A stretch of 64,000 nucleotides of DNA from a virus (lineage: Duplodnaviria > Heunggongvirae > Uroviricota > Caudoviricetes), in the IMG/VR virus record IMGVR_UViG_3300044878_000059, positions 1 through 64,000 of that record; one strand, given 5' to 3'. This document shows, piece by piece, positions 1 to 64,000 of this stretch (the first letter of the stretch is position 1; every line of letters starts with the position of its first letter). A program made the translations under genes and the position numbers. The notes under the pieces were generated by a model. That model worked only from the letters and a program-made list of their open reading frames with translations. It searched no databases and was not told the origin of the DNA.

Positions 1-298
1 CCGGTCTGAGCGAAACGGTTCTTTGCGGTATCCCAGATGTTCCAATGCTTGATGCTGATCGCATCTTTATCGGTCGGTTCTGGAAGTTTCGGGCGTTTGT
101 CTGGAGCAACAACCGTTGCTGGCGCTCCAAACCCAACCAACCGAGCATTACCGTTCACCGGCTTCGGAGTCGCCTGTGCGAGCAACGCAGCATCCCACGC
201 CTGACGGGCATAGTCTTTTACGTTGTCGCGGATAGCGTCTTGAAAACCGAAGTTCGGGTAAATCTGATCGAACCAGACATCAAAACGATTAATATCCA
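1..298 (-). CDS. hypothetical protein, N-terminal part only; gene runs past window start
   Basis: ATG at 298 overlaps the stop of the upstream gene (ATGGATATTAA); the frame stays open to position 1 (about 99 codons); absent from the ORF track because there is no stop in the window. Confidence 0.35.
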
Positions 299-813
299 TG
301 TAACTCCATGAATACTTTCTCGCTCGCTTTAACGAACGATACGTTGAAGTCGTAGTAACCGTCACTGTCCATCAGGATTTTGCCCTGACCAACCAGATGA
401 AAGAACTGATCAGATGAACTACCACGCAACAGCATGGTATGACCCGCTGGCGTAGTGAACATAATCGCTACGTCGCTCTTGCCGTTATACAGATGTTTGA
501 ACTTGGCTTGCAGACGAACAACCGGAATATGGTCGAACAGTTCTACGTCGTGCAGACTTGGGCCGTTGTAAACGCCAACCGGAACATATTTCCGCAGGGT
601 GCTATCCCATTGGCTTTGGTACGACTGTGTACCATCCGGGGTCAGCGTGCCGTCGAGTGCAAATGCGGCTTTCGCGTCATCAATTGCTTGTTGCTGAACC
701 GCTGGGTTGCCACAATACACACGGCTGTTGGTGTAAGTGTAGATTTGACCGGTAACGGTGTTGCGACCAAGACGCCAAGCTTTACTTGGCGGGAGTTTAG
801 AAATGAACTGCAC
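289..813 (-). CDS. hypothetical protein (174 aa)
   Basis: complete ORF, non-repetitive composition, abuts neighbours. Confidence 0.45.
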   Translation of the reverse strand: MQFISKLPPSKAWRLGRNTVTGQIYTYTNSRVYCGNPAVQQQAIDDAKAAFALDGTLTPDGTQSYQSQWDSTLRKYVPVGVYNGPSLHDVELFDHIPVVRLQAKFKHLYNGKSDVAIMFTTPAGHTMLLRGSSSDQFFHLVGQGKILMDSDGYYDFNVSFVKASEKVFMELHGY

Positions 814-1260
814 TTATTTTCCTTTCAGTGTGAAACCAAAGCTGAGAACGTATCGCGTCCCACTTTCAACTTTGGAAACGGAATGTGTAGAGATATCTGG
901 ACGGAAGTACGCCAGAAACCGATTTTGGAAGATCACGTTACCGGCCCGGAACTCGCCACCAGCTTTAGCCGGTTTGATAAAGATGTTCAGGCGGTAATGA
1001 CGACGATCAGGAACGGTGTCAACGTGCGGGGCGATGTACGAACCCGGTTTGAACCGAAGCAACCACAGATCGAAGTTGATTTTCGATGAACTGATGATCG
1101 GCAGTTTGTCATAACCAGACTGTTGCCGACCGATTTCCCATTTAAACACTTTGCAGTTTCCCCATGAGTTTGTCGTGATACACAGCCGGTGATAACGTAC
1201 CCGATCCGCTCGCCCAAAATTCATAATCTGTTCGATCATGGTAGTATTGCCAATCACCAA
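814..1260 (-). CDS. 2OG-Fe(II) oxygenase-like protein; start uncertain
   Basis: HVDTVPD...H motif typical of the double-stranded beta-helix (DSBH) HxD...H iron site; every ATG start overlaps the upstream gene by at least 83 nt, so the true start may be non-ATG. Confidence 0.4.
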   Translation of the reverse strand: MVIGNTTMIEQIMNFGRADRVRYHRLCITTNSWGNCKVFKWEIGRQQSGYDKLPIISSSKINFDLWLLRFKPGSYIAPHVDTVPDRRHYRLNIFIKPAKAGGEFRAGNVIFQNRFLAYFRPDISTHSVSKVESGTRYVLSFGFTLKGK

Positions 1261-1504
1261 GAAGCTTGGTAATTTCTTGGGTTACCGGAAACCCAAGCGA
1301 TTGTTCAACCGCATTGTGAACCTTTTCATCACGCGACCCGAGATTTTCAAGAGTCATTTTGTAGTGTTCATCTTTGATCAGACAACCAACCGCACACATC
1401 TTGCCGTCGTCACCGCGATATCCACAGATACTGCCGATCATCGATCTAGCTTTCTGTTGCGTCAGGTGGTCACGAATCTTTTCCGAGATTTCGGTGAGTG
1501 TCAT
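1142..1504 (-). CDS. hypothetical protein, paralogue family A (120 aa)
   Basis: shares IRDHLTxQxAR...MCAVGCLIK.EHY motif with the adjacent 1504..1965 gene. Confidence 0.45.
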   Translation of the reverse strand: MTLTEISEKIRDHLTQQKARSMIGSICGYRGDDGKMCAVGCLIKDEHYKMTLENLGSRDEKVHNAVEQSLGFPVTQEITKLLGDWQYYHDRTDYEFWASGSGTLSPAVYHDKLMGKLQSV

Positions 1505-1965
1505 TACGGGCGAACCTCGTCGATGGTGGCCGGGTCGTTAAGCAGTTCATGGATTTTACCCGGTGAACGTGCTGGATTACCGAAGTATTCAGTTCCTTCG
1601 ATGTAGAACTGGTATTCTTCATCGTGATACGCCTGCCAGCTACTCAACAGAACATACGCCGGGTCGTCGTTACCACGCGATGGGTTGAATTGAAGACCGA
1701 CCGATTTTTCAACGGCTTCTTGAATCGGGTACGAATCGATACCCTGATGTTCGAAGTCTTCGCTGTAGTGTTCCGGTTTGATCAAACAACCAACAGCACA
1801 CATGTTGCCGTTCGGTGCTTTATACAGGCAATCGTCATCAGCGTGTGCCCGTGCGTTCTGTTTCGTCAGATGGTCACGGATGATTTCCGAAACCTCATTC
1901 AGTTTTGCGTTTTCGCTCACTGTGCTTGCCTCATTCGTTAATATGTGCCTATTAAAACACATCAA
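1504..1965 (-). CDS. hypothetical protein, paralogue family A (153 aa)
   Basis: tandem paralogue of 1142..1504 with the same MCAVGCLIK core. Confidence 0.45.
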   Translation of the reverse strand: MMCFNRHILTNEASTVSENAKLNEVSEIIRDHLTKQNARAHADDDCLYKAPNGNMCAVGCLIKPEHYSEDFEHQGIDSYPIQEAVEKSVGLQFNPSRGNDDPAYVLLSSWQAYHDEEYQFYIEGTEYFGNPARSPGKIHELLNDPATIDEVRP

Positions 1966-1969
1966 ACCG

Positions 1970-2464
1970 TCAGGCTAAACATTCCAGTGAATCAATTTTG
2001 TTTTCAAGGAACAGAACGTATTCACACAGCCGTTCAGCCTCACGATTCATACGGAATTGGTTCGAATCCCGGTTTGCCCGGTAGTCGTTCAACCACTTGT
2101 GGTTGTCCATGGTTTCGTTCAGGACGATTTCATCACGCCATTTGTTGCGCGAAGGTACGACCAGTTGCGGGTAATGCTTGACCCGGAACTTACCGTCTTT
2201 GAATTCGATTGTATCAAAGTCCTGTGCCACATCAGAACAACGTATCAAACCTCGACCGCTGTTGTAATGGACGGTCAGGAACTTGGCTTTGGTGTTCTGG
2301 ACTTTCTGACCGTAGGCGGATTCCCAGCAATACCCGAGCTTGAACAGTGTCAGTTGGATCGCAATACTGTTGGCGGGGCTGGTGCATTCGATTTGATAAT
2401 CATCTTTGATCATACAAGGCTCTGTGAGGCGTTTTAAGACGGTTTGATAGAAAACCAATACCAT
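1970..2464 (-). CDS. hypothetical protein (164 aa)
   Basis: complete ORF, dense packing with neighbours. Confidence 0.4.
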   Translation of the reverse strand: MVLVFYQTVLKRLTEPCMIKDDYQIECTSPANSIAIQLTLFKLGYCWESAYGQKVQNTKAKFLTVHYNSGRGLIRCSDVAQDFDTIEFKDGKFRVKHYPQLVVPSRNKWRDEIVLNETMDNHKWLNDYRANRDSNQFRMNREAERLCEYVLFLENKIDSLECLA

Positions 2465-2523
2465 CGCATAGGTGATAGATACAAAAACGCCCCCTGCGAG
2501 CTGCTAGGGGCGTTCTGGGTGGT

Positions 2524-2718
2524 TTAAACCAGTTTCATGATGTGACCTACCCACAGGGCAAGACCAAACACACCGATGATCATGTTCAGGATCATTTCAA
2601 CCATGTCGGCTTTGTGGTTGTACATGATGAAGGTTTTCGGTGGTCGGTGCAGCCGTTCCAAGCCGTAGGAAAACCGCATCAGGAAGATCACCGTAACGAC
2701 AGCCACGTAATAAATCAT
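2524..2718 (-). CDS. small membrane protein (2 predicted TM helices)
   Basis: two hydrophobic stretches in 64 aa. Confidence 0.4.
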   Translation of the reverse strand: MIYYVAVVTVIFLMRFSYGLERLHRPPKTFIMYNHKADMVEMILNMIIGVFGLALWVGHIMKLV

Positions 2719-2719
2719 T

Positions 2720-2926
2720 TCAATCCTTAGTTCTGTTCGATGCCTTATTGTAATTGATCACGGAACCCAAAAGCAAGCCCAAGAACACTACAAAACATGT
2801 TGACCCAATCAGAGTATGGTTTTCATGCTCGATCCAGCCCAACACGTAAAAGCTAAAGATTATCCCAATGGTACACAGGGTCACATTGATATAATAGAGC
2901 CGGGAAGTTAGTTTGTTCATATCCAT
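2720..2926 (-). CDS. small membrane protein (2 predicted TM helices)
   Basis: two hydrophobic stretches in 68 aa; promoter-like element just upstream. Confidence 0.4.
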   Translation of the reverse strand: MDMNKLTSRLYYINVTLCTIGIIFSFYVLGWIEHENHTLIGSTCFVVFLGLLLGSVINYNKASNRTKD

Positions 2927-2953
2927 TCCTCAATTGATTCATTTGAGTGAAGT

Positions 2954-2987
2954 ATATGGCATTTGGTTCAGTTTAATAAACATTCGC
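2954..2987 (-). promoter_or_regulatory. phage promoter, AATGTTTA-N19-(-10) class
   Basis: minus strand AATGTTTA, then 19 to 20 nt, then ATATAC/TATACT. Confidence 0.45.
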
Positions 2988-2990
2988 GAT

Positions 2991-3022
2991 AAAAAAAGGG
3001 CCGCAATTGGCCCTTTTGTTTT
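2991..3022. terminator. bidirectional rho-independent terminator
   Basis: AAAAAAA GGGCCGCAATTGGCCC TTTTGTTTT. Confidence 0.7.
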
Positions 3023-3293
3023 AACGCTTCGGTTTGGTGTAGTTGAATTTGTCTTTGTACTGATCGTACAACTTCGCCTTCGTCTTCACACCGGCACTGG
3101 TGGTTTCCAACTGTTCGTTGCATACCAACGTCCAACGCGGGTCGATGGTTTTACTGCCGTAACCGATACGGACAGTCTTAGGCAGAATCTGGGTAACGAT
3201 GTCGATATCAACACCGCTGCCGCTGCCGCTCCAAGTGATATAATCACCTACCACGACTTCACGACCGATTCTATCTTTCAATTCTGGTGACAT
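3021..3293 (-). CDS. small protein, MKD-GRE paralogue family (copy 1)
   Basis: N-terminus ELKDRIGREVVVGDYI resembles the three tandem paralogues at 5474..6240. Confidence 0.45.
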   Translation of the reverse strand: MSPELKDRIGREVVVGDYITWSGSGSGVDIDIVTQILPKTVRIGYGSKTIDPRWTLVCNEQLETTSAGVKTKAKLYDQYKDKFNYTKPKR

Positions 3294-3512
3294 TTAAGCC
3301 CTTTTGTTCGCTGGGTTGTTGATTTCCGCGATACGCTGGAAGTGTTTGACTGCTTTAACCTTGTCGCGCATTTCTGGTTTGGCACCGAAGAAGCACGGGT
3401 CTTTCAGTTCCATTTTGATTTTCGAATCAGACCAACCAGCCAGAGTCTTGCGACCGTGTGGGGTTTTTTGCAGTTCGGTTTTGATCAGACCAACAATAGT
3501 GTCGTAGATAGA
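3294..3512 (-). CDS. hypothetical protein (about 72 aa, internal start chosen)
   Basis: first 16 codons of the ORF overlap the upstream gene; Met17 (MSIYDTIV...) chosen as start. Confidence 0.3.
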   Translation of the reverse strand, partial: SIYDTIVGLIKTELQKTPHGRKTLAGWSDSKIKMELKDPCFFGAKPEMRDKVKAVKHFQRIAEINNPANKRA

Positions 3513-3560
3513 CATCAAACTTACCTCGAAAAGAAAATGGATTACATCAAACTGCGGCAT

Positions 3561-3890
3561 TCACTTGTGGGTGCCTGCTAAGTGACCTTTACTGGTTGCA
3601 TGCCATTGATCGCATTTTGGGCACTGATAAACCTCGTTGCACTTGTAGTTGCGTTTGAACTTCGACAACCCAAGGATCAACAAGGCATCAGCCTCAGATT
3701 TGAAAGCACGTTTGAAACAGATGAAGCTTTCTTTGACACGCCAGCCGATGACCTTTCCATCAAACCGGACTTCCTCTGCTCCAAACTTTTGATACAACGC
3801 CTTCACCTTTTCACGGCGAACGGCTGGATCACGATACTGAATGCGGGTGGCTTGAACTAGCTCCCGGCTAAAGCGGTTATTCTCAATCAC
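3561..3890 (-). CDS. hypothetical Zn-ribbon protein (109 aa)
   Basis: CPKC...C motif, basic composition. Confidence 0.4.
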   Translation of the reverse strand: MIENNRFSRELVQATRIQYRDPAVRREKVKALYQKFGAEEVRFDGKVIGWRVKESFICFKRAFKSEADALLILGLSKFKRNYKCNEVYQCPKCDQWHATSKGHLAGTHK

Positions 3891-3970
3891 GTTGCTGGCT
3901 CCGATTCTGTTCTGTTGCTTAATGACAGAATTGTAACAGCTAACTCACTCTTTCTAAACAGTTTTTCTGG

Positions 3971-4162
3971 TTATTTGAAGCAAGCCGGACGAACGGGCAT
4001 TCGCATCCAATGGGTAATCGCCGGGTCTTTGGTCAACAGTTCGATTGCTCGTTCCAGTCTACCAGTGGCCCAATACCCCAAATTCACGTTCCATAACAGA
4101 ACTTGCCCGAGTGCATCACAGTCGGCTTGCGTCGGGAGAACCCGCGCAGCGATTGCAATCAT
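3971..4162 (-). CDS. hypothetical small protein (63 aa)
   Basis: ORF only. Confidence 0.2.
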   Translation of the reverse strand: MIAIAARVLPTQADCDALGQVLLWNVNLGYWATGRLERAIELLTKDPAITHWMRMPVRPACFK

Positions 4163-4545
4163 TCGATATCATCCATGTGGTGGGCGTATTGCAGGAACCG
4201 GGCACGTTTCTTGGCCTTGAGTGCATCCCAGTCGGACGCATCAATCACACCGTTCTCAATCAATAGATCGGTCATGGCTGCGATGTCGGCAAGTTCGGAT
4301 GTCAGGTTTGTTCTGTTGGTTACCGACAAAGCGTCGGTTGGTTTGCGGGAGTCCAAGCCATGGCGAAGAATCTTGCCAATGACTTGAACGACTTCGCCGC
4401 ATTCCTCTGATGTACCGCCGATCAACTCAAGTTGCTTCGGGGTCAGGTTGTTGAAGTGTCTCAATGAAGCCAGCCTTCTTTCGATAGAATTCGACGGCAT
4501 TCGGGATCGCCAACCATTCAGTATGATGGAATCCGGCCTTGTCAT
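4159..4545 (-). CDS. MazG-like nucleotide pyrophosphohydrolase-like protein; start uncertain
   Basis: ELIGGTSEECGEVVQV...E...D acidic-helix pattern; N-terminus overlaps 4427..4894. Confidence 0.3.
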   Translation of the reverse strand: MTRPDSIILNGWRSRMPSNSIERRLASLRHFNNLTPKQLELIGGTSEECGEVVQVIGKILRHGLDSRKPTDALSVTNRTNLTSELADIAAMTDLLIENGVIDASDWDALKAKKRARFLQYAHHMDDIE

Positions 4546-4894
4546 CGACGATGATTGACATGTAGAACTTTTCAGCCACGTTACAAGTCACCGTGCCGGG
4601 TTCCATCGGATTGGAATTGAAGCCAGAAATACGAATTCCGGCATCCGCAAAGAACTTGAGGATGTGCGGCTTTTCTTCTTCCTGAACAGAACTCCAAAGG
4701 ATCAGATGGGTTTCTGGATGTTCCACCAGTCGTTGCAGGGCGGTTTTGGTGTAATCGCCAAGCCATTCGTAGGTGAATGGAACATAGGTTGACTTGAGGC
4801 ATGTACCGTGAAGATCGAGTGCCCAATACACCCGATCCCACTTACGTTCAGCAGTTTTTTGATAAGCTTGTTCAATTGCTCGGAAGATTGTCAT
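4427..4894 (-). CDS. hypothetical protein (155 aa)
   Basis: complete ORF; LDLHGT segment loosely resembles a HAD motif I. Confidence 0.35.
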   Translation of the reverse strand: MTIFRAIEQAYQKTAERKWDRVYWALDLHGTCLKSTYVPFTYEWLGDYTKTALQRLVEHPETHLILWSSVQEEEKPHILKFFADAGIRISGFNSNPMEPGTVTCNVAEKFYMSIIVDDKAGFHHTEWLAIPNAVEFYRKKAGFIETLQQPDPEAT

Positions 4895-5108
4895 TTGATT
4901 TAACGAGTTCCAGAATTTTCAACAGGCCGATTGCACGCTGACCGTCAGCGGTAATCAGTGTTGGAAGTGAACGAATGTTGTTCGCCGTGGCCGCGTCATG
5001 GTCTTTGTCGATATCGACGTATTCATACGCATAGCCGAGTGCGTCAAGTTGGGATTTTGTAGCGTTGCAATTGCCGCACCATACGGCACCAAAAATTTTG
5101 TTAGACAT
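4872..5108 (-). CDS. glutaredoxin/NrdH-like thioredoxin-fold protein
   Basis: WCGNC redox motif near the N-terminus, 78 aa. Confidence 0.5.
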   Translation of the reverse strand: MSNKIFGAVWCGNCNATKSQLDALGYAYEYVDIDKDHDAATANNIRSLPTLITADGQRAIGLLKILELVKSNDNLPSN

Positions 5109-5135
5109 CTTGTTCCTGAGTGAATTTAGCCGGGG

Positions 5136-5417
5136 TCACTCATCGCGTGGGCCAACCTCCGGCAGAAGTGAAAATGGATACCAAAGTACCCGCCGAGGCA
5201 TGTTGATGGTTTGTTTCAAGCGTACAGGGATGATCTGGATACACGGCCCGGACGAACTGTATTCGCTGGCGTATTTGTGACGATGTTCATGCACTGCGAT
5301 TTTACCGGGTGCCGGGTAACCTTCGACCCGATACAAACGGCCTTCGTCGTTTTGATCCAGTCGAATGAACCAGTCGTCGATTTCGAGATTTTTACCGTAA
5401 CGATCTACAAGCATCAA
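5136..5417 (-). CDS. hypothetical protein (93 aa)
   Basis: ORF with an upstream promoter-like element. Confidence 0.3.
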   Translation of the reverse strand: MMLVDRYGKNLEIDDWFIRLDQNDEGRLYRVEGYPAPGKIAVHEHRHKYASEYSSSGPCIQIIPVRLKQTINMPRRVLWYPFSLLPEVGPRDE

Positions 5418-5442
5418 AATGCCCCTTCTGTTTTGAAACTGA

Positions 5443-5476
5443 ATTGTATCAGATTAGAACAGAAGGTTAAACATTA
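5443..5476 (-). promoter_or_regulatory. phage promoter, AATGTTTA-N19-(-10) class
   Basis: AATGTTTA N19 TACAAT. Confidence 0.5.
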
Positions 5477-5722
5477 CGGCTTGAGTTGGTTGAGGACTTC
5501 CGATGGTGGAATCATCAAGGCACGGTCGTTGCCAGTCAGTTGCACCGAGGTTGCGAATTTTGGGTTGCCATCTTTATCAAACCCACGGAATTTCTGTGCA
5601 ACGACAACACGGTCAAACACTTCAAGGATTTCATAGAAACACATGCAAGCTGAACGGCCTTGGGTCATTGCGTAGGCGATATAGCTGCCAACTACGATTT
5701 TGCGATTGAGACAGTCTTTCAA
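5474..5722 (-). CDS. small protein, MKD-GRE paralogue family (copy 2)
   Basis: MKDCLNRKIVVGSYIAYAM N-terminus. Confidence 0.45.
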   Translation of the reverse strand: MKDCLNRKIVVGSYIAYAMTQGRSACMCFYEILEVFDRVVVAQKFRGFDKDGNPKFATSVQLTGNDRALMIPPSEVLNQLKP

Positions 5723-5965
5723 TTAAACCTCATTGATTGGTAATTGGTTTTTGTCGATGATCATCATTTTAGACGCATCGTTCAGCCCGACAGCCCTGTA
5801 CGAAAATTCATAGCCGGACGGAACGGATTTATCAAACAGGTACTTGAGTCCTGAGATACCGTCCTTGTTCACCTTGGTAACCTTGTAGAAGGCCAGCCCG
5901 TGGGTGTTCATGGCGTAGGCAATGGTTTGGTTCAGGGAGATTTCACGACCGAAGCAATCTTTCAC
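5723..5965 (-). CDS. small protein, MKD-GRE paralogue family (copy 3)
   Basis: MKDCFGREISLNQTIAYAM N-terminus. Confidence 0.45.
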   Translation of the reverse strand: MKDCFGREISLNQTIAYAMNTHGLAFYKVTKVNKDGISGLKYLFDKSVPSGYEFSYRAVGLNDASKMMIIDKNQLPINEV

Positions 5966-6240
5966 GGTACGGCCTTCGGTTCTGGTGCGTTGGCGTAGAT
6001 CGGCAACAGTTCTTTGGGAATCATGACCATGTGGCGAGCTTTCGACAGGCTGACCTTGTTATAGGTCTTGAAACCGTCCGGGGCGGTAGGATCGAAATTG
6101 CATTCCTGAGCCTGCACGCTTCGTTCACGGTTGACGGTGACTTGGTACACGGCCAGACCGGCACGACCACTTGGGTACACGATAAACGCACCCTCGAACA
6201 GTTCACGTCCAAATTTGTCTTTCATCTTTTCTCCGGGCAA
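5962..6240 (-). CDS. small protein, MKD-GRE paralogue family (copy 4)
   Basis: MKDKFGRELFEGAFIVYP N-terminus. Confidence 0.45.
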   Translation of the reverse strand: MPGEKMKDKFGRELFEGAFIVYPSGRAGLAVYQVTVNRERSVQAQECNFDPTAPDGFKTYNKVSLSKARHMVMIPKELLPIYANAPEPKAVP

Positions 6241-6268
6241 TAAAAAAGGGCCGCTAACGCGACCCTTT
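6241..6268 (-). terminator. rho-independent terminator after the lipoprotein gene
   Basis: GGGCCGCTAACGCGACCC hairpin with a T-run on the minus strand. Confidence 0.55.
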
Positions 6269-6285
6269 GAAGGTGGGGTTGTGTA

Positions 6286-6549
6286 TCAGCCTTTGTCGTC
6301 CAACAGACGATCACATGCAAGGCTACGTGCGGTTTCTTCGCACTCTTGGCGGTTCTGCTTGGTCTTCGGTGCCATCATGTAACAGGCGTTGAACTGTTGG
6401 ATTGCCAACTGTTTCTGGGCCAGCGTGTTACACGAATACATCACACGGGACGAATCGACCCGGCCTTCAACATGCAACATTTCTTCTTTACCAGCACAGC
6501 CGGTCAGACCAATTGCAGCCAAAGCCAGTGCAGCGAATTTCATTTTCAT
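6286..6549 (-). CDS. lipoprotein (signal peptide plus lipobox LTGC), Cys-rich
   Basis: MKMKFAALALAAIGLTGC N-terminus; terminator follows. Confidence 0.55.
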   Translation of the reverse strand: MKMKFAALALAAIGLTGCAGKEEMLHVEGRVDSSRVMYSCNTLAQKQLAIQQFNACYMMAPKTKQNRQECEETARSLACDRLLDDKG

Positions 6550-6562
6550 GGTTTGTAGTCCT

Positions 6563-7201
6563 TTAATAGATTGGGTCTGTAAGTACCAGTTGCATGTTTC
6601 GTTGCATCCAGTTCTTACCGTGGCAGTCGATGTTCACCTTGGAACCTTTCCCAGCCATCCAGATTACGATGTCGGCCAGATGTGTATGACTATAGCCACC
6701 AACCCAACGCAAGTCAAACCACTTTTTCAAATAAAAGCCGATTCGTTCGTGCTTTCTTTTCCGGGTCAGGTTCATAAGACCGAATACCGGTGAACGCACG
6801 GCCTGAACCACGTCAAACATACCAACACTGTGTTCAATGCAGGCATCTTCCAACAGTTCCATCCGGGCAATACACCACCCGTGGCTTTCATGCAGTTCGT
6901 AGATTTTAGGCAGCATTGGGTTCGATTGCCAATTTTCCATGGCATAACGAGCGTAAACAGACCATTTGTCGTTCGGATCATGGGTGACTTTGATTGCTTC
7001 ACCCTTCCAACGGAACACGACCGAATATGCACCAGAACCCAGAACCCGAACACCTTCACGACAGATGTTGAAGATCAAATGTTGCTTGTCAACCGGTCTG
7101 TCCTTGAAATGCTCGAACATGAACGCCGGGATGTCACCGAATCGACCGTATGTGAACAGTTTTGCTACTTCAATGTAGCGATCAATGATTACTTCTTCCA
7201 T
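6563..7201 (-). CDS. protein kinase-like fold protein (212 aa)
   Basis: Gly-rich loop LGSGAYSVVF followed by AIKV lysine, and DCHGKN catalytic-loop-like motif. Confidence 0.45.
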   Translation of the reverse strand: MEEVIIDRYIEVAKLFTYGRFGDIPAFMFEHFKDRPVDKQHLIFNICREGVRVLGSGAYSVVFRWKGEAIKVTHDPNDKWSVYARYAMENWQSNPMLPKIYELHESHGWCIARMELLEDACIEHSVGMFDVVQAVRSPVFGLMNLTRKRKHERIGFYLKKWFDLRWVGGYSHTHLADIVIWMAGKGSKVNIDCHGKNWMQRNMQLVLTDPIY

Positions 7202-8118
7202 GAAAAACTGTTCCCTTCCACCAGTTGATACGATTTCGACGTTGCAAATGGGTCATTCAGTACCGGAATACTGCCGCGAACCATGATGTTGTAATCACCC
7301 AGATCATCGGATTCGGATTTGGTCTTGATTGCAGTTGCATCAAACACCTGCGAAATCTGAATCAGAGCTTCCCGGTCGATGGCAGCCATGAGAACAAAAG
7401 TCTCATATTCCATCATTTCGGAAATGTACTCCCCGAAGTTCAGTTCGGGATGATACGATTCAGCCAAATCACGGAAGCAACCGCCATCCGGGGCCGACAG
7501 GTCGTGGTTTTCAGCCAGCGATTCAACAACCATCGCATAGTGACGACCACTTTGATACAACCCTTCGATCTTCGGTGCGAAGATGTTGCCCTGAATCTCG
7601 GTGCAGGCTTTGGCCCAATCAAAACCGCCATCGTCGCCCCAGATATAATCGTCGTCGGCAATGTTCATTTTGATAACCAAGTCGTCGCCAAGATCATACG
7701 CAACGCTGTACGAACCGCTTCCGAGTTCTGGGAAGTGGCTTTGCATCACGGTACGGATGAAATGACGGTCAAGGCCGGGGCCACGGTTCGGGCCTTCGCT
7801 GCCCACCAGACCGGTTTCATCGCCTTCGAAGTCTTCACCAAGGGTTTCTTGGCTGGCATACTGCGAAAACAATTGTATCAAAGCTTCGGGGATGTCACGC
7901 GGTTCCATAGCTTTGATCGACTCCATCGCATCGTTACAATGCTCCTGAGCTTCCACCCAGCGGTCGATTTGAACTTCGGCTGGTGCCTTGAACTCCACAG
8001 GGAATTCAATTGTATCAATTACCCGTGGTGCCAGCTTTTCCATAACCGGCTGGTACATATGGCACACGTCCAAGTCAACAAACGGACGTACTTCGGCCAA
8101 AGCTTGCTCTACAACCAT
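7189..8118 (-). CDS. protein kinase-like fold protein (309 aa), paralogue of 6563..7201
   Basis: LGSGSYSVAY...VIKM and DYNIMV motifs; acidic. Confidence 0.45.
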   Translation of the reverse strand: MVVEQALAEVRPFVDLDVCHMYQPVMEKLAPRVIDTIEFPVEFKAPAEVQIDRWVEAQEHCNDAMESIKAMEPRDIPEALIQLFSQYASQETLGEDFEGDETGLVGSEGPNRGPGLDRHFIRTVMQSHFPELGSGSYSVAYDLGDDLVIKMNIADDDYIWGDDGGFDWAKACTEIQGNIFAPKIEGLYQSGRHYAMVVESLAENHDLSAPDGGCFRDLAESYHPELNFGEYISEMMEYETFVLMAAIDREALIQISQVFDATAIKTKSESDDLGDYNIMVRGSIPVLNDPFATSKSYQLVEGNSFSWKK

Positions 8119-8183
8119 TTCCCCGAAACCCCAATGATCAAATTGTTTGGCACTGCCTTATTTTGTTCTAAGGCTTATGCGAT

Positions 8184-8663
8184 TCAGTTATTTTCCAACA
8201 GTTTCTGTGCCCGGTCAAGCTCCAAATACGAGATTTGGTACTTTTTCATGCGGCTGATGTCATTTTCTGTAACACCTTTCAACCGGGTCAGGCTGGAATT
8301 GTGTTTGATGTCGCCCTTCTTGATCTTGATCAGGCGCAAATCATTGGTAGCAATGATCCGTGCGATGAATTCACGATACGATTCGTCAGGGCGACGTGTC
8401 AGTTGATCGACCAAATGCAGCAACGAAACCTTGTTGTATTTCATTGCGATGTTGATCAGACGTTCCATGTATTCTGGTTTGTCTTCTTTCAGGTCGTGGG
8501 CGAATGCAGCGGCCAAATAGGTATCGCCACCAACGCCCATATGACGGGCATTCTCCATAACGGCAAAGCAATGCAGCACGTATGGACGACCACCTTTGTC
8601 AGTCACGTTAGCGAATGCTTCCGAAACCAACGCAATTACTTCACCAAGGAGAGTTGCCATCAC
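8184..8663 (-). CDS. HD-domain hydrolase, small alarmone hydrolase (SpoT/Mesh1)-like
   Basis: RPYVLH...AAFAHDLKED pattern matches the RelA/SpoT HD hydrolase core. Confidence 0.5.
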   Translation of the reverse strand: MMATLLGEVIALVSEAFANVTDKGGRPYVLHCFAVMENARHMGVGGDTYLAAAFAHDLKEDKPEYMERLINIAMKYNKVSLLHLVDQLTRRPDESYREFIARIIATNDLRLIKIKKGDIKHNSSLTRLKGVTENDISRMKKYQISYLELDRAQKLLENN

Positions 8664-9013
8664 TTAACCTCTTTGAATTCAACCACGTTCGGGAACCAGC
8701 TCAAGACAGGGGCGATGCGATAGCCGCTGACGCGCAGGTCGTAGGTTTTGCCGACTTTGATATCATTGTAGAAATCAGCCGAGTTCCACTTCCAGTTGAC
8801 GATAGAGTCGGTGTTCTGGAACACGCCCTTGTCGGTATAGAACATGTACTTGCAGGAATCACGCGATTTGCAGCGTTCGCCCTTCTCGCTGATGGTCACC
8901 GAACGGATGTCTTCCTTGATGAACGGCTTGGAAAGACCAGCCAGAATCACCCCGGCGAACACCAACACCAACGCACCACCCAGAACACCACCAAAAGTAA
9001 TTTTCGTTTTCAT
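8660..9013 (-). CDS. membrane-anchored protein (N-terminal TM)
   Basis: N-terminal hydrophobic helix; ATGA overlap with the upstream gene. Confidence 0.4.
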   Translation of the reverse strand: MKTKITFGGVLGGALVLVFAGVILAGLSKPFIKEDIRSVTISEKGERCKSRDSCKYMFYTDKGVFQNTDSIVNWKWNSADFYNDIKVGKTYDLRVSGYRIAPVLSWFPNVVEFKEVK

Positions 9014-9014
9014 A

Positions 9015-9329
9015 TCACCCTACGTTTTCAGTGTAATAGCCGACAATCTGCGTCAAGGAACTGATCGCTTTATTGACCGACTCGGAATCGCCACGATTGG
9101 CTTGTTGCATTGCATCAATCACGTACTCGACGTGCTTGCGTTCTTCGATAGCCATCGGAGTTTTATCAGCCAGAAACGCCAGAATCGAAATGCCAGCCAG
9201 AGCGGCAGAACGGTTCAGAGCATCACTTTGGGCCAGTTCACGAACTGCCGAAGCTTGGACTTTCAGTTTTCCATTGCCGGGAATCTTGGCGACTTCATCC
9301 AGCATCTTGTTTACGTTTTCAGTTGTCAT
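9015..9329 (-). CDS. hypothetical protein (104 aa)
   Basis: AAGGAA SD and a promoter upstream. Confidence 0.45.
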   Translation of the reverse strand: MTTENVNKMLDEVAKIPGNGKLKVQASAVRELAQSDALNRSAALAGISILAFLADKTPMAIEERKHVEYVIDAMQQANRGDSESVNKAISSLTQIVGYYTENVG

Positions 9330-9342
9330 TTGTTTCGTTCCT

Positions 9343-9390
9343 TATGAGTTCAATTCTATAGCAACACACGAACAGAATAAACATTCACTC
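9343..9390 (-). promoter_or_regulatory. phage promoter with GAACAGAA half-site
   Basis: AATGTTTA N17 TATAGA; TTCTGTTCG in the spacer. Confidence 0.5.
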
Positions 9391-9528
9391 GAAATAAACC
9401 TCTGTAAGCGTTTATATGGCGAGCGAAAGCCTACCGCGTATGTTGGGGTGCAGTTTGATATAAACCGGCCCAAAACGGATTCTGGGCGGTTCTAGAGCTA
9501 TGCAGTAAAGGTGTAGGTGATATTTGAG

Positions 9529-10134
9529 TCAGGAAAACTCAAAGAACTCTGACAGGACGCCAGAGTTTGAAGACGTGTCCATGCGATGCAGTACATCCGT
9601 AAGCCCCATACGTTCTAAGATGAACGAGAAAAATTGTTGTTGGTCTTGTTTTAACCATAGGTTAAAGGTGGGAATACCTTTCGCCCGCGCAAGATTAAAC
9701 GCAGTCGCTGTGCCACCTTTGACACTAACTCCGGCTGGTGGTGCATATGCTGCAACAACATCGGTCTTACTTTTCAAATCCAGTCCTAGGATTTGAAAGA
9801 CGTTACGGGTGTGCAACGCTTGGGCATATTCATCTAGATTTTCCCATCTAGGGTGAACTTTGCTTGCGATGTCTTCCGCGTCGAGCCATATATCACCATA
9901 GTCGCTGACGTGGCCGCAAGTAGAATCTTTTGCGATAAAACTAGAAGTTCCCTTGACAACGTAAATTTCCTTTGTATCAAAGCCCAACCACCCATTTTCC
10001 CATGCGGTGTCACATCCAATAGCCCCGCCAGACCGCAGGTTCCAGCCCTGCCGTGCCATTCGTCGGGCAATCTGATACAACATATCAAAACCGCGTTGAC
10101 TGGGATATCTGGTGCCTATCCCGGTCACGATCAT
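9529..10134 (-). CDS. SLOG-family Rossmann protein (DprA/YpsA/LOG-like)
   Basis: MIVTGIGTR...SGGAIGCDTAW...GGTATAFNLARAKGIPTF pattern typical of the DprA/SLOG Rossmann fold; internal Met chosen so the start overlaps the NADAR stop. Confidence 0.5.
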   Translation of the reverse strand: MIVTGIGTRYPSQRGFDMLYQIARRMARQGWNLRSGGAIGCDTAWENGWLGFDTKEIYVVKGTSSFIAKDSTCGHVSDYGDIWLDAEDIASKVHPRWENLDEYAQALHTRNVFQILGLDLKSKTDVVAAYAPPAGVSVKGGTATAFNLARAKGIPTFNLWLKQDQQQFFSFILERMGLTDVLHRMDTSSNSGVLSEFFEFS

Positions 10135-10586
10135 TCGGCGGTGCCTCGATCCCTGAGCCGGGTCAAAATCCCACAAAATTCGCGTTCGGTAAGCACCGTA
10201 TAACTCTGATCACGCGACCCGATAGTATGGGTCAGGGTCATACCCTTAGTTGCGTCCAGTGCTGCCCGAAATTTGACGTTCTCGTACAAGCTGCAATAAG
10301 CACGCCATAAAAGGTTCCTGTATTCCGGTGAATGTCTGCCTATAGGGCAACCCTTCCACCACAGTGTTTGAGCTTGACGCCAAGCCTTGTTTCGTGCTTT
10401 GCCTCTGAACTTCGCAGCCTTGCCGATCAACTTGCAGACTTCAACTTGAATATGGGGCTTGTCAAACTTGAAAGACTGTAGTAGCCCTTCCATTGACGCA
10501 CATTCAATTCCATCAAACGTAAACCCGTGACCAGCAAAGTTGGAAAGGGCTGAACTAGGCCAGCCGTTCCCACCTTGGATATTCAT
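10131..10586 (-). CDS. NADAR (YbiA-like) domain protein
   Basis: SNFAGHGFTFDGIECASMEGLLQSFKF matches the YbiA/NADAR core SNF...DG...SxEhxxQxxKF. Confidence 0.55.
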   Translation of the reverse strand: MNIQGGNGWPSSALSNFAGHGFTFDGIECASMEGLLQSFKFDKPHIQVEVCKLIGKAAKFRGKARNKAWRQAQTLWWKGCPIGRHSPEYRNLLWRAYCSLYENVKFRAALDATKGMTLTHTIGSRDQSYTVLTEREFCGILTRLRDRGTAE

Positions 10587-10858
10587 TGTGCGTCGATCTG
10601 CGCTTTGATTATATCAATCAGGTCATCGGGATCAGTGCAACCACCCTTCATATCATCCAACATCTGATGCAGTTTGATAGGGTTTATCAACTGAATGACC
10701 ACGTTTTCTGTTTGATCAGCGAATTGCGAACCTTTCTGACGGCAGTAGGAATATCTGGTTTTCGCATTCCGTTCTGTTGAAACGACTTCACACCACTCGG
10801 CTAACTTACCGGTTTCTTTGTTGGCGACGATGAAGGCTTGTTCTTTTATTCTGTTCAT
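10583..10858 (-). CDS. hypothetical protein (91 aa)
   Basis: ORF coupled to the NADAR gene. Confidence 0.4.
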   Translation of the reverse strand: MNRIKEQAFIVANKETGKLAEWCEVVSTERNAKTRYSYCRQKGSQFADQTENVVIQLINPIKLHQMLDDMKGGCTDPDDLIDIIKAQIDAQ

Positions 10859-10874
10859 GCTTTATCCTTGGCAA

Positions 10875-10910
10875 TAAAAAACCCGACCAGAAGGCCGGGT
10901 TTTTCGTTTT
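10875..10910. terminator. rho-independent terminator after the SPFH gene
   Basis: AAAAAA CCCGACCAGAAGGCCGGG TTTTTCGTTTT. Confidence 0.6.
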
Positions 10911-10915
10911 GTTTG

Positions 10916-12265
10916 TTACTTGGTAACGGACATGTCCAGCATCAGGTCTTTTGCAGCTTTGATACCCATCATGTTCAACATGTTGGTTACTTCGCTTTGA
11001 CGACCGCCAGCTTCACCGGCACTACCCATCACGATCTGTGGAACTTTGGCGTGTTCGATTGCGTTAGCCATAACTTTCTGGCCTTCCAACCAAGTGTTCA
11101 GCTTCTGAGTCAAAGCACCGTCCGCCATGATTACCGCTTTCTTGGCATACGCCTCGGCTTCGGCTTTCTCTTTGGTGGTCTTGGCATCGATCAGAGCCTG
11201 TTCGTAACGAACTTGAGAAGTTTGTTTCTCAATTTCCGCTTGTTCCTTCTGACGGTTGGCATTGGTTACAGCCAGACGACGTTCGGTTTCAGCGTTGGTG
11301 GTACGTTCGGCTTGGTCACGCAAAACAAACTGACGTTTGATTTCGGTTTCCATTTCACCTTTCGAGGTAGCCAGTTTCTTTTGTTCGTCGGCAGTCTGAC
11401 GACCTTGGCGAGCAATAGACAGGTCAGCTTGCGACTGTTGTACAGCTTTCATGCGCTCTTTGAACTGAGTCGAAGGATCGATGTTCACGATGTTCGCATC
11501 AGCTACGGTCACACCCAGTTTCGAGAACTGACGTTCCAGACGTACTGGCAGACCAGTTTTTGGATCAATGACCTTTTCAGTGGTCACAACGGTAGTGGTA
11601 TCACCGCCGTATTCGCCTTGGTCTTTACCGTCCTGAGCAACAGCACCAGCGGTTGCAGGGCGGGTGTTCTTCACTTGAGTTTCAACACGTTTTACAACGT
11701 ATGGGCCGTCAGTGATTTGGTCTTGGAAGCTTTGACGGAAACCAGTCGCGCCGCCGTTGTAGTAATCGTCAGCCGACATCAACTGTGCAGTCGATTGCAG
11801 CGTGGATTTCATGACGGGCATGATCGATTGCAGAACAAAGTTGTCCGGTGTACGGTAAGTACGGGCCAGTTGCAGGAAGGTTTCGCCACCCGGCAGAGCC
11901 ACACGAACGTTCGCATCAACGGTAGCAACAACACCACCGAGGAAGGTTACCGGGAAGGCTGGAATCAAACTCGAACCCAGACCGTCGAAGTCGCCTTTTG
12001 GCAGAGTCGAAACGTCTTGAACAGATTGCACAGACATTTGACGCGGCCATGGAACGTAGTTACCGAAACCGATCCATGTATAGCCGGTGGTTTCAACCAC
12101 CTTTTCACCTTGGAACGGGAACTTGGTCGTTACTTGCGTGATGTAACCGGCGTTGTTGTAGTAGAACATTTGGCTGAACATCAACCAAGAGAACAACAGT
12201 GCGATCACCGCACCAATACCAGTTACAGCCAGCTTGTTTTGTTTCAGATTGTCAATAACGGACAT
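10916..12265 (-). CDS. SPFH/band-7-like membrane protein with long coiled-coil
   Basis: N-terminal TM helix, SPFH-like core, extended charged coiled-coil (QADLSIARQGRQTADEQKKL...). Confidence 0.45.
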   Translation of the reverse strand: MSVIDNLKQNKLAVTGIGAVIALLFSWLMFSQMFYYNNAGYITQVTTKFPFQGEKVVETTGYTWIGFGNYVPWPRQMSVQSVQDVSTLPKGDFDGLGSSLIPAFPVTFLGGVVATVDANVRVALPGGETFLQLARTYRTPDNFVLQSIMPVMKSTLQSTAQLMSADDYYNGGATGFRQSFQDQITDGPYVVKRVETQVKNTRPATAGAVAQDGKDQGEYGGDTTTVVTTEKVIDPKTGLPVRLERQFSKLGVTVADANIVNIDPSTQFKERMKAVQQSQADLSIARQGRQTADEQKKLATSKGEMETEIKRQFVLRDQAERTTNAETERRLAVTNANRQKEQAEIEKQTSQVRYEQALIDAKTTKEKAEAEAYAKKAVIMADGALTQKLNTWLEGQKVMANAIEHAKVPQIVMGSAGEAGGRQSEVTNMLNMMGIKAAKDLMLDMSVTK

Positions 12266-12449
12266 CTAACTTCCTTTTCATTATATGGGGCGTTACCGCC
12301 GTCGCTTTGTTACTGAACACATCATACCGCAGATTGTGTTCGTGTTAAACAGTTTTGTTTCATTTGTTTCTGTTTCAAGCTTGTTGCCGCTTGATGTGAC
12401 GAATTCTACGGAATAGAACAGAACTCGTCAACACCTATTTTCAATCTTT

Positions 12450-12680
12450 TTACGCGACCCAGAACAGCGCACCTTCCAGCTTGACTTGCACGATGTCACG
12501 CACGTAGTCAGCAACAGAACTGGCTTCGTTTGATGCAAACAGTTTGTTGACCACGATGTTCAACACCCCGTTCATATCCCACTGGGTAGGGATCACGCCA
12601 CTTTCCCACACGTTGTACATGTGCGGGTCAACCTGAGACACAGCAAAGCGGAAAAACTCATTCTCTGATACTTCACGCAT
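12450..12680 (-). CDS. hypothetical small protein (77 aa, internal start)
   Basis: the ORF N-terminus is an out-of-frame overlap with the MPE gene; Met71 start overlaps the MPE stop. Confidence 0.35.
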   Translation of the reverse strand: MREVSENEFFRFAVSQVDPHMYNVWESGVIPTQWDMNGVLNIVVNKLFASNEASSVADYVRDIVQVKLEGALFWVA

Positions 12681-13470
12681 CGTAATAACTCCGGTCAAGG
12701 AAGGCCACATCTTCGCCTGCATAACCATACGGGTTACAGATGACGTTGGTACAGCCAATGATATAATCGCTTGGGTGATGGATATGACCATGCAGCCAAT
12801 GACTAATCTGTGGGTGCATATGAATGAAATCATCCAAATCACTGTGGTAGCCGTGGTTCCCGTCGATATCCCACGCAAACGCCGGGTCAAGGCTTTGTGC
12901 GCTTGGTGCGTGGTGGGTTACGACGATACACGGTTCATCGGAGGCTTCGACGGTTTCCGCGATGTACGAAAGGTCAGCCTTGTGTTCCATGATCCAGTGA
13001 TGCGGTTTGAACTTCTGATAGTTCTGTCTGGTTTGATGGTAATAGGTGATTGCCTTGAAATCGTTCATCACTTGACCAAGGTGGAATTCCACCAATGGAT
13101 TTTGACGATGCATGTTCGTCCAGAGCGTTGCCCCGACGAATCGAATTCCATCAATCACCACAGAGTCACGAATCAGGAAGTGAATGTTGGTCAGACCTTC
13201 CGGGTTCATGGTTTCAAACTTCTTGCGTGCAGCATCTGGATCGATTCGATAACCGTAGTATTCGTGGTTACCGGGAACGTACACAACTGCTTTGAAGCGT
13301 TTTGCCATTGCTGTTAAGGCACTGGCGGATTTCGCGGCCCGTTTGAGCATCGTGAAATCCCCGGCGATGACCAGCACACGGTTTTCATCACCACCCAGAT
13401 ACGGCAAGGTATATTGGGTTGTTTCGTGATAGAACTCGTTGTGGACATCGGATATCAATCTGAATTCCAT
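12673..13470 (-). CDS. calcineurin-like metallophosphoesterase
   Basis: DVHNEF...GDF...GNHE motifs. Confidence 0.6.
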   Translation of the reverse strand: MEFRLISDVHNEFYHETTQYTLPYLGGDENRVLVIAGDFTMLKRAAKSASALTAMAKRFKAVVYVPGNHEYYGYRIDPDAARKKFETMNPEGLTNIHFLIRDSVVIDGIRFVGATLWTNMHRQNPLVEFHLGQVMNDFKAITYYHQTRQNYQKFKPHHWIMEHKADLSYIAETVEASDEPCIVVTHHAPSAQSLDPAFAWDIDGNHGYHSDLDDFIHMHPQISHWLHGHIHHPSDYIIGCTNVICNPYGYAGEDVAFLDRSYYDA

Positions 13471-13504
13471 GTTTGTATCTTACCCTATTCTGTTTGTCCA
13501 ATAA

Positions 13505-13535
13505 ACAAAAAACCCGCCGTAGCGGGTTTTCTTTG
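13505..13535. terminator. bidirectional terminator after nadV
   Basis: AAAAAA CCCGCCGTAGCGGG TTTTCTTT. Confidence 0.65.
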
Positions 13536-13544
13536 TATCAAACG

Positions 13545-15014
13545 TTAGACAACTTTGATGTCGTCGAACGTCCATTCGGTCAGGAATTCGCCGTCTTCCC
13601 AGACGGTGTACATCTGATCAACGATCTTGTGATTGGTCAGTTGCAGTTCTTCACGATCAGAGAAGAATTTCCCGTCCTGATCTTTGAAGGTTACCACGCG
13701 ACCTTTCTTGGAACGTTTCACCGAATCGGTGTCCGGGTCTTTGAACAGATCACGCCATTCGCCGTTTACGCAGAGCGCAGACGCTTTCATAGCGAACTTG
13801 AACCAGTCACGATCACAGTGTTGCAGCAAAGCACCACCCATACCGAACACGATGTTATCGGCAGAGTATTCCAGTGCGAACATGTTGGCATAGATACCAC
13901 GAACAGAAGCTTCGTTGATACCGTCACCTTGCAGCACGCGGATGCAGCTTGGCAGAACCTTGTAACCTTTGCTGTTGACAGTGTAGCCGAAGCCTTCCAT
14001 CAGAATACCGATGATCTTCACCGGGATTTCCAGAGGATTCCCAGAGTCCGGGCGTACTACGAAAGTACCACCAGAATTCATCACGCGGGTCTTGATCGGA
14101 TCGCTGGCAACCCAACGTGCGAAACGTTCGATGCTGTAGGTATCACCCACACATGCAACGATACCGCCGTGTTTTTCCAGCAACTGAACGGCCATTTCCA
14201 GAGCGTCAGAGTCATCGCGGTTGTCGGCATCGGAGTTTGCGCAAACAACAGAGTGTTCAGTCGCACGCACCGAGTAGGCAGGCATTTGGCCTTTCTTCAA
14301 GCCGTAGTATTCTTTCAGTTCGATGATGCCCTGAATTGTATCAGTGCCCATCCAACCGGCTGCGAGGTGTGCAGCACCGCCGATACGGGCGGATTCGTTG
14401 CTCGACACGCCACGGAAGCCGAAGTCGTGCAGTTTGAAGCGACTTTCAACGCCGTCATCGACGGTCAGTTCGAAAGCTTGCTGAACCACTTTGCGGATGC
14501 TGTACGAAACAGAAGCCACGGTGGTTGGATACCAGACTTGCAGGAACAGAGGTTCGAAGTACGAAACCAGCCATGCGAAATCCGGGTGGGTGTTTTCCAC
14601 GGTCATCATGACGTTACCGGTTGGAACAATAGTTCCTTCCTTCAACGCACGAATACGCAGCGGCAGACGACCTTTGAACTTGGTGACGATGGTTTCCCAA
14701 CCTTTACGGTTGAAGACACCCGGCCCCATGTGCAGTTCGACCAGTTCTTCGGCTTCGTCCACATCCTTCATGGTCAGACGACCAGAGAAGTGACGTTTCA
14801 GAATGGCTTGCAGGCCGATGAAAACCGTTTCGGTGTAGCCTTGATTCACACCACGAACAACCCACTGATCGGAACCACGCGATTCCACGTAGGAATACAG
14901 GTAGTTGGCACCAGCCGGGAGCATTTCCCAGTGTGGGATTTTGTACGAATCCGTTTTCAGGATCATGTTGTTCGGGTTGAATTCTACTTTGTTCATATCA
15001 AACATTGCGCCCAT
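13545..15014 (-). CDS. nadV: nicotinamide phosphoribosyltransferase (NAMPT)
   Basis: 489 aa, full-length similarity to NAMPT/NadV (phage KVP40-type). Confidence 0.85.
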   Translation of the reverse strand: MGAMFDMNKVEFNPNNMILKTDSYKIPHWEMLPAGANYLYSYVESRGSDQWVVRGVNQGYTETVFIGLQAILKRHFSGRLTMKDVDEAEELVELHMGPGVFNRKGWETIVTKFKGRLPLRIRALKEGTIVPTGNVMMTVENTHPDFAWLVSYFEPLFLQVWYPTTVASVSYSIRKVVQQAFELTVDDGVESRFKLHDFGFRGVSSNESARIGGAAHLAAGWMGTDTIQGIIELKEYYGLKKGQMPAYSVRATEHSVVCANSDADNRDDSDALEMAVQLLEKHGGIVACVGDTYSIERFARWVASDPIKTRVMNSGGTFVVRPDSGNPLEIPVKIIGILMEGFGYTVNSKGYKVLPSCIRVLQGDGINEASVRGIYANMFALEYSADNIVFGMGGALLQHCDRDWFKFAMKASALCVNGEWRDLFKDPDTDSVKRSKKGRVVTFKDQDGKFFSDREELQLTNHKIVDQMYTVWEDGEFLTEWTFDDIKVV

Positions 15015-15040
15015 CTTTTTGAACTCCTCAAAAATTGAAT

Positions 15041-16105
15041 TTAGTTGCGTGCAGCGGAACGACCAATCATGGTCATAATGATACTGTGATGATCCTCGAA
15101 GAACTCAGTTGCCTTTTCAGGCTTCGTGATGTCCGCGATTGGAACCCAGAACGCTTTATCGGCGTCGTCGGAACCGTAGACCCGTGGCAAACTACCGTCG
15201 TGATTTGTATCAATCTTGAAGGTGTGTGCAAAGGTCATCAGGCGACCACGCAGGGAACGTTTTGGATTATCAAACAGTTTCATGTCGATAATCGATTTGC
15301 GAAGCACCTTTTCAGGTACATGCAGTTTTGTTTCTTCGAACAGTTCGCGGATTGCTCCATCGAATACTGTTTCATCCGTCTGGACGAACCCACCGGGGAG
15401 AGCCAGTTGCCCTTTGCCGGGGATGTTCTTACGACGGATCAACAGAATGTGGCTTTTGCACAGAACAACAGCATCGGCGGTCACATCGTTGATTGGGTAT
15501 TTCTTGCGGCGGTTTTCCGGGTACGACTTGTGAAAGCGATACTCGGCCATGATGTTACGGAACAGTTCAGTACCAATGTACTTGGTATTGATATATTCCC
15601 AAACCATGTACGGCATCATGCTTCCGGCTTCTTCAAACTTGCCATCGAACATAAGTTCGCGGATTTTGGTTGCTGCCATTTCATCGTCGCCGTGCATCTT
15701 CGCACCGGTTTCAACGAAATCCCACGTAGGGAACAGGTCGAGATAGAAACTCGATTCGTCTTTCTTGTGTCCGACGATAGCGATTTTCTTGGTGCTGCAC
15801 ATGTCGTTATGACGATCCGCAGCATTCATGACCGCCGCTGCCCACAGTTCGTTGGACGGCATGTCGTTCATGAATTCCCATGTGATGTTCTTCGGCTCTG
15901 TCAACCCGTTGGTCGCATGGTACAGCATTTGTTCGCGTTGATCGTTGGTGAACGGATTGCGTTCGTCGCGTGGTGCGTTGGCACTACCGAAAAGCACCAG
16001 AACATGGTCTGCAATGCTTGCGGCGTGTTTGATATTTTCCAAATGGGCATCGTGCAACGGTGCCATCCGACCAATGAATACAGCGAGTTGATATTTCTTT
16101 GACAC
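15041..16105 (-). CDS. natV: bifunctional NMN adenylyltransferase / Nudix ADP-ribose pyrophosphatase
   Basis: N-terminal HxxH nucleotidyltransferase (GRMAPLHDAHL) and C-terminal Nudix box (GAIRELFEETKLHV). Confidence 0.85.
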   Translation of the reverse strand: MSKKYQLAVFIGRMAPLHDAHLENIKHAASIADHVLVLFGSANAPRDERNPFTNDQREQMLYHATNGLTEPKNITWEFMNDMPSNELWAAAVMNAADRHNDMCSTKKIAIVGHKKDESSFYLDLFPTWDFVETGAKMHGDDEMAATKIRELMFDGKFEEAGSMMPYMVWEYINTKYIGTELFRNIMAEYRFHKSYPENRRKKYPINDVTADAVVLCKSHILLIRRKNIPGKGQLALPGGFVQTDETVFDGAIRELFEETKLHVPEKVLRKSIIDMKLFDNPKRSLRGRLMTFAHTFKIDTNHDGSLPRVYGSDDADKAFWVPIADITKPEKATEFFEDHHSIIMTMIGRSAARN

Positions 16106-16132
16106 CTTGAACCCCTCAAATTTGTGTCGAGT

Positions 16133-16172
16133 ATTAAAACAGAACCTCTAACAGAATGCAAGAGGTTCTGTT
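16133..16172 (-). terminator. hairpin with 10-bp stem (CAGAACCTCT/AGAGGTTCTG) after the lysozyme gene
   Basis: stem carries the GAACAGAAC-type repeat; TTTTA follows on the minus strand. Confidence 0.4.
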
Positions 16173-16176
16173 CGAT

Positions 16177-16662
16177 TTATTCTGCCGCTCGAATCAACCA
16201 GCCTCTAAGGAAGACAGCTTTCTTCGGATCGGCTGTTACCAGACCCTTATAATACTCTGCCTGAACCGCACGATAAACATTCAATAGAACATTATTGTCC
16301 AGATCGTTGATCAGCGACAGGGTTTTAGGCCCAATCACACCGTCTACAACAACGTTTTCGTCCATTTGGTTCAATGCGGTTTGCACGAACTTAAACGCAC
16401 GTTTGCTGCCGACGTTGACAGATGTATCAAACAGTTTGGTTGCGAACGCATCGTTTGCGATTTTATCAAACGGATACGGTTGCCAGAAATCAGTCAGGTA
16501 AATCTGTTTCGCCTGAGCGATGGTCAGATTCTTGATATCGACGTTCGGGTACGAACGCTTGCTGATTCCATACTTCGTTTCGCCACCCGGATCAACAGGG
16601 TTATTGACATAACCACCTTCGTGAGCCAAGACGACTTCAATTGCTTTTTCAAAATTTGACAT
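16177..16662 (-). CDS. GH108-family lysozyme-like protein
   Basis: N-terminus EVVLAHEGGYVNNPVDPGGETKYGI is the GH108 signature. Confidence 0.6.
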   Translation of the reverse strand: MSNFEKAIEVVLAHEGGYVNNPVDPGGETKYGISKRSYPNVDIKNLTIAQAKQIYLTDFWQPYPFDKIANDAFATKLFDTSVNVGSKRAFKFVQTALNQMDENVVVDGVIGPKTLSLINDLDNNVLLNVYRAVQAEYYKGLVTADPKKAVFLRGWLIRAAE

Positions 16663-16699
16663 TGGTTTGTGTCCTCCACCCCTATTTACGGGCGGAAGA

Positions 16700-16960
16700 T
16701 CACTTGCAAAACAGTTCGAACAGAGCCGGTTTGATTAAATTTTGTTCATGATGCTCGAACCAACCCATGGGCGGTTTGTCTGCATGAATCAACAAACAGA
16801 ACGGAAGGTCATCGGGTGTCCAATACATCATGGCGTAACCGTGATATCCGAAGCCAATGCCAGAGTATCTGGTTACGTCCATGAGATATTTGGTAACGAA
16901 AGACCCCCGCCGTTCCTCGACAGGGGTATAGATCATGCTGCGTCGATCAGGTTCAACCAC
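16700..16960 (-). CDS. hypothetical protein (86 aa)
   Basis: ORF. Confidence 0.35.
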   Translation of the reverse strand: MVEPDRRSMIYTPVEERRGSFVTKYLMDVTRYSGIGFGYHGYAMMYWTPDDLPFCLLIHADKPPMGWFEHHEQNLIKPALFELFCK

Positions 16961-17988
16961 TGACCACGGATGGTCAACGCGGTGTGGGCACCGACACGCT
17001 TAGCCAGCAACGACCAGTTTTCATCTTCGGTCAGCTTGTAGCCTTCGTCTTTCTCGAAGTCTTCCAGAGCATCACGGGTCAGATCACCTTGCAAACGCCC
17101 GAAGTCCTTCTGGGTGATTGTGCCGATCTTTGATACAACCGCGTTCAGACGGTTGGTGTTGATGTACGAACAGATTTTGTCCAGCTTGGCTTGGGTTTCT
17201 TCGTCCAGAGTCGCAGCCGTCTTGATCTTGACTTCCTGTTCTTTCTCGTTGAACAGCTTGTTCTTCTGTTTCAGGATCACACGTTCGCCGTTGTCGGTAC
17301 GGTAATCGTCGGTGTAACCACGGATCACAAAGCCTTCGCCGTAGTCAGCTTCGGTACGGGTATGATTTTCATCAATCCCGAAGGCCGCTGGAACCTTGGT
17401 GTAGATCAACGGATCGATTTTGATCAGTTCTTCCAGCGTGCCGATGGCGATAACCGGTGCGGTTTTCAGATGACGGTTGCTGTTCGGTTCCATGAAGTTC
17501 GCGTCTTCCAACAGTTCTTGGATGTCAGCAAACGGAATGTAGCGAGCAACGCCGGTATCGAATTCCAGACGGATATCAAACACCATGAATTCGTTATCAG
17601 GGTGGTAGTTCATGCCGGACTGAACCTGCTTGGCACCAGTGTTGGTGACGCCTTGGTAACGACCACCGAAGATTTCACCGTAGACCGTCATCAGTTTCAG
17701 GGACGGGAACGAATCTTTGACCATTTCATAAATGGTACGGATGGTTGGTTCGTAACGGCTGTAGAAGCGGGTGTGGCCGTAGAACGTTTCGAGTTCGCTG
17801 ATCAGACCAGAACGTTTTGCAACGCGGGTCTTGCTGTCATCCATCACGAACGCGAAGTTAGCACCATGGATTTTTTCCACGGCGACAAGCACGTTGTTGC
17901 CAACTGCGAACGCGCATTTGTCCAAGAACGCTTGACGGTAAGAGTTCTCGATGGAGTTGTATTTGGTAAAAACGATTTTGTCGCTCAC
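16933..17988 (-). CDS. rnlB: RNA ligase 2 (T4 RnlB-like)
   Basis: KIHGANF motif I (KxHG); colinear with T4 Rnl2. Confidence 0.8.
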   Translation of the reverse strand: MSDKIVFTKYNSIENSYRQAFLDKCAFAVGNNVLVAVEKIHGANFAFVMDDSKTRVAKRSGLISELETFYGHTRFYSRYEPTIRTIYEMVKDSFPSLKLMTVYGEIFGGRYQGVTNTGAKQVQSGMNYHPDNEFMVFDIRLEFDTGVARYIPFADIQELLEDANFMEPNSNRHLKTAPVIAIGTLEELIKIDPLIYTKVPAAFGIDENHTRTEADYGEGFVIRGYTDDYRTDNGERVILKQKNKLFNEKEQEVKIKTAATLDEETQAKLDKICSYINTNRLNAVVSKIGTITQKDFGRLQGDLTRDALEDFEKDEGYKLTEDENWSLLAKRVGAHTALTIRGQWLNLIDAA

Positions 17989-17993
17989 GAATT

Positions 17994-18362
17994 TTATTCC
18001 TCGGTTGGTTCACCGTCCGGGTTCATTCCCCGAGCGGCCTTTTTGATTGATTTCACTTTGTCTAGCAGAATCGATATTTGAAGTTTGGTTAAAGGGATTG
18101 ATCCATCACCTTGCATCAGTGTTGAATCAATCATCCCTTTCAAACGGAATTCGGCAGGTTTAGGCGCACGCTCCCCGTTCACAAACATACGAACATCAAT
18201 GAATGCGATTTCCAGTCGAGAATTCCACAACATCTTCAAGTAATCATGAATGATATCGAAGTAGACTGTGGGTTCATCTTGGTAATACCTGCTAGTTTCA
18301 GCACGGACAAATACTGAATGAACTAATCTGACCGTGCTGAAAACGCACCTGATTTCTCTCAC
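17994..18362 (-). CDS. hypothetical protein (122 aa)
   Basis: ORF. Confidence 0.4.
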   Translation of the reverse strand: MREIRCVFSTVRLVHSVFVRAETSRYYQDEPTVYFDIIHDYLKMLWNSRLEIAFIDVRMFVNGERAPKPAEFRLKGMIDSTLMQGDGSIPLTKLQISILLDKVKSIKKAARGMNPDGEPTEE

Positions 18363-18652
18363 TCGTCGATATCAGGTTCCAGCTTTTCGTACAATTCATC
18401 GTCATAAGACATCTGAACTTCGTTCTTGATTTTATCCAAGAAGAAATTAGACGCGAACATATCCATGTTCGTGATGAAGTCCGGCAAGCCGTCATCGTCG
18501 ATGGTGATAATGATGTGACGCTTGTTGTCCATGATCCGGTCAATAAGTTCGTCACGGTGTTCAATGTACTGCTCTGATACAGACGGCAGTGTTACTTTGG
18601 TGGCAAGTTTCGGCACCAAAGAAAACACATTGTTCTTTTTGTCGTCAGACAT
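18359..18652 (-). CDS. hypothetical acidic protein (97 aa)
   Basis: ORF. Confidence 0.4.
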   Translation of the reverse strand: MSDDKKNNVFSLVPKLATKVTLPSVSEQYIEHRDELIDRIMDNKRHIIITIDDDGLPDFITNMDMFASNFFLDKIKNEVQMSYDDELYEKLEPDIDE

Positions 18653-19515
18653 TAGAAGTTACCAAGTTGAACTTGGTAGCAACGCAGCCCCATTGCCCGC
18701 CACATCGCAACAACTTGGTTGCGGTCGTCGAATACACCCTTGACGTTGTAGAACGGATCGATATCGCGATGGTAGATATCGTGCTTGATGATCGAATCAC
18801 GCACTGACGATCCCGCAGGACGCATCAGAAGCTGATCAAACGGCATGTCGTACTCATCCATCCACCGTTCGGTTTCCGCACGGCATACAGCGTCACGGCC
18901 ACTTACAACGATGATATGGTTACCAGCGTCGGAAAGCGTTTGAGCCATTTCGATCACGTCGTTGTATGGAGCGTCTTTGCCGACTTTCTTCCAGTCGAAC
19001 GGCCCACGAACGCCTTCCATGTTTGCAATGGTTCCGTCGATGTCAAAGACAAAGGCCGGGGTGCCACCGTCAGCATTGGTGTTCTGCAACGGGAACTGTT
19101 CGCGGTACTCGGTATAGAACCGGGTTACAACTTTGTCGTCTACCACTTTGGACTGTTCATCACGATTACGGTTACGTTCGATCAGATCATCCAAGAGCAA
19201 ATTCGCTCCAACATGGATGACATCAACTTCCGAACCCATGGACGAACAGAAGCGAATCCATTTGTTACGAGTTTCTTCGTTGATGCAAGTGTCAGAGATA
19301 ACAATGTTTTTACCAGCAAGTAATGCTCTACGCGCACGTTCAATTTGAACTGCCGTAACTTTGTTTTCATCAATGTTGCCGCCGTACCAAACACCGTAAA
19401 GCTCCATCCGAATAAGGTCACGCTCAAGTTGAACATAACCTTTATTCACAAATTGACGGGCGAGGGTCGATTTACCAGAACCCGGTACACCCATCAAGAT
19501 TTTAGTTTTCCGCAC
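18652..19515 (-). CDS. pseT: polynucleotide 5'-kinase / 3'-phosphatase
   Basis: P-loop GVPGSGKST and HAD phosphatase motif FDIDGT; colinear with T4 Pnk. Confidence 0.8.
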   Translation of the reverse strand: MRKTKILMGVPGSGKSTLARQFVNKGYVQLERDLIRMELYGVWYGGNIDENKVTAVQIERARRALLAGKNIVISDTCINEETRNKWIRFCSSMGSEVDVIHVGANLLLDDLIERNRNRDEQSKVVDDKVVTRFYTEYREQFPLQNTNADGGTPAFVFDIDGTIANMEGVRGPFDWKKVGKDAPYNDVIEMAQTLSDAGNHIIVVSGRDAVCRAETERWMDEYDMPFDQLLMRPAGSSVRDSIIKHDIYHRDIDPFYNVKGVFDDRNQVVAMWRAMGLRCYQVQLGNF

Positions 19516-20641
19516 TATCCTTTTCGAACTCCTTCAAAATATAATCGTTGGCATGGCTGATCATCAATTGCTTGAGTTTCGCTTCCAGACCTTTCCCGTT
19601 TCGCAAAGACATCTGCACATGGAAACCCCAATGACCGCTGTAAAACTCCATGGCTTTAAGCGCATAGTGTTTTGTATCAAGGTGGTTCCAAGTGGTATGA
19701 AACAATTCTACCATTTGGACTGTCTTGTTATAAACATTCGAAATGGATACTTCGTAGGCATTGATTTTTGCCAACACCTGTTCATCACCGACGAACAGAG
19801 ATTTCAGGTCATCGACCTTTTCCATCAACACCAGCTCAATCAGAGCCTTGGAGTTTGATACAGAGTCTTTGTTGCGATGCAGACTCAGATACCAATCACC
19901 CTTGAGCTTGAACGGTACGCCGCTTTCAGTGATGGCAACCACGCCTTCACCACCGACCATGTTCTTTACCACTTCGATCAAATCGCCGTCGTATTCGAAC
20001 TGTTCGACCCAGTGCCCGAGCAAATCCCAGAGTTCCATGTCTTCAACGATATCGCTGCCGTACATGATCCCGGTTTCGTTGTCGATCACGGACAGACCAA
20101 CCAGACCCGGTTTCTCATACCCAACAACGATACGGTTCCATGGTGCAGTCCATTCCAGATTGACAGTGAAATCCCGTGCAGCCAGACGGCGCAAATCAGC
20201 CAGCAACGCCGGTTGAGTTTTAAGGAATTTCATTGCATCATTGGCCTGTTCGGAGCCGGTAGACCCCTTGGATTTCAGCCGCAGTTCGCCATTCGTATGG
20301 ATATACGTTGACATCAGTGAGCCGTCTTCCTTGACCATGCAGGAATACAGGTTGGTCAGATCAAGACCCATGGTCATTGGGTTCTCGTTCAGGTTGAAGA
20401 ATTTCTTCTGTGGACGGCAAACCAAATCCACATACGAACCATCACGACCTACCAGAAACATTGTTCCACGGCATTCCAATGCACTAGGCAACAGGAAGTC
20501 GGTATAGGACGCCAACCGATAGTTGAAAATCCGATACATTGTTGTTTGCTCGTCCGATGGGAAGTCCTTGAAAAAGAACGCATCGGATTCGCAGAGTGCC
20601 AACAGGTTTTGATACAAAACTTCTGGGGCCACGTTGTTCAT
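19502..20641 (-). CDS. rnlA: RNA ligase 1 (T4 gp63 RnlA-like)
   Basis: colinear with T4 RnlA (YRIFNYRLASYTDFLLPSALECRG, KEDGSL lysine motif). Confidence 0.8.
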   Translation of the reverse strand: MNNVAPEVLYQNLLALCESDAFFFKDFPSDEQTTMYRIFNYRLASYTDFLLPSALECRGTMFLVGRDGSYVDLVCRPQKKFFNLNENPMTMGLDLTNLYSCMVKEDGSLMSTYIHTNGELRLKSKGSTGSEQANDAMKFLKTQPALLADLRRLAARDFTVNLEWTAPWNRIVVGYEKPGLVGLSVIDNETGIMYGSDIVEDMELWDLLGHWVEQFEYDGDLIEVVKNMVGGEGVVAITESGVPFKLKGDWYLSLHRNKDSVSNSKALIELVLMEKVDDLKSLFVGDEQVLAKINAYEVSISNVYNKTVQMVELFHTTWNHLDTKHYALKAMEFYSGHWGFHVQMSLRNGKGLEAKLKQLMISHANDYILKEFEKDSAEN

Positions 20642-20985
20642 TAATGTTCCTCAAACCAAAAGTTATGCTCGCCATTTGGATCAACGAGTTTCTTCCAACC
20701 TTCCTCAGAAATGGTTGCAATCAATTCGTCCATCTGACGTGCAATGAAATACCTGACGCCTTTGTCAAACTCGACACGAACGGCGTCCACAAATTCACCC
20801 GGATACATTGGTACTTCGGCATCAACAACCAGAACGTAAGCCGACTGCGAAACATCCCAGACGCAACATACGCCCAAGGATGCGCAGTCGAACTGTGCAT
20901 TCGATTTGATCCGATACTTTTTGCTATCCGCGAAGGCAGGGCCAACCCTACCTATCAATAGACTCAGGCGGCACCAGCCAACCAA
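20641..20985 (-). CDS. hypothetical protein; start uncertain
   Basis: ORF; N-terminus overlaps the next gene. Confidence 0.25.
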   Translation of the reverse strand: MVGWCRLSLLIGRVGPAFADSKKYRIKSNAQFDCASLGVCCVWDVSQSAYVLVVDAEVPMYPGEFVDAVRVEFDKGVRYFIARQMDELIATISEEGWKKLVDPNGEHNFWFEEH

Positions 20986-21347
20986 CGCCCGATGTGGTTC
21001 ATCGACGTGGTTGTTTCTTGCAGGATGGATTGGATAGAACCCAACATCTTTTCCATCAAAGGCTCTTGAAGGGTCGGAGTCTTTTTCAGATACACGACTT
21101 CTTCACCGCGACCACGCAGGTAATCTTGAACCGTGAAATACGGTTTCTTACCTTGGTGGAATTCGTACTTGTAAACCACACCATGTTTCTGGTCTGGCTT
21201 CTCGAAGATACGAATTTTGTGACCCGGCAGAATGATCCATTGAATAATGCCTTCTTCGTCCATTTTGAATTTCGCCACTGAGGCGCATTCCAACAGATCA
21301 CGGTTTTGAATCAAACTGGTAATTAACAGAACGGCTTTATGAGTCAA
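20964..21347 (-). CDS. hypothetical protein (127 aa)
   Basis: ORF. Confidence 0.4.
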   Translation of the reverse strand: MTHKAVLLITSLIQNRDLLECASVAKFKMDEEGIIQWIILPGHKIRIFEKPDQKHGVVYKYEFHQGKKPYFTVQDYLRGRGEEVVYLKKTPTLQEPLMEKMLGSIQSILQETTTSMNHIGRWLAGAA

Positions 21348-21367
21348 TGTAAAATCCCCGTGATTGA

Positions 21368-22042
21368 TCAGATTTCTTTACTGGCGTAAAACGTGTGGTC
21401 ACCGATTTTCACAGTTCTATTAAACGCATAGACCCATGTTGGCAGTGTCTTGACCTTTGATTTGTTCAAATAATGATCAGCACCCTTGGTTGTATCTTTC
21501 AACACACCGTTGGTTGCCTTCCATGCCACGTAACCAGCCTTGTAACGCGATTCTTCGTCAGCCATAGACCGGTCTTTCAACTGGCACATGTAACTGAACT
21601 GGCAAACCCAGCCGCTTTTAGTCCATTTCTTCTGGTTCACAACACCCGAAACAGAATTCGGGTATTTCCCAGAGTTGACCCGGTTCATGACCACGTTGGC
21701 TACAGCCTTCATGCCTTCGAGGTCACCGCGATCTTCAAAGTAGATAGCTTCCGCCAGCTTGGCACATTCCTTGACCTTGAAACACTTCTTGGAATGCGAC
21801 AGAACTTCCGGGTCTTTCTGTTCTTTGATTGTATCTTTCTGTACTGCTTTTGGCGCAACATCAGGCAGGGACTGGAACATCAGGATATTGTCAACCGCAT
21901 TACGATTGATTTCTTCCGATGCTGCCAGCCGCGCAGCCTTTGTATCATTCAAACGCTCTTGCGTACTGTTCATGCTGTTGATCAGTGGTACGGTCAACAT
22001 ACCAGCGAACACCAACGCGCCTACTTCAAGATATTTGAGCAT
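21368..22042 (-). CDS. SleB/CwlJ-family cell-wall hydrolase with N-terminal TM or signal-anchor
   Basis: Hydrolase_2-like core (VANVVMNRV...WVCQFS) after a hydrophobic N-terminus. Confidence 0.55.
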   Translation of the reverse strand: MLKYLEVGALVFAGMLTVPLINSMNSTQERLNDTKAARLAASEEINRNAVDNILMFQSLPDVAPKAVQKDTIKEQKDPEVLSHSKKCFKVKECAKLAEAIYFEDRGDLEGMKAVANVVMNRVNSGKYPNSVSGVVNQKKWTKSGWVCQFSYMCQLKDRSMADEESRYKAGYVAWKATNGVLKDTTKGADHYLNKSKVKTLPTWVYAFNRTVKIGDHTFYASKEI

Positions 22043-22053
22043 TGTTCTTAACC

Positions 22054-22341
22054 TTAGAAGGGTAACAAAACCGCCACTGGTTCATGCTGAATTTCAGAAA
22101 TGAAATCTCTGATCATTTTTTGATCAGCTCGATCCATCATCTGACGATATGACATGTACGTGTACGGTTTCCCATAGCTGCTACGGAAGCCATATTCGTT
22201 CAGGACTTCCACCAGCACTTTGATATTTTCAATGATGTGTTCAAGGCCAAGCTTGATCAGAACCTGTTGAAAAACAACGATTTCTTTGATGCGCGATTCG
22301 GTTTGAGCTTTCTTACCGACGATGATTTCTTTGCCCGACAT
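22054..22341 (-). CDS. hypothetical protein (95 aa)
   Basis: ORF preceded by the TTGTGAGAAT motif. Confidence 0.45.
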   Translation of the reverse strand: MSGKEIIVGKKAQTESRIKEIVVFQQVLIKLGLEHIIENIKVLVEVLNEYGFRSSYGKPYTYMSYRQMMDRADQKMIRDFISEIQHEPVAVLLPF

Positions 22342-22376
22342 TAAATTCTCACAAGATTGATTTACTACGAACAGAA

Positions 22377-23675
22377 CTAAATCTGTTTCAAATCCGATTG
22401 GAACTGATCCGCTGGGGTAGCATCCTTCCAGAATTTCCGTTGCTGGTCAAGCTCTTTCGCTACGGTAATCTGTTTCGTGATTTCATCAGTCGTCAACGAA
22501 TAGAAGTCCATCCCAAGCAAGCTTGGAATCAGTTCTGTTTCAAACGAAACAGAAAGCTCACTGGTCAGCTCGGATTTGGATTTTCCTTTGAAAACCAGTG
22601 TGTTGTCAAGAACAGAACGAATGAATTTGATCTTCGCCACAGCAACCCGCAGCTTCCATTCTGTTTCGGCCAGACGCTTGGCAATCCGCTCGGCATAATA
22701 AGGCAGCCGGAAATCACAGAATTCCTTGATCAGAGCCTGTGGGGTATCGAATTTGCGCAGTTTCTTGTCGGCATCCAGCACCGTCAGGTTCACCGGGAAC
22801 GACGAACGCAGCTTGAACAGTTTGATTAAATCCTCGTTGGTCTTTGTATCAAACCCACGTTTCAGATCAACCTTGAACCGGAAGCCTTGTTCACCGCAGT
22901 CTTCGTCGTACCTGAGAATGGTTCCTTTCTCTTTCAGTTCTTCCAGAACCTCAATGTACTTTACCCGGTCGTATTTGAACGGAACTTCGCTGATGATCGC
23001 GGTTGTCTTGCCTTTCAGCTCGACGATACCAACCTGATCGTATCCACCCTTGGCGTTACGTTCGATCTTGCCCTTGAAACCGTACAGGGTCGGAGACATT
23101 TCAATTGTATCAATGTCCTTGCCCTGAATGTACTTCAAGCACATGTTCTTGACATCAGCCAACGCATACGGTGGGATGTCGGTTGCATAGCCGGTCGCGA
23201 TCCCAGAGATACCGTTTACCAGAACCATTGGAATGATCGGCAGATAGAATTTCGGTGGGATGTGTTCCGGGTCGTCGTGTGCTGGGCAAAGGTCGTTGTC
23301 TTTGAAAATCTTTTCCATCAAAGGGTGAACCTGTGCAAACACATAACGTGGGCTTGCCGCTTCCTTAACCAACCGATCACCGAAGTTACCGTCACCCAGA
23401 AGGCACGGTTGGTTGTTACACCAATCCGCAGCCATCAGGCTAGCCGCTTCTTGTGCTGCCGCGTCACCGTGGTGGTAACCGTATTCAGCGATTGCCGCCA
23501 GTGACGAAACCTTCAACCAACGATTATGGGCATTCTTGAACGCAGAATACATGATGAATCGTTGGGATGGTTTGAAACCGTCCACCATCGACGGAATAGC
23601 CCGGTTCTCAATCGTGTAAATCGAGAACTCACGCCATGGGCCGTCCGCGAACTGGTTCAATGTAATTTCTGTCAT
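22377..23675 (-). CDS. 52: DNA topoisomerase II medium subunit
   Basis: GyrA-like N-terminal region colinear with T4 gp52. Confidence 0.85.
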   Translation of the reverse strand: MTEITLNQFADGPWREFSIYTIENRAIPSMVDGFKPSQRFIMYSAFKNAHNRWLKVSSLAAIAEYGYHHGDAAAQEAASLMAADWCNNQPCLLGDGNFGDRLVKEAASPRYVFAQVHPLMEKIFKDNDLCPAHDDPEHIPPKFYLPIIPMVLVNGISGIATGYATDIPPYALADVKNMCLKYIQGKDIDTIEMSPTLYGFKGKIERNAKGGYDQVGIVELKGKTTAIISEVPFKYDRVKYIEVLEELKEKGTILRYDEDCGEQGFRFKVDLKRGFDTKTNEDLIKLFKLRSSFPVNLTVLDADKKLRKFDTPQALIKEFCDFRLPYYAERIAKRLAETEWKLRVAVAKIKFIRSVLDNTLVFKGKSKSELTSELSVSFETELIPSLLGMDFYSLTTDEITKQITVAKELDQQRKFWKDATPADQFQSDLKQI

Positions 23676-25498
23676 ACGTCACCAATCAGTTTCTTACGTG
23701 CATCACCGAATTTGGTGTATGCGCCATACATTGAATCAAACAGAGCCGGGTCGTCGATCTTGACCGTCACCATGACTGGATTAGCCAGAATATCCTTGTA
23801 CTCGGCTTTACGCAGAGAACCCAGACCTTTGATATATCGAATCTCATAGCCCTTGAGCTTCCCAGAGGCTTTGTCGAACTCGCTTTTGTCGTAGTAATAC
23901 TTCCGGTCGTCTTTCTTCGTAGCGACGTACAGCGGCGTCCTGACGATCTTTACGCGGCCTAATTGGTACAACTCAGGCCACAGCCAGAAGAAATTCAGCA
24001 ACAGACCCTGAATCGAGAATCCATCGATATCTTGGTCGGTCATGATCGCAATCGTTCCGTAGTTCGGATTGACTACTTTTTGACCAATCTTCAACCCGAG
24101 GATGTTGATCAGGTCACCGAGTTCTTTTGTTCCAAGGATATCAGCGGTTTTCAGGTCGGTGATGTTTGGAATCTTGCCTCGCAGTGGATACCCGCCGTAA
24201 ATCTTCTTTGTTTCCTCAGTCCGTGCAGAAACGAATGGGCCAATAGCCGAGTCGCCTTCTGCGATGAACAGAGTCTTTTCATTCGAATAACGGCCAGTCG
24301 CCGGGATGTGTTTCGCTACGACCTTCGCAGCTACAGCTTTTTCAGCCAGAGTCGCGGCCCGTGCATCAGCGGCCATCTGTTTCGCAAGCTGGGCTTGGAT
24401 GATTGGCATGATCAGGGCGTCGTTTTTCAGGATCGAAGCCGACAGCTTGTCGAAATTCACGGTTTCAAAATACCCGGAAATTTCACCACGCGGGTTTGTG
24501 ATTCGTTCCTTTGTCTGGGAATCGAATTTCATGTTCTTCATGCCACGGATCACCGACACCAATTGAAGGTGCGATTTGATTTGACCCGGTGTCACTTCGA
24601 GCTTGTGTTTCTTTTTGATGCCTTCACGCAGCACGTCACACAACTGACCCATGATGTAATCAATGTGCGAACCACCGTTGATGATACTCAGGCCGTTGAC
24701 CAGAGACAAGCAACGGAATTCTTCTGCCGGACTATTCATGATCCCAATGACAACAGAATCGTCACTGTGCAGAACGTGTTCGGCTGCAAACTTGGTCATC
24801 CACGCTTTCGGGGTTCCCAGCTTGACTGGTTCATCATTGAACTTGAATGTAATCGCCGGATAACAAACAGCGAGGTTATTCAGTCGATTGAGGATCAACC
24901 CTTTAAGGGTGTCGTCGATACATTCAACTCCAAAGCGTTTAAACTCTGGCTCAATGTAAACCTCTGTGAATTTCTTTGTGCTTTTCTTGACATCAACATT
25001 GCGGATAGTTGCGTTGTCGTCGCATTCCACAACCAACTTAAACTTACCATCCGATGTTGTACCGATGAATTTGGAACTGAAAATGTTAGCCAGTGCCGAA
25101 CCCACGCCGTTCATACCGATGGTGTCACGATCCGTATCCGAACCGAAGTTGGAACCTGCCTTGGTTTTACACCATGCAGCTACTGGCAAGTAAATGTCTT
25201 CACCGTCAAGGTCTTTGGTCAAAGTTACCGGGATACCACGGCCATTGTCTTTGATCCAAAACGATTTGTCGGTTACTTTGATATCGATCTGATTGGCATG
25301 TTGACCACCGGTACGAATGAATTCGTCGATAGAGTTATCAATCAGCTCGTTGATGATTTTGAACAACCCCGGCACGTATTCAAACGATTGCCACTGGTAA
25401 TTCAGGAATTGGTGGTGAATCTCGCTGGTTACTGATCCGCAGTACATACCGGGACGTAACAGGATGTGGGCTTTATCATCCAGAATTTGGAACGACAT
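23672..25498 (-). CDS. 39: DNA topoisomerase II large subunit (gp39 with gp60 portion fused)
   Basis: 608 aa GyrB-like ATPase plus TOPRIM in one continuous ORF. Confidence 0.85.
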   Translation of the reverse strand: MSFQILDDKAHILLRPGMYCGSVTSEIHHQFLNYQWQSFEYVPGLFKIINELIDNSIDEFIRTGGQHANQIDIKVTDKSFWIKDNGRGIPVTLTKDLDGEDIYLPVAAWCKTKAGSNFGSDTDRDTIGMNGVGSALANIFSSKFIGTTSDGKFKLVVECDDNATIRNVDVKKSTKKFTEVYIEPEFKRFGVECIDDTLKGLILNRLNNLAVCYPAITFKFNDEPVKLGTPKAWMTKFAAEHVLHSDDSVVIGIMNSPAEEFRCLSLVNGLSIINGGSHIDYIMGQLCDVLREGIKKKHKLEVTPGQIKSHLQLVSVIRGMKNMKFDSQTKERITNPRGEISGYFETVNFDKLSASILKNDALIMPIIQAQLAKQMAADARAATLAEKAVAAKVVAKHIPATGRYSNEKTLFIAEGDSAIGPFVSARTEETKKIYGGYPLRGKIPNITDLKTADILGTKELGDLINILGLKIGQKVVNPNYGTIAIMTDQDIDGFSIQGLLLNFFWLWPELYQLGRVKIVRTPLYVATKKDDRKYYYDKSEFDKASGKLKGYEIRYIKGLGSLRKAEYKDILANPVMVTVKIDDPALFDSMYGAYTKFGDARKKLIGDV

Positions 25499-25522
25499 TG
25501 AATCTCCTAAAACAGAAAAGGG

Positions 25523-25556
25523 ACTATATCACAAGTCCCTTCCCGGTTAAACATTA
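25523..25556 (-). promoter_or_regulatory. phage promoter upstream of topoisomerase gene 39
   Basis: AATGTTTA N19 TATAGT. Confidence 0.55.
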
Positions 25557-26198
25557 CAGGTCTTCGGTCGTAATCTCGCCGGTAACCAGTCGAACCACGT
25601 TCTGCATTTCAACGACAGCTTTTGCAATGTCGTGTCGCGCATCGTGGATACGGAAGCCCGGAATAGTTTTGTATTCGCGGTCATCCTTGTAGATGGTGGT
25701 CATGGTGAAATCCAGCGTAGCCGCAGCAATGAAGGTACGGATATCACGGGAGTTCCAGAACGCACCCGGAAGGCTTTCACCCACGGATTCCATCAAACTA
25801 CCAAGGATCGGGATATCGAAATCTTGTCCACGGCAGAAACGAATGGTGTTCTTTTCCACGTTCTTATCGATGCCCTTGGATGCAAGGTACTCTTTGATAA
25901 GTTTTGTACCTTCGGCCATGGTCACATCTTTGTCAGATGGCATCAGCTCTTTACGAACTACATCGTCTTGTTTCTTCCACCAAGCCAAAGTATCCGGGTC
26001 GATCTTACGACCGGCTTTCTTTTGTTCGGCAATACTGAACTTCACGTAAAACGCATCATTCACGTATTCTTCAAAGGTTTTGCGTTCGTTGAAGTCGAAC
26101 ACCAAGAATGCAGCCGATACAACTACCGCATCAGACTTAGTTCCAAGGGTTTCAATATCCAACCCGTAGAACTTAGTCCCTTTACGCATTGCCAGCAT
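25554..26198 (-). CDS. dexA: DnaQ-like 3'-5' exonuclease (DexA-like)
   Basis: YGLDIETLG Exo I motif. Confidence 0.65.
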   Translation of the reverse strand: MLAMRKGTKFYGLDIETLGTKSDAVVVSAAFLVFDFNERKTFEEYVNDAFYVKFSIAEQKKAGRKIDPDTLAWWKKQDDVVRKELMPSDKDVTMAEGTKLIKEYLASKGIDKNVEKNTIRFCRGQDFDIPILGSLMESVGESLPGAFWNSRDIRTFIAAATLDFTMTTIYKDDREYKTIPGFRIHDARHDIAKAVVEMQNVVRLVTGEITTEDL

Positions 26199-26752
26199 TA
26201 AGACGCGATACCGTAGTTGGCAAGGTCAGCTTCTTTCACGAACACGCCGTCGATCATACGGCCCTTACGGTCTTTGATGACATCGTAGGCCATTGCGAAG
26301 ACTTGTTCGGTGGTATGGTCGTAGCGATAGGTAATCGCTTCCAGAACGCGGTATACGCCGCCGATGCCGGTTTGAACCTTGGTCATGTCTTTCTTGGAAA
26401 TACCGGTAGCGAAACGACCCAGCGAGTTCATCAGTTTGAACATCAGTTGTTCAACGCTTTGCGATTTTTCCAACAGACCGCCGAACTGATTTGCTGCGTC
26501 AAGTTCATCGTCCAGCGTAGCGATACAGGTTTCGATGTCAGTACCCAGTTGTGCAGCCAGTACAGTCAGAACAACAACCGAGTCACCCAGACCGTCGAGA
26601 ACTTCGGCAAAGTTGAAATCGGTGTGACCTTGGGTGTATTCACTGATTTCTTCAACCAGTTTAACGAATTGGGCTTGTGGAGTTGCACCGGCAATCAGAT
26701 TGCGGGCTTCTGCCCATTCACGAACCAGTTGAAAAGTAGAAGTATTGCTCAT
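26198..26752 (-). CDS. MazG-like NTP pyrophosphohydrolase (positional analogue of T4 gp56 dCTPase)
   Basis: FVKLVEEISE...LGDSVVVLTVLAAQLG four-helix MazG pattern. Confidence 0.5.
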   Translation of the reverse strand: MSNTSTFQLVREWAEARNLIAGATPQAQFVKLVEEISEYTQGHTDFNFAEVLDGLGDSVVVLTVLAAQLGTDIETCIATLDDELDAANQFGGLLEKSQSVEQLMFKLMNSLGRFATGISKKDMTKVQTGIGGVYRVLEAITYRYDHTTEQVFAMAYDVIKDRKGRMIDGVFVKEADLANYGIAS

Positions 26753-27795
26753 AGAGGAATTTTACACCATCGATCAAATTGAAGTTGTGCGGCTAAACCG
26801 CTCACAGTATTACGTTCAAAGTATTGTTGAATCTCTTGTGGACTGACACCGTTCTGAACGCAAAGGTTGATGTCCTTCCACTTGTACTTCCAATTAAGCC
26901 ACGATACGAACTTCGCACCACGCCTAATCAAAGTTTGATACCGACGACAAACTGATTGGTTCCTTGGTTCATTATCCAAGACAAACACCCAGTCGAAATC
27001 AGGATCAAGTAAATCGGGATTAGCCGAACCGCCGAGAATAGCGGCTGTGTTGTCGAGGAACATTGCATCGAATGCACCTTCAAGTAAGAACACCGGCTTA
27101 GTGTCTTTTACTTGGTTCATACCCCAAATCTTGAGTTCGTCTTTAACCAGTACGGTCAAATACTTCTTTTCATCACAATCTGGGTCTAAACTTCGACCCT
27201 GAAAACAAATCAGTTCACCCGCTTTGTTATAAGCCGGGATTACAATACGGGGTTCATCTTTAAAGATTTTCTCGTATGTCTGTTCGAACTGATTGGTCAA
27301 CAGTTTCCATTTATCCGTGAAGTAAATCTTGTTCCACAGATGAATAGGGATTTGCCGTTCGGCAATGTACTTGCGTGCGATATGATCCGCAGGTAATGAC
27401 GTGATGGTTGGCAGTTCATGGAGAAATGCAGGGTCACCAGCTTTCTTTGCCGGGGCTTCATCAATGTCATCGAAAACAGAAGTTGTCGTAGTTACAGGTC
27501 GCTTATTGTTGGCCTGACCATATTCTTTGAACTTGTCCAGTCGATATTCACCCGCAAGGGATTTATCAACACGGAACAGGAAGTAAGAAAGATTCGACCC
27601 ACAAGTTTCGTCGTTGAAGCAATGAAACTTGGCTTCACCGTCTTTATCAAACAACCAACCACGGGCTTTGTTTTTATCTTTGGCCGAGTCGCCACAAATA
27701 GGACATCTAAAGTTGAATCTACCGCGTTGCTTTTCCCTGAACTTATCAAGTCGGATGGAAACGCGGTTGATATACGCTGCATCAATCCAATCCAT
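26749..27795 (-). CDS. 61: DNA primase
   Basis: N-terminal Zn ribbon (FRCPICGD) and TOPRIM; T4 gp61-like. Confidence 0.8.
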   Translation of the reverse strand: MDWIDAAYINRVSIRLDKFREKQRGRFNFRCPICGDSAKDKNKARGWLFDKDGEAKFHCFNDETCGSNLSYFLFRVDKSLAGEYRLDKFKEYGQANNKRPVTTTTSVFDDIDEAPAKKAGDPAFLHELPTITSLPADHIARKYIAERQIPIHLWNKIYFTDKWKLLTNQFEQTYEKIFKDEPRIVIPAYNKAGELICFQGRSLDPDCDEKKYLTVLVKDELKIWGMNQVKDTKPVFLLEGAFDAMFLDNTAAILGGSANPDLLDPDFDWVFVLDNEPRNQSVCRRYQTLIRRGAKFVSWLNWKYKWKDINLCVQNGVSPQEIQQYFERNTVSGLAAQLQFDRWCKIPL

Positions 27796-27822
27796 CTAAT
27801 CACCAATCAAAAATGTATCATA

Positions 27823-28209
27823 TCACAGTTTGATGTAATCATTAAACTTTGGAATGATATATTCCTCAGTCACGAAATTCATCGAGTCGATCCACGTAGT
27901 TGTATCAAACCCTTCGAACAGAGCTTGGTCGTCGGTATCCTCTTTGTACAGAGCATACGCAGCAACGAGCTTGCCGATCTTGGATTTTCCACCGGGGATG
28001 ACTTCTATCAAACGCTTGAGATTTGCTGCAAGCCTGTGAAAGTAAGTCCACGCAGTTGTTTCTTTCGGTGTCACAGCTTCTTTCAACTGTTTACCGGTTC
28101 TATCAATTATGCCGAGCTTGTAAGCATCCCACTGCGACCATTCAAGGTACAGCAAGGCAGCCATGCGAGCGGCATAAATGTTGTCTATCAGTTTGGGCAT
28201 ATAACTCAT
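27823..28209 (-). CDS. hypothetical protein (128 aa)
   Basis: ORF. Confidence 0.4.
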   Translation of the reverse strand: MSYMPKLIDNIYAARMAALLYLEWSQWDAYKLGIIDRTGKQLKEAVTPKETTAWTYFHRLAANLKRLIEVIPGGKSKIGKLVAAYALYKEDTDDQALFEGFDTTTWIDSMNFVTEEYIIPKFNDYIKL

Positions 28210-28472
28210 ACGTCAAAGAAGGGATTGGCTAATTCTATCAAAACGTCACCGTGACAGGCGAGCGGCTTGCAGAAACAGACCAAGTGACACCCTTGAAGTT
28301 CATGGATGTCATTGATCAGGCCGGAAGTGAACAGGTAGTCCCTGTACTTTTGGATTACAACAGAACGAGTACCGTCTACACCGGCCTTGAATGGGTTACC
28401 CCATTTTGTTGGTCTTCCGATGTAGACGGCATCATGCGGAAACGGTTGATTCCGGTTCCAGATGTCAGGCAT
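28206..28472 (-). CDS. hypothetical protein (88 aa)
   Basis: ORF. Confidence 0.4.
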   Translation of the reverse strand: MPDIWNRNQPFPHDAVYIGRPTKWGNPFKAGVDGTRSVVIQKYRDYLFTSGLINDIHELQGCHLVCFCKPLACHGDVLIELANPFFDV

Positions 28473-28848
28473 TCTTCATTTCAACGAACTCAACCTCAGT
28501 TCGGATGTAACGAGACTTGCCATTGAACCGGGTAGCCAATTCGACAGTTTTTGGTGTAACATCGCTGATCGTTACTTCGGTCAATGATGCAGCACCCGGC
28601 AGTTTCACAAACCACGTCTGATGCACTTGCGGAACGAACAGATCGATTGGAGTCCGTTCAACCACATGGTCTTGCCACTGTTGGTTTGGCAGTTCCGGCA
28701 GTTCGGTAATTACCGTGGTCAGCGATGGCTTTTTCTGATTCTGATCCAGTTCTTTGAAGTGCCGGGACAGCATAGACCCCATTGAATCTGGATACGGTTC
28801 TGGTTTGAAATCACTCGACAGCACGCCGCCGATTTTTTCGCCGGACAC
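28465..28848 (-). CDS. hypothetical protein (127 aa)
   Basis: ORF. Confidence 0.4.
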   Translation of the reverse strand: MSGEKIGGVLSSDFKPEPYPDSMGSMLSRHFKELDQNQKKPSLTTVITELPELPNQQWQDHVVERTPIDLFVPQVHQTWFVKLPGAASLTEVTISDVTPKTVELATRFNGKSRYIRTEVEFVEMKNA

Positions 28849-28851
28849 CGA

Positions 28852-29145
28852 TTAAACCTTTGGGGTAATCAGGGCGGTGATGTTGTCGATTGCGGCTTGT
28901 GCGCCGACGATTTCTGCACCAGCGGCTTCGTGTTTGGCTTGCAGTGCTTTGATTTCAGCATCATGCGCGGCCTGTTGTTCCGTGTGATGGGTGACGGCAG
29001 TTTTCAGCTCATCAACAATCGAATGGAACGTACCGAGGATTTCACTGACAGCACGAACGCCTTTGTTTTTGCCGCCGAAAAGGTTCGACAGAAAGCCTTG
29101 CGATTCATTGGAGTTACCTACGGCTGGTTCGATACGAGTAGTCAT
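28852..29145 (-). CDS. hypothetical coiled-coil protein (about 98 aa, internal start)
   Basis: ORF N-terminus overlaps the promoter element; Met29 chosen. Confidence 0.35.
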   Translation of the reverse strand: MTTRIEPAVGNSNESQGFLSNLFGGKNKGVRAVSEILGTFHSIVDELKTAVTHHTEQQAAHDAEIKALQAKHEAAGAEIVGAQAAIDNITALITPKV

Positions 29146-29185
29146 TTTGTTGCCCTGTGTTGGGGTTGTTCTTGAATGTGTGGCT

Positions 29186-29220
29186 ATCTTACGACAGGTT
29201 CTGTTCGAAATAAACATTGG
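29186..29220 (-). promoter_or_regulatory. phage promoter with GAACAGAAC operator-like half-site
   Basis: AATGTTTA TTTCGAACAGAACCTGTCG TAAGAT. Confidence 0.5.
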
Positions 29221-29258
29221 ACGCAACAAAATCGCTTCTGAGGCGTCCGAACGTTATA

Positions 29259-30677
29259 TCAATCCCATTCAACGCCTTCGCCGTTAGCGATGGTTGCAGT
29301 GGGGCTAGAGCCAGCCGTAGCGGCCTTCACGGTCACTGGTGGTGGCATGGTCTGGTCGTCTGGGAACGTGTTGTTCTCAAGCTGTGACCAGCGTTGAAGT
29401 CCCTTGTCTACAGCAAGGAAGAAACGACTCCACTTGGATTTGTCACCGTAACGCGATTTCACTTGTTTGAACATTTGCTGGCCTTGCTGGGCCAACTGTT
29501 CTGTTTCGACGATACCCAGAATAAAGTCGGCTGTGTGTACCAGACCGGCAGATTCAGCGGTGTCGCCCATGTCAATGTCGGATTTCTCCCACGAACCACG
29601 GGTTGTTTGTGCCGCAGTCCAAACGCAGGTATTTGTCTCAATCGCCAGACCACGGATTTCTTCCGCGATGGCTTTGACGTAACCGTAAGAGTTTTCACCA
29701 CCGTAACCGATACGCTGGCTCGCACAGATACCAAGGTAGTCGATAATGATGATTTGTGGTACGAAATTCTGTTTCGTTCTGAGTTCTTGCAGCAAGGTAC
29801 GGAAATGCCCAACGTGAGCGGCACCGGTAGGGAACTGTTTGAAGAACAGGTTGCCCACGACCTTTTCACGCAGCTTGGCGATTTTCTTACCGAACATGGC
29901 TTTCGGGATCGACTCAAGGTCATCCATGGTCACGTTCAGAAGGTTTGCATCAATCCGTTTACCAATGGATTCTTCCGACATTTCCATCGAAATGTACAGA
30001 ACGTTCATACCTTGGTTCAGATAGCCTGCCGCCAAATGACACAGACCCAGAGACTTACCGGCGTTCGAGCCAGCAAGCAAAATGTTCAGGGTCTTGTACT
30101 CGGCACCGCCCTTGGTTACCCGATTCAGAATATCAATGTCAAACGGAATTTTGGCCGCTTTGTCATGATACGAATCATACCGGGTTTCCCAGTTCGCCAA
30201 ATAGTTGTGGCCGACAGATGTATCAAAGCATACGCCGAGTGCATCCCGCATCATTTCGGGGATCGACCCCACGTCGAGAAGCTTCTTGTTGCGTTTCTCT
30301 GGTGGCAGATCAGCGTTTGATTTGATTTCCAACGCCTTAGCCAAGGCATTGTACAGAGCCTGTTGCTTACAGAACCCTTCCGTTTCTTCCATCATGAAGG
30401 CAGTTTGATCCAAATCAGGACGTTTCTTGTCCAGTAGATCAATCTGAGCTTCCAACGCAACGTGGGTACTATCGTTCAGGTTGTTGTCTTTTTCAAGCAG
30501 AATTTTTAAAACAGATGCGTCAGGACGCTTGTTGTATTTGTCACCAAAGAATTTGATGTAATTGAACAAACGTTCGTCAGCCGAATCAATGAAGTATTCG
30601 CGTTTAAGATGTGGCAGAACCGAGCGAAAGTATTCCTCGTTGTGCATCAAGTTTAGAAAAATACCTTCTACGATCAT
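29259..30677 (-). CDS. 41: replicative DNA helicase (DnaB family)
   Basis: Walker A GSNAGKS; 472 aa, colinear with T4 gp41. Confidence 0.85.
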   Translation of the reverse strand: MIVEGIFLNLMHNEEYFRSVLPHLKREYFIDSADERLFNYIKFFGDKYNKRPDASVLKILLEKDNNLNDSTHVALEAQIDLLDKKRPDLDQTAFMMEETEGFCKQQALYNALAKALEIKSNADLPPEKRNKKLLDVGSIPEMMRDALGVCFDTSVGHNYLANWETRYDSYHDKAAKIPFDIDILNRVTKGGAEYKTLNILLAGSNAGKSLGLCHLAAGYLNQGMNVLYISMEMSEESIGKRIDANLLNVTMDDLESIPKAMFGKKIAKLREKVVGNLFFKQFPTGAAHVGHFRTLLQELRTKQNFVPQIIIIDYLGICASQRIGYGGENSYGYVKAIAEEIRGLAIETNTCVWTAAQTTRGSWEKSDIDMGDTAESAGLVHTADFILGIVETEQLAQQGQQMFKQVKSRYGDKSKWSRFFLAVDKGLQRWSQLENNTFPDDQTMPPPVTVKAATAGSSPTATIANGEGVEWD

Positions 30678-30995
30678 TTACCAAAGCTCTTTTAATTTAG
30701 TGATTAGGGTTCGCCACAGCGGCTTGTTAAGGTCGGGTTCTGGTTCTGGAACTTCTGGTTCGTCATCCTCGAAAGGATTCTTTTCAATGTTCTCAAACAG
30801 GAACTTGAAAGCCTGTGCCAACATTGCATCGGTTTGTTCGTCCGACCATAAACGCTTACCGAGTATCACCCATTCAGTTCTAAGTTTACCGTTTGGGTCA
30901 ATTTCAAAGTTGGTTACCGCTACGTTCTGTCCGCTCAAGTCGAACAGAACGTATTGGCTTGGTGCTGCTACTGGATCAGTCATCTTTCGCATCAA
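30678..30995 (-). CDS. hypothetical protein (positional equivalent of T4 gene 40)
   Basis: sits between uvsX and 41 as in T4; no sequence call. Confidence 0.35.
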   Translation of the reverse strand: MMRKMTDPVAAPSQYVLFDLSGQNVAVTNFEIDPNGKLRTEWVILGKRLWSDEQTDAMLAQAFKFLFENIEKNPFEDDEPEVPEPEPDLNKPLWRTLITKLKELW

Positions 30996-32061
30996 TGAAA
31001 TCGTCGAACTCTTTCTGGTGGTTAGAGTCGATTTCAGTTGCTTTCAACATGTATGTATCTTCGATATGATCGCGGAACGATTTACGGCGAAGAACATCCA
31101 TCAGATACTGATTGGTTGCTTCAATCTCGGCACGGCGGAATTTCTTGCCTTCAAACAACAGCTCGCCGGTATCCTTATCAACGAATTGATAGAACCCTTT
31201 GGTTGGGCTGATGATGTCGCCGGATTCCAACGCCAGTTCAAAGATACCCGACAGCGGCTGAACACCACCCTCGAAACTAACGTGAATTGGGAACTTGGAT
31301 TTCTCTTTCACGAAACGCGATTTCTCGACGATCAGTGTAAATTTGAAACCTTGCAGTTCTGTACCGTCCTTGTCTTGCGACTTGGAAATGAACAGTACGG
31401 TGTTAGACGACAGCATACCGCCCTGACCGCCACCCATGATTTGCTTAGGGAACATACCGATTTCGTTGTACGTGTGGTTAATCACGATACAAGGAATGTT
31501 CTTACCTTGGAAATGTGGGGTGATGATACGGAACATCGACTTCAATGCACGGGCACGGGTCATGTCGGCTGCGCTGTTTTCGTTCTCGGCGTTTTCAACT
31601 TCTTTCTTCGAAGCCAAGTTACCAACCGAGTCAACCAAGAATACAACCTTTTCGTTACGCTTGATTTCTTTGAGTTGTGCTGCGAACTCGAAGGTCAATT
31701 GTTCGATGTTGTAAATCGGGATGTGAATAACACGCGAAGGGTCGATACCGAACGACTTCAAGTATTCCGGTGTGATACCGAATTCCGAGTCCATCAGAAC
31801 GCATACAGCGTCCTTGTGCTTACGCAGATATGCCGCAACCAACAGCAACGCGAAGTTGGTTTTAAAGTGCTTCGACTCTGCCGCAAGGGACAGAATACCG
31901 GATGGAAGACCACCCTTAACCCGACCACTCAATGCGACGTTCAAAATCGGCACGGAAGTTGGGGCAAAATCTTTCTCGTTAAACAGTGCTGATTGATCCA
32001 ACGCCGCAACATCGTCACGGGTTGTCGCTTTCAACAGTCTTTGCATCAAAGCTGAACTCAT
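30976..32061 (-). CDS. uvsX: RecA-like recombinase UvsX
   Basis: colinear with T4 UvsX (DSEFGITPEYL, VVFLVDSVGNLASKKE). Confidence 0.9.
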   Translation of the reverse strand: MSSALMQRLLKATTRDDVAALDQSALFNEKDFAPTSVPILNVALSGRVKGGLPSGILSLAAESKHFKTNFALLLVAAYLRKHKDAVCVLMDSEFGITPEYLKSFGIDPSRVIHIPIYNIEQLTFEFAAQLKEIKRNEKVVFLVDSVGNLASKKEVENAENENSAADMTRARALKSMFRIITPHFQGKNIPCIVINHTYNEIGMFPKQIMGGGQGGMLSSNTVLFISKSQDKDGTELQGFKFTLIVEKSRFVKEKSKFPIHVSFEGGVQPLSGIFELALESGDIISPTKGFYQFVDKDTGELLFEGKKFRRAEIEATNQYLMDVLRRKSFRDHIEDTYMLKATEIDSNHQKEFDDFIDAKDD

Positions 32062-32079
32062 CTTTTTCTCTTTTCTCTC

Positions 32080-34608
32080 TTACATAAAATCTTCAAGTGA
32101 AATTTCGTCTTTGTACTTCCATCCGATTGCATCACAGATAGTTGCCAAAGGCTTGATGAATGATTTGTCATACATCAATTCACGATCCATAAACCGAAGC
32201 ACGTTGTCAGGGTTCAGTTCAGCCGGAATTTTCATACCAGACTTAAACGCAAACCGTTCACAACCGAAACTGTTCGGTACTCTCAACATGATCGAAGCGA
32301 TTTTCTCGCCTTCTTTGATCATATCCACACTATCAAACTTGCGTGCTGCACGGTTGAACGCCAGAACGCCTTTAATGTGTCCGGGGCATTTGAAGCCCGG
32401 TTGCATGTCGCCGGTCGTGTACTTAGCGAGGTTGTTTGCCGATGACACACCAGCAATCTCCCGATAGTCCACAGTCTGATACTGCGAATGCACTTTGCTA
32501 ACCAAATCCATCAACTGTGTTTTCTTACCATCCAGAATCAAATCAATTGCTTCTTTCAGGCCGTCACGGGCCAGTTGTGGTGTACTTGCTCGCTGGGTTT
32601 CAATACCAGCAATCTTGATGTCCGGTGCGTCTTTATAACGGTAACCTTCCATATCCCACACAGCCAGTGCGTAACGTTTCTTCGCAACAAAGAACCCGGT
32701 AGACGAAATGGCTTCACGCTTCATGTACATCACAGACGAATAGTGATTCATGTACTTTGCAAGTTCGGCGTACCATTTGTTCAACAACGGTTGAACTTTT
32801 TCTTCTGCGAAACGATCCAGCATGGTTACTGTTTGATCGGTTGTTTTACCGGCGTAGAACTTATCAACCAAGTCTTCAAACGACACGTAGCAAGAGTCAG
32901 TGTCGATTGCAATTACGCGATCTTTCGGTTTACCACCAACCAACTGATTCAACATACCGTTGAAGTGGTTTGCAGCCCATTTGATGATTACACGGCCAGT
33001 TGCTGTAACAGCTTCGGCGTTTCGAACATCGTAGTAACGGAAATATGCGTTACCCAATGCGCCATAGCATGAGTTGATCGCGATCTTTGCCGCTTTCTGC
33101 AACAGGTCGTACTTACGAACATCAGCGTCGTTACCAGCCTTCTTGGCGTCCTTCATCATGTTCTTGAAGGTCTTACGTTGGTTGAATACATGTTCAACTA
33201 CCGTAGGAATAACTCCCCGAATATCACGACGGTAGCGAGTACCGTTTGCGCACACCGAATACTGTTCACCGGCAAGGTTTACCCGGCCTGCAACGTAGTC
33301 TTCAACGTCCGCGTTGTATTTCACATCAACGATGGTGTCAGGGCTGATGTTGCCTTGACGGATAATACCCGGATACAGCGATTCCAAGTCGAAAGACATA
33401 ATCCAGCGGAAGTATCCAACCAATGGGTCTTTTACGAATCCACCTTCAAAGTGTACAGCCGATGCGTTGCGTTTCATTGGAACTACGATCTTTTCTTTAC
33501 GCAAGTGGTTAAAGATGATCGAATCCCATTGCTTGATTGGTGAGAACCCATCCTCGAACGTCATTCCTGCGTCGTAGGTCATGTACATCATCAAATCAAT
33601 CAGCAACAACTTTTCATTGATTCGTTTTACCAGATCAACGTCATAGATGTTGTAGTCCACATATCGTTGCGGGTCTTGAATCGCCAGATCAACCAACGAA
33701 CCTTCAAAGTCCAGTTTGTCGTCTTCGATTTCAACCTTTGCTATATAACCCAGTCGGAAGTTAGACCGAGGTTCCAATACAAACTTCTTGTACAACTCGA
33801 TGTAGTCAAGTTGCGCAATACCCACGAACTTAATGAACTGGCGTTGCCCGTTCTGGTTATCCTGCATGGTCTTGATGTCGGTACGGCCATATGGACTCAG
33901 AGAGTCTGCCGCCGCTTCACCCAGAACCAAACTAATACGTTTGTGGATATACGGGATGTCGAAACTGTTCGAGTACCAACCAGTTACGATATCAGGGAAA
34001 CATTCTCGCCAATCCTGAATGAAGGCAATCAACATTTCCTTTTCTGTTGCGAAGAACTTGTATTTCACTTTCTTCAACAGTTCCGCTTTCAACGTCGATT
34101 CAGCTTTCGACCATCTACGGGTTGAATACACGGTGTATTCGTCGTCAATGTTATCGTACAGCGTCATGGAGTCGATTTCCCATCGGGCGATTTCCGGTTC
34201 AGGGAAGCCGTCAGGTCTTGCGGTGCTTGGGTCGTTTGGGTCGGTGTAAGTAGCGGAATGAACTTCGATGTCGATGTTCTTGATCCTGACCAACTTGGTG
34301 TTCGGAACCTGTTTACCAAACATGTCGGCAATGAATGCCAAGTTGAAGTTGTCCATCCCATTCACAACCCCGTTTGAAACGGTCTTGGTGTCGCGTAGGA
34401 ACGTCGTTGCTTCGTACATGTTAGGGAAGTTCATCGGAAGCTGGAAAACGCCGTGGATGTCCTTGTAGCCCGTTTCTTTGTTGGTTGGAACGAATAGCGT
34501 GGGAGAATACTGGTGTTTCTCCATAAATGGCTGTCCGTATTCGTCGTACCCACGGACAAGCATGTGCTGACCAAGGCGGTCAACAGCGGTGAAAAATTTC
34601 GTAGACAA
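32080..34608 (-). CDS. 43: family B DNA polymerase (gp43); putative TTG start
   Basis: colinear with T4 gp43 (exonuclease and polymerase motifs YGDTDS etc.); the T4-homologous start region has no ATG; TTG at 34608 has AGGAAA SD; first in-frame ATG is at 34563. Confidence 0.85.
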   Translation of the reverse strand: MSTKFFTAVDRLGQHMLVRGYDEYGQPFMEKHQYSPTLFVPTNKETGYKDIHGVFQLPMNFPNMYEATTFLRDTKTVSNGVVNGMDNFNLAFIADMFGKQVPNTKLVRIKNIDIEVHSATYTDPNDPSTARPDGFPEPEIARWEIDSMTLYDNIDDEYTVYSTRRWSKAESTLKAELLKKVKYKFFATEKEMLIAFIQDWRECFPDIVTGWYSNSFDIPYIHKRISLVLGEAAADSLSPYGRTDIKTMQDNQNGQRQFIKFVGIAQLDYIELYKKFVLEPRSNFRLGYIAKVEIEDDKLDFEGSLVDLAIQDPQRYVDYNIYDVDLVKRINEKLLLIDLMMYMTYDAGMTFEDGFSPIKQWDSIIFNHLRKEKIVVPMKRNASAVHFEGGFVKDPLVGYFRWIMSFDLESLYPGIIRQGNISPDTIVDVKYNADVEDYVAGRVNLAGEQYSVCANGTRYRRDIRGVIPTVVEHVFNQRKTFKNMMKDAKKAGNDADVRKYDLLQKAAKIAINSCYGALGNAYFRYYDVRNAEAVTATGRVIIKWAANHFNGMLNQLVGGKPKDRVIAIDTDSCYVSFEDLVDKFYAGKTTDQTVTMLDRFAEEKVQPLLNKWYAELAKYMNHYSSVMYMKREAISSTGFFVAKKRYALAVWDMEGYRYKDAPDIKIAGIETQRASTPQLARDGLKEAIDLILDGKKTQLMDLVSKVHSQYQTVDYREIAGVSSANNLAKYTTGDMQPGFKCPGHIKGVLAFNRAARKFDSVDMIKEGEKIASIMLRVPNSFGCERFAFKSGMKIPAELNPDNVLRFMDRELMYDKSFIKPLATICDAIGWKYKDEISLEDFM

Positions 34609-34645
34609 TGATTTTCCTATGCAAGCATTGAGGCGATGCAGACCT

Positions 34646-34679
34646 AATTGTAAATGAAAAGGGTCGTGAACTAAACATT
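34646..34679 (-). promoter_or_regulatory. gene 43 promoter inside the regA terminator
   Basis: AATGTTTA N19 TACAAT, about 25 nt upstream of the putative TTG start. Confidence 0.5.
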
Positions 34680-34690
34680 CGACGACCCTT
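34657..34690 (-). terminator. regA terminator hairpin overlapping the gene 43 promoter
   Basis: minus strand AAAGGGTCGT-CGAATGTTTAGTTC-ACGACCCTTTT; the loop holds the AATGTTTA element. Confidence 0.55.
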
Positions 34691-34696
34691 TGTGTG

Positions 34697-35071
34697 TTAC
34701 TTTTGCCCGATGTTGTACTTGTAGACTTTCTGCCATCCGCCGCTATTGGCTTCGGCAAACGAAATGATCCTGAACAGGTTGCGTCTTTCGGACACAGCCT
34801 GACCCGGACTAACGATGGTGCAAAGGTTCCAGTCTTGCAGAAGCTTGGCAATGTCGTTGCGTCTTTCGGTATCTTCATCAGTCATTTTTGCTTCGCGCCC
34901 ATCAAGCTCTAACAGCTCTTTGAAATGCACGATGTAAACTTTGCCACGCTTGTTCAAAATGTGGCAAGACTGGTAAATGGTTTTGGTCTTGTTATTAGCA
35001 ATACCAACTCTTGTCAGCGTTTCCCGAATTTTTGGAAAACTATCTTGGCTGGTTAATTCAATTTCAATCAT
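34697..35071 (-). CDS. regA: translational repressor RegA
   Basis: 124 aa, clear match to T4 RegA (LTRVGIANNK, YQSCHIL). Confidence 0.85.
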   Translation of the reverse strand: MIEIELTSQDSFPKIRETLTRVGIANNKTKTIYQSCHILNKRGKVYIVHFKELLELDGREAKMTDEDTERRNDIAKLLQDWNLCTIVSPGQAVSERRNLFRIISFAEANSGGWQKVYKYNIGQK

Positions 35072-35087
35072 CAGTGAAATACTCCTA

Positions 35088-35492
35088 TCACGGTGTATTT
35101 ACTGACGGTTTAATGCCGCCAAAATTGTTCATCTTCGCTCGAAGGGATTTCAATTGTTCTTCGGTCAGTCGATCAATCATGCCAATGGCTTTCTGTTGAC
35201 TGACTTCAAAGTATTTCATCACATCTTCAAGGTATTCGTGCTTCTCAAGTTTGTTCCATTTACCAAAGCGTTTCATTTTACGCAACCCATGATACAGGTA
35301 GTCGTATTGCATCCTGTGTGGTAACTGAGGATGTTGATTCAAGAAATGAACATACGGTACGGCATCGATAAAGTTACTTAAAGCCCGGTTAATGACGAAC
35401 GGGACATAAGCCCGTTCAGCCTCCGGCCCGAAGGGCACATACTTCTTGTCATTAATTGATCCGATCAGATCGAACGGACTCAATTTGCTCAT
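35088..35492 (-). CDS. 62: clamp-loader small subunit
   Basis: YGKWNKL motif as in T4 gp62; internal Met chosen to abut the 44 stop. Confidence 0.6.
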   Translation of the reverse strand: MSKLSPFDLIGSINDKKYVPFGPEAERAYVPFVINRALSNFIDAVPYVHFLNQHPQLPHRMQYDYLYHGLRKMKRFGKWNKLEKHEYLEDVMKYFEVSQQKAIGMIDRLTEEQLKSLRAKMNNFGGIKPSVNTP

Positions 35493-36445
35493 TACTTGAA
35501 GTCCATGTTCATCATCAGTTGAACACACAGATATTCCATGTGAATTTCGATGTCAGGGACGCTGTTGTAATACTTCTGGTTTTCACCGATGTATTCGATC
35601 ATTGCCGGGATGTGGCTTGGCTTCACCGCCGAGAACATCGCGTTGTACAATGCACGAATGAACGTCGAGTAGTCAGACGCATATTTCGGGATCAGTGCGC
35701 GGATTTCCTTGAACTGTTTAGCTTTCAAGTGACCCACCAACACTTCAACATCAGACCCGGAAGTTACTTGTCCCAGAATACCTTCGTCGATCACACCTTT
35801 CATCGCATAGGATTGCAGGTCAACCAACATCGAACGGTTATCGGGGAAGTGCTTCTTGACCAGCTCCATGATCACTTGCTTGTTTTCAACTTGAACGTTT
35901 TCAACCTTCAAGATATCCAACAGACGCATAACCTGTTGCTTGATCATTTGGTTCTTATCTTCTGCCGGGATTGTGAATTCCTTCACGCTCATACGGCTAC
36001 GGATCGGTTCAATGATCCGGTTAACGTAGTTACATGTCAGAATGAATCGGCAGTTGCACGAAAATTCTTCGATGATTCCACGGAATGCTTTTTGAGCCGG
36101 TTCCGACAGGTTGTCTGCTTCGTCGAGGATCACGACTTTACCGTTACCCATCATGGATACAGTAGAAGCAAACTTGGTGATGTCGGTACGGAATACGTCG
36201 ATACCGGCCTCGGACGATGCGTTGATGAACAGCAAATCCATGTCCATTTCTTCAACCATCGCACGGGCCAAGGTAGTCTTACCTGTACCCGGATTGCTCG
36301 AACACAAAATCATGTTCTGCAACTCGCCAGCCGCTACCAATTGCTTGAAGTAATCGGCAAGTTCGGCGGGCAAAATACTTTCGTCGATTGACTTTGGGCG
36401 ATACTTCAATTCCCAAAGCCATTCATTAGGCGTTACACTAATCAT
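35492..36445 (-). CDS. 44: clamp-loader large subunit (AAA+)
   Basis: GTGKTT Walker A, 317 aa. Confidence 0.85.
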   Translation of the reverse strand: MISVTPNEWLWELKYRPKSIDESILPAELADYFKQLVAAGELQNMILCSSNPGTGKTTLARAMVEEMDMDLLFINASSEAGIDVFRTDITKFASTVSMMGNGKVVILDEADNLSEPAQKAFRGIIEEFSCNCRFILTCNYVNRIIEPIRSRMSVKEFTIPAEDKNQMIKQQVMRLLDILKVENVQVENKQVIMELVKKHFPDNRSMLVDLQSYAMKGVIDEGILGQVTSGSDVEVLVGHLKAKQFKEIRALIPKYASDYSTFIRALYNAMFSAVKPSHIPAMIEYIGENQKYYNSVPDIEIHMEYLCVQLMMNMDFK

Positions 36446-36455
36446 TGATCACCGA

Positions 36456-37142
36456 TTAAGTTGGAGTTTCGATTTTTGTTCCGCTGAACTCACTGGACTT
36501 TTCAGCCGCAACAAAGTATTCAATGTCCGGTGCAGAGAAACGGCACAGGCATTTCCACGAAATGGAAACTTTGTAATCAGCGCGAACCATCTTCAACAGA
36601 TCGGTTTGGATCATGAAGTTGTACTGGTTCGTCGAAAGGTCTTGACCGACAACCACGCTGAATGCGTTAGCGTTCGGGTTCTTCGGATCAACTGCTTTCA
36701 GAACGATGTTGTTCTTGGCATCTTTGGTAACGGCCAACATTGGCAGGGCCAGTGTCGAACTCGCTTTCATGATGCGGTCGAATGTATCTTTCGGCAGATC
36801 GAATTCCACTTCACCGCCCGGAAACTTAACCCGGTTCTTCGGTGAAACAATTACTTGTTCTTCGGCATAACCATAAGAACATTTGGACGCACCGCCCGTG
36901 ATGGTCATGAAGTTTGTATCAAACTCCACTTCGGCATCTTCGAACAGGTTGACCGTAGCGATAAAGTTGTTCAGGTCGTAGATACCGAACTGTACCGGGA
37001 AGTCTTCGGGAACAGTCGCAAACGCTACTACAGTTTTGGCGATGTTCACGGTGCAGATTTCGTTACCCGGCTTAACGATGATCGAAGTGTTGATACCGCT
37101 AAAGTTCTTCAACAGGTCGAGCGTGGATTTGCTGATTTTCAT
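36456..37142 (-). CDS. 45: sliding clamp
   Basis: 228 aa, same length and order as T4 gp45. Confidence 0.8.
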   Translation of the reverse strand: MKISKSTLDLLKNFSGINTSIIVKPGNEICTVNIAKTVVAFATVPEDFPVQFGIYDLNNFIATVNLFEDAEVEFDTNFMTITGGASKCSYGYAEEQVIVSPKNRVKFPGGEVEFDLPKDTFDRIMKASSTLALPMLAVTKDAKNNIVLKAVDPKNPNANAFSVVVGQDLSTNQYNFMIQTDLLKMVRADYKVSISWKCLCRFSAPDIEYFVAAEKSSEFSGTKIETPT

Positions 37143-37150
37143 TTGTTCTA

Positions 37151-37465
37151 TTAGTTACTCACAATAAGGCCGGTTTCAGACAGAACGTCGTGTGCAACGC
37201 CCGCAAGTACCATGTCCAGAGGTTGTTGGTTTTTGGATTGACGCAGTGGGCCAAAACCTTTCAGTTGAACAACCACAAGGTCTTTGTTCAGGTCACGCAG
37301 GGTTTCAAGGTAACGATCTTTGATTTTGGCATCGATCGATTGATAAAATTCGGTGCGAGCCGGTTGCATCATTGCCTTCATTTTGGCGGCATCGGCTGCG
37401 CTGATCAGGGGAACCCAAGCATTACGCACGTTTACATCGTGTTCACACATTTCGCTACGATTCAT
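37151..37465 (-). CDS. hypothetical protein (positional equivalent of T4 rpbA)
   Basis: between 45 and 46. Confidence 0.35.
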   Translation of the reverse strand: MNRSEMCEHDVNVRNAWVPLISAADAAKMKAMMQPARTEFYQSIDAKIKDRYLETLRDLNKDLVVVQLKGFGPLRQSKNQQPLDMVLAGVAHDVLSETGLIVSN

Positions 37466-37503
37466 TACTATATTCTCACAAGTGGCAGGGGTTTGATGGA
37501 TTC

Positions 37504-37537
37504 AATATACCAGCTAAACCCCTGTTTCTAAACATTA
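37504..37537 (-). promoter_or_regulatory. phage promoter
   Basis: AATGTTTA N19 TATATT. Confidence 0.5.
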
Positions 37538-39244
37538 AACAGAAATTTTGATTTCGGAAAATTTGCCGTTCATCTGAACGTCGATGGTTCGATTGAATTC
37601 CATCGCTTCGATTTTCTCGCTATGACTGATCACAAAGATAGAATCGTCGATACGATCCAGAATCTCCACCAAGGCATCGATCCCGTCCGTGTCGCTTGAG
37701 CCGTCCATGACTTCATCCAGCACCAGCACGTTTACCCGGCTGCCTGAAATCAGACGCACCAGATCACGCCAAGCGAACAGAATAGAAATGTCAATCCTGT
37801 ACTTCTGGCCTTCCGAGAAGCTGTTGTAGACGAAATTTTCCATACCACGGGTCTTGACAGTCTCGTTGAACTCTGAATCAAGCTCGAACGTGTACATGGC
37901 ACCCATTTTGGTAAGGTAGTCGTTGATCAGTTTGTTCATGACTGGAATGTACTGCCCGATGATCACGGATTTGACACCGGAATCTTTCAGGATCGCATTG
38001 ATAGCCGCGTAGCAGTATTTGTCGTTCATCAGTTCCAAACGGTGTTCGCTGACCTTGTTGATCATCTGTTCCAGCTTGATCAGTTGCTGGCTCATATCTT
38101 TGAACTCTTTCGACTCAAGGGTTTTGATAAAATCCTTGGACGACTGGATAGCTGTTTCGATATGGCGAACGCTGGATTCATCCCCGGCCTTTTGGCTTTG
38201 GACTTCCTGAATCTTGGCTTTGATTTTCTGATCGCGAACCCGATCTACTTCCTTGGCATTGATCCCAGCGACCTTTTCATCCAACCGCAGACCGATTTCA
38301 TCAATGGTCATGTCCAGTTCGAAGACCTTCTTTTCTTTGAAGGTTGTATCAATCTTCTGGGTACACACAGGGCAGTTATCGTTGCTGTTCAGGAAGTGCA
38401 GCATCTTTTGATGCTCGGCAATCTTCGCTTGCAGTGTTCCACGTTCGGCGTAAAGCCCCGGTAACGCTTCCTGATACGATCCGTCGCTTAACATAGGCCC
38501 AAGCTTAGCCAGAACCATTGTATGCGTCAGAACGTCTGTCAGGGCCGTTTCCAGCTTGTGTTCCAGTGCAACCAACTTGGTCTTTTCGGCCTGAATCAAT
38601 TCGTCGGCCTTAACCTTGTCGTCGGCTTGCTGTTTTTGCAGCATGCTTTGTTTCTGGGTCAGAAGTTGCAGGTTGTGTTCGGCCTGAACGATGTCACTCT
38701 GAACAATAGAAATCCGTTCCTTGTTCTTCGCAGCCATGATCGACAGCAACTGAATATCCAACAGGTCTTCAATCACTTCACGGCGTTTCGGTGTGGTCAG
38801 TTGCATGAACGGGACATAACCAGCCGTACCCAGAACAACAATCTGCTTGAACGCTTTCAGGGTCATTTGCAGAATGTTGTCTTCAAGGAACGTTTGGTAA
38901 TCGCCGGTACTTGCATCTTCCTCGATGATCACACCGTCTTTCTTGATTTCAAATACCTTTGGGCCAATACCGCGACGAACTTCGTATTCAGCACCGTCAA
39001 CCTCGAATTCAAGTTTGACTTCCATACCTTTCTTGTTGAAGGTGTTAACCAGCAACGGCATGTTGATGTTTCGATATGGTTTACCGAACAGAGCGTAAGT
39101 CAAGGCTTCAATCAGGATGGTAGATTTACCTGTTCCGTTCTTGCCGGTAATCAGGGTTTTCTTGTACGTGTCAAGATCAATGATGATCGGTGAATTACCG
39201 ACACTCATTAGATTCTTGATCGTAATCCTTTTCATGTTGATCAA
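37535..39244 (-). CDS. 46: recombination endonuclease subunit (SbcC/Rad50-like ATPase)
   Basis: Walker A GKNGTGKST, long coiled-coil, ABC signature. Confidence 0.85.
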   Translation of the reverse strand: MINMKRITIKNLMSVGNSPIIIDLDTYKKTLITGKNGTGKSTILIEALTYALFGKPYRNINMPLLVNTFNKKGMEVKLEFEVDGAEYEVRRGIGPKVFEIKKDGVIIEEDASTGDYQTFLEDNILQMTLKAFKQIVVLGTAGYVPFMQLTTPKRREVIEDLLDIQLLSIMAAKNKERISIVQSDIVQAEHNLQLLTQKQSMLQKQQADDKVKADELIQAEKTKLVALEHKLETALTDVLTHTMVLAKLGPMLSDGSYQEALPGLYAERGTLQAKIAEHQKMLHFLNSNDNCPVCTQKIDTTFKEKKVFELDMTIDEIGLRLDEKVAGINAKEVDRVRDQKIKAKIQEVQSQKAGDESSVRHIETAIQSSKDFIKTLESKEFKDMSQQLIKLEQMINKVSEHRLELMNDKYCYAAINAILKDSGVKSVIIGQYIPVMNKLINDYLTKMGAMYTFELDSEFNETVKTRGMENFVYNSFSEGQKYRIDISILFAWRDLVRLISGSRVNVLVLDEVMDGSSDTDGIDALVEILDRIDDSIFVISHSEKIEAMEFNRTIDVQMNGKFSEIKISV

Positions 39245-40278
39245 TGTGATTCTGCCTCGCGGTATAAGTCCATCATAAAGCGTTTGATTTTGGTTCGATC
39301 TTCCTCGGTTTCTTCCAGAGTATCGATATACTGATCAATGACTTCGGCTGTAGTCAGAAGGTTGTTCAGTGTTGGAGCCGACGACGTTCCGCCGTTTGAA
39401 TCCAATACGTCTTTGACCTTGACTTCACGCGCAATCGTAATCAGCTTGTCGATCAATTTATCAAACTTCTTGGTATCACCACGCGACTTGACTTGAATGT
39501 TCAAGTACATGTCTTTGTAGCGTTCCAAGTTCTTTTCATCAAATGTTGAATGATCGAAGTAGATACGCGAAAATCGCGGCATGTTGTTATTATGAAACTC
39601 GAAAGTTCCATCGTCGGTGTCGTACACCCAAACCCCACGTTCATCATCCGCATCACCGAAGGTCAATTGGTATGGAGTACCAACGTACAGGATGTGGTTC
39701 GCTTTGGAGATTGTATGGAAGTGACCCGACCAAACTTGGCTGTAGTTCGCCAAGAAGTGTGCATCTTCACCCTGAGAAGCCATGCCCCGGTAATACTGGA
39801 ACCCAGCCAACTCGAAGTGACCAACCGCAATGTTGTTGCTACTGTTCGCGATGAAATCCAGAACCTGTTTACGGTTGTCTCGACAAATCCAAGGGATCAT
39901 GTCGATTTTGATTCCATCAACTTCCAGCACACCCGGTTCGTTGTAGATCGTGAAGTTTTCGTACCCTGCCAGCAACTCATTACAAGAGTTCGGGAAGATC
40001 GATTCTTTCAAGTGCATGTCGTGGTTACCGACCAGCACATGCCATTCTTGACCCTTGGTCTTGGGGATCAGTTTTTCCCGTACAAGTTCCATAGTGTCAT
40101 GTCGAATAGCTTTCCGGGCATCAAAGAAGTCACCGGTTTGAATAACGTGTTTGATTCCGAGTTTGAGCATCAACGGGAAAATGAATTCATCAAAGACCCG
40201 TATTTGATATTCGGCGGTTTCTCGGTCGCCACTACGATGACCCAAATGTTGGTCACCGATCACCATCAGTTTTGCCAT
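39241..40278 (-). CDS. 47: recombination endonuclease subunit (SbcD/Mre11-like)
   Basis: VIGDQHLG phosphoesterase motifs. Confidence 0.85.
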   Translation of the reverse strand: MAKLMVIGDQHLGHRSGDRETAEYQIRVFDEFIFPLMLKLGIKHVIQTGDFFDARKAIRHDTMELVREKLIPKTKGQEWHVLVGNHDMHLKESIFPNSCNELLAGYENFTIYNEPGVLEVDGIKIDMIPWICRDNRKQVLDFIANSSNNIAVGHFELAGFQYYRGMASQGEDAHFLANYSQVWSGHFHTISKANHILYVGTPYQLTFGDADDERGVWVYDTDDGTFEFHNNNMPRFSRIYFDHSTFDEKNLERYKDMYLNIQVKSRGDTKKFDKLIDKLITIAREVKVKDVLDSNGGTSSAPTLNNLLTTAEVIDQYIDTLEETEEDRTKIKRFMMDLYREAESH

Positions 40279-40775
40279 TAATCAATAAATTCCGCTAACC
40301 CACCTTCCTCGATTGATTCGAGTGGAACAATTTTCTTACCGGGAGCTTCTTTCAGTTTCTCCCCGATGTCTTTGAAGAACGAGTAGTCAATCTGAATTGG
40401 ATTGCCATCGTCATCAAATTCTTCAAGGTCTGGAATAGCTTGCAGGTAGTATTTGTATTTGATGCGGGTTTGTTTGTTTTCTTTCTTCAAACGATTGACA
40501 CAAGCTCGCTCACAGATACGGGTAATGTATGCGTGTACGTTCTTGTATTGGGTGTTGTACTTGTGCAGGTATCGAACGCAAACTTCAATTGCATCCAACG
40601 CCATTTCATCACGCCATGTGTAGTTCTGGAAGTTCCAGCGTTTCACAAGGTTGTTCGCAATCAGAATTACGGAACGGCATGTATAATCGCCCATCTTTGC
40701 GACGGGGTTTGTTTCACGGCGTTTCTGCCAGTCTACAATATCCTCATACAGTAAATTGTTATCAACGTACATCAT
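40278..40775 (-). CDS. 55: late-transcription sigma factor
   Basis: similarity to T4 gp55 (NVHAYITRICERACVNRLKKE). Confidence 0.7.
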   Translation of the reverse strand: MMYVDNNLLYEDIVDWQKRRETNPVAKMGDYTCRSVILIANNLVKRWNFQNYTWRDEMALDAIEVCVRYLHKYNTQYKNVHAYITRICERACVNRLKKENKQTRIKYKYYLQAIPDLEEFDDDGNPIQIDYSFFKDIGEKLKEAPGKKIVPLESIEEGGLAEFID

Positions 40776-40796
40776 TTCTCCTACTGGACAGATTCA

Positions 40797-40830
40797 ATCA
40801 TACCAGCGTTTGTATCAAATATAAACATTC
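40797..40830 (-). promoter_or_regulatory. phage promoter upstream of gene 55
   Basis: AATGTTTA N19 TATGAT. Confidence 0.55.
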
Positions 40831-40892
40831 ACATAGAATGCAAAAAGGCCACTCGTCGGTTAAAACGAATGGCCTTCTGTTCCCGAAGCACG

Positions 40893-41174
40893 CTAGCGGG
40901 GTATCTTTTTGTAAATCTCAAAGTTCTTGAAGAACTCGTCGATGGTCATATCAAGCGTTCCGAAATACTTGTTGGTATCCTTGACGTATGCCCGGACGCG
41001 AACGTTCTGGGTTTCGAAAGAAATGGTCAAGACTTGAGCAAGCAGTCGCTCGGTTGATACGGGTACGTGTGTCCACGTTCGATCTGGGTTTATATCATAC
41101 CTGTAGGTGGTTCTATCAAACTCGAACCAATACGGTGATGCAATCCGCTGAACAGTTTTCCGTTTAGCCATCAC
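40893..41174 (-). CDS. hypothetical protein (93 aa)
   Basis: ORF. Confidence 0.4.
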   Translation of the reverse strand: MMAKRKTVQRIASPYWFEFDRTTYRYDINPDRTWTHVPVSTERLLAQVLTISFETQNVRVRAYVKDTNKYFGTLDMTIDEFFKNFEIYKKIPR

Positions 41175-41614
41175 GCCTCATACAGCGATACGATTTTACC
41201 GGCCCTGATATCGACTCGACCTTCACCAACCACCATCATTTGATAGCGTCCGTCAGGTCGTTCCCTCAGTTCTTTCCAACACGAACCCCAAGGCCCGGTG
41301 ATAAGCAGAGTACGGCAACCGTCACTTTTGGTGATACGGTGGTACTCATTCTTCGGAATGTATATCAGTCGGCTTCTGTTTCGATTCGGCCGGATCACCT
41401 TACCACCGTCTTTCACGATTTCTTCGACGTAGTTGCCTTTCAGCAACAAACTGATCGCCCCAAATGCATGGGTATGGTATCGGTCTTGATTGCCCGTGGA
41501 CTTGTGGAAGTGGAACAGTTTGATACTGAACAGCTTCTTCCATTCCAACAGGGTGATTTCGGTAATCGGTTGATCGCCTTGGACGATTAATTTCTTCTTA
41601 TAGAATACTATCAT
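41171..41614 (-). CDS. hypothetical cupin-like protein (147 aa, start moved off tRNA)
   Basis: the ORF N-terminus is tRNA sequence; Met35 chosen. Confidence 0.35.
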   Translation of the reverse strand: MIVFYKKKLIVQGDQPITEITLLEWKKLFSIKLFHFHKSTGNQDRYHTHAFGAISLLLKGNYVEEIVKDGGKVIRPNRNRSRLIYIPKNEYHRITKSDGCRTLLITGPWGSCWKELRERPDGRYQMMVVGEGRVDIRAGKIVSLYEA

Positions 41615-41634
41615 TCTGTACCAAGCATTGAATT

Positions 41635-41720
41635 TGGTGCCGATGGTGGGATTCGAACCCACGATCCCTTCCGGGCGGCAGTTTTTGAAACTGCTGTGTA
41701 TGCCACTCCACCACATCGGC
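41635..41720 (-). tRNA. tRNA-Leu (anticodon CAA), type II
   Basis: hand fold: GCCGATG acceptor, anticodon loop TTCAAAA, long variable arm, T-loop TTCGAAT, encoded CCA. Confidence 0.65.
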
Positions 41721-41767
41721 TAGAAGGCCCGAACGTAACACCGCATAGAGTCAGTGCCAGTGGATCG

Positions 41768-41845
41768 GGCGCGTTTTTGGAAGGACGGGTCGGATTTGAA
41801 CCGACGGTTTTACGGATTTGCAATCCGGTGCATTGGGCCTCTCTG
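41768..41845 (-). tRNA. tRNA, probably Cys (GCA)
   Basis: T-arm GTCGG/TTCAAAT/CCGAC, loop TTGCAAA; imperfect anticodon stem. Confidence 0.45.
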
Positions 41846-41863
41846 CCACCGCCCCTTTGATAT

Positions 41864-42241
41864 TTAGATCAGGATTTTCAGCACTTCGCGTGCTTCGCTG
41901 ATCGCACCCAGACGAATCAAACGAATTGCAGTGTTCTTCAACACATCGTTTGGTTTTGGGGCAGCCTTAACCGGCTTCGTCGGTACATCATACCGGCTGA
42001 TCAGGTTGGCACCGCCGAGCGCGACCACGGTGTTACGTTCAAGATGACTGAATTGAGGTTCCAGTTCGGAATCGATGATCACGAACGATGCACGACCCAG
42101 CATATGCATGGTCAGCCAATCGGCAACGTCTTTTGCTTCTTTCAGGCCGCAGCCGGTTTGTTCGCGGAACTCTTTGATCCACCAGACTTTCTTGTCACCA
42201 ACAAAGCCATTTGTGCAAAACGCAGAAACCTTAAAACGCAT
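41864..42241 (-). CDS. protein with ribosomal L7/L12 C-terminal-domain-like segment
   Basis: IKEFREQTGCGLKEAKDVADWL resembles bL12 CTD (VKEVRxxTGLGLKEAKDLVE). Confidence 0.35.
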   Translation of the reverse strand: MRFKVSAFCTNGFVGDKKVWWIKEFREQTGCGLKEAKDVADWLTMHMLGRASFVIIDSELEPQFSHLERNTVVALGGANLISRYDVPTKPVKAAPKPNDVLKNTAIRLIRLGAISEAREVLKILI

Positions 42242-42248
42242 CTAATAC

Positions 42249-42641
42249 TCACTTATTCGTTAGAATCGCATAAGCTCGCACCACACCAAACAGCACGTAT
42301 TTGATGATAGGGTTCACGTTGGAAACACCCATCGCCTCAAGAAAGATATAATCACCTTCCTTACGTGTGCAAGTTCTGGTCGAACCATTTTTCAATGTAA
42401 TGGTCTTGAAATCGCATAGGTAGTCATGAACCACGCAAGCCTTACCGTATGTGCCCATGGCTGGTAGCAACCATTTGAACCATTTGGTAGTTGCGAAGTC
42501 AGTAACAAATCCCTTCGGTACAACGACTTTTTCATTTCCGTCTAGATCACCGATCACGTATGTGAATGGTGTTTTTAGAATCCAGAGGGTCATTTTATCA
42601 TTGAACGGCGATACATCAAGTTCATCGGTATAGCTGCTCAT
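42249..42641 (-). CDS. hypothetical protein
   Basis: ORF; internal start chosen to avoid overlap. Confidence 0.3.
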   Translation of the reverse strand: MSSYTDELDVSPFNDKMTLWILKTPFTYVIGDLDGNEKVVVPKGFVTDFATTKWFKWLLPAMGTYGKACVVHDYLCDFKTITLKNGSTRTCTRKEGDYIFLEAMGVSNVNPIIKYVLFGVVRAYAILTNK

Positions 42642-42651
42642 CTTCTTATCC

Positions 42652-42942
42652 TTATAGACGTTCGAGGAAAATTTCTTCCTGATGTCTATGCAGACCATCC
42701 GTGTATAAATCGGCAAGTTCCTTTCTCAAGGCAACCCGCAGCACAATATCTTTCGACGTGCCAACGATTGCATATGCAGCCCGAGACTTTTGATCGCCGG
42801 TCAGCTTATCACCACGAACGAATTGCATTTTGATACATTCCATATACGGAAAGTATTTCTTCACGATCCATTCCATCAAACTGCGACTGAACGAAACGCG
42901 ATGCAATTTATTGGTCTGAGGGTCGTAAACCCCATAAACCAA
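42652..42942 (-). CDS. hypothetical protein (96 aa)
   Basis: ORF. Confidence 0.4.
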   Translation of the reverse strand: MVYGVYDPQTNKLHRVSFSRSLMEWIVKKYFPYMECIKMQFVRGDKLTGDQKSRAAYAIVGTSKDIVLRVALRKELADLYTDGLHRHQEEIFLERL

Positions 42943-43002
42943 ATCAGAGGACTTGCAGTTACAACTAATGTTCTACACTTTCATCGGTACTATCCTATTT
43001 AG

Positions 43003-43260
43003 TTACCAGCGGCTGAATGCCAACTGGGCTGTAAAATACTTGTTTGATACATATTGGTTTCGGATCAACCGGCACAGTTCGTCCTTGCTGAACACGAATG
43101 GAACGATGTTGTTCGACAACCGCGATGGGTTGAAGAACCAAATTTCCACATCTTCCGGGCCAACCGCAGACCATGCGATTTGCCGCTGTAAACCATTGAT
43201 TTCGATGGCACCACACGAACGGGTCTGTAGTAGCTCCATCAATTCGGCGGTGCTAATCAT
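43003..43260 (-). CDS. hypothetical protein (start moved off tRNA)
   Basis: ORF N-terminus is tRNA sequence. Confidence 0.3.
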   Translation of the reverse strand: MISTAELMELLQTRSCGAIEINGLQRQIAWSAVGPEDVEIWFFNPSRLSNNIVPFVFSKDELCRLIRNQYVSNKYFTAQLAFSRW

Positions 43261-43275
43261 ATCAATCCTAAAATT

Positions 43276-43351
43276 TGGTGCGTCTGACGGGACTCGAACC
43301 CGTGGCACAGGAATTTAGAGTTCCCTGCTCTGCCAACTGAGCTACAGACGC
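43276..43351 (-). tRNA. tRNA with anticodon CUA (putative amber suppressor)
   Basis: clean cloverleaf: acceptor GCGTCTG/CAGACGC, D GCTC/GAGC, anticodon stem GGGAA/TTCCT, loop CTCTAAA (U33, A37), T ACGGG/TTCGAGT/CCCGT, A73, CCA. Confidence 0.6.
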
Positions 43352-43507
43352 TTTGGCTGGATACCGCCCCGATTCAGGCCGGGGAATTGAGGTCGCTGTC
43401 CTACCACTAGACGAACACCCCGCAGTATTGGGGTGTGCCGGAATCGAACCGACGTTAGCGACTGGAGGCTGAGTTGTATGCTGTCAGTATCCGGGTAGCT
43501 TTAAATT

Positions 43508-43581
43508 TGGGGTGAGCCGGGGATTCGAACCCACATCACAGAGGTCACAACTCTGTATTCTAACCATTGAACTAAGCCCAC
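43508..43581 (-). tRNA. tRNA-His-like (GUG), atypical T-stem
   Basis: anticodon arm CAGAG/TTGTGAC/CTCTG, C73, acceptor GTGGGCT/GGCTCAC with two G-U pairs. Confidence 0.4.
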
Positions 43582-43630
43582 GATCACGTTTTGTTCTGTT
43601 TCATGTCGCGGTCGCCGTTGACATGAAACA

Positions 43631-43666
43631 AATATACCACCAGTTCTGTTCCGAATAAACATTCAG
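43631..43666 (-). promoter_or_regulatory. phage promoter upstream of the first tRNA cluster
   Basis: AATGTTTA TTCGGAACAGAACTGGTGG TATATT; an 11-bp inverted repeat follows. Confidence 0.5.
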
Positions 43667-43760
43667 TCCAGCAAATCGCAAAATAATTCCAGCAACCCTT
43701 CCAGAAGGACGAACGGCCAGAATCCATCGGATGGTTTCCGCTTCGGTTTTGTTTTGTCTG

Positions 43761-44267
43761 TCATTTGCCTGTCCACGATGGGTCGATGTCGTCGCCGTAT
43801 TCCTCGATGATGACGATTTTCCTGTCTGATATAAAGGACGTTGGCCCAAGCTCGATCTTCATATCCCCGATGTCATACGACAGGGTGATGTGTGGAATGA
43901 AGCTAGGATGATCCCACGTACCGCCGTGTTCCTTCATCAGTTCCGAGTGACGATTTGATAGAAAGGTACTGGCATAGGCTAGCACCAAGGCATTCTTACC
44001 GGAAGCGGTTTTGAACACCTTCAAATCGAATTCATTCGTATCTGAGGTTGGATTCACTGGGTACACACCGAATGGAACATAATTCGGCAGGGGTTTACGG
44101 CTGTACAGCAATGTGCTATGGAATTTTTCTGGATCAAGACGATTCGGCAAATTCAACATATCTTGCATGATCATTAAATCACGCACGGTTAATGGATCAA
44201 AACGCACCCCGGCGTATGTTCCATGAATCCCTTCGGTTAGGAAGGGAAGCATTTCTCTAAAATTCAT
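43761..44267 (-). CDS. 2H phosphoesterase (LigT/CPDase/Acb1-like)
   Basis: two HxT/S motifs (HSTLLY and HITLSY). Confidence 0.55.
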   Translation of the reverse strand: MNFREMLPFLTEGIHGTYAGVRFDPLTVRDLMIMQDMLNLPNRLDPEKFHSTLLYSRKPLPNYVPFGVYPVNPTSDTNEFDLKVFKTASGKNALVLAYASTFLSNRHSELMKEHGGTWDHPSFIPHITLSYDIGDMKIELGPTSFISDRKIVIIEEYGDDIDPSWTGK

Positions 44268-44278
44268 TAGTGGCCCTG

Positions 44279-44554
44279 TTAATAGGGTTTGAGATTATCA
44301 AACCCCATCTGTTTATCGACCATCTTCCCAGTCGGGAATATTTCATCCTGACTGGTTTTGACGGGGTACGTTCGGTTGTTGCCGACTCTGAAAAATACAC
44401 GTTGGCATTCCAGTTCAGATACCTTGACCGCTTCACCACCCTTATTTACAACTGTTCGGACGATGGCAACGAAAGGCATCTGTTGGAAGAACGGATTCGA
44501 TTGATCAAATGTTGACGACATCAATTTTTCTCCAAGTGTTGGTTCTGATTGCAC
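44279..44554 (-). CDS. hypothetical protein (91 aa)
   Basis: ORF, overlaps the next gene by 50 nt. Confidence 0.35.
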   Translation of the reverse strand: MQSEPTLGEKLMSSTFDQSNPFFQQMPFVAIVRTVVNKGGEAVKVSELECQRVFFRVGNNRTYPVKTSQDEIFPTGKMVDKQMGFDNLKPY

Positions 44555-47500
44555 CAGTAGCGTTCAGATACGGTCTGTTATCCAATGGAACATCCAGATT
44601 GATTTCAGACAGCCAAGGAATCCAACCCAATTGCAAGGTTTTGTTGAAAACCTCAGTTCGGATTGCATCACCGCTTGAGTTGTTTGGTGCATAGTTCAAG
44701 CACACAACATCAAACACATGTTCCTTGCGCAGTTCTTTCATCATTTCTGCAATGTTGTTGTTCCAATCGATTGCACCCGGATCGGTAATCAACTGGTAAG
44801 TTCCGGTATCGAAGTTGTAATCAGAGAACACAGATTCAGCCATTGAGTATGTAATACTCTTGACAATCTGGTCGTAGATACTGAAACCACGGTTCGCACA
44901 AAACATCTTGTCCGAATACTGAGTTTTCAGATCGTTGATAATTCCAGCCATACCGGCCTGATAATCAGCTCTGTTATACACGTCTACGGTGTCTACGGTG
45001 TCCATGAAGACCCCATCAGACTCCAACCCCATCTTGGTATAGGCTAATGAAACTGCTACGCCTGCAAGAGCTTGTGGAACGTCTACGTCGCTCGGATCGG
45101 TGGTGAATACAATCGCACCAGTCTTGAAATCGATTGTGTAGTGTTTGTTGATCGTGTAAACGAACCCGGTTGATGTATGACTAACCGTAATTGGCTCGCC
45201 GGAATCAATCGGATAGAAACTTGCACGAACACCAATCACACTACCGGTTGTAGTCGTATGCGAAGCCAACAGAACCCCGGTTTCAGTTTTCGGACTACCA
45301 ACACCAAATACCAAAGGCATGTAATGCTGTTGCAGTCGTTCCATCCAGCTACCGGCACCACGTTTCACCGCATCAATGTAATACGATCCCCAAATACCGT
45401 TGGCATCTGGTTTGTTCGAACCTACAGAGAAATCCTGACCCCAAGAGTTTTCAGCTTGTTGGTACTGTGGACATTTGGTGTTTGTCGGTGTGTATTTCGG
45501 ACATGCACTGTTTGTACAGGCCGATGTTGCGTTTCGTTGCCAGTTGTTTGCACTGGTGTATCCACCCGCACATGCACCGCCAGCCGATTGAGCGATATAA
45601 CCATCACGACTATCTTTCGTACATGCCGTACCGCAACGACCAGTTCCCGCTAGGTAATGGGCGTTTGACAATGCACAGGTCTTTTGACCAAACAGTCTTT
45701 GGTTATCGTTCTGACATTCGTTGACTTCACCGAAGTTGTAACCCTGCGACATGTAATAGGACGCATAACCACCCGGCCCCTGACCGTTACCGATTTGTGG
45801 GCTTTTGGTGCTTGAGTAATCCCAGATGTTCGCCGGTTCACCATCTTCTTCACCAAACGAAATGTAGTTGATTACTTTGATACCAAGGTCTTGAAGTTCC
45901 TTTACCTGCTTGCGGTTCAGTGCCAGTGGATCGGTAATCACAATGTCGTACTGTTTGAACTTCTCAAGGAAGCCAGCCGCGTAGCAACAAATGAACGTCG
46001 GGAATCGATATTCAACTTCGACTTGAGTTCCACCACGGTTATCATGGGGACTGGTCTTGTCTAGATTGAATGCGTTCTTATCTGGTGCATCAAATACAAC
46101 TTTACCATTCTGCAATCGAACATTTTTCACTGGGAACGGTGGAACCTGTTTCAGATCGTACTTAACCTGCAAAACCTCATCAACTTGCGTATAGTTCGCA
46201 GCCTCTGTGTAGTTCAGTGTGGTGAACAACGCACCAGAGTTAGCCACGATACGCACGATAACGCTGTTGGAACCAGCACCCAGACCGGTAGCCGTCATCA
46301 GAGAGAACTTCTGAATCAAGGTTGGATCGGATGTCGATACAGTCAGTGTTGTAACAAAGTTACCGAATGCGGCCTGACGGTTTGTGTTCGTCGCAGATGC
46401 GTTAGCACTCATTGTGATTGCAGTACCGTTGATTGCGGTAATGGTGGTTGGAACCGTGGCAAAACCGTTCATGACGATTTCCATACCGACCGTCAAGCCA
46501 GCATTCGATGGAACCGTTACTATCGGGCTACCGCTTGTAATCTTACAGCCGTTCAAGCTGATACCGTTTTTCATTACACGATATGCAGACAACCCGGAAT
46601 CTCGCCATACACGCATACTGAACGAATCACCGTAGTTGGTGAACTGCATCCATGAATACTTGTTAGCAGAACCCCAGCTTGTTTCAGGGAACGTTGCATC
46701 AGCCGCTTGTTCGTACCAAGACCCGTAATAGGTAATTGCACTTGAGTTGTAAGGTGCAGCAATGCTGTTACTGATTGGAACTGTACCGGCAGCATCTTTG
46801 ATGTAAGAACGTAGGTTCAAATCATAAGTCTTCAAGCCAGCAACTTCATTACCAATCAACTTCGGCAATAGGTTTAGTTCGAACGTACTGTTAGGCGACA
46901 AGTTACCAACAGATACAGTACCGATTGCAGTACCATTCGGATACGTTAGACCAGCATCTACGGTAATAGTTGTGTTGACAATACTATCAGCACCGATGTT
47001 CTTTAGTGTGAACTTCTTACCTTGCGGCATATCGGCGGATGGTGCAACCCAACCATTCGAACTTACAGACTTGTTGTTATACGAAAACGCTTTGATTCGA
47101 TGCATAATGAAGAATGCAGTCGATGTGTTATCGATACAGAACAGTTCTACGGTGTGAACACCATCAGACAAACCATCGGCAATTACGATATCGCGAATTT
47201 CCTGACCCAACGATGCCGGAACAATAGTCGTTGCGTTACATGTGATGACATCCACGGCAGTAGTCAACCCAGCGATCAGGGAAGGCTTTACACCGTCGAT
47301 TAGCACATAAGCCTTACCCATGCCGGGGTCAAGACCAATACGCACCGCTACGGCACTCCCAGACACGCTTACAGAGGCTTTACCTTTGATAGTGAATGCT
47401 CGGCTCTCCATAGTTCCAGTTGGATAACCCAAGTCGCCTTGGTCACGAACCCAATCCCCACCAGAATAGTTGGTAGAGTTGTAGGTGAATGAATTACTGA

Positions 47501-47612
47501 GAGTCAGTTGATCCAAGGAATATACGGTTGCCCGTACATCCTTGAAATCGTGACCTTCAATAACATCATCGGTAATTGCATGCAAATATGATTTTGTTAC
47601 GTTGAAGTTCAT
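44505..47612 (-). CDS. large tail fibre/spike-like protein with C-terminal TIM-barrel glycoside hydrolase (GH114-like) domain
   Basis: 1035 aa, beta-rich N-terminal two thirds, then a segment (FICCYAAGFLEKFKQYDIVITDP...VINYISFGEED) that reads like a GH114/endo-alpha-1,4-polygalactosaminidase-like hydrolase core, followed by a C-terminal Cys-rich region. Confidence 0.5.
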   Translation of the reverse strand: MNFNVTKSYLHAITDDVIEGHDFKDVRATVYSLDQLTLSNSFTYNSTNYSGGDWVRDQGDLGYPTGTMESRAFTIKGKASVSVSGSAVAVRIGLDPGMGKAYVLIDGVKPSLIAGLTTAVDVITCNATTIVPASLGQEIRDIVIADGLSDGVHTVELFCIDNTSTAFFIMHRIKAFSYNNKSVSSNGWVAPSADMPQGKKFTLKNIGADSIVNTTITVDAGLTYPNGTAIGTVSVGNLSPNSTFELNLLPKLIGNEVAGLKTYDLNLRSYIKDAAGTVPISNSIAAPYNSSAITYYGSWYEQAADATFPETSWGSANKYSWMQFTNYGDSFSMRVWRDSGLSAYRVMKNGISLNGCKITSGSPIVTVPSNAGLTVGMEIVMNGFATVPTTITAINGTAITMSANASATNTNRQAAFGNFVTTLTVSTSDPTLIQKFSLMTATGLGAGSNSVIVRIVANSGALFTTLNYTEAANYTQVDEVLQVKYDLKQVPPFPVKNVRLQNGKVVFDAPDKNAFNLDKTSPHDNRGGTQVEVEYRFPTFICCYAAGFLEKFKQYDIVITDPLALNRKQVKELQDLGIKVINYISFGEEDGEPANIWDYSSTKSPQIGNGQGPGGYASYYMSQGYNFGEVNECQNDNQRLFGQKTCALSNAHYLAGTGRCGTACTKDSRDGYIAQSAGGACAGGYTSANNWQRNATSACTNSACPKYTPTNTKCPQYQQAENSWGQDFSVGSNKPDANGIWGSYYIDAVKRGAGSWMERLQQHYMPLVFGVGSPKTETGVLLASHTTTTGSVIGVRASFYPIDSGEPITVSHTSTGFVYTINKHYTIDFKTGAIVFTTDPSDVDVPQALAGVAVSLAYTKMGLESDGVFMDTVDTVDVYNRADYQAGMAGIINDLKTQYSDKMFCANRGFSIYDQIVKSITYSMAESVFSDYNFDTGTYQLITDPGAIDWNNNIAEMMKELRKEHVFDVVCLNYAPNNSSGDAIRTEVFNKTLQLGWIPWLSEINLDVPLDNRPYLNATGAIRTNTWRKIDVVNI

Positions 47613-47613
47613 G

Positions 47614-49074
47614 TTATGCCAACTTTAAGTAAGTGAACTTGGAAGTTGCAGTTAATGCAGATGCTCCATTGTTCGTAATTTTCATAGACAGTGCTGGACT
47701 TCCGGCTTGTACATAGTACGAGAATCTGTCATTGAAGTTACCGGTAATCAACTGTGCTTTGTACAGAAGTGTCCCTGTTGCATCAATGCTGTTGTAGAAT
47801 TCAATGGTATAAGAACCAGCGGAAACCACATCAACTTCCAGTACCAAGTTGTTCGCTACCAATGCACCATTCAAGTTAACAATCGAAGACGCACCAACCG
47901 CCAAAGCAGTAGTTGTGTTAGTTGCAACTATAGGGGCTTGCATTGTACCGGTTGGGCCTGTGGCCCCGGCAGCACCAACTAGACTTGCAAGGAACACCGA
48001 AATAGAACCAGTGTTTCCGGCATCTAGCCAGATTTGATATGCAGACTTACCGTCAGCACCGTTACTACCATTTGTTCCGTTTGTACCAGCGGTTCCGGGT
48101 GTACCAATCAAACTGGTTAGGAACGCAGACAAAGAACCAGAGTTCCCGGCATCCAACCACAGTTGATAGGCGGATTTACCGTCTGCACCGTTGCTACCAT
48201 TGGTTCCATTAGTACCAGCCGTACCGGCAGCACCAATCAAACTTGCTAGGAACTGTTCTACGGTGCCAATATGACCCGCCGCAATCCATAGTTCGTATGC
48301 CGATTTACCGTCTGCGCCGTTACTACCATTGGTTCCATTAGTACCAGCCGTACCGGCAGCACCAATCAAACTGGTCAAAAATTGACCAACGGTTCCAGAG
48401 TTACCAGCATCTAGCCACAACTGGTATGCGGATTTACCGTCAGTACCATTTGTACCGGCTGGCCCCGGCCCGCCATCGAAGCCCGGATCACCTTTCAAAC
48501 CACGCGCACCGATCAGGCTTGCTAGGAACTGGTTGACAGTCCCGACGTTTCCTGCATCGATCCAGATTTGATAGGCCGATTTACCGGTTGCACCGATCAA
48601 TGATAAAATGAAATCCTGAATGGTTCCGGTGTGTCCAGCATCTAGCCAGATGTCATACGCGGATTTCCCGGTAGCACCTTTCAATGAGGCTAGGAACGCA
48701 GTTAGATCGCCCGAGTTACCGGCTTCAACCCATAGTTGATAGGCCGATTTACCGTTGGCACCGGCAGCACCGTTCGTACCATTTGTTCCGTTAGTCCCGT
48801 TGCGACCAATTAGACTGGTCAGGAAGTCGGTAATAGTTCCGAGGTTCCCGGCTTCAATCCAGATTTGATATGCGGACTTGCCGTCAATACCGGCAGCACC
48901 TTTCAAAGACGCCAAGTAATCGAATACAGTTCCGGTATGTCCAGCTTCAATCCAAACCTGATAGGCGGATTTCCCATCTGGCCCGCGTGGGCCGGGAATT
49001 CCACCATCATTTGGATATGTAATTGTGTTGCCGGATTCATCAACGAATACACCCGGCGAGCTTTGTTGTGTCAT
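47614..49074 (-). CDS. collagen-like repeat fibre protein
   Basis: about ten repeats of GKSAYQ[IL]W[IL]DAGN.G...FL.SLIG separated by G-X-Y (GTNGTNGSNGADG) triplets. Confidence 0.6.
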   Translation of the reverse strand: MTQQSSPGVFVDESGNTITYPNDGGIPGPRGPDGKSAYQVWIEAGHTGTVFDYLASLKGAAGIDGKSAYQIWIEAGNLGTITDFLTSLIGRNGTNGTNGTNGAAGANGKSAYQLWVEAGNSGDLTAFLASLKGATGKSAYDIWLDAGHTGTIQDFILSLIGATGKSAYQIWIDAGNVGTVNQFLASLIGARGLKGDPGFDGGPGPAGTNGTDGKSAYQLWLDAGNSGTVGQFLTSLIGAAGTAGTNGTNGSNGADGKSAYELWIAAGHIGTVEQFLASLIGAAGTAGTNGTNGSNGADGKSAYQLWLDAGNSGSLSAFLTSLIGTPGTAGTNGTNGSNGADGKSAYQIWLDAGNTGSISVFLASLVGAAGATGPTGTMQAPIVATNTTTALAVGASSIVNLNGALVANNLVLEVDVVSAGSYTIEFYNSIDATGTLLYKAQLITGNFNDRFSYYVQAGSPALSMKITNNGASALTATSKFTYLKLA

Positions 49075-49075
49075 T

Positions 49076-49954
49076 TCAACCCTTCATTTTGCGACCAACC
49101 CAGCGACCCTTTGAATCCATGATAAGTGGTTCAAGTACAGGCATCGAATCGATGATCAATGCAGTACCGATGATCGGGCGTTTGATGTTGACGTTGTTGT
49201 AATTGAATGCCAATGCTTCATCATTGATCAGGCATCCGCACTGTAAGCCCCAATACAGGCCGGTTGGGTTACCCCAGTAGTTGACCTTAAAGGTTTCGTG
49301 ATAATGTCCCTGAACAGCGTTCATGCCCATCTGTTGGCTAAGTTGGGTCACGTCGCTAGTCTTACCGTGATGGAAGTAGCAAAGCTGGCCGTTTGGCAGT
49401 TTGATAGTAAGTTCAAACGACCATTTCCAGTTCGGGCCTACACCCAGAACCTCGTTGTACGATTTGATATAATGCTTCGGAATCCCGTTGGATTTAGCCT
49501 TACGCCAGACCAAAGAACCATGGTTTGATTCAATGATATCCATCTTCGGAAACATTTGATACAACTGTGCGATCACGGCTTGGCTCTGACGCAATTCATC
49601 CCCGGCACTTGGCAAATCTGGGTCGTGGTCATGGAAGCTCAAGGCGTGTTTGTCCAGTTCATCACCGGTACAAATTACGCGGGTTGGGCGGTATTTCTTT
49701 TTCAGGTATGCAAGGAATTCCAGAGCGTCGGGGTGATGATACGGAATGTGCATATCACTGATGACCAGAATTCTATCATTGTTCTCGCTTGCAGCATCCA
49801 GCTTGCGCACGGTTGCTTTTTCAACTGGCTTACCGAACTCTTTGCGTAGGAAGTCTGATACTGTTGACTTTGGTTGCCCGACAGTTTCCGAAATACTGCG
49901 CCACGATAAGTTCTGTTTGGCTAATTCAACAGCCTTAGATTTCCATTCTTGCAT
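49076..49954 (-). CDS. HTH plus calcineurin-like metallophosphatase
   Basis: ILVISDMHIPYHH...GDELD...SNHG. Confidence 0.5.
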   Translation of the reverse strand: MQEWKSKAVELAKQNLSWRSISETVGQPKSTVSDFLRKEFGKPVEKATVRKLDAASENNDRILVISDMHIPYHHPDALEFLAYLKKKYRPTRVICTGDELDKHALSFHDHDPDLPSAGDELRQSQAVIAQLYQMFPKMDIIESNHGSLVWRKAKSNGIPKHYIKSYNEVLGVGPNWKWSFELTIKLPNGQLCYFHHGKTSDVTQLSQQMGMNAVQGHYHETFKVNYWGNPTGLYWGLQCGCLINDEALAFNYNNVNIKRPIIGTALIIDSMPVLEPLIMDSKGRWVGRKMKG

Positions 49955-50005
49955 TAGTTATCTCTGTTAGAGTTGGCCCGGTGGGCATCACACTTATTTA
50001 CGGGC

Positions 50006-50037
50006 ATAAAAAAAGGGCCAATAAATGGCCCTTTTAG
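50006..50037. terminator. bidirectional terminator
   Basis: AAAAAAA GGGCCAATAAATGGCCC TTTT. Confidence 0.7.
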
Positions 50038-50047
50038 AAACTTTGTA

Positions 50048-50443
50048 TCAACTACGTGCGATGCTTGAAGCCAGTGATTTATCAAACTGACCCGCGTAGT
50101 TGGCATTGAGGTATTGCATCACCGCAGGAACACCAGCCAAACCGTTAGTCGCGATCAGTTCACGAATCTGGGGTTCGGTAAGTTGTTTCGGCAACAGTGC
50201 GTTCAGCACTTGGTTTTCGGTGTCAAGCTTTGGATTGGCACGATGTTTCAAACTTTCATCGTTGGACTTGATCAGTTTCTTGATCGCATCAACAACTTGT
50301 GCGTCTGTATAAACTTTGCCGGTACGCTTTTCAACGGTTTCGATTTCACCAATCAACAGATTGAGAATCGCAACTTCAATTGCACGGTCGGCAGATTTAC
50401 GGGCTTCGGTCTTTTGGACGCGAATTGTATCAATCAAGCTCAT
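50048..50443 (-). CDS. GatB/YqeY-domain protein
   Basis: length and helix pattern like YqeY (LPKQLTEPQIRELI). Confidence 0.45.
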   Translation of the reverse strand: MSLIDTIRVQKTEARKSADRAIEVAILNLLIGEIETVEKRTGKVYTDAQVVDAIKKLIKSNDESLKHRANPKLDTENQVLNALLPKQLTEPQIRELIATNGLAGVPAVMQYLNANYAGQFDKSLASSIARS

Positions 50444-50466
50444 TATGTAATACTCACAGAATTAAT

Positions 50467-50543
50467 TGGTGCCAGCGCTGGGCATCGAACCCAAGTCTCG
50501 TCCTTACCAAAGACGCATTCTAACCAATCTGAACTACCCCGGC
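50467..50543 (-). tRNA. tRNA-Thr (GGU)
   Basis: loop TTGGTAA, T-loop TTCGATG. Confidence 0.65.
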
Positions 50544-50650
50544 TTGTGTGCCCACTCAAGGGCTTTGCTGTATGCGGTATTAGCCGCGTCGCGAAGGGAC
50601 GGTACAGCTCCGACCACTCCACCGGCACATGGCAACCCATGGCACTAGTT

Positions 50651-50726
50651 TGGAACCCACTATCGGTTTCGATCCGATTACCTTCTGCGTGTAAAGCAGA
50701 CGCTCTCCCAATTGAGCTAAGCGGGC
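50651..50726 (-). tRNA. tRNA-Val (UAC)
   Basis: loop TTTACAC; D GCTC/GAGC. Confidence 0.6.
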
Positions 50727-50803
50727 ATTAACAGGTTACAATCTTTGGTTTCTTTAGCTTAGAAGTTTGAGGATTGCTGTTTGTAACCTAAATTGGCAGG
50801 CGT

Positions 50804-50878
50804 GTTAGGACTCGAACCTAAGATACCGGTGTCAAAGACCGGTGTGATAACCACTTCACTACACACCAACTGAATGTC
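50804..50878 (-). tRNA. tRNA-Gln (UUG)
   Basis: anticodon arm CCGGT/CTTTGAC/ACCGG; G73. Confidence 0.6.
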
Positions 50879-51231
50879 TCTTAGTCACATGAACTAGGAG
50901 AACTTGAATCACACGAACTATTGTCGTTGCCTGAATAGTCGGTGTAATCATAAACTGGACTTGGGGAATACCCCGATCCAGAACCACCACTACCTTGACG
51001 GCGGCGACGGGCTTCTTCTTCGCGTTTCTGTTGCTGTTTTTGTGTCAGAGACATTGAACACCATAGAGTTATTGAAGAAATGATCAGCCGCTGCCTGATC
51101 CGATACTACTTGTTCTTTACGAACTGGCCGTATCTGCGCTACGCGGGTCTGTTACCGTCATATTTCAACGGCTTAGTGTTTAACGTGCTTGAGACTCATA
51201 CTCACACGATGCTTACGCATTTGGCGGATAC

Positions 51232-51321
51232 AGTAGGTATCGAACCCAAATCGAATTAACGATCCAACTGATTAGCAATCAGCGCTGAACTACCTGTTCA
51301 GGTCAGTATCCAAATCTTCTA
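51232..51321 (-). tRNA. tRNA-Ser (GCU), type II
   Basis: loop TTGCTAA, long variable arm, acceptor GGATACT/TGTATCC. Confidence 0.55.
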
Positions 51322-51538
51322 CAACAGTACGGGCTTCGAGGTAATCAATGTTTCGCTGATTACACACAAGTTCAATCCCGTGCTTTTTCAATTCTTCGCC
51401 AGCGGCAATGGCCTTCCGTAAGGACTCCATTCGCTTTGCATGATCTTCTGCCCGTTGCTCCGGTGTCCTGCTTGCGTGATACGCTGCAACGATACTAGAG
51501 CAAAGATGCAAATCCGATCTACCGCATTGACAGGTCAA
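51290..51538 (-). CDS. hypothetical small protein; 3' end overlaps tRNA-Ser
   Basis: ORF. Confidence 0.25.
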   Translation of the reverse strand: MTCQCGRSDLHLCSSIVAAYHASRTPEQRAEDHAKRMESLRKAIAAGEELKKHGIELVCNQRNIDYLEARTVVEDLDTDLNR

Positions 51539-51750
51539 CTGGCAACGCTCGGTGCAATTACAGATTCGATGTACAGCTTGCCGTCTGCCGCAATACCAGC
51601 GACTTGGTGACCTTCAACGATGATACCGATACGGCGCATGTCGAATTCTTCGGACGTGTTCCCGAACTTGGAATAGTCAGGAATGTAACCGGCAGCTTCA
51701 ACACCCAGATCAACTTCAACAGGCAGGTCTTTCAGGCACAAAATGTTCAT
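51535..51750 (-). CDS. hypothetical small protein (start moved off tRNA)
   Basis: TTGTGAGTAT motif before the ATG; directly after the tRNA 3' end. Confidence 0.3.
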   Translation of the reverse strand: MNILCLKDLPVEVDLGVEAAGYIPDYSKFGNTSEEFDMRRIGIIVEGHQVAGIAADGKLYIESVIAPSVAS

Positions 51751-51777
51751 CAAATACTCACAATAATTAAAGATGTT

Positions 51778-51867
51778 TGGCAGCGCTGAGAGGTATCGAT
51801 CCCCAGCAGGCGGAACCCGCTGCACTGCTTTCCAAGCAGCCCCTAGCACCCGCTAGGTTTCAACGCT
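51778..51867 (-). tRNA. tRNA-Ser (GGA), type II
   Basis: loop TTGGAAA, long variable arm. Confidence 0.5.
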
Positions 51868-51868
51868 A

Positions 51869-52074
51869 TTAAATCGTTTCGACTACAGCTTCATTCAACA
51901 GATAAAACGATTCGGACTTTTTGAACTGAGGGTCATTCAACAGTTTGGTAACGATTTTCATCATTTCCTTTTCGGTAGACCACTGCGAAGCAAGTTGACC
52001 GGCAGTAACGCCAACGAACTTGAATTCATGTCCGATCACCAGTCGCCCGGTGGGATGTTTCATTCCATAACGAC
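51869..52074 (-). CDS. hypothetical small protein (start moved off tRNA)
   Basis: CTTGTGAGAATTATATG initiation region. Confidence 0.3.
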
Positions 52075-52097
52075 TCATATAATTCTCACAAGATGTT

Positions 52098-52174
52098 TGG
52101 TGCGGGTGACAGGATTCGAACCTGCGTCCCTCGGATGGCAACCGAGGATAATAACCTAGCTATACTACACACGC
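52098..52174 (-). tRNA. tRNA-Gly (GCC)
   Basis: arm CTCGG/TTGCCAT/CCGAG; T-loop TTCGAAT. Confidence 0.7.
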
Positions 52175-52288
52175 TTAAAATTAGATTTGCTGAAACTGAA
52201 TTAACCCGCATTCCAGTAGGTGACAATGATCCATATGTTCATGGACAGCGGCCCTCGTTACATTGACCAACCTGCGAATCTAAAAATT

Positions 52289-52365
52289 TGGTGCTCTTAG
52301 CGGGAATCGAACCCGCTTTTCCAGATTGAAAGTCTGGCGTCCTATACCGTGTAGACGATAAGAGC
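52289..52365 (-). tRNA. tRNA-Glu (UUC)
   Basis: arm CCAGA/CTTTCAA/TCTGG; acceptor GCTCTTA/TAAGAGC. Confidence 0.7.
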
Positions 52366-52612
52366 ATAACTGGCTGCATTAACTGTAGTGCCACCACCGA
52401 AGTTAGGATTCTTCGTCAGGGAGTCGAACCCTGATATTTTTCGTCAAAGGGAAAGTTTAGTTAATATGGGTTGCTGTTAGCAGCCGTTCCTGTTTTTGGT
52501 TTGACACATCCTTAGTTGCACTTCCTGAGAAGGAATTTACGCAATTGCAGCAACTTCATGGATTCGATCAGTTGTCTCGTTTACTCTGATCTTGTATCAA
52601 ATTCTTTATGTT

Positions 52613-52690
52613 TGGTGCCCCCGGAGGGATTCGAACCCACACTGTTCACGTTCTAAGCGTGCTGTCTCCTACCAGTTGGACTACAGGGGC
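52613..52690 (-). tRNA. tRNA with anticodon UAG but short variable arm (atypical Leu-like)
   Basis: loop CTTAGAA, 5-nt variable region, acceptor GCCCCTG/CGGGGGC. Confidence 0.45.
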
Positions 52691-52778
52691 AAGCTAGATG
52701 CAGTTCTTTATGTGCGAAGTATCAGTTCGAATTTAAGAAGTTTGCTGTTCGCATCTAAAATCGTTTGTTCTTTGTTGC

Positions 52779-52818
52779 TTATGTGTCTATTGTATATCAA
52801 ACAGAACTCATAATAAAC
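52779..52818 (-). promoter_or_regulatory. phage promoter inside the tRNA array
   Basis: AATGTTTA N17 TATACA with GTTCTGTT in the spacer. Confidence 0.4.
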
Positions 52819-52824
52819 ATTCGA

Positions 52825-52902
52825 ACGTTTTATTTGGTGGAGAATATCGGATTCGAACCGATCTGTGTTCTGCGTGCAAGGCAGATGTCCACCCCAAGCA
52901 GA
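52825..52902 (-). tRNA. tRNA-Ala (UGC)
   Basis: loop CTTGCAC and G3-U70 pair. Confidence 0.7.
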
Positions 52903-52921
52903 CCCATTCCCCATGTTGTAT

Positions 52922-53134
52922 TTAGTCAGCTCGAATACCGTTGATGTACAACGACACTCGCTTGTAAGGCTTAGCCCATTGTGCAGCGGCTTGAATCGCC
53001 TCACGGTATGATATAAACGGGCCAGAGCATGAACCCTGTCCTCGACCGTCACCAATCCAATAACCATCGGAGAGCTTACAGACGCCACACAAACCGCGTG
53101 CAGCACGTTGTTTCAAGACTCGAAGTCGATTCAT
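52922..53134 (-). CDS. Cys-rich small protein (70 aa)
   Basis: CGVC...CSGP; CGTGAGAAT motif upstream. Confidence 0.4.
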   Translation of the reverse strand: MNRLRVLKQRAARGLCGVCKLSDGYWIGDGRGQGSCSGPFISYREAIQAAAQWAKPYKRVSLYINGIRAD

Positions 53135-53230
53135 ATCATTCTCACGAATTGGAGGTTCTGACCGGGTACGATCCGGTGATTTGTCCTTATGAGGGACTTG
53201 GTTTACCGACTAGCCTACAGAACCGGCGTT

Positions 53231-53309
53231 TGGTTGCGGGTGCTGGATTCGAACCAGCGATTTCTAGCTTATGAGGCTAGTGAGATAGGCCAGACTTCTC
53301 CAACCCGCA
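53231..53309 (-). tRNA. tRNA-Met or Ile2 (CAU)
   Basis: loop CTCATAA; acceptor TGCGGGT/ACCCGCA. Confidence 0.65.
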
Positions 53310-53315
53310 ATTGTT

Positions 53316-53391
53316 TGGTGCTATGGACAGGGTTCGAACCTGTGACCCCTCGATTATCGGTCGAGCGCTCTACCAACTGAGCTACCATAGC
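53316..53391 (-). tRNA. tRNA-Ile (GAU)
   Basis: loop CCGATAA; D GCTC/GAGC. Confidence 0.6.
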
Positions 53392-53403
53392 ATTTGTATC
53401 AAA

Positions 53404-53480
53404 TTGGTCACCCCGAACAGATTTGAACTGTTTCTCCATCGTCCCAAACGATGTGTGCTGCCGTTGAACACTACGGGGAG
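53404..53480 (-). tRNA. tRNA-Pro (UGG) copy 1
   Basis: arm CATCG/TTTGGGA/CGATG. Confidence 0.65.
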
Positions 53481-53482
53481 AT

Positions 53483-53565
53483 TGGCGCGGCTATGGTGGA
53501 ATCGAACCACCGACCTATATCCATCGTCGTGTACAAAACGATGGTATGAGCCAGCCATGAACCGC
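53483..53565 (-). tRNA. tRNA-like, 83 nt (possibly Thr UGU)
   Basis: good T-arm GGTGG/TTCGATT/CCACC and acceptor; middle part does not fold canonically. Confidence 0.35.
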
Positions 53566-53573
53566 ATTAAAAT

Positions 53574-53648
53574 TGGTCACGCGGGGGAATGTCGAAATCC
53601 CGGCCCCTCAGTTCCAAACCGAGCGCTCTGCCTCTGAGCTACCGCGAG
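53574..53648 (-). tRNA. tRNA-Pro (UGG) copy 2
   Basis: arm CTCGG/TTTGGAA/CTGAG; same U2-U71 acceptor oddity as copy 1. Confidence 0.5.
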
Positions 53649-54005
53649 TAAAATAAACAGGATGGCACCTTTTAGTTATCGGCTTGGAGGATTATTTCCC
53701 GCACCACACATCGTCATGAACCCACGATTCGGCTGTCACAATTCCCCGTGACCGGTATCTAGGAACCTCCTAGCAGGTGTAGGTTTCTCGTCGCTTGATT
53801 GCGAGTCAACAAATTGCCCACTCTCTCGTCAGTATTTTAGATTTGAGTGTTTGCTGTATTCCATCCTAATGGTTCCGTTATTTAGACACTTACGGAAGTG
53901 TGAATGGATGCCAACCAAACATGTGACCGTCCAACCGAAGTTGAATGGCGGCTATTGTGTAGGGTTAGATAGTCCCTACGACACGCGCTGGGGAGCGACA
54001 GTGTT

Positions 54006-54284
54006 CTATTTGTGCAGTTCAGCCAACAAGTATTCCAGTTCGGCGTCAGCGGCATCATAGGCGGCTTCACGACGTTTCTGTAACGACTCTGGTGTAACTA
54101 CATCAACTCCGATCACATCAAACTTGATTCGAAGTTTTGAATTCTTTACGATGGTTCCGTCAGGACGCATCACACGTTTACCGCGCAGATACTGACCACC
54201 ATCATGTTCTACAACCTTGAACCACCCGCGACGATCACCATAACCACTATTGGCGAAAATCAACTTTCCTTCCAGTGAGTTCAT
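54006..54284 (-). CDS. hypothetical protein (about 93 aa)
   Basis: ORF; internal start. Confidence 0.35.
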   Translation of the reverse strand: MNSLEGKLIFANSGYGDRRGWFKVVEHDGGQYLRGKRVMRPDGTIVKNSKLRIKFDVIGVDVVTPESLQKRREAAYDAADAELEYLLAELHK

Positions 54285-54288
54285 GTAT

Positions 54289-54624
54289 TTAGCGACCCCG
54301 ATTTGCGAGCAAGTGGTTACGAACTGCATCGGCATGTGCGATAGCATTTTCATGCTGTTTGTTCACATACTCGACACTGAGCTTGGTCACCCATGCAACT
54401 TCAAGTGGTTTGCCCGGTTTAGGATTACTGGTAATCCAATCGTTGTCATCAACCAGACGTTTTGCCTTTACATGCAAAATGCCATTGATTTCCAACACTT
54501 CGGATACAACACCGATACCGTTACGACCTTTGTTCCCAACACTGATTCGGATCAAATCACCGAACTGAATGTCTTTCGCAAGATCGTCTTGCATACGCTT
54601 TTGCAGGTGCGTCAATTGATTCAA
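54289..54624 (-). CDS. hypothetical protein (111 aa, TTG start)
   Basis: ORF; TTGTGAGTAAC motif upstream. Confidence 0.35.
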   Translation of the reverse strand: MNQLTHLQKRMQDDLAKDIQFGDLIRISVGNKGRNGIGVVSEVLEINGILHVKAKRLVDDNDWITSNPKPGKPLEVAWVTKLSVEYVNKQHENAIAHADAVRNHLLANRGR

Positions 54625-54989
54625 TATAAGTTACTCACAAGTTATTGGATTTGAATCACCGGGTCAGTCACGCAACACCCTTACGGGCACCCAATCTTTC
54701 AGGGCTTTACCGGCTAGCTGATTTTAGGGCTTTCGCCTTCGATTCAAATTAGTTTTGAACACCGGTACTGATTTCCGGCTTTGTGTGATGCGACAGAAAA
54801 CCCACACATCTACAGGGCTTCTACTGTCTTCACCCTTGCGGCATATCAGTCTATGCATTGTTCAAATTGGATTTGACGATTTCGGCTAGTTAGCGAAGGG
54901 CGTGTCTTTTCCTACTAGCAAAGACCCTGTACTTTCAACAGAGTAGTTCCCGAACGGGTTCCCCCTACAACCTTTTCCATCGTCAAATT

Positions 54990-55065
54990 TGGTGCCGGAA
55001 ACAGGACTCGAACCCGCAACATCCTGATTACAAAACAGGCGCTCTACCATTGGAGCTATTCCGGC
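54990..55065 (-). tRNA. tRNA-Thr (UGU)
   Basis: loop TTTGTAA; acceptor GCCGGAA/TTCCGGC. Confidence 0.6.
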
Positions 55066-55071
55066 GATTTA

Positions 55072-55509
55072 TTAACCGCGTTTCTCAACCAGTGACTTCG
55101 CAAAATTACATGGCGAACACATGGTTGTTGTGTTACTTAAATGATCTTTGCCACCAGCCGAACGGGCCAGCGTGTGGTCATGAGTAAACAGCACTTCATC
55201 ACCGTTTGTATCAATGCCCCAGAGGTTCAAATGATATGGATGACCATCGTTCATTTGGACTGGACGTTCAACCGCGTAGAACTGAGCTTCAAGGCCACAA
55301 GCCGAGCATTTGGTTCCGTGCGTGTAGAAGGTCTTCAACCGCATGCCATCACTGAACAGTTTTACCTGTCTACCGAACAATTCGGTCTTTGGTGGCTTTT
55401 CGCGACTGCGAGGATCAAGGGTTGCTGTGTTCTTGGACTGTGCTTCGCGAATTTCTTCGATGGACACTGTACCAATCCGAGCATAAACTTGACGCTTCAT
55501 TTGTATCAA
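55072..55509 (-). CDS. HNH homing endonuclease
   Basis: HLNLWGIDTNGDEVLFTHDH...N...H HNH motif; sits inside the tRNA array. Confidence 0.7.
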   Translation of the reverse strand: MIQMKRQVYARIGTVSIEEIREAQSKNTATLDPRSREKPPKTELFGRQVKLFSDGMRLKTFYTHGTKCSACGLEAQFYAVERPVQMNDGHPYHLNLWGIDTNGDEVLFTHDHTLARSAGGKDHLSNTTTMCSPCNFAKSLVEKRG

Positions 55510-55531
55510 TCTCTGGCTGGGTTATGAATCT

Positions 55532-55578
55532 ATCATAGCACAACCGACCTACAGGATAAACATTGAAACAGAATTTGG
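55532..55578 (-). promoter_or_regulatory. phage promoter upstream of the HNH endonuclease
   Basis: ATTCTGTTTC AATGTTTA N19 TATGAT. Confidence 0.5.
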
Positions 55579-55762
55579 TCGTGGGGGCCGGACTCGAACC
55601 AACGACCTTCACCTTAGATGGTGATGCTCTTAAAAACCGGTACATCGCTACATTGCGGTCGGGCAATTACCCCCTTCCACGATCCAGCCACATACAGGCG
55701 TCTAGCGTTTACTCCCCGGTGCGCTCTCCGGCTTTCGACATTCGAAATTTAATCCAACTGAG
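55565..55762 (-). ncRNA. 198-nt tRNA-like RNA with insertions (intron-containing tRNA or Y-RNA-like)
   Basis: perfect acceptor CGTGGGG/CCCCACG, canonical 5' TAGCTCAGTTGG and 3' T-arm GTTGG/TTCGAGT/CCGGC plus CCA, but about 120 nt extra between them. Confidence 0.35.
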
Positions 55763-55831
55763 CTACCCCACGTTAAATCCGGGTTTTATCAGACCCCGGA
55801 ACTGAAATCTTGCCTTGCGGCTACATTTGCA

Positions 55832-57448
55832 TCAAACGAAACTGTCTTCGTCCTGCTTCATGTCATGCTCTAATTCGCTGACCATTTTACTGACCATTTC
55901 GTCAAACTGTTTGTTGACAACTGCCAATTCCTCACGCGGGATGTGCAGTCGTTCCAGAATGTCGCGAACTGTTTTGTTCGTTACCAACAGCTTACGTGCC
56001 CGAGTCACAGCCACATACAACAGGTTACGTTCTGCTTCATGCAGGCCGCACCATTCACCTTTGTTGTTGTAGACACCGGGGAAGTCGCTCGCCAGAAGAA
56101 CTACATCAAACTCACGACCCTTTGATTTGTGGGCTGTGGTCAGGATGATATCTGGATGATCAACGTTCTTTTGGGTCTTCAACATGCCGACGACTTTAAA
56201 GAAGTCACCGTCAGTGATGATCGTATGAACCCGTGCAAGCTCCGAACCTTTACCTGCTACTTCCTCGCTGAAATCAAACCAGCTTGTATACGGCAGCAAT
56301 TCGTCGTGCTTGACACCCGGCATATTGCCGTTTTTCAGTTCCATTGCTGATTCCAGCAACTTCACAAAGTCTTTTACATCAATCTCAAGATTGACACGCT
56401 TACCTTTCGACAGGTAATGCACTGCATCAAGCACCAACGCCATGTTGGTACGGTACAGGACGGTATAGGTGAACTTCGCATCGTCTTCTTTGAACATGTC
56501 AACGACTTTGCTGTTTACCTTATCCCAGCCACGCAGATTGGTTGAAATCGAACCATCATGAGACAGAACCGCGTTTGCTACATCGGCAATTGCCTGACCG
56601 AACCGGAACGATTGGGTCAATGCACTTTCCTTGAAAGGCAGGTTCTGCATTGCGTTGACCGAACCACGGAACTGATAGATTTGCTGGAATTGATCACCAA
56701 CAACTACGATCTTCGGTTTGGTTTGACGCAAGATGATATCGAGAACACATTCGTTTGTGTCTTGGCCTTCATCCAGATACAGGATTTCGTAACCCGACAA
56801 ATCAGGTTTCGAAAGCTGATACAGTTTCAAATATGTATCGTGTGTTGCGAGGATATTCGAATTCACATTGATTCGAAGTTTCCACAAACGCTTGGCCGTT
56901 TCAAGAACTACCTTGCGATACTCATTAAGCATCGTCGGGTTTACATCGTCCTTGTCTTTAACCGCCGAATGAGAAATATGCTTGAAAGCAAGTTCATCAT
57001 CTGCCGAATACTCGAAAGCATTCACGGTTTCACGAATCGCACGACCAATACCGGCAGATGTCACGATGGTTTTATTCATCCCACCAATCTTGACGGTAAG
57101 TGCAGGAACTCGGAAGTACCGGGCAATCTCTGAACCAGTGCCGCAAACGTTCTCATAAGCCCCTGACGGGCGTTTAAGCTTGTCCACCAATGCACGACCA
57201 TGGACGCCGAATGCAAGCGCGTGTGTGGTCTTTACGGTAACCCACGACGGGAATTTGTTCTTCGCTTCATCGGCCATGGCCTTGTTGTAAGCGAGGTACA
57301 AACTAGGTACGCAAAGTTCTTCTGCCACCATCGTTAAGGTTGTTGTTTTGGAACATCCGGCAAATGCGTTCAGCTTCGTGAATTGATTGTCAATCACGAC
57401 ACCGATAGCAACCTTTTGTTCGTCGGTTGGAACCAGAATCATCAACAC
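55832..57448 (-). CDS. SF1 DNA helicase (UvrD/Dda-like)
   Basis: Walker A AGCSKTT, motif II LYLDEGQD, VVGDQFQQIY. Confidence 0.65.
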   Translation of the reverse strand: MLMILVPTDEQKVAIGVVIDNQFTKLNAFAGCSKTTTLTMVAEELCVPSLYLAYNKAMADEAKNKFPSWVTVKTTHALAFGVHGRALVDKLKRPSGAYENVCGTGSEIARYFRVPALTVKIGGMNKTIVTSAGIGRAIRETVNAFEYSADDELAFKHISHSAVKDKDDVNPTMLNEYRKVVLETAKRLWKLRINVNSNILATHDTYLKLYQLSKPDLSGYEILYLDEGQDTNECVLDIILRQTKPKIVVVGDQFQQIYQFRGSVNAMQNLPFKESALTQSFRFGQAIADVANAVLSHDGSISTNLRGWDKVNSKVVDMFKEDDAKFTYTVLYRTNMALVLDAVHYLSKGKRVNLEIDVKDFVKLLESAMELKNGNMPGVKHDELLPYTSWFDFSEEVAGKGSELARVHTIITDGDFFKVVGMLKTQKNVDHPDIILTTAHKSKGREFDVVLLASDFPGVYNNKGEWCGLHEAERNLLYVAVTRARKLLVTNKTVRDILERLHIPREELAVVNKQFDEMVSKMVSELEHDMKQDEDSFV

Positions 57449-57477
57449 ACCTATGTAAGTACAACATCACAAAAATT

Positions 57478-57553
57478 TGGCTGGCAAGGTAGGACTCGAA
57501 CCTACGACCAACGCATTAACAGTGCGCCGCTCTACCAACTGAGCTACATGCCA
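57478..57553 (-). tRNA. tRNA-Asn (GUU)
   Basis: arm GCGCA/CTGTTAA/TGCGT. Confidence 0.65.
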
Positions 57554-57694
57554 ATTGTCACCCGATTCTTTCACTTCGGGTCTAGCGAGTGTTCGGTTCC
57601 TTAGATAGCGGGGAATCGAATTCGATTGAACATTTTCCAGTCGGGCCGACTTGTCCGTATTCTTTCAACGGTGAGCCGATAGCTGTGTTCAATT

Positions 57695-57772
57695 TGGCTG
57701 ATAGTATTGGACTCGAACCAATCTTCATCTTGATTAACAGTCAAGTGCCCTCGCCCGGATGGCTCACTACCA
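57695..57772 (-). tRNA. tRNA-Asn-like (GUU) copy 2, enlarged D-loop
   Basis: arm CTTGA/CTGTTAA/TCAAG; T ATTGG/TTCGAGT/CCAAT. Confidence 0.45.
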
Positions 57773-57787
57773 ATGAAACTATAAATT

Positions 57788-57866
57788 TGGTGGGGTTTGA
57801 TGGATTTGCACCACCACCTTCCAGACTCGATGTCCGTCCGCACTCCTAATTGTGCTAAAACCCCAG
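57788..57866 (-). tRNA. tRNA-like, anticodon unresolved
   Basis: acceptor GGGGTTT/AAACCCC, D GCAC/GTGC, unusual T-loop TGCAAAT. Confidence 0.3.
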
Positions 57867-58013
57867 TACCGGGAAGTCAGCCTTTAACCGGTGTAAGGCT
57901 TAATTCCCTGCTCTGTTTCCGATATCTCATTCTCATTGCATCACCATTCCAGCGATGGAGGGATTGCACCCCAGATAAAGTAACAGCATTCGTTTTGATC
58001 CGAAGATCGAATT

Positions 58014-58096
58014 TGGTGGGGAGTGATGGATTTGAACCACCGACCTCATACCGCATTGCTGCGGGCTATTGCTCTACCAGACTGAGCTAACTCCCC
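58014..58096 (-). tRNA. tRNA, 83 nt, anticodon unresolved
   Basis: acceptor GGGGAGT/ACTCCCC, D GCTC/GAGC, T GGTGG/TTCAAAT/CCATC. Confidence 0.4.
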
Positions 58097-58336
58097 ATTG
58101 GGCACTCTTTTTAACCGCTAGTGCGTTGCGGTACATACTGTCACTGGTTGTTGCTACACCAGTTAGACCTATTGTTCCGAGAAGCCGCTAAACTTCAAAG
58201 GTGGAACCGTCATCCGTGGCCTTACTCCGGCTAATTAGCACTACAGCATGTTTGGTTTGAATGTCCGTTGCACTTACCGCATCCGTGATACGCTTGTATA
58301 GGCAGGGCTACAACAGAGCAAGCACACGGAACATAA

Positions 58337-58420
58337 GCTCGCTTGTCATTCAAATTTGGTGGGGCTGGATGGATTCGAACCAACATAGCCAGCGGCACGG
58401 ATTTACAGTCCGGTGAGTTA
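58337..58420 (-). tRNA. tRNA-Tyr (GUA), type II
   Basis: loop CTGTAAA; long variable arm. Confidence 0.6.
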
Positions 58421-58484
58421 ACCAATTACTCTACAACCCCAGTGAAACTATTTAGATCGGAGCAACGCTCGACAATCTGAAATT

Positions 58485-58559
58485 TGGTGGGAACAGATGG
58501 AATTTAACCATCATTTCTGGCGCGAAGCCCCGGTGTCCTAGACGTTAGACGACATTCCC
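58485..58559 (-). tRNA. tRNA-like, anticodon unresolved
   Basis: acceptor and T-arm GATGG/TTAAATT/CCATC fold; anticodon stem poor. Confidence 0.35.
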
Positions 58560-58848
58560 AAATTGGCACCCGGTAAAGGGCTTGTGTAACGGTGTTGCGC
58601 ACCAAAACACTAACTTGCCATTGTCAGACACTTTGTCAGTCAAACCGGATTCTTTCACGACTTCCCCAGTTATATCTCGGTTGGTTGCTTCAAGTCCCAC
58701 CAACAAAACTCCTACCGATTAACGTCCGGTTGTATCCCGACATGGTTAGGATGTTAACCAGCAAACACCGACTTCTTAACGCAGAGTAGGAACCCGCGTA
58801 TGCAGTTTACCCAGTGCATAATGGGATGTGCCGTTTACCCGGCAAATT

Positions 58849-58923
58849 TGGTGGGGGATGGATGAATTGCACATCCGTCTACCGGATAAACACCGGATGC
58901 TCTACTAACTGAGCTAATCCCCC
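58849..58923 (-). tRNA. tRNA with loop TGTTTAT (UUU-like), T-loop TGCAATT
   Basis: perfect acceptor GGGGGAT/ATCCCCC and D-arm. Confidence 0.4.
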
Positions 58924-59231
58924 ATTTGACTACTATGTTCTATTGGTGGTAGTCATCCCGCAAAACCCCTGAACACTTGGGGGTCAACGCTTATCCCCTT
59001 GGGCATTGACAGAAACCGCCGTACTCGAAGTACCTAGCGGGGGAGTTTCCATTCTGTTAACGAACTTTATCAAAGTCCGTCTGATAACCGCGAAGCCGTG
59101 CAATTTCCCGTAACAGGGCACGAATAACGCGCATCATCGATAGTGGCCCGGAACCAACCGGTCTATAACTTTCATACCAACTCAACAAATCTTGTTCGTT
59201 TTGTGGAACTTCCATTTCACTACCTTTATGT

Positions 59232-59310
59232 TTGGTGGGCCGCCCGAGACTCGAACTCGGAACCCCCGGATTAAAAGTCCGGTGCTACTAACCAATTGAG
59301 CTAGCGACCC
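59232..59310 (-). tRNA. tRNA-Lys (UUU)
   Basis: arm CCGGA/CTTTTAA/TCCGG. Confidence 0.7.
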
Positions 59311-59312
59311 TT

Positions 59313-59388
59313 TGGCGACTCTAGGGGAATTCGAATCCCCCCTTCCTGATAGACAGTCAAGCGTGCTTTCCGCTAACACTATAGAGCC
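59313..59388 (-). tRNA. tRNA-Asp (GUC)
   Basis: loop CTGTCTA; T GGGGA/TTCGAAT/TCCCC. Confidence 0.7.
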
Positions 59389-59468
59389 ATTTTTAACTGG
59401 ATACCCTTTTATCTTTCAAGATTAAATGGTTTGAAATATAGTTTGGGTTTGCTGTTGGTATCCAAAAC

Positions 59469-59541
59469 TGGTGCAGTGGTTGGTTTTGATACCAACATCC
59501 ACTGACTTCAAACGTCAGTTGACTTCTTTCATCCACACTGC
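59469..59541 (-). tRNA. pseudo-tRNA (UUG-like), 8-nt T-loop, no discriminator
   Basis: arm CTGAC/GTTTGAA/GTCAG; acceptor TGCAGTG/CACTGCA. Confidence 0.3.
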
Positions 59542-59599
59542 AAATTGGGGCTGGCATCCGCCATCAAGAACCCCGATAAAACTGTTTGCTTATACGATC

Positions 59600-59640
59600 T
59601 ATTGTATCATACAATCATGACCGGATAAACATTGAAACTT
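59600..59640 (-). promoter_or_regulatory. phage promoter inside the tRNA array
   Basis: AATGTTTA N19 TACAAT; the -10 lies in a 15-nt palindrome ATTGTATCATACAAT. Confidence 0.45.
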
Positions 59641-59705
59641 AACTAGTTGCGCTTTTGCTTTCAAGCCAATATGAAATTTTAAGGTTTGCTGTTGGCAACT
59701 AAAAC

Positions 59706-59782
59706 TGGTACACCTAGCAGGATTCGAACCTGCTTAAAGTCGCTTAGAAGGCGAATGCCTAATCCCGTCGAGCCATAGGTGC
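59706..59782 (-). tRNA. tRNA-Arg (UCU)
   Basis: loop CTTCTAA; T GCAGG/TTCGAAT/CCTGC. Confidence 0.6.
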
Positions 59783-59842
59783 ATTTGATGTAATCAATAT
59801 ATCATACCGATCACACATTTTAAACATTCAAATCAAATTATT

Positions 59843-59935
59843 TGGCGGGCCACTGAGGTGTCGATCCCCAAACGGTTACTAGCCGTTCCACTTGTTTTCA
59901 AGACAAGGTTTACCAGCCGGGTAAAATAATGACCC
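59843..59935 (-). tRNA. tRNA-Ser (UGA), type II
   Basis: arm CTTGT/CTTGAAA/ACAAG; long variable arm. Confidence 0.55.
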
Positions 59936-59936
59936 A

Positions 59937-60128
59937 TTAAATCGGTTTGAACACTGGGATTGCATCGGTGTGCATGCGGACGAACTTGCGTCCAGCGAGC
60001 TTCAACGTTGTTCCAATGTCATAGGCGACACGTTCTGTGAACAGGCCACCATCTTGTTCGATCAGGAACAAGAGCATGATGTAATCGCCCTTGAAGCCTT
60101 CAAGTTGTTTCTCGAAATGCTGTTCCAT
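59937..60128 (-). CDS. hypothetical small protein
   Basis: ORF coupled to the upstream ORF by TGAATG. Confidence 0.25.
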   Translation of the reverse strand: MEQHFEKQLEGFKGDYIMLLFLIEQDGGLFTERVAYDIGTTLKLAGRKFVRMHTDAIPVFKPI

Positions 60129-60341
60129 TCAACGCCCCATTACACTGACCAACAGGCCATGTTCTTGGATCATCTGATAGTTACGACCGGCGTAGAAGAA
60201 CTGGGTAATGAGACTACCGAAGGCTTCTATGCTTGGTTGGAACTGAATTTCGTTTGGGCGTTCATTCAACGCGCCGATCACCGAATGAAACTCAGACGGG
60301 TTCAGCGTGGTTTGAACGCTTTTCAAATCTTTTGGAATCAT
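60129..60341 (-). CDS. hypothetical small protein
   Basis: ORF; ATGA overlap with the upstream ORF. Confidence 0.25.
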   Translation of the reverse strand: MIPKDLKSVQTTLNPSEFHSVIGALNERPNEIQFQPSIEAFGSLITQFFYAGRNYQMIQEHGLLVSVMGR

Positions 60342-60508
60342 GCCGGTTCCTTTGGAATCATAAAGGCAGGTGTCGGGGTGAATCGTTTCGGATTCCGTTC
60401 AGACCCTACAATGGTCAACACCGGCTTCTGACGCTTTGGTCTATCGGCTGGTTGTGTTCCTAATGTCCAGAAGCTGTTCAAGCCCCAGAAGTAGCCACGT
60501 TCTTTCAT
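60338..60508 (-). CDS. hypothetical small protein (start moved off tRNA)
   Basis: CGTGAGAATTTCATAATG initiation region immediately after tRNA-Gly. Confidence 0.25.
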   Translation of the reverse strand: MKERGYFWGLNSFWTLGTQPADRPKRQKPVLTIVGSERNPKRFTPTPAFMIPKEPA

Positions 60509-60530
60509 TATGAAATTCTCACGATTAATT

Positions 60531-60606
60531 TGGTGCGGGTAGCGAGGCTCGAACTCGCAACTTCCTGCTTGGAAGGCAGGCACTCTACCAATTGAGCTAT
60601 ACACGC
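60531..60606 (-). tRNA. tRNA-Gly (UCC)
   Basis: arm CCTGC/CTTCCAA/GCAGG. Confidence 0.7.
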
Positions 60607-60700
60607 AAAACAGAAATCATGTCTCCCGACATTATCGCTGTCCGAATACCCAAGGCGTTTAGGTATTTGGTCGTCCGGGTTGCCCCTGACTTGTGAATCT

Positions 60701-60740
60701 ACTATATCATTGTTCCGTTCGATTCTAAACATTGGAACAA
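60701..60740 (-). promoter_or_regulatory. phage promoter with flanking dyad
   Basis: TTGTTCC AATGTTTA GAATCGAACGGAACAATGA TATAGT. Confidence 0.45.
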
Positions 60741-60747
60741 AAGTATT

Positions 60748-60823
60748 TGGTGCGTCCAAACGGTAACGATCCGTTCTCTATGGCTTTTCAGACCATCGCT
60801 TTCACCATGTAAGCTACAGACGC
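60748..60823 (-). tRNA. tRNA-Phe (GAA)
   Basis: loop CTGAAAA; acceptor GCGTCTG identical to the CUA tRNA. Confidence 0.7.
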
Positions 60824-60845
60824 ATAACAGAATGCATTTTTTTAA

Positions 60846-60915
60846 TAAGACGGACTCGAACCGAAACCTCCCAACGATCAAGTCGGGCGCTCTAACCAAT
60901 TAAGCTATATTCCTT
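60846..60915 (-). tRNA. tRNA remnant or pseudo-tRNA
   Basis: good D-arm TAGCTTAATTGGTTAGAGC, weak T-stem, no matching acceptor 3' strand. Confidence 0.25.
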
Positions 60916-60959
60916 GGATTGGTAGGAAAGATTATTATTTGCTGTGAGCATTCTAAAAT

Positions 60960-61043
60960 TGGTGGATCAGGTAGGGATCGAACCTACTTCGCCAGCGGCA
61001 TGGGGTTACAGCCCACTAGGACTACCTGTGTCCCGTCTGATCC
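60960..61043 (-). tRNA. tRNA-Tyr (GUA) copy 2, type II
   Basis: loop CTGTAAC; acceptor GGATCAG/CTGATCC. Confidence 0.5.
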
Positions 61044-61058
61044 ATTGAAACTAAAATT

Positions 61059-61134
61059 TGGTACGCACTGCGGGAGTCGAACCCACCACCTCACGGTTCG
61101 TAGCCGTGTGTTCTTCCAGATGAACTAAGCGCGC
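61059..61134 (-). tRNA. tRNA-Arg (ACG)
   Basis: arm CACGG/CTACGAA/CCGTG. Confidence 0.7.
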
Positions 61135-61163
61135 AATAAAAAAGGGAGCCATTGGCTCCCTTT
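61134..61163 (-). terminator. terminator just upstream of the tRNA array
   Basis: GGGAGCCATTGGCTCCC hairpin with TTTTTT on the minus strand. Confidence 0.65.
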
Positions 61164-61399
61164 GAGAAATCGATAACAGCCGGAAATCAAATGTCCGGGC
61201 GTTCGTCTTCTTGGGAACCAATTGTAACTGTCTTGCCGAAATCAAAGGCAAAGCGATCCTGTACCGGATATCCAGCATTATTCAGGCGACGATTTGAAAT
61301 AGTCAGTGACGACATGGTTTTGATTCCAAGTGAAAAACAGTTGATGTACATGTATTTAGCGTTGTGTTTTTGAAAAATCGTCGAAAAACGAAAAATAAT

Positions 61400-61675
61400 T
61401 CAAAAATATTTGTAGCCAGTGGATTGATACCGATTCCAGTCGTCAAGCATGTAATCCAACCGGTCACGTTTTGACCAACAGAACCCATACTCGGCAAAGT
61501 CGCCTTCATCCTTCCACATAGCCATATCTTCCGTGAGCCTTGCCCGTTCAGCCACTACAGCCGCAACGTCGCTCATACCGGCTTTCAGACGGCCTACAAC
61601 GTATTCTTGAAGCCATGCTTCACCCTTGGAACCGTAGTGGTTCGCATAGGCTTGTACAAACTCAGAAAACGTCAT
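61400..61675 (-). CDS. hypothetical protein (91 aa)
   Basis: ORF. Confidence 0.4.
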   Translation of the reverse strand: MTFSEFVQAYANHYGSKGEAWLQEYVVGRLKAGMSDVAAVVAERARLTEDMAMWKDEGDFAEYGFCWSKRDRLDYMLDDWNRYQSTGYKYF

Positions 61676-61689
61676 AGGCCCACCCGTAA

Positions 61690-63093
61690 TTATTGCCAGT
61701 CGTAACGTGGAACTTGCAGGGTTTCCAACATCATGGACAGAGGGGTTACCTCTGGGACTTCGGTTTGAGCCAAAATCGACTTCATGATTGCTGGGCTGAA
61801 ACCCGTTACCATTGCGGTTCCGCCGACGCCGAAGCTGACAGGCAGGTTACCGAACGCAGAGTTCATGTTCCAGAAGATGATGTCAGGACGTTTGTAGCCA
61901 GCGGCTTCGTACATCCGATCAATCATCGTAAACGCAGAATCGTTGTTGAAACGACCATCCACTTGGTTGAACTGCATATCCGACCAAAGAATGATCTTGG
62001 TTGGCATGTCAGCTACCGGAACCTTGTGTTTCACCGCCGCTTGCAGGATCAGTTCAAACGACTTTTGCAGGTTGGTAGAACCACCCCACGGTGCGGATTG
62101 TGTCTTGTAAACACGATCACGCAGAGTCTTACAATCCGACAGATCAACCCAAGTAGGGTTGTTGTGGAACGTAATGAATTGATCTTTGAAGATGCCCTTG
62201 GAACGCTCTGCAACGTACATACCCAGCGATACCGCCACGTCCATACAGGTCAGACCTTTGGAGGCGTAGTAGCTGCTCATAGAGCCGGACACGTCCACGA
62301 TGCCAAGCAGGTTCTCTTTCGAGTCTGCGAGGTAATCCGGCAGTGCCTTCCACTGTGCATCAGCAACACCTTCTACGCCGCCGTTCAAACTGCGAAGAAC
62401 GTCGTAAGGGAAGATCGCACCGGCATTGACTTTGGTTTTACCCGTAGCCAGACCGTCGATCCACTCTTGGTACGCTTCTGGAGCATTACGCTTGAACGCA
62501 CGTTGGTAGTTCTTCGAAGCAACCGATGGGAGCTTGCTGAAATCGATTTGATTCCATTGCTGCGCGCACATCTTCTGTTCCACGGTTTTGGACAGCGGAA
62601 CGATCAGCTTGCGGTAACCACGCGGGGTCAACTCAAACTGGTTCATGAAGAACCGGGAATACTTCTTGCCTTCACGCGGCATCCACTTGGCACACAGACC
62701 GTTACCGTCAAGCAGAGCTTGTGCAACAATCTCAGTGATGATGAAGTCCAGCGTTTCGGACAGACCGATCAGTTGCCACAGGTCATCCCAACGACCCACT
62801 TCTGGGATTTTGGCGACGATACGACCGGCAACGTTGATGTCGGTTTCACGAACAACTTGGTTCATGAGAGAACGGAACGTTTGACGTTCGCCAGCACCAC
62901 CGCGAATATCGCGAACCCACAACAGTTGACGAACTGCCAAATCGGCATCTTCGTTGTACGCTTTGCGGAACTGAGCCGACAGGTCAAGCCCACGGGCCGA
63001 ACCGATCTTGGCGAACAGATCGACGTTTGCATTGAAGCTGGATTTCTGCGCTGCCATACCATTGGTGGTACGGGTCAAATTGGTTTTGCTCAT
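61690..63093 (-). CDS. vWA-domain protein with N-terminal helical domain (Ro60/TROVE-like architecture)
   Basis: MIDAS motif VDVSGSMSS in the C-terminal half; 250-aa helical N-terminal domain. Confidence 0.5.
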   Translation of the reverse strand: MSKTNLTRTTNGMAAQKSSFNANVDLFAKIGSARGLDLSAQFRKAYNEDADLAVRQLLWVRDIRGGAGERQTFRSLMNQVVRETDINVAGRIVAKIPEVGRWDDLWQLIGLSETLDFIITEIVAQALLDGNGLCAKWMPREGKKYSRFFMNQFELTPRGYRKLIVPLSKTVEQKMCAQQWNQIDFSKLPSVASKNYQRAFKRNAPEAYQEWIDGLATGKTKVNAGAIFPYDVLRSLNGGVEGVADAQWKALPDYLADSKENLLGIVDVSGSMSSYYASKGLTCMDVAVSLGMYVAERSKGIFKDQFITFHNNPTWVDLSDCKTLRDRVYKTQSAPWGGSTNLQKSFELILQAAVKHKVPVADMPTKIILWSDMQFNQVDGRFNNDSAFTMIDRMYEAAGYKRPDIIFWNMNSAFGNLPVSFGVGGTAMVTGFSPAIMKSILAQTEVPEVTPLSMMLETLQVPRYDWQ

Positions 63094-63125
63094 TATATTC
63101 TCTCACAAGTTCTTTTGATATGTGC

Positions 63126-63169
63126 ATATCCTAGCACGGTTCTGTTCGATGGTAAACATTGGAACAGAA
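63126..63169 (-). promoter_or_regulatory. phage promoter with GTTCTGTTC / GAACAGAAC dyad, upstream of the vWA gene
   Basis: ATTCTGTTCC AATGTTTA CCATCGAACAGAACCGTGC TAGGAT. Confidence 0.5.
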
Positions 63170-63195
63170 TTATTTGCACAAATGTTCAGGCGTAA

Positions 63196-63222
63196 AAAAG
63201 CCCCGGTAAACCGAGGCTTTAG
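63196..63222. terminator. terminator after tRNA-Trp
   Basis: AAAAAAGCCCCGGTAAACCGAGGCTTT. Confidence 0.5.
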
Positions 63223-63226
63223 AATG

Positions 63227-63301
63227 TGGCAGGCTACTACGGACTCGAACCGCAAATGAGGGATTTGGAATCCCTAGTGTTGCCAATTACACCAGTAACC
63301 C
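63227..63301 (-). tRNA. tRNA-Trp (CCA)
   Basis: arm AGGGA/TTCCAAA/TCCCT; T TGCGG/TTCGAGT/CCGTA. Confidence 0.65.
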
Positions 63302-63403
63302 ATAAACCGGCCCATTGGATTGCATCAAAGGTAAGTGAACATACCGGGCCGGGGTCGAAGCTGGGGGAACCTTTCGGTAACATTTCCTGCTTCTGTACTT
63401 CTA

Positions 63404-63437
63404 TTTATACACTATGATCTTGAAAATCTAAACATTT
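63404..63437 (-). promoter_or_regulatory. phage promoter upstream of tRNA-Trp
   Basis: AATGTTTA GATTTTCAAGATCATAGTG TATAAATA. Confidence 0.5.
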
Positions 63438-63449
63438 TCAAAATTATTT

Positions 63450-63824
63450 TTACCACCAATCCCACAGACGCTTTGCTTGGTTGACGTGTGGTTCCAATAC
63501 GATATCGAAATCACCGGAACGCAAGGATTTGCTCAAAGCGGCTTTGTGCTGACGTTTCTGGCGAAGCGTATCAACACGATACCAATCACCCGGACATTTG
63601 CTACGCGGTCTGAAATCCATGTGGTAACGACGGATTCTCAGCCCTGCATATTCTTCGTAGGTGGTTGTATCATTCTCGTTGTCCTTCCAGTACAGGTAAG
63701 CTACTGGTGGTTTCCAACGCCAACGAGAACCATGGAACATTTTGTTCTGGTGGCAGATTGTACCGATGTTGATGTACTTGACGTAATCACGGCTTGGTTT
63801 GCCACGGCGAATTGTTCTTGACAT
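63450..63824 (-). CDS. hypothetical basic protein (124 aa)
   Basis: ORF. Confidence 0.4.
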   Translation of the reverse strand: MSRTIRRGKPSRDYVKYINIGTICHQNKMFHGSRWRWKPPVAYLYWKDNENDTTTYEEYAGLRIRRYHMDFRPRSKCPGDWYRVDTLRQKRQHKAALSKSLRSGDFDIVLEPHVNQAKRLWDWW

Positions 63825-63893
63825 TTTCTTCCCTCATAGAGAAGCCCGGTATTGAGCTTCACATACGTGAAGATTTGTCCCAAATGTATTTGA

Positions 63894-64000
63894 TCATTGA
63901 TGTGTTTTCCCACAGCGTAAGCAGTGATTGAAATAGTGAGTCACGGTGTACCCGGTAACCACCCCGTAGTGTTTTTCTACATAGATGTATTTGCAGCCGA
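63894..64000 (-). CDS. C-terminal fragment of a Cys-rich protein (gene starts beyond window end)
   Basis: frame reads ...CKYIYVEKHYGVVTGYTVTHYFNHCLRCGKTHQ then stop. Confidence 0.3.
   Translation of the reverse strand, partial: GCKYIYVEKHYGVVTGYTVTHYFNHCLRCGKTHQ

Follow-up and report, generated by a model that had tools for sequence, protein, structure and literature searches.

The window analysed here, a stretch of 64,000 nucleotides of phage DNA, carries on its minus strand a single copy of a 197-nt RNA gene, encoded CCA included, that reads from 55772 to 55576 and was delineated by sequence inspection, by homologues in 10 lineages and by ARAGORN after removal of an insert. The first-pass annotation had recognised a long tRNA-like gene at 55565..55762: the gene itself is there, its placement had to be shifted by about 10 nt and assigned to the minus strand, and the motifs listed for it, namely CGUGGGG/CCCCACG, UAGCUCAGUUGG, GUUGG-UUCGAGU-CCGGC, A73 and CCA, all recur on the reverse complement. 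The gene contains every part of a tRNA: a 7-bp acceptor stem, a D-stem, an anticodon stem and a T-arm, followed by A73 (55579) and CCA (55578-55576). The 5' strand of the acceptor stem, CGUGGGG (55766..55772), pairs with CCCCACG (55580-55586). The 5' strand of the D-stem, GCUC, continues into the 5' part of the D-loop (together AGUUGGAU at 55752..55763, with A14, G18, G19, A20 and U20a), a segment that is invariant in alignments A3 and A4 and resembles the D-loop of a bacterial tRNA-Arg such as E. coli tRNA-Arg(ICG). The 3' strand of the D-stem, GAGC (55629-55626), is succeeded by A26 and by the anticodon arm UCACC-AUCUAA-GGUGA (55624-55609; 55609..55629 in all), the 6-nt loop of which occupies 55614-55619. 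The variable loop AGGUC, whose C48 is free for the G15:C48 pair, and the T-arm GUUGG-UUCGAGU-CCGGC complete the body (55587..55608). The alignments show no variation at U8, A14, G15:C48, G18, G19, A21 or in the UUCGA of the T-loop, all of which the window gene has, and the molecule conforms to the cloverleaf of canonical tRNAs (RF00005) in that all stems pair. Given this complete tRNA body, the earlier proposal of a tRNA-derived RNA clearly holds.

What interrupts this body is a structured insert of about 121 nt (55631..55751, minus strand; alignments A3 and A4), which separates U20a from A21 in the D-loop and follows directly on G18 G19 A20 U20a. Instead of the two insertions described before, one of which was thought to replace the anticodon arm, there is only this one, and both GAGC and the anticodon arm are present on its 3' side. 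Likewise, the 25-nt hairpin noted in the D-loop region exists (UUUCGA-AUG-UCGAAA), yet it forms the 5' end of the single insert and not an insertion of its own. The insert comprises two arms. Arm 1 (55706..55740, minus strand) consists of helix H-b (UGUC/AACG), an internal loop, helix H-a (CCGG/CCGG) and an 8-nt apical loop, AGAGCGCA (55720-55727), in which GCGC is invariant in A4. Its internal loop places G(U)CGAAAG opposite GGAGUA in a GAA/AGUA arrangement like that of sarcin-ricin or E loops. Three of the four pairs in each of H-b and H-a show compensatory changes, and the helix variants include AUCGG/CCGAU in one lineage (L425) and UCAG/CUGA in another (L426). Arm 2 (55636..55699, minus strand) is a long imperfect rod made of helix I (CC..GG), compensatory at 5 of its 10 pairs, and inner helices, and is capped by a GGG-loop-CCC hairpin. 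Apart from GCGC, the GGG in the loop region of the insert is invariant as well. By eye, the GCGC loop might pair with either the apical or the anticodon loop, but these potential contacts are too short and too variable to be claimed.

Altogether 10 diverged versions of the gene were found, including those of the cultured Pseudomonas phages Milchi and Astolliot, and the carriers constitute a group of large Pseudomonas-type phages. Across these 10 phage lineages the RNA gene retains 65-75% identity, with flanking helicases that are only about 64% identical at the protein level. In GenBank, the version of Milchi, a phage of P. poae (PQ464597, 67651-67847), is annotated as a 194-nt 'tRNA-OTHER', and that of Astolliot, a phage of P. 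syringae (OM982621, 67004-67200), is unannotated. The two were recovered among isolate phages only with the Milchi version as query: a blastn search of isolate phages with the window sequence gave no match. Pattern scans were equally unproductive, as GCTCAGNTGGAT..GAGTCGCC returned ordinary tRNAs only and GCTCAGNTGGAT..GCGC..GGTTCGA yielded four matches in IMG/VR, all unrelated, and at least 120 in bacterial genomes, where none of the matches listed fits the family profile.

Folding, which the first-pass annotation had suggested as a check, gave a divided answer: the whole-molecule MFE folds disagree between members, whereas arm 2 folded alone adopts the same succession of stem, internal loop, stem and apical hairpin in most of them (z = -3.8 for the window). 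Because of the inconsistent whole-molecule folds, and because RNAalifold on the raw MAFFT alignment recovered the structure only in part, we built an alignment by hand. Since it was made to fit the structure, this alignment leans towards the proposed pairing, and in it 93.8% of the cells of all eight proposed helices are paired compared to 38-45% in slid controls; 21 of 42 pairs have changed on both sides, and none of 500 shuffles attained the observed value. The insert helices taken alone behave in the same way, with 87.4% of cells paired (31-46% when slid) and compensatory changes at 11 of 21 pairs. With such compensatory pairs in the entire molecule as well as in the insert, both modules appear to be under selection. 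Within the tRNA module, the acceptor stem has seven of seven pairs in every sequence and compensatory changes at three of them (GCGUGAG/CUCACGC in L423), and the anticodon stem shows compensatory changes at all five pairs. The tRNA motifs, the 10 homologous lineages and the compensatory pairing establish that the feature is a real tRNA-like gene and more than a product of chance.

The intact gene escapes the usual models: with its 197 nt it far exceeds the roughly 70-95 nt customary for tRNAs, and it is called neither by ARAGORN nor by Rfam, be it at the gathering score or at E<=10, and in the relatives Rfam at the gathering score does not match it either. The covariance models for tRNA, group I introns and Y RNA from which the first-pass annotation had expected a decision consequently gave no match at E<=10. 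Deletion of the insert in silico changes this, as ARAGORN then assigns every member to tRNA-Arg(UCG or GCG) or to 'tRNA-?(Arg|Pyl)', which places the ancestry of the gene in tRNA-Arg. The intron mode of ARAGORN, applied to the intact sequences, forces an intron into the anticodon loop and produces a different isotype for almost every member; these calls are meaningless.

The anticodon loop itself is mostly aberrant. A canonical loop (A/CUUCGAA, anticodon UCG) occurs in only two of the 10 lineages, L005 and L170. In four diverged lineages the loop has 6 nt, with AUCUAA in the window, AACUAA in L425 and AUCUGA in L426, the fourth being L007, and the stems of these lineages differ by compensatory changes; the remaining loops are AACGCGAA (8 nt), CCGCGAA (with C33) and AAGCGAA (with A33). 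The window, with its 6-nt loop, departs from the canonical design of 7 nt in which U33 is present and residue 37 is a purine. As a control, U33 and the anticodon are kept in 184 of 193 ordinary tRNAs of the same phages. C33 alone is no proof of lost decoding, because an otherwise good tRNA-Ile(GAU) of the window phage also has it. With a canonical loop in two of 10 lineages and a 6-nt loop common to four, the loops argue against normal decoding, as far as sequence can tell. What is conserved are the nucleotides by which arginyl-tRNA synthetase (ArgRS) identifies its substrate in E. coli: A20, C35, G/U36 and A/G73 are kept at the sequence level in 10 of 10 lineages. A37 and A38 in the 3' half of the loop are conserved too, and the 5' half varies. 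We also considered an amber suppressor or TAG recoding, since the window loop contains CUA. This was rejected: the loop has 6 nt, the standard code leaves the long ORFs uninterrupted, TAG terminates only one of 51 long ORFs, a separate canonical tRNA(CUA) lies at 43276-43351, and nothing marks the RNA element as an amber suppressor.

Upstream, the gene is preceded by a conserved 5' flank (55773..55825, minus strand; upstream-region alignment A6). Its elements are the GNRA hairpin GCC-GCAA-GGC at 55812-55821, a second hairpin at 55779-55799 (CCGGG..CCCGG) and, some 10-15 nt 5' of the mature 5' end, an A-rich TAAAAC box. The flank may serve as a leader, or as a terminator combined with a promoter; scoring gave neither a consensus sigma-70 promoter nor a terminator there. 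In L423, the RNA element begins 9 nt after one tRNA and ends about 10 nt before the next, a tight spacing that fits co-processing with tRNAs. Further degenerate tRNA-like genes lie in the window, and low-scoring tRNAs also occur elsewhere in the tRNA arrays of these phages. Directly 3' of the RNA, an HNH endonuclease gene (55072..55509, minus strand; Pfam HNH and HNH_5) has orthologues of 50-73% identity in the same place in L007, L170 and the group of L166, Milchi and Astolliot, and is absent in L005, L169, L002, L004 and L423. A link of this gene to the RNA is possible.

The other neighbour of interest is the gene at 61690..63093 (minus strand), for which the first-pass annotation had proposed a Ro60-like product. 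Pfam assigns the protein to DUF2828/DUF7788 and finds no TROVE match at E<=0.01, and a sequence comparison with the PDB reveals no link to Ro60; the likeness emerges from fold comparison alone. The AlphaFold model (pLDDT 86) has as its top Foldseek matches Ro60 (2I91/1YVP), Rsr (2NVO) and the Ro60 of phage phiLo, with an E-value of 1.6e-9 over nearly the full length, which confirms, at the level of the predicted structure, a Ro60 fold composed of a TROVE-like ring and a vWA domain. In every relative with enough flank, this gene lies upstream of the RNA on the same strand, at a distance of 5.9 kb in the window, 1.7 kb in L423, 4.2-4.7 kb in L425 and L426 and 5.8-7.7 kb in the others. Its nearness is weak evidence, because 5.9 kb and more than 10 tRNA genes separate the two in the window and because the protein family is far commoner: it occurs in at least 710 phage records, including Felix O1-like, KVP40-like, Listeria, Staphylococcus and mycobacterial phages, and the RNA in two isolates. 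Owing to this much wider distribution, a specific co-occurrence of RNA and Ro-like gene cannot be demonstrated. Arm 1, with its succession of stem, (C)GAA internal loop and stem, has the layout of Ro-binding modules. In the window this loop holds GUCGAAAG; GAA stands at this place in every lineage and CGAA in roughly half of them, and on its own so short a motif carries no significance. In other phages, the Ro-like loci are rich in orphan T-arms, T-arm-bearing RNAs uncalled by ARAGORN: 90 were counted alongside 429 tRNAs, compared to 43 alongside 544 in tRNA loci taken as controls. Such loci also contain tRNAs whose anticodon loops carry inserts of 52 nt, and an unrelated one (L421) gave a weak YrlA match.

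From these observations we tentatively favour, as a quite possible reading, that the phage encodes a stable chimeric RNA derived from tRNA-Arg which does not decode in the normal way and acts as a tRNA mimic, be it as a scaffold or in a Y-like manner, with the Ro60-fold protein as its likeliest partner. The gene would be expressed from the tRNA array, and its tRNA module would cause the transcript to be cut from the array precursor and matured by RNase P, 3' trimming and the CCA end. The same module would supply a stable L-shape, and ArgRS binding or charging may persist. The module of about 121 nt, which would be retained, is attached at the variable pocket of the D-loop and is expected to point outward from the tRNA core; its two arms would most likely serve as a platform for protein binding. 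The phage's own Ro60-fold protein is the best candidate to occupy this platform, in which case the RNA would behave like YrlA, Yrn1 and Yrl1/2 of phiLo by gating Ro60 and tethering it to host exoribonucleases such as PNPase. Counting against this reading, besides the missing Y_RNA and YrlA matches and the acceptor-stem topology described below, are the two lineages with a canonical UCG loop, which suit a genuine tRNA-Arg provided that the insert is removed, and the absence of CGAA from several lineages.

The main rival reading, which we regard as unlikely yet take seriously, is that the gene is an intron-containing tRNA-Arg and the insert a new kind of D-loop intron that is removed by self-splicing or by an endonuclease and a ligase, of phage or host, to give tRNA-Arg (UCG/GCG). 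The exons do rebuild a complete tRNA-Arg, the UCG anticodons of L005 and L170 would complement the phage tRNA-Arg(ACG) and (UCU), and the Milchi annotation as a 194-nt 'tRNA-OTHER' agrees with a tRNA; yet eight of the 10 lineages have loops unfit for standard decoding, among them the 6-nt loop that is kept despite stem changes. The insert is highly structured and conserved in a ribozyme-like fashion, but neither group I nor group II introns, self-cleaving ribozymes, tmRNA, Y_RNA/YrlA or any other Rfam family matches it (E<=10 for the element; E<=1 for 40-64 kb; gathering score for the relatives). A group I intron in a tRNA gene, which the first-pass annotation had already dismissed, is rejected for want of a match to RF00028 with its conserved P3-P9 catalytic core, with 121 nt compared to about 200 or more and a position in the D-loop instead of the anticodon loop. 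By hand, no P1/IGS pairing was found, nor a bulge-helix-bulge (BHB) at the junctions, the sequences of which are unconserved beyond the tRNA nucleotides. An archaeal-type BHB intron was likewise discarded, as there is only a weak A-U closing helix of 3-5 bp and no 3-4-3 BHB by hand, and archaeal-type splicing is disfavoured because the cultured relatives infect Pseudomonas, so that the hosts are bacteria. The insertion does interrupt the most conserved DNA of tRNA genes, a typical homing target, and an orthologous HNH gene directly 3' in four lineages from both subgroups could, as a free-standing enzyme, cut intron-less alleles as in collaborative homing; against this, about half of the lineages are without the HNH gene and no insert-free allele was found among the related loci. 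That the insert itself represents an unrecognised class of small introns, excised either autocatalytically or by a dedicated nuclease and ligase of phage or host, and propagated or maintained with the aid of the HNH enzyme, we consider quite improbable.

Conservation of the ArgRS identity set and of the 3' half of the anticodon loop, next to a 5' half that is relevant for decoding and free to vary, could also indicate that the unspliced RNA titrates or inhibits a host factor that recognises tRNA-Arg, without any involvement of Ro. ArgRS is one candidate for this factor, and a colicin D-like anticodon nuclease specific for tRNA-Arg, employed in defence or competition, is another; in a variant, the RNA would donate arginine in a non-ribosomal reaction. 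The insert would block entry into the ribosome and add stability. The encoded CCA and the perfect acceptor stem agree with such a role, as does the presence of other degenerate tRNA-like genes in the window. ArgRS contacts the D-loop at A20, however, and an insertion adjoining this nucleotide may hinder recognition; moreover, the need for a large two-armed covarying domain is left unexplained, and no tRNA-Arg-specific nuclease or transferase was identified within the window. Phage tRNAs are reported to counter tRNA-targeting defences (PMC11555353), a precedent that favours this wholly inferential explanation, which we deem rather unlikely nonetheless. Least of all do we believe in a decaying, functionless tRNA-Arg pseudogene with an inert insertion such as a mobile-element remnant, which is strongly disfavoured and very improbable. 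Failure of the tRNA finders, the aberrant window loop and the low-scoring tRNAs of the same arrays might suggest decay, but the gene has been kept in 10 lineages in spite of flanking helicases of about 64% identity, tRNA and insert helices change in a compensatory manner around invariant GCGC and GGG, and the single-copy element has neither a target-site duplication nor terminal repeats. For insertion of a MITE or transposon specifically, the 'TTAA' at both insert ends turned out to be unconserved, terminal inverted repeats are missing and the element is single-copy.

The RNA thus represents a conserved and structured phage family that annotation has overlooked, as ARAGORN and Rfam miss the gene, and in the literature searched we found no description of a complete tRNA with a folded 121-nt D-loop domain and, in a subgroup, a 6-nt anticodon loop. 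It is a testable candidate partner for DUF2828 proteins with a Ro60 fold, few of whose RNA partners have been identified, and the cultured carriers Milchi and Astolliot make the RNA accessible to experiment. A partnership with Ro, if true, would constitute a third, independent route from tRNA to Y RNA and would connect the tRNA arrays of phages with RNA quality control of the Ro type or with the hijacking of host exonucleases. If the insert is spliced instead, it would define a new class of introns, far smaller than any group I intron, and the first tRNA intron of the bacterial world beyond the anticodon loop.

Among known systems, tmRNA shares the combination of an acceptor/T-arm module with a large structured insert and is processed and CCA-ended like a tRNA. 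The phage RNA differs from it in that position 3:70 is U:A and not G3:U70, in the lack of a tag reading frame and a pseudoknot ring, and in the presence of a D-stem and an anticodon arm; neither the tmRNA search of ARAGORN nor Rfam returned a match. Intron-containing tRNAs resemble it as interrupted genes whose exons rebuild a full cloverleaf. Bacterial group I introns, however, sit in anticodon loops and BHB introns, some of them in D-loops, are archaeal, whereas the phage insert comprises 121 nt in the D-loop of a tRNA from a bacterial virus with mostly non-canonical exonic anticodon loops. T4 RNA C (species 1, rnaC) is another stable RNA of obscure function from a tRNA cluster, here of the T4 type (PMC3014915). 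Its MFE fold resembles a tRNA in its four-way junction and has a true T-arm (CCGGG-UUCGAAU-CCCGG); the loop of its 'anticodon' hairpin comprises 6 nt, and a long rod extends from the D-arm side. It differs in the absence of a D-stem, a G18G19 D-loop and an encoded CCA and in an imperfect acceptor stem, and T4 is not known to have a Ro-like gene. Homology was rejected, since the family profile gave no nhmmer match on the T4 tRNA locus (L171); the two are alike in architecture alone.

The closest comparison is with the Y RNAs. Bacterial Y RNAs mimic tRNAs, from which they have originated repeatedly, and their genes share the strand of a Ro60 orthologue no more than about 4 kb away; YrlA of M. 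smegmatis is cut by RNase P and CCA-tailed, and Ro binds a GNCGAAN0-1G/CGAA motif (PMC4201824). The Ro60 of phage phiLo binds RNAs built as stem, CGAA bulge and stem and recruits host PNPase (PMC12135203). The YrlA-like mimic proposed in the first-pass annotation finds no support from the covariance models: neither YrlA (RF02553) nor Y_RNA (RF00019) matches 55450-55900 (E<=10) or 40000-64000 (E<=1). In the phage RNA the two ends pair as a 7-bp acceptor stem, followed by the encoded CCA, in place of the Ro-binding stem, the full anticodon arm is kept, and the extra module emanates from the D-loop, whereas Y RNAs are extended at the anticodon or acceptor position. Furthermore, the distance of 1.7-7.7 kb to the Ro-like gene mostly exceeds 4 kb, and the protein encoded there is of the DUF2828/DUF7788 type. 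The overall design is alike: as in YrlA, Yrn1 of D. radiodurans and Yrl1/Yrl2 of the Thermus phage phiLo, a tRNA-like module (D/T arms and tertiary contacts) is joined to a helical module, the internal loop of which may correspond to their (GN)CGAA loop; the gene shares its strand with that of a Ro60-fold protein, and the 6-nt 'anticodon loop' of the window RNA has its counterpart in Yrn1.

The element, 197 nt at 55772→55576 on the minus strand, belongs to a genuine family of conserved phage RNAs that had not been described before and in which a tRNA-Arg body carries a structured D-loop domain. It reads as CGUGGGG-UA-GCUC-AGUUGGAU-[~121 nt]-A-GAGC-A-UCACC-AUCUAA-GGUGA-AGGUC-GUUGG-UUCGAGU-CCGGC-CCCCACG-A-CCA, and all motifs quoted in the first-pass annotation are found in it on this strand, about 10 nt away from the span of 55565-55762 proposed there. 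The two insertions and the absent anticodon arm of that annotation give way to a simpler layout: With the 3′ strand of the D-stem and a complete anticodon arm located beyond the extra sequence, the insertion is a single one, lying within the D-loop straight after G18 G19 A20 U20a. The element is called neither by ARAGORN nor by Rfam (at the gathering score and also at E ≤ 10 on 55450-55900); the same tools detect >30 tRNA genes in the window, all on the minus strand. The window comes from a phage genome of large size whose replication module is of T4 type (family B polymerase, gp44-like clamp loader, Acb1). When the insert was deleted in silico and ARAGORN was rerun on the family members, the body was assigned to tRNA-Arg(UCG) in L005 and L170, to tRNA-Arg(GCG) in L002, L004, L166, L169, and the Pseudomonas phages Milchi and Astolliot, and to 'tRNA-?(Arg|Pyl)' in the window and L007, where the loop has 6 nt (L numbers denote the viral loci compared here). 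The usual tertiary-contact nucleotides are, every one, invariant across the family alignments, and the exonic D-loop, AGYUGGAU..A, matches that of E. coli tRNA-Arg(ICG).

Relatives were gathered by three routes. Homologues of the UvrD-like helicase upstream of the element led to syntenic contigs (L002/L003, L004, L005/L006, L007, L166, L169, L170) with the element directly 3′ of the helicase, and homologues of the Ro-like gene led to three further, more diverged carriers (L423, L425, L426). In L423, the helicase is absent and the element is packed between a tRNA-Asn (9 nt upstream) and a tRNA-Asp, as would be expected of a gene that is co-transcribed and processed with tRNAs. The third route was via the nearest cultured phages, Astolliot (OM982621) and Milchi (PQ464597) of ~174 kb each; both carry the element, which makes it directly testable by experiment. 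It is labelled a 194-nt 'tRNA-OTHER' in Milchi and bears no annotation in Astolliot; the Milchi paper merely counts '29 predicted tRNAs' (PMC11780129). Scanning by pattern in IMG/VR and in 185,579 genomes of bacteria and archaea revealed, among the matches listed, no family member beyond this phage clade.

Folding of single sequences, the check proposed in the first pass, gave mutually inconsistent MFE structures, and RNAalifold on the raw alignment recovered the structure only in part; the sequences were therefore segmented by hand and run through MAFFT with N as gap placeholder and the register retained. On this alignment, which is fitted to the structure and holds just 9–10 sequences, standard pairing occurs in 93.8% of cells of the eight helices compared with 38–45% in controls with partners slid by 1–3 columns, both sides change in 21 of 42 pairs versus 2–6 of 42, and no shuffle out of 500 attained the observed value for pairing or for covariation. 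Taken by themselves, the four helices of the insert are 87.4% paired (31–46% when slid), 11 of their 21 pairs being compensatory, and further compensatory variants of helix H-a occur in L425 (AUCGG/CCGAU) and L426 (UCAG/CUGA). The 5′ part of the insert is a short hairpin or linker; in arm 1, helix H-b leads via an internal loop, whose two strands carry (C)GAA(A) and (A/G)GUA, to H-a and an 8-nt loop with an invariant GCGC; a GAGUCG-type linker then connects to arm 2, a long imperfect rod capped by a GGG-loop-CCC hairpin, whose fold is similar in most members. Judged by sequence, GAA opposite AGUA in arm 1 may be read as a sarcin-ricin/loop-E signature.

All five anticodon stem pairs covary in the hand-segmented alignment, and the loop takes several forms: It comprises 6 nt in the window and L007 (AUCUAA), L425 (AACUAA), and L426 (AUCUGA), is canonical with anticodon UCG in L005 (AUUCGAA) and L170 (CUUCGAA), has C33 in L002/L004 and L166/Milchi/Astolliot (CCGCGAA), A33 and a G·A closing pair in L423 (AAGCGAA), and 8 nt in L169 (AACGCGAA). 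Since the 6-nt loop is retained in four lineages despite compensatory stem differences (UCACC/GGUGA, UCGGC/GCCGA, CCGGC/GCCGG), it represents a selected state and no recent defect; that the element is a pseudogene is hardly credible. U33 is found in 184 of 193 ordinary tRNAs of these phages, and orthologous tRNAs have unchanged anticodons. Nine of the 193 deviate, among them the tRNA-Ile(GAU) of the window (53316-53391, minus strand, 71 bits), whose loop CCGAUAA has C33 against the near-universal U33, a loop type also present in relatives; C33 by itself is thus not decisive. A20, C35, G/U36, A37, A38, and A/G73 are invariably retained in the family. Taken together, selection acts on the fold of the tRNA, on its acceptor end, and on the nucleotides that face ArgRS, but not on the geometry that faces the ribosome. 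A tRNA-Arg decoy or ArgRS ligand that works independently of Ro is an unlikely reading of the element.

We likewise consider it improbable that the insert is a new kind of tRNA intron, even though the exons rebuild a complete tRNA, with canonical UCG loops in two lineages. A free-standing HNH endonuclease gene (55072-55509, minus strand) lies immediately 3′ of the RNA and recalls the 'collaborative homing' of an intron and a free-standing endonuclease. Orthologues (50–73% identical) occupy the corresponding place in L007, L170, L166, Milchi, and Astolliot; the gene is missing in five other lineages. As the first pass had argued, the insert is below group I size; it also gave no match to known intron or ribozyme models (Rfam, E ≤ 10, 55450-55900). 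Moreover, inspection by hand revealed neither P1/IGS pairing nor a BHB, conservation at the junctions ends at the tRNA nucleotides, and an insert-free allele was not found at related loci. The tRNA array of Milchi contains one more HNH gene at another site.

The conserved 5′ flank (55773-55825, minus strand) comprises a GNRA hairpin (GCC-GCAA-GGC) and a second one, CCGGG-N-CCCGG, with a stem that shows covariation in Milchi and Astolliot; the AAAA of a TAAAAC-like box ~10–15 nt ahead of the mature 5′ end is invariant. The flank might work as a promoter of the phage, as a signal for processing, or as a terminator upstream of the element. Two further minus-strand genes in the tRNA region, both syntenic in relatives, encode an anti-CBASS Acb1 homologue (43761-44267; E 6e-32 in Pfam) and, at 50048-50443, a YqeY-like protein with a tRNA-related GatB/Yqey-type domain. 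Three minus-strand tRNA-like genes with odd D or anticodon loops (57791-57864, 58488-58559, 60843-60911; Rfam 30–41 bits, ARAGORN silent) may be degenerate or non-decoding tRNAs of the array. A canonical amber-suppressor tRNA (43276-43351, minus strand; also L005:20189-20265) with anticodon CUA, loop CUCUAAA, and 69 bits in Rfam is labelled 'tRNA-Pyl' by ARAGORN. The stops of 51 long minus-strand ORFs are TAA (26), TGA (24), and TAG (1); the standard code leaves the ORFs unbroken, so TAG is avoided as a stop in this phage and not recoded in-frame.

Our own reading, a tentative one, is that the element is a non-decoding tRNA-derived scaffold and plausibly a candidate Y-like partner of the phage's Ro60-fold protein. 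The vWA/Ro60-like gene recognized in the first pass (61690-63093, minus strand) holds up at the level of fold: Its product matches Pfam DUF2828 and DUF7788, with vWA_Ro60 below threshold only, and PDB sequence searches returned nothing; AlphaFold, run on an alignment of 35 sequences, gave a model (pLDDT 86, pTM 0.86) that retrieved with Foldseek, over near full length, Ro60 (2I91, 1YVP, 9NFA; E ~1e-9, TM ~0.6), as well as D. radiodurans Rsr (2NVO) and Thermus phage phiLo Ro60 (9KOP, 9L5Y). The modeled protein is predicted to have the full Ro60 ring and vWA fold. Its gene lies 1.7–7.7 kb upstream of the RNA in the same orientation in every relative with enough flank. Against a partnership of the two speaks that many tRNA genes intervene and that the Ro-like family occurs in 710 isolate phage records versus 2 for the RNA. 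Some isolate-phage homologues are annotated 'Ro-like RNA-binding protein', and the gene adjoins a tRNA array in the Felix O1-like phage JH2, not in KVP40.

Bacterial Y RNAs are tRNA mimics of more than one independent origin that are encoded beside Ro60 and carry a GNCGAAN0-1G motif; M. smegmatis YrlA undergoes RNase P cleavage and has a CCA tail, and the 'anticodon loop' of Yrn1 has 6 nt (PMC4201824). phiLo Ro60 binds stem/CGAA-bulge/stem RNAs and recruits host PNPase (PMC12135203). Arm 1 of the insert has a comparable stem/(C)GAA-loop/stem layout (GUCGAAAG in the window); as points against, the CGAA motif is short and found in just about half of the lineages, the topology is unlike that of known Y RNAs, and the YrlA model and the Y_RNA model, the latter proposed in the first pass, gave no match (Rfam; E ≤ 10 for the element, E ≤ 1 for 40–64 kb).

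An exploratory survey suggests that phage Ro-like genes are commonly accompanied by expanded tRNA-like RNAs. Around DUF2828 genes, 80 IMG/VR loci hold 429 ARAGORN tRNAs and 90 orphan T-arms, i.e., T-arms outside any called tRNA (86 on the strand of the gene and 4 on the other), and 120 control tRNA-bearing viral loci hold 544 and 43; against this crude control, orphan T-arms per tRNA are ~2.7 times commoner at Ro-like loci. For several of them, the distance to the stop codon of the Ro-like gene is ~100 nt or less. In L434 and L442 (both ~9400-9500), L446, L452, and L494 (~9380-9480), a T-arm (e.g., GAUAGG-UUCAAAC-CCUGUC) ~70–100 nt past the stop precedes a G+C hairpin, with no call by ARAGORN or by Rfam at E < 0.5, possibly an unrecognised Y-like RNA. 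Other phage clades with a Ro-like gene have homologous expanded tRNAs of 113–123 nt with a ~50-nt insert in place of the anticodon loop (L421:12408-12524, 12653-12765, 12811-12871; L427:9868-9988, 9998-10110; L442:11342-11464), which score 41–57 bits as Rfam tRNA, are missed by ARAGORN, and lie on the strand of the Ro-like gene, 0.5–2 kb downstream of it (113–121 nt long and 0.5–1.4 kb away in L421 and L427); one weak YrlA match (24.7 bits, E 0.021) adjoins those of L421. An unrelated viral contig (IMGVR_UViG_3300045988_143321, L296:1214-1330) has a tRNA-like gene with normal acceptor stem, D-arm, and T-arm, ~55 nt in place of the anticodon arm, and a normal tRNA adjoining.

In the T4 tRNA region (L171), rnaC (2909-3047) has an MFE fold with z = −4.6 whose four-way junction is tRNA-like and includes a perfect T-arm; no T-arm was seen in rnaD (3054-3172). 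The role of RNA C is still unknown (PMC3014915). Without sharing sequence homology with the element family, T4 RNA C (species 1) is its closest classical analogue, combining a tRNA-like junction and T-arm with a hairpin whose loop has 6 nt and, on the D side, a long rod.
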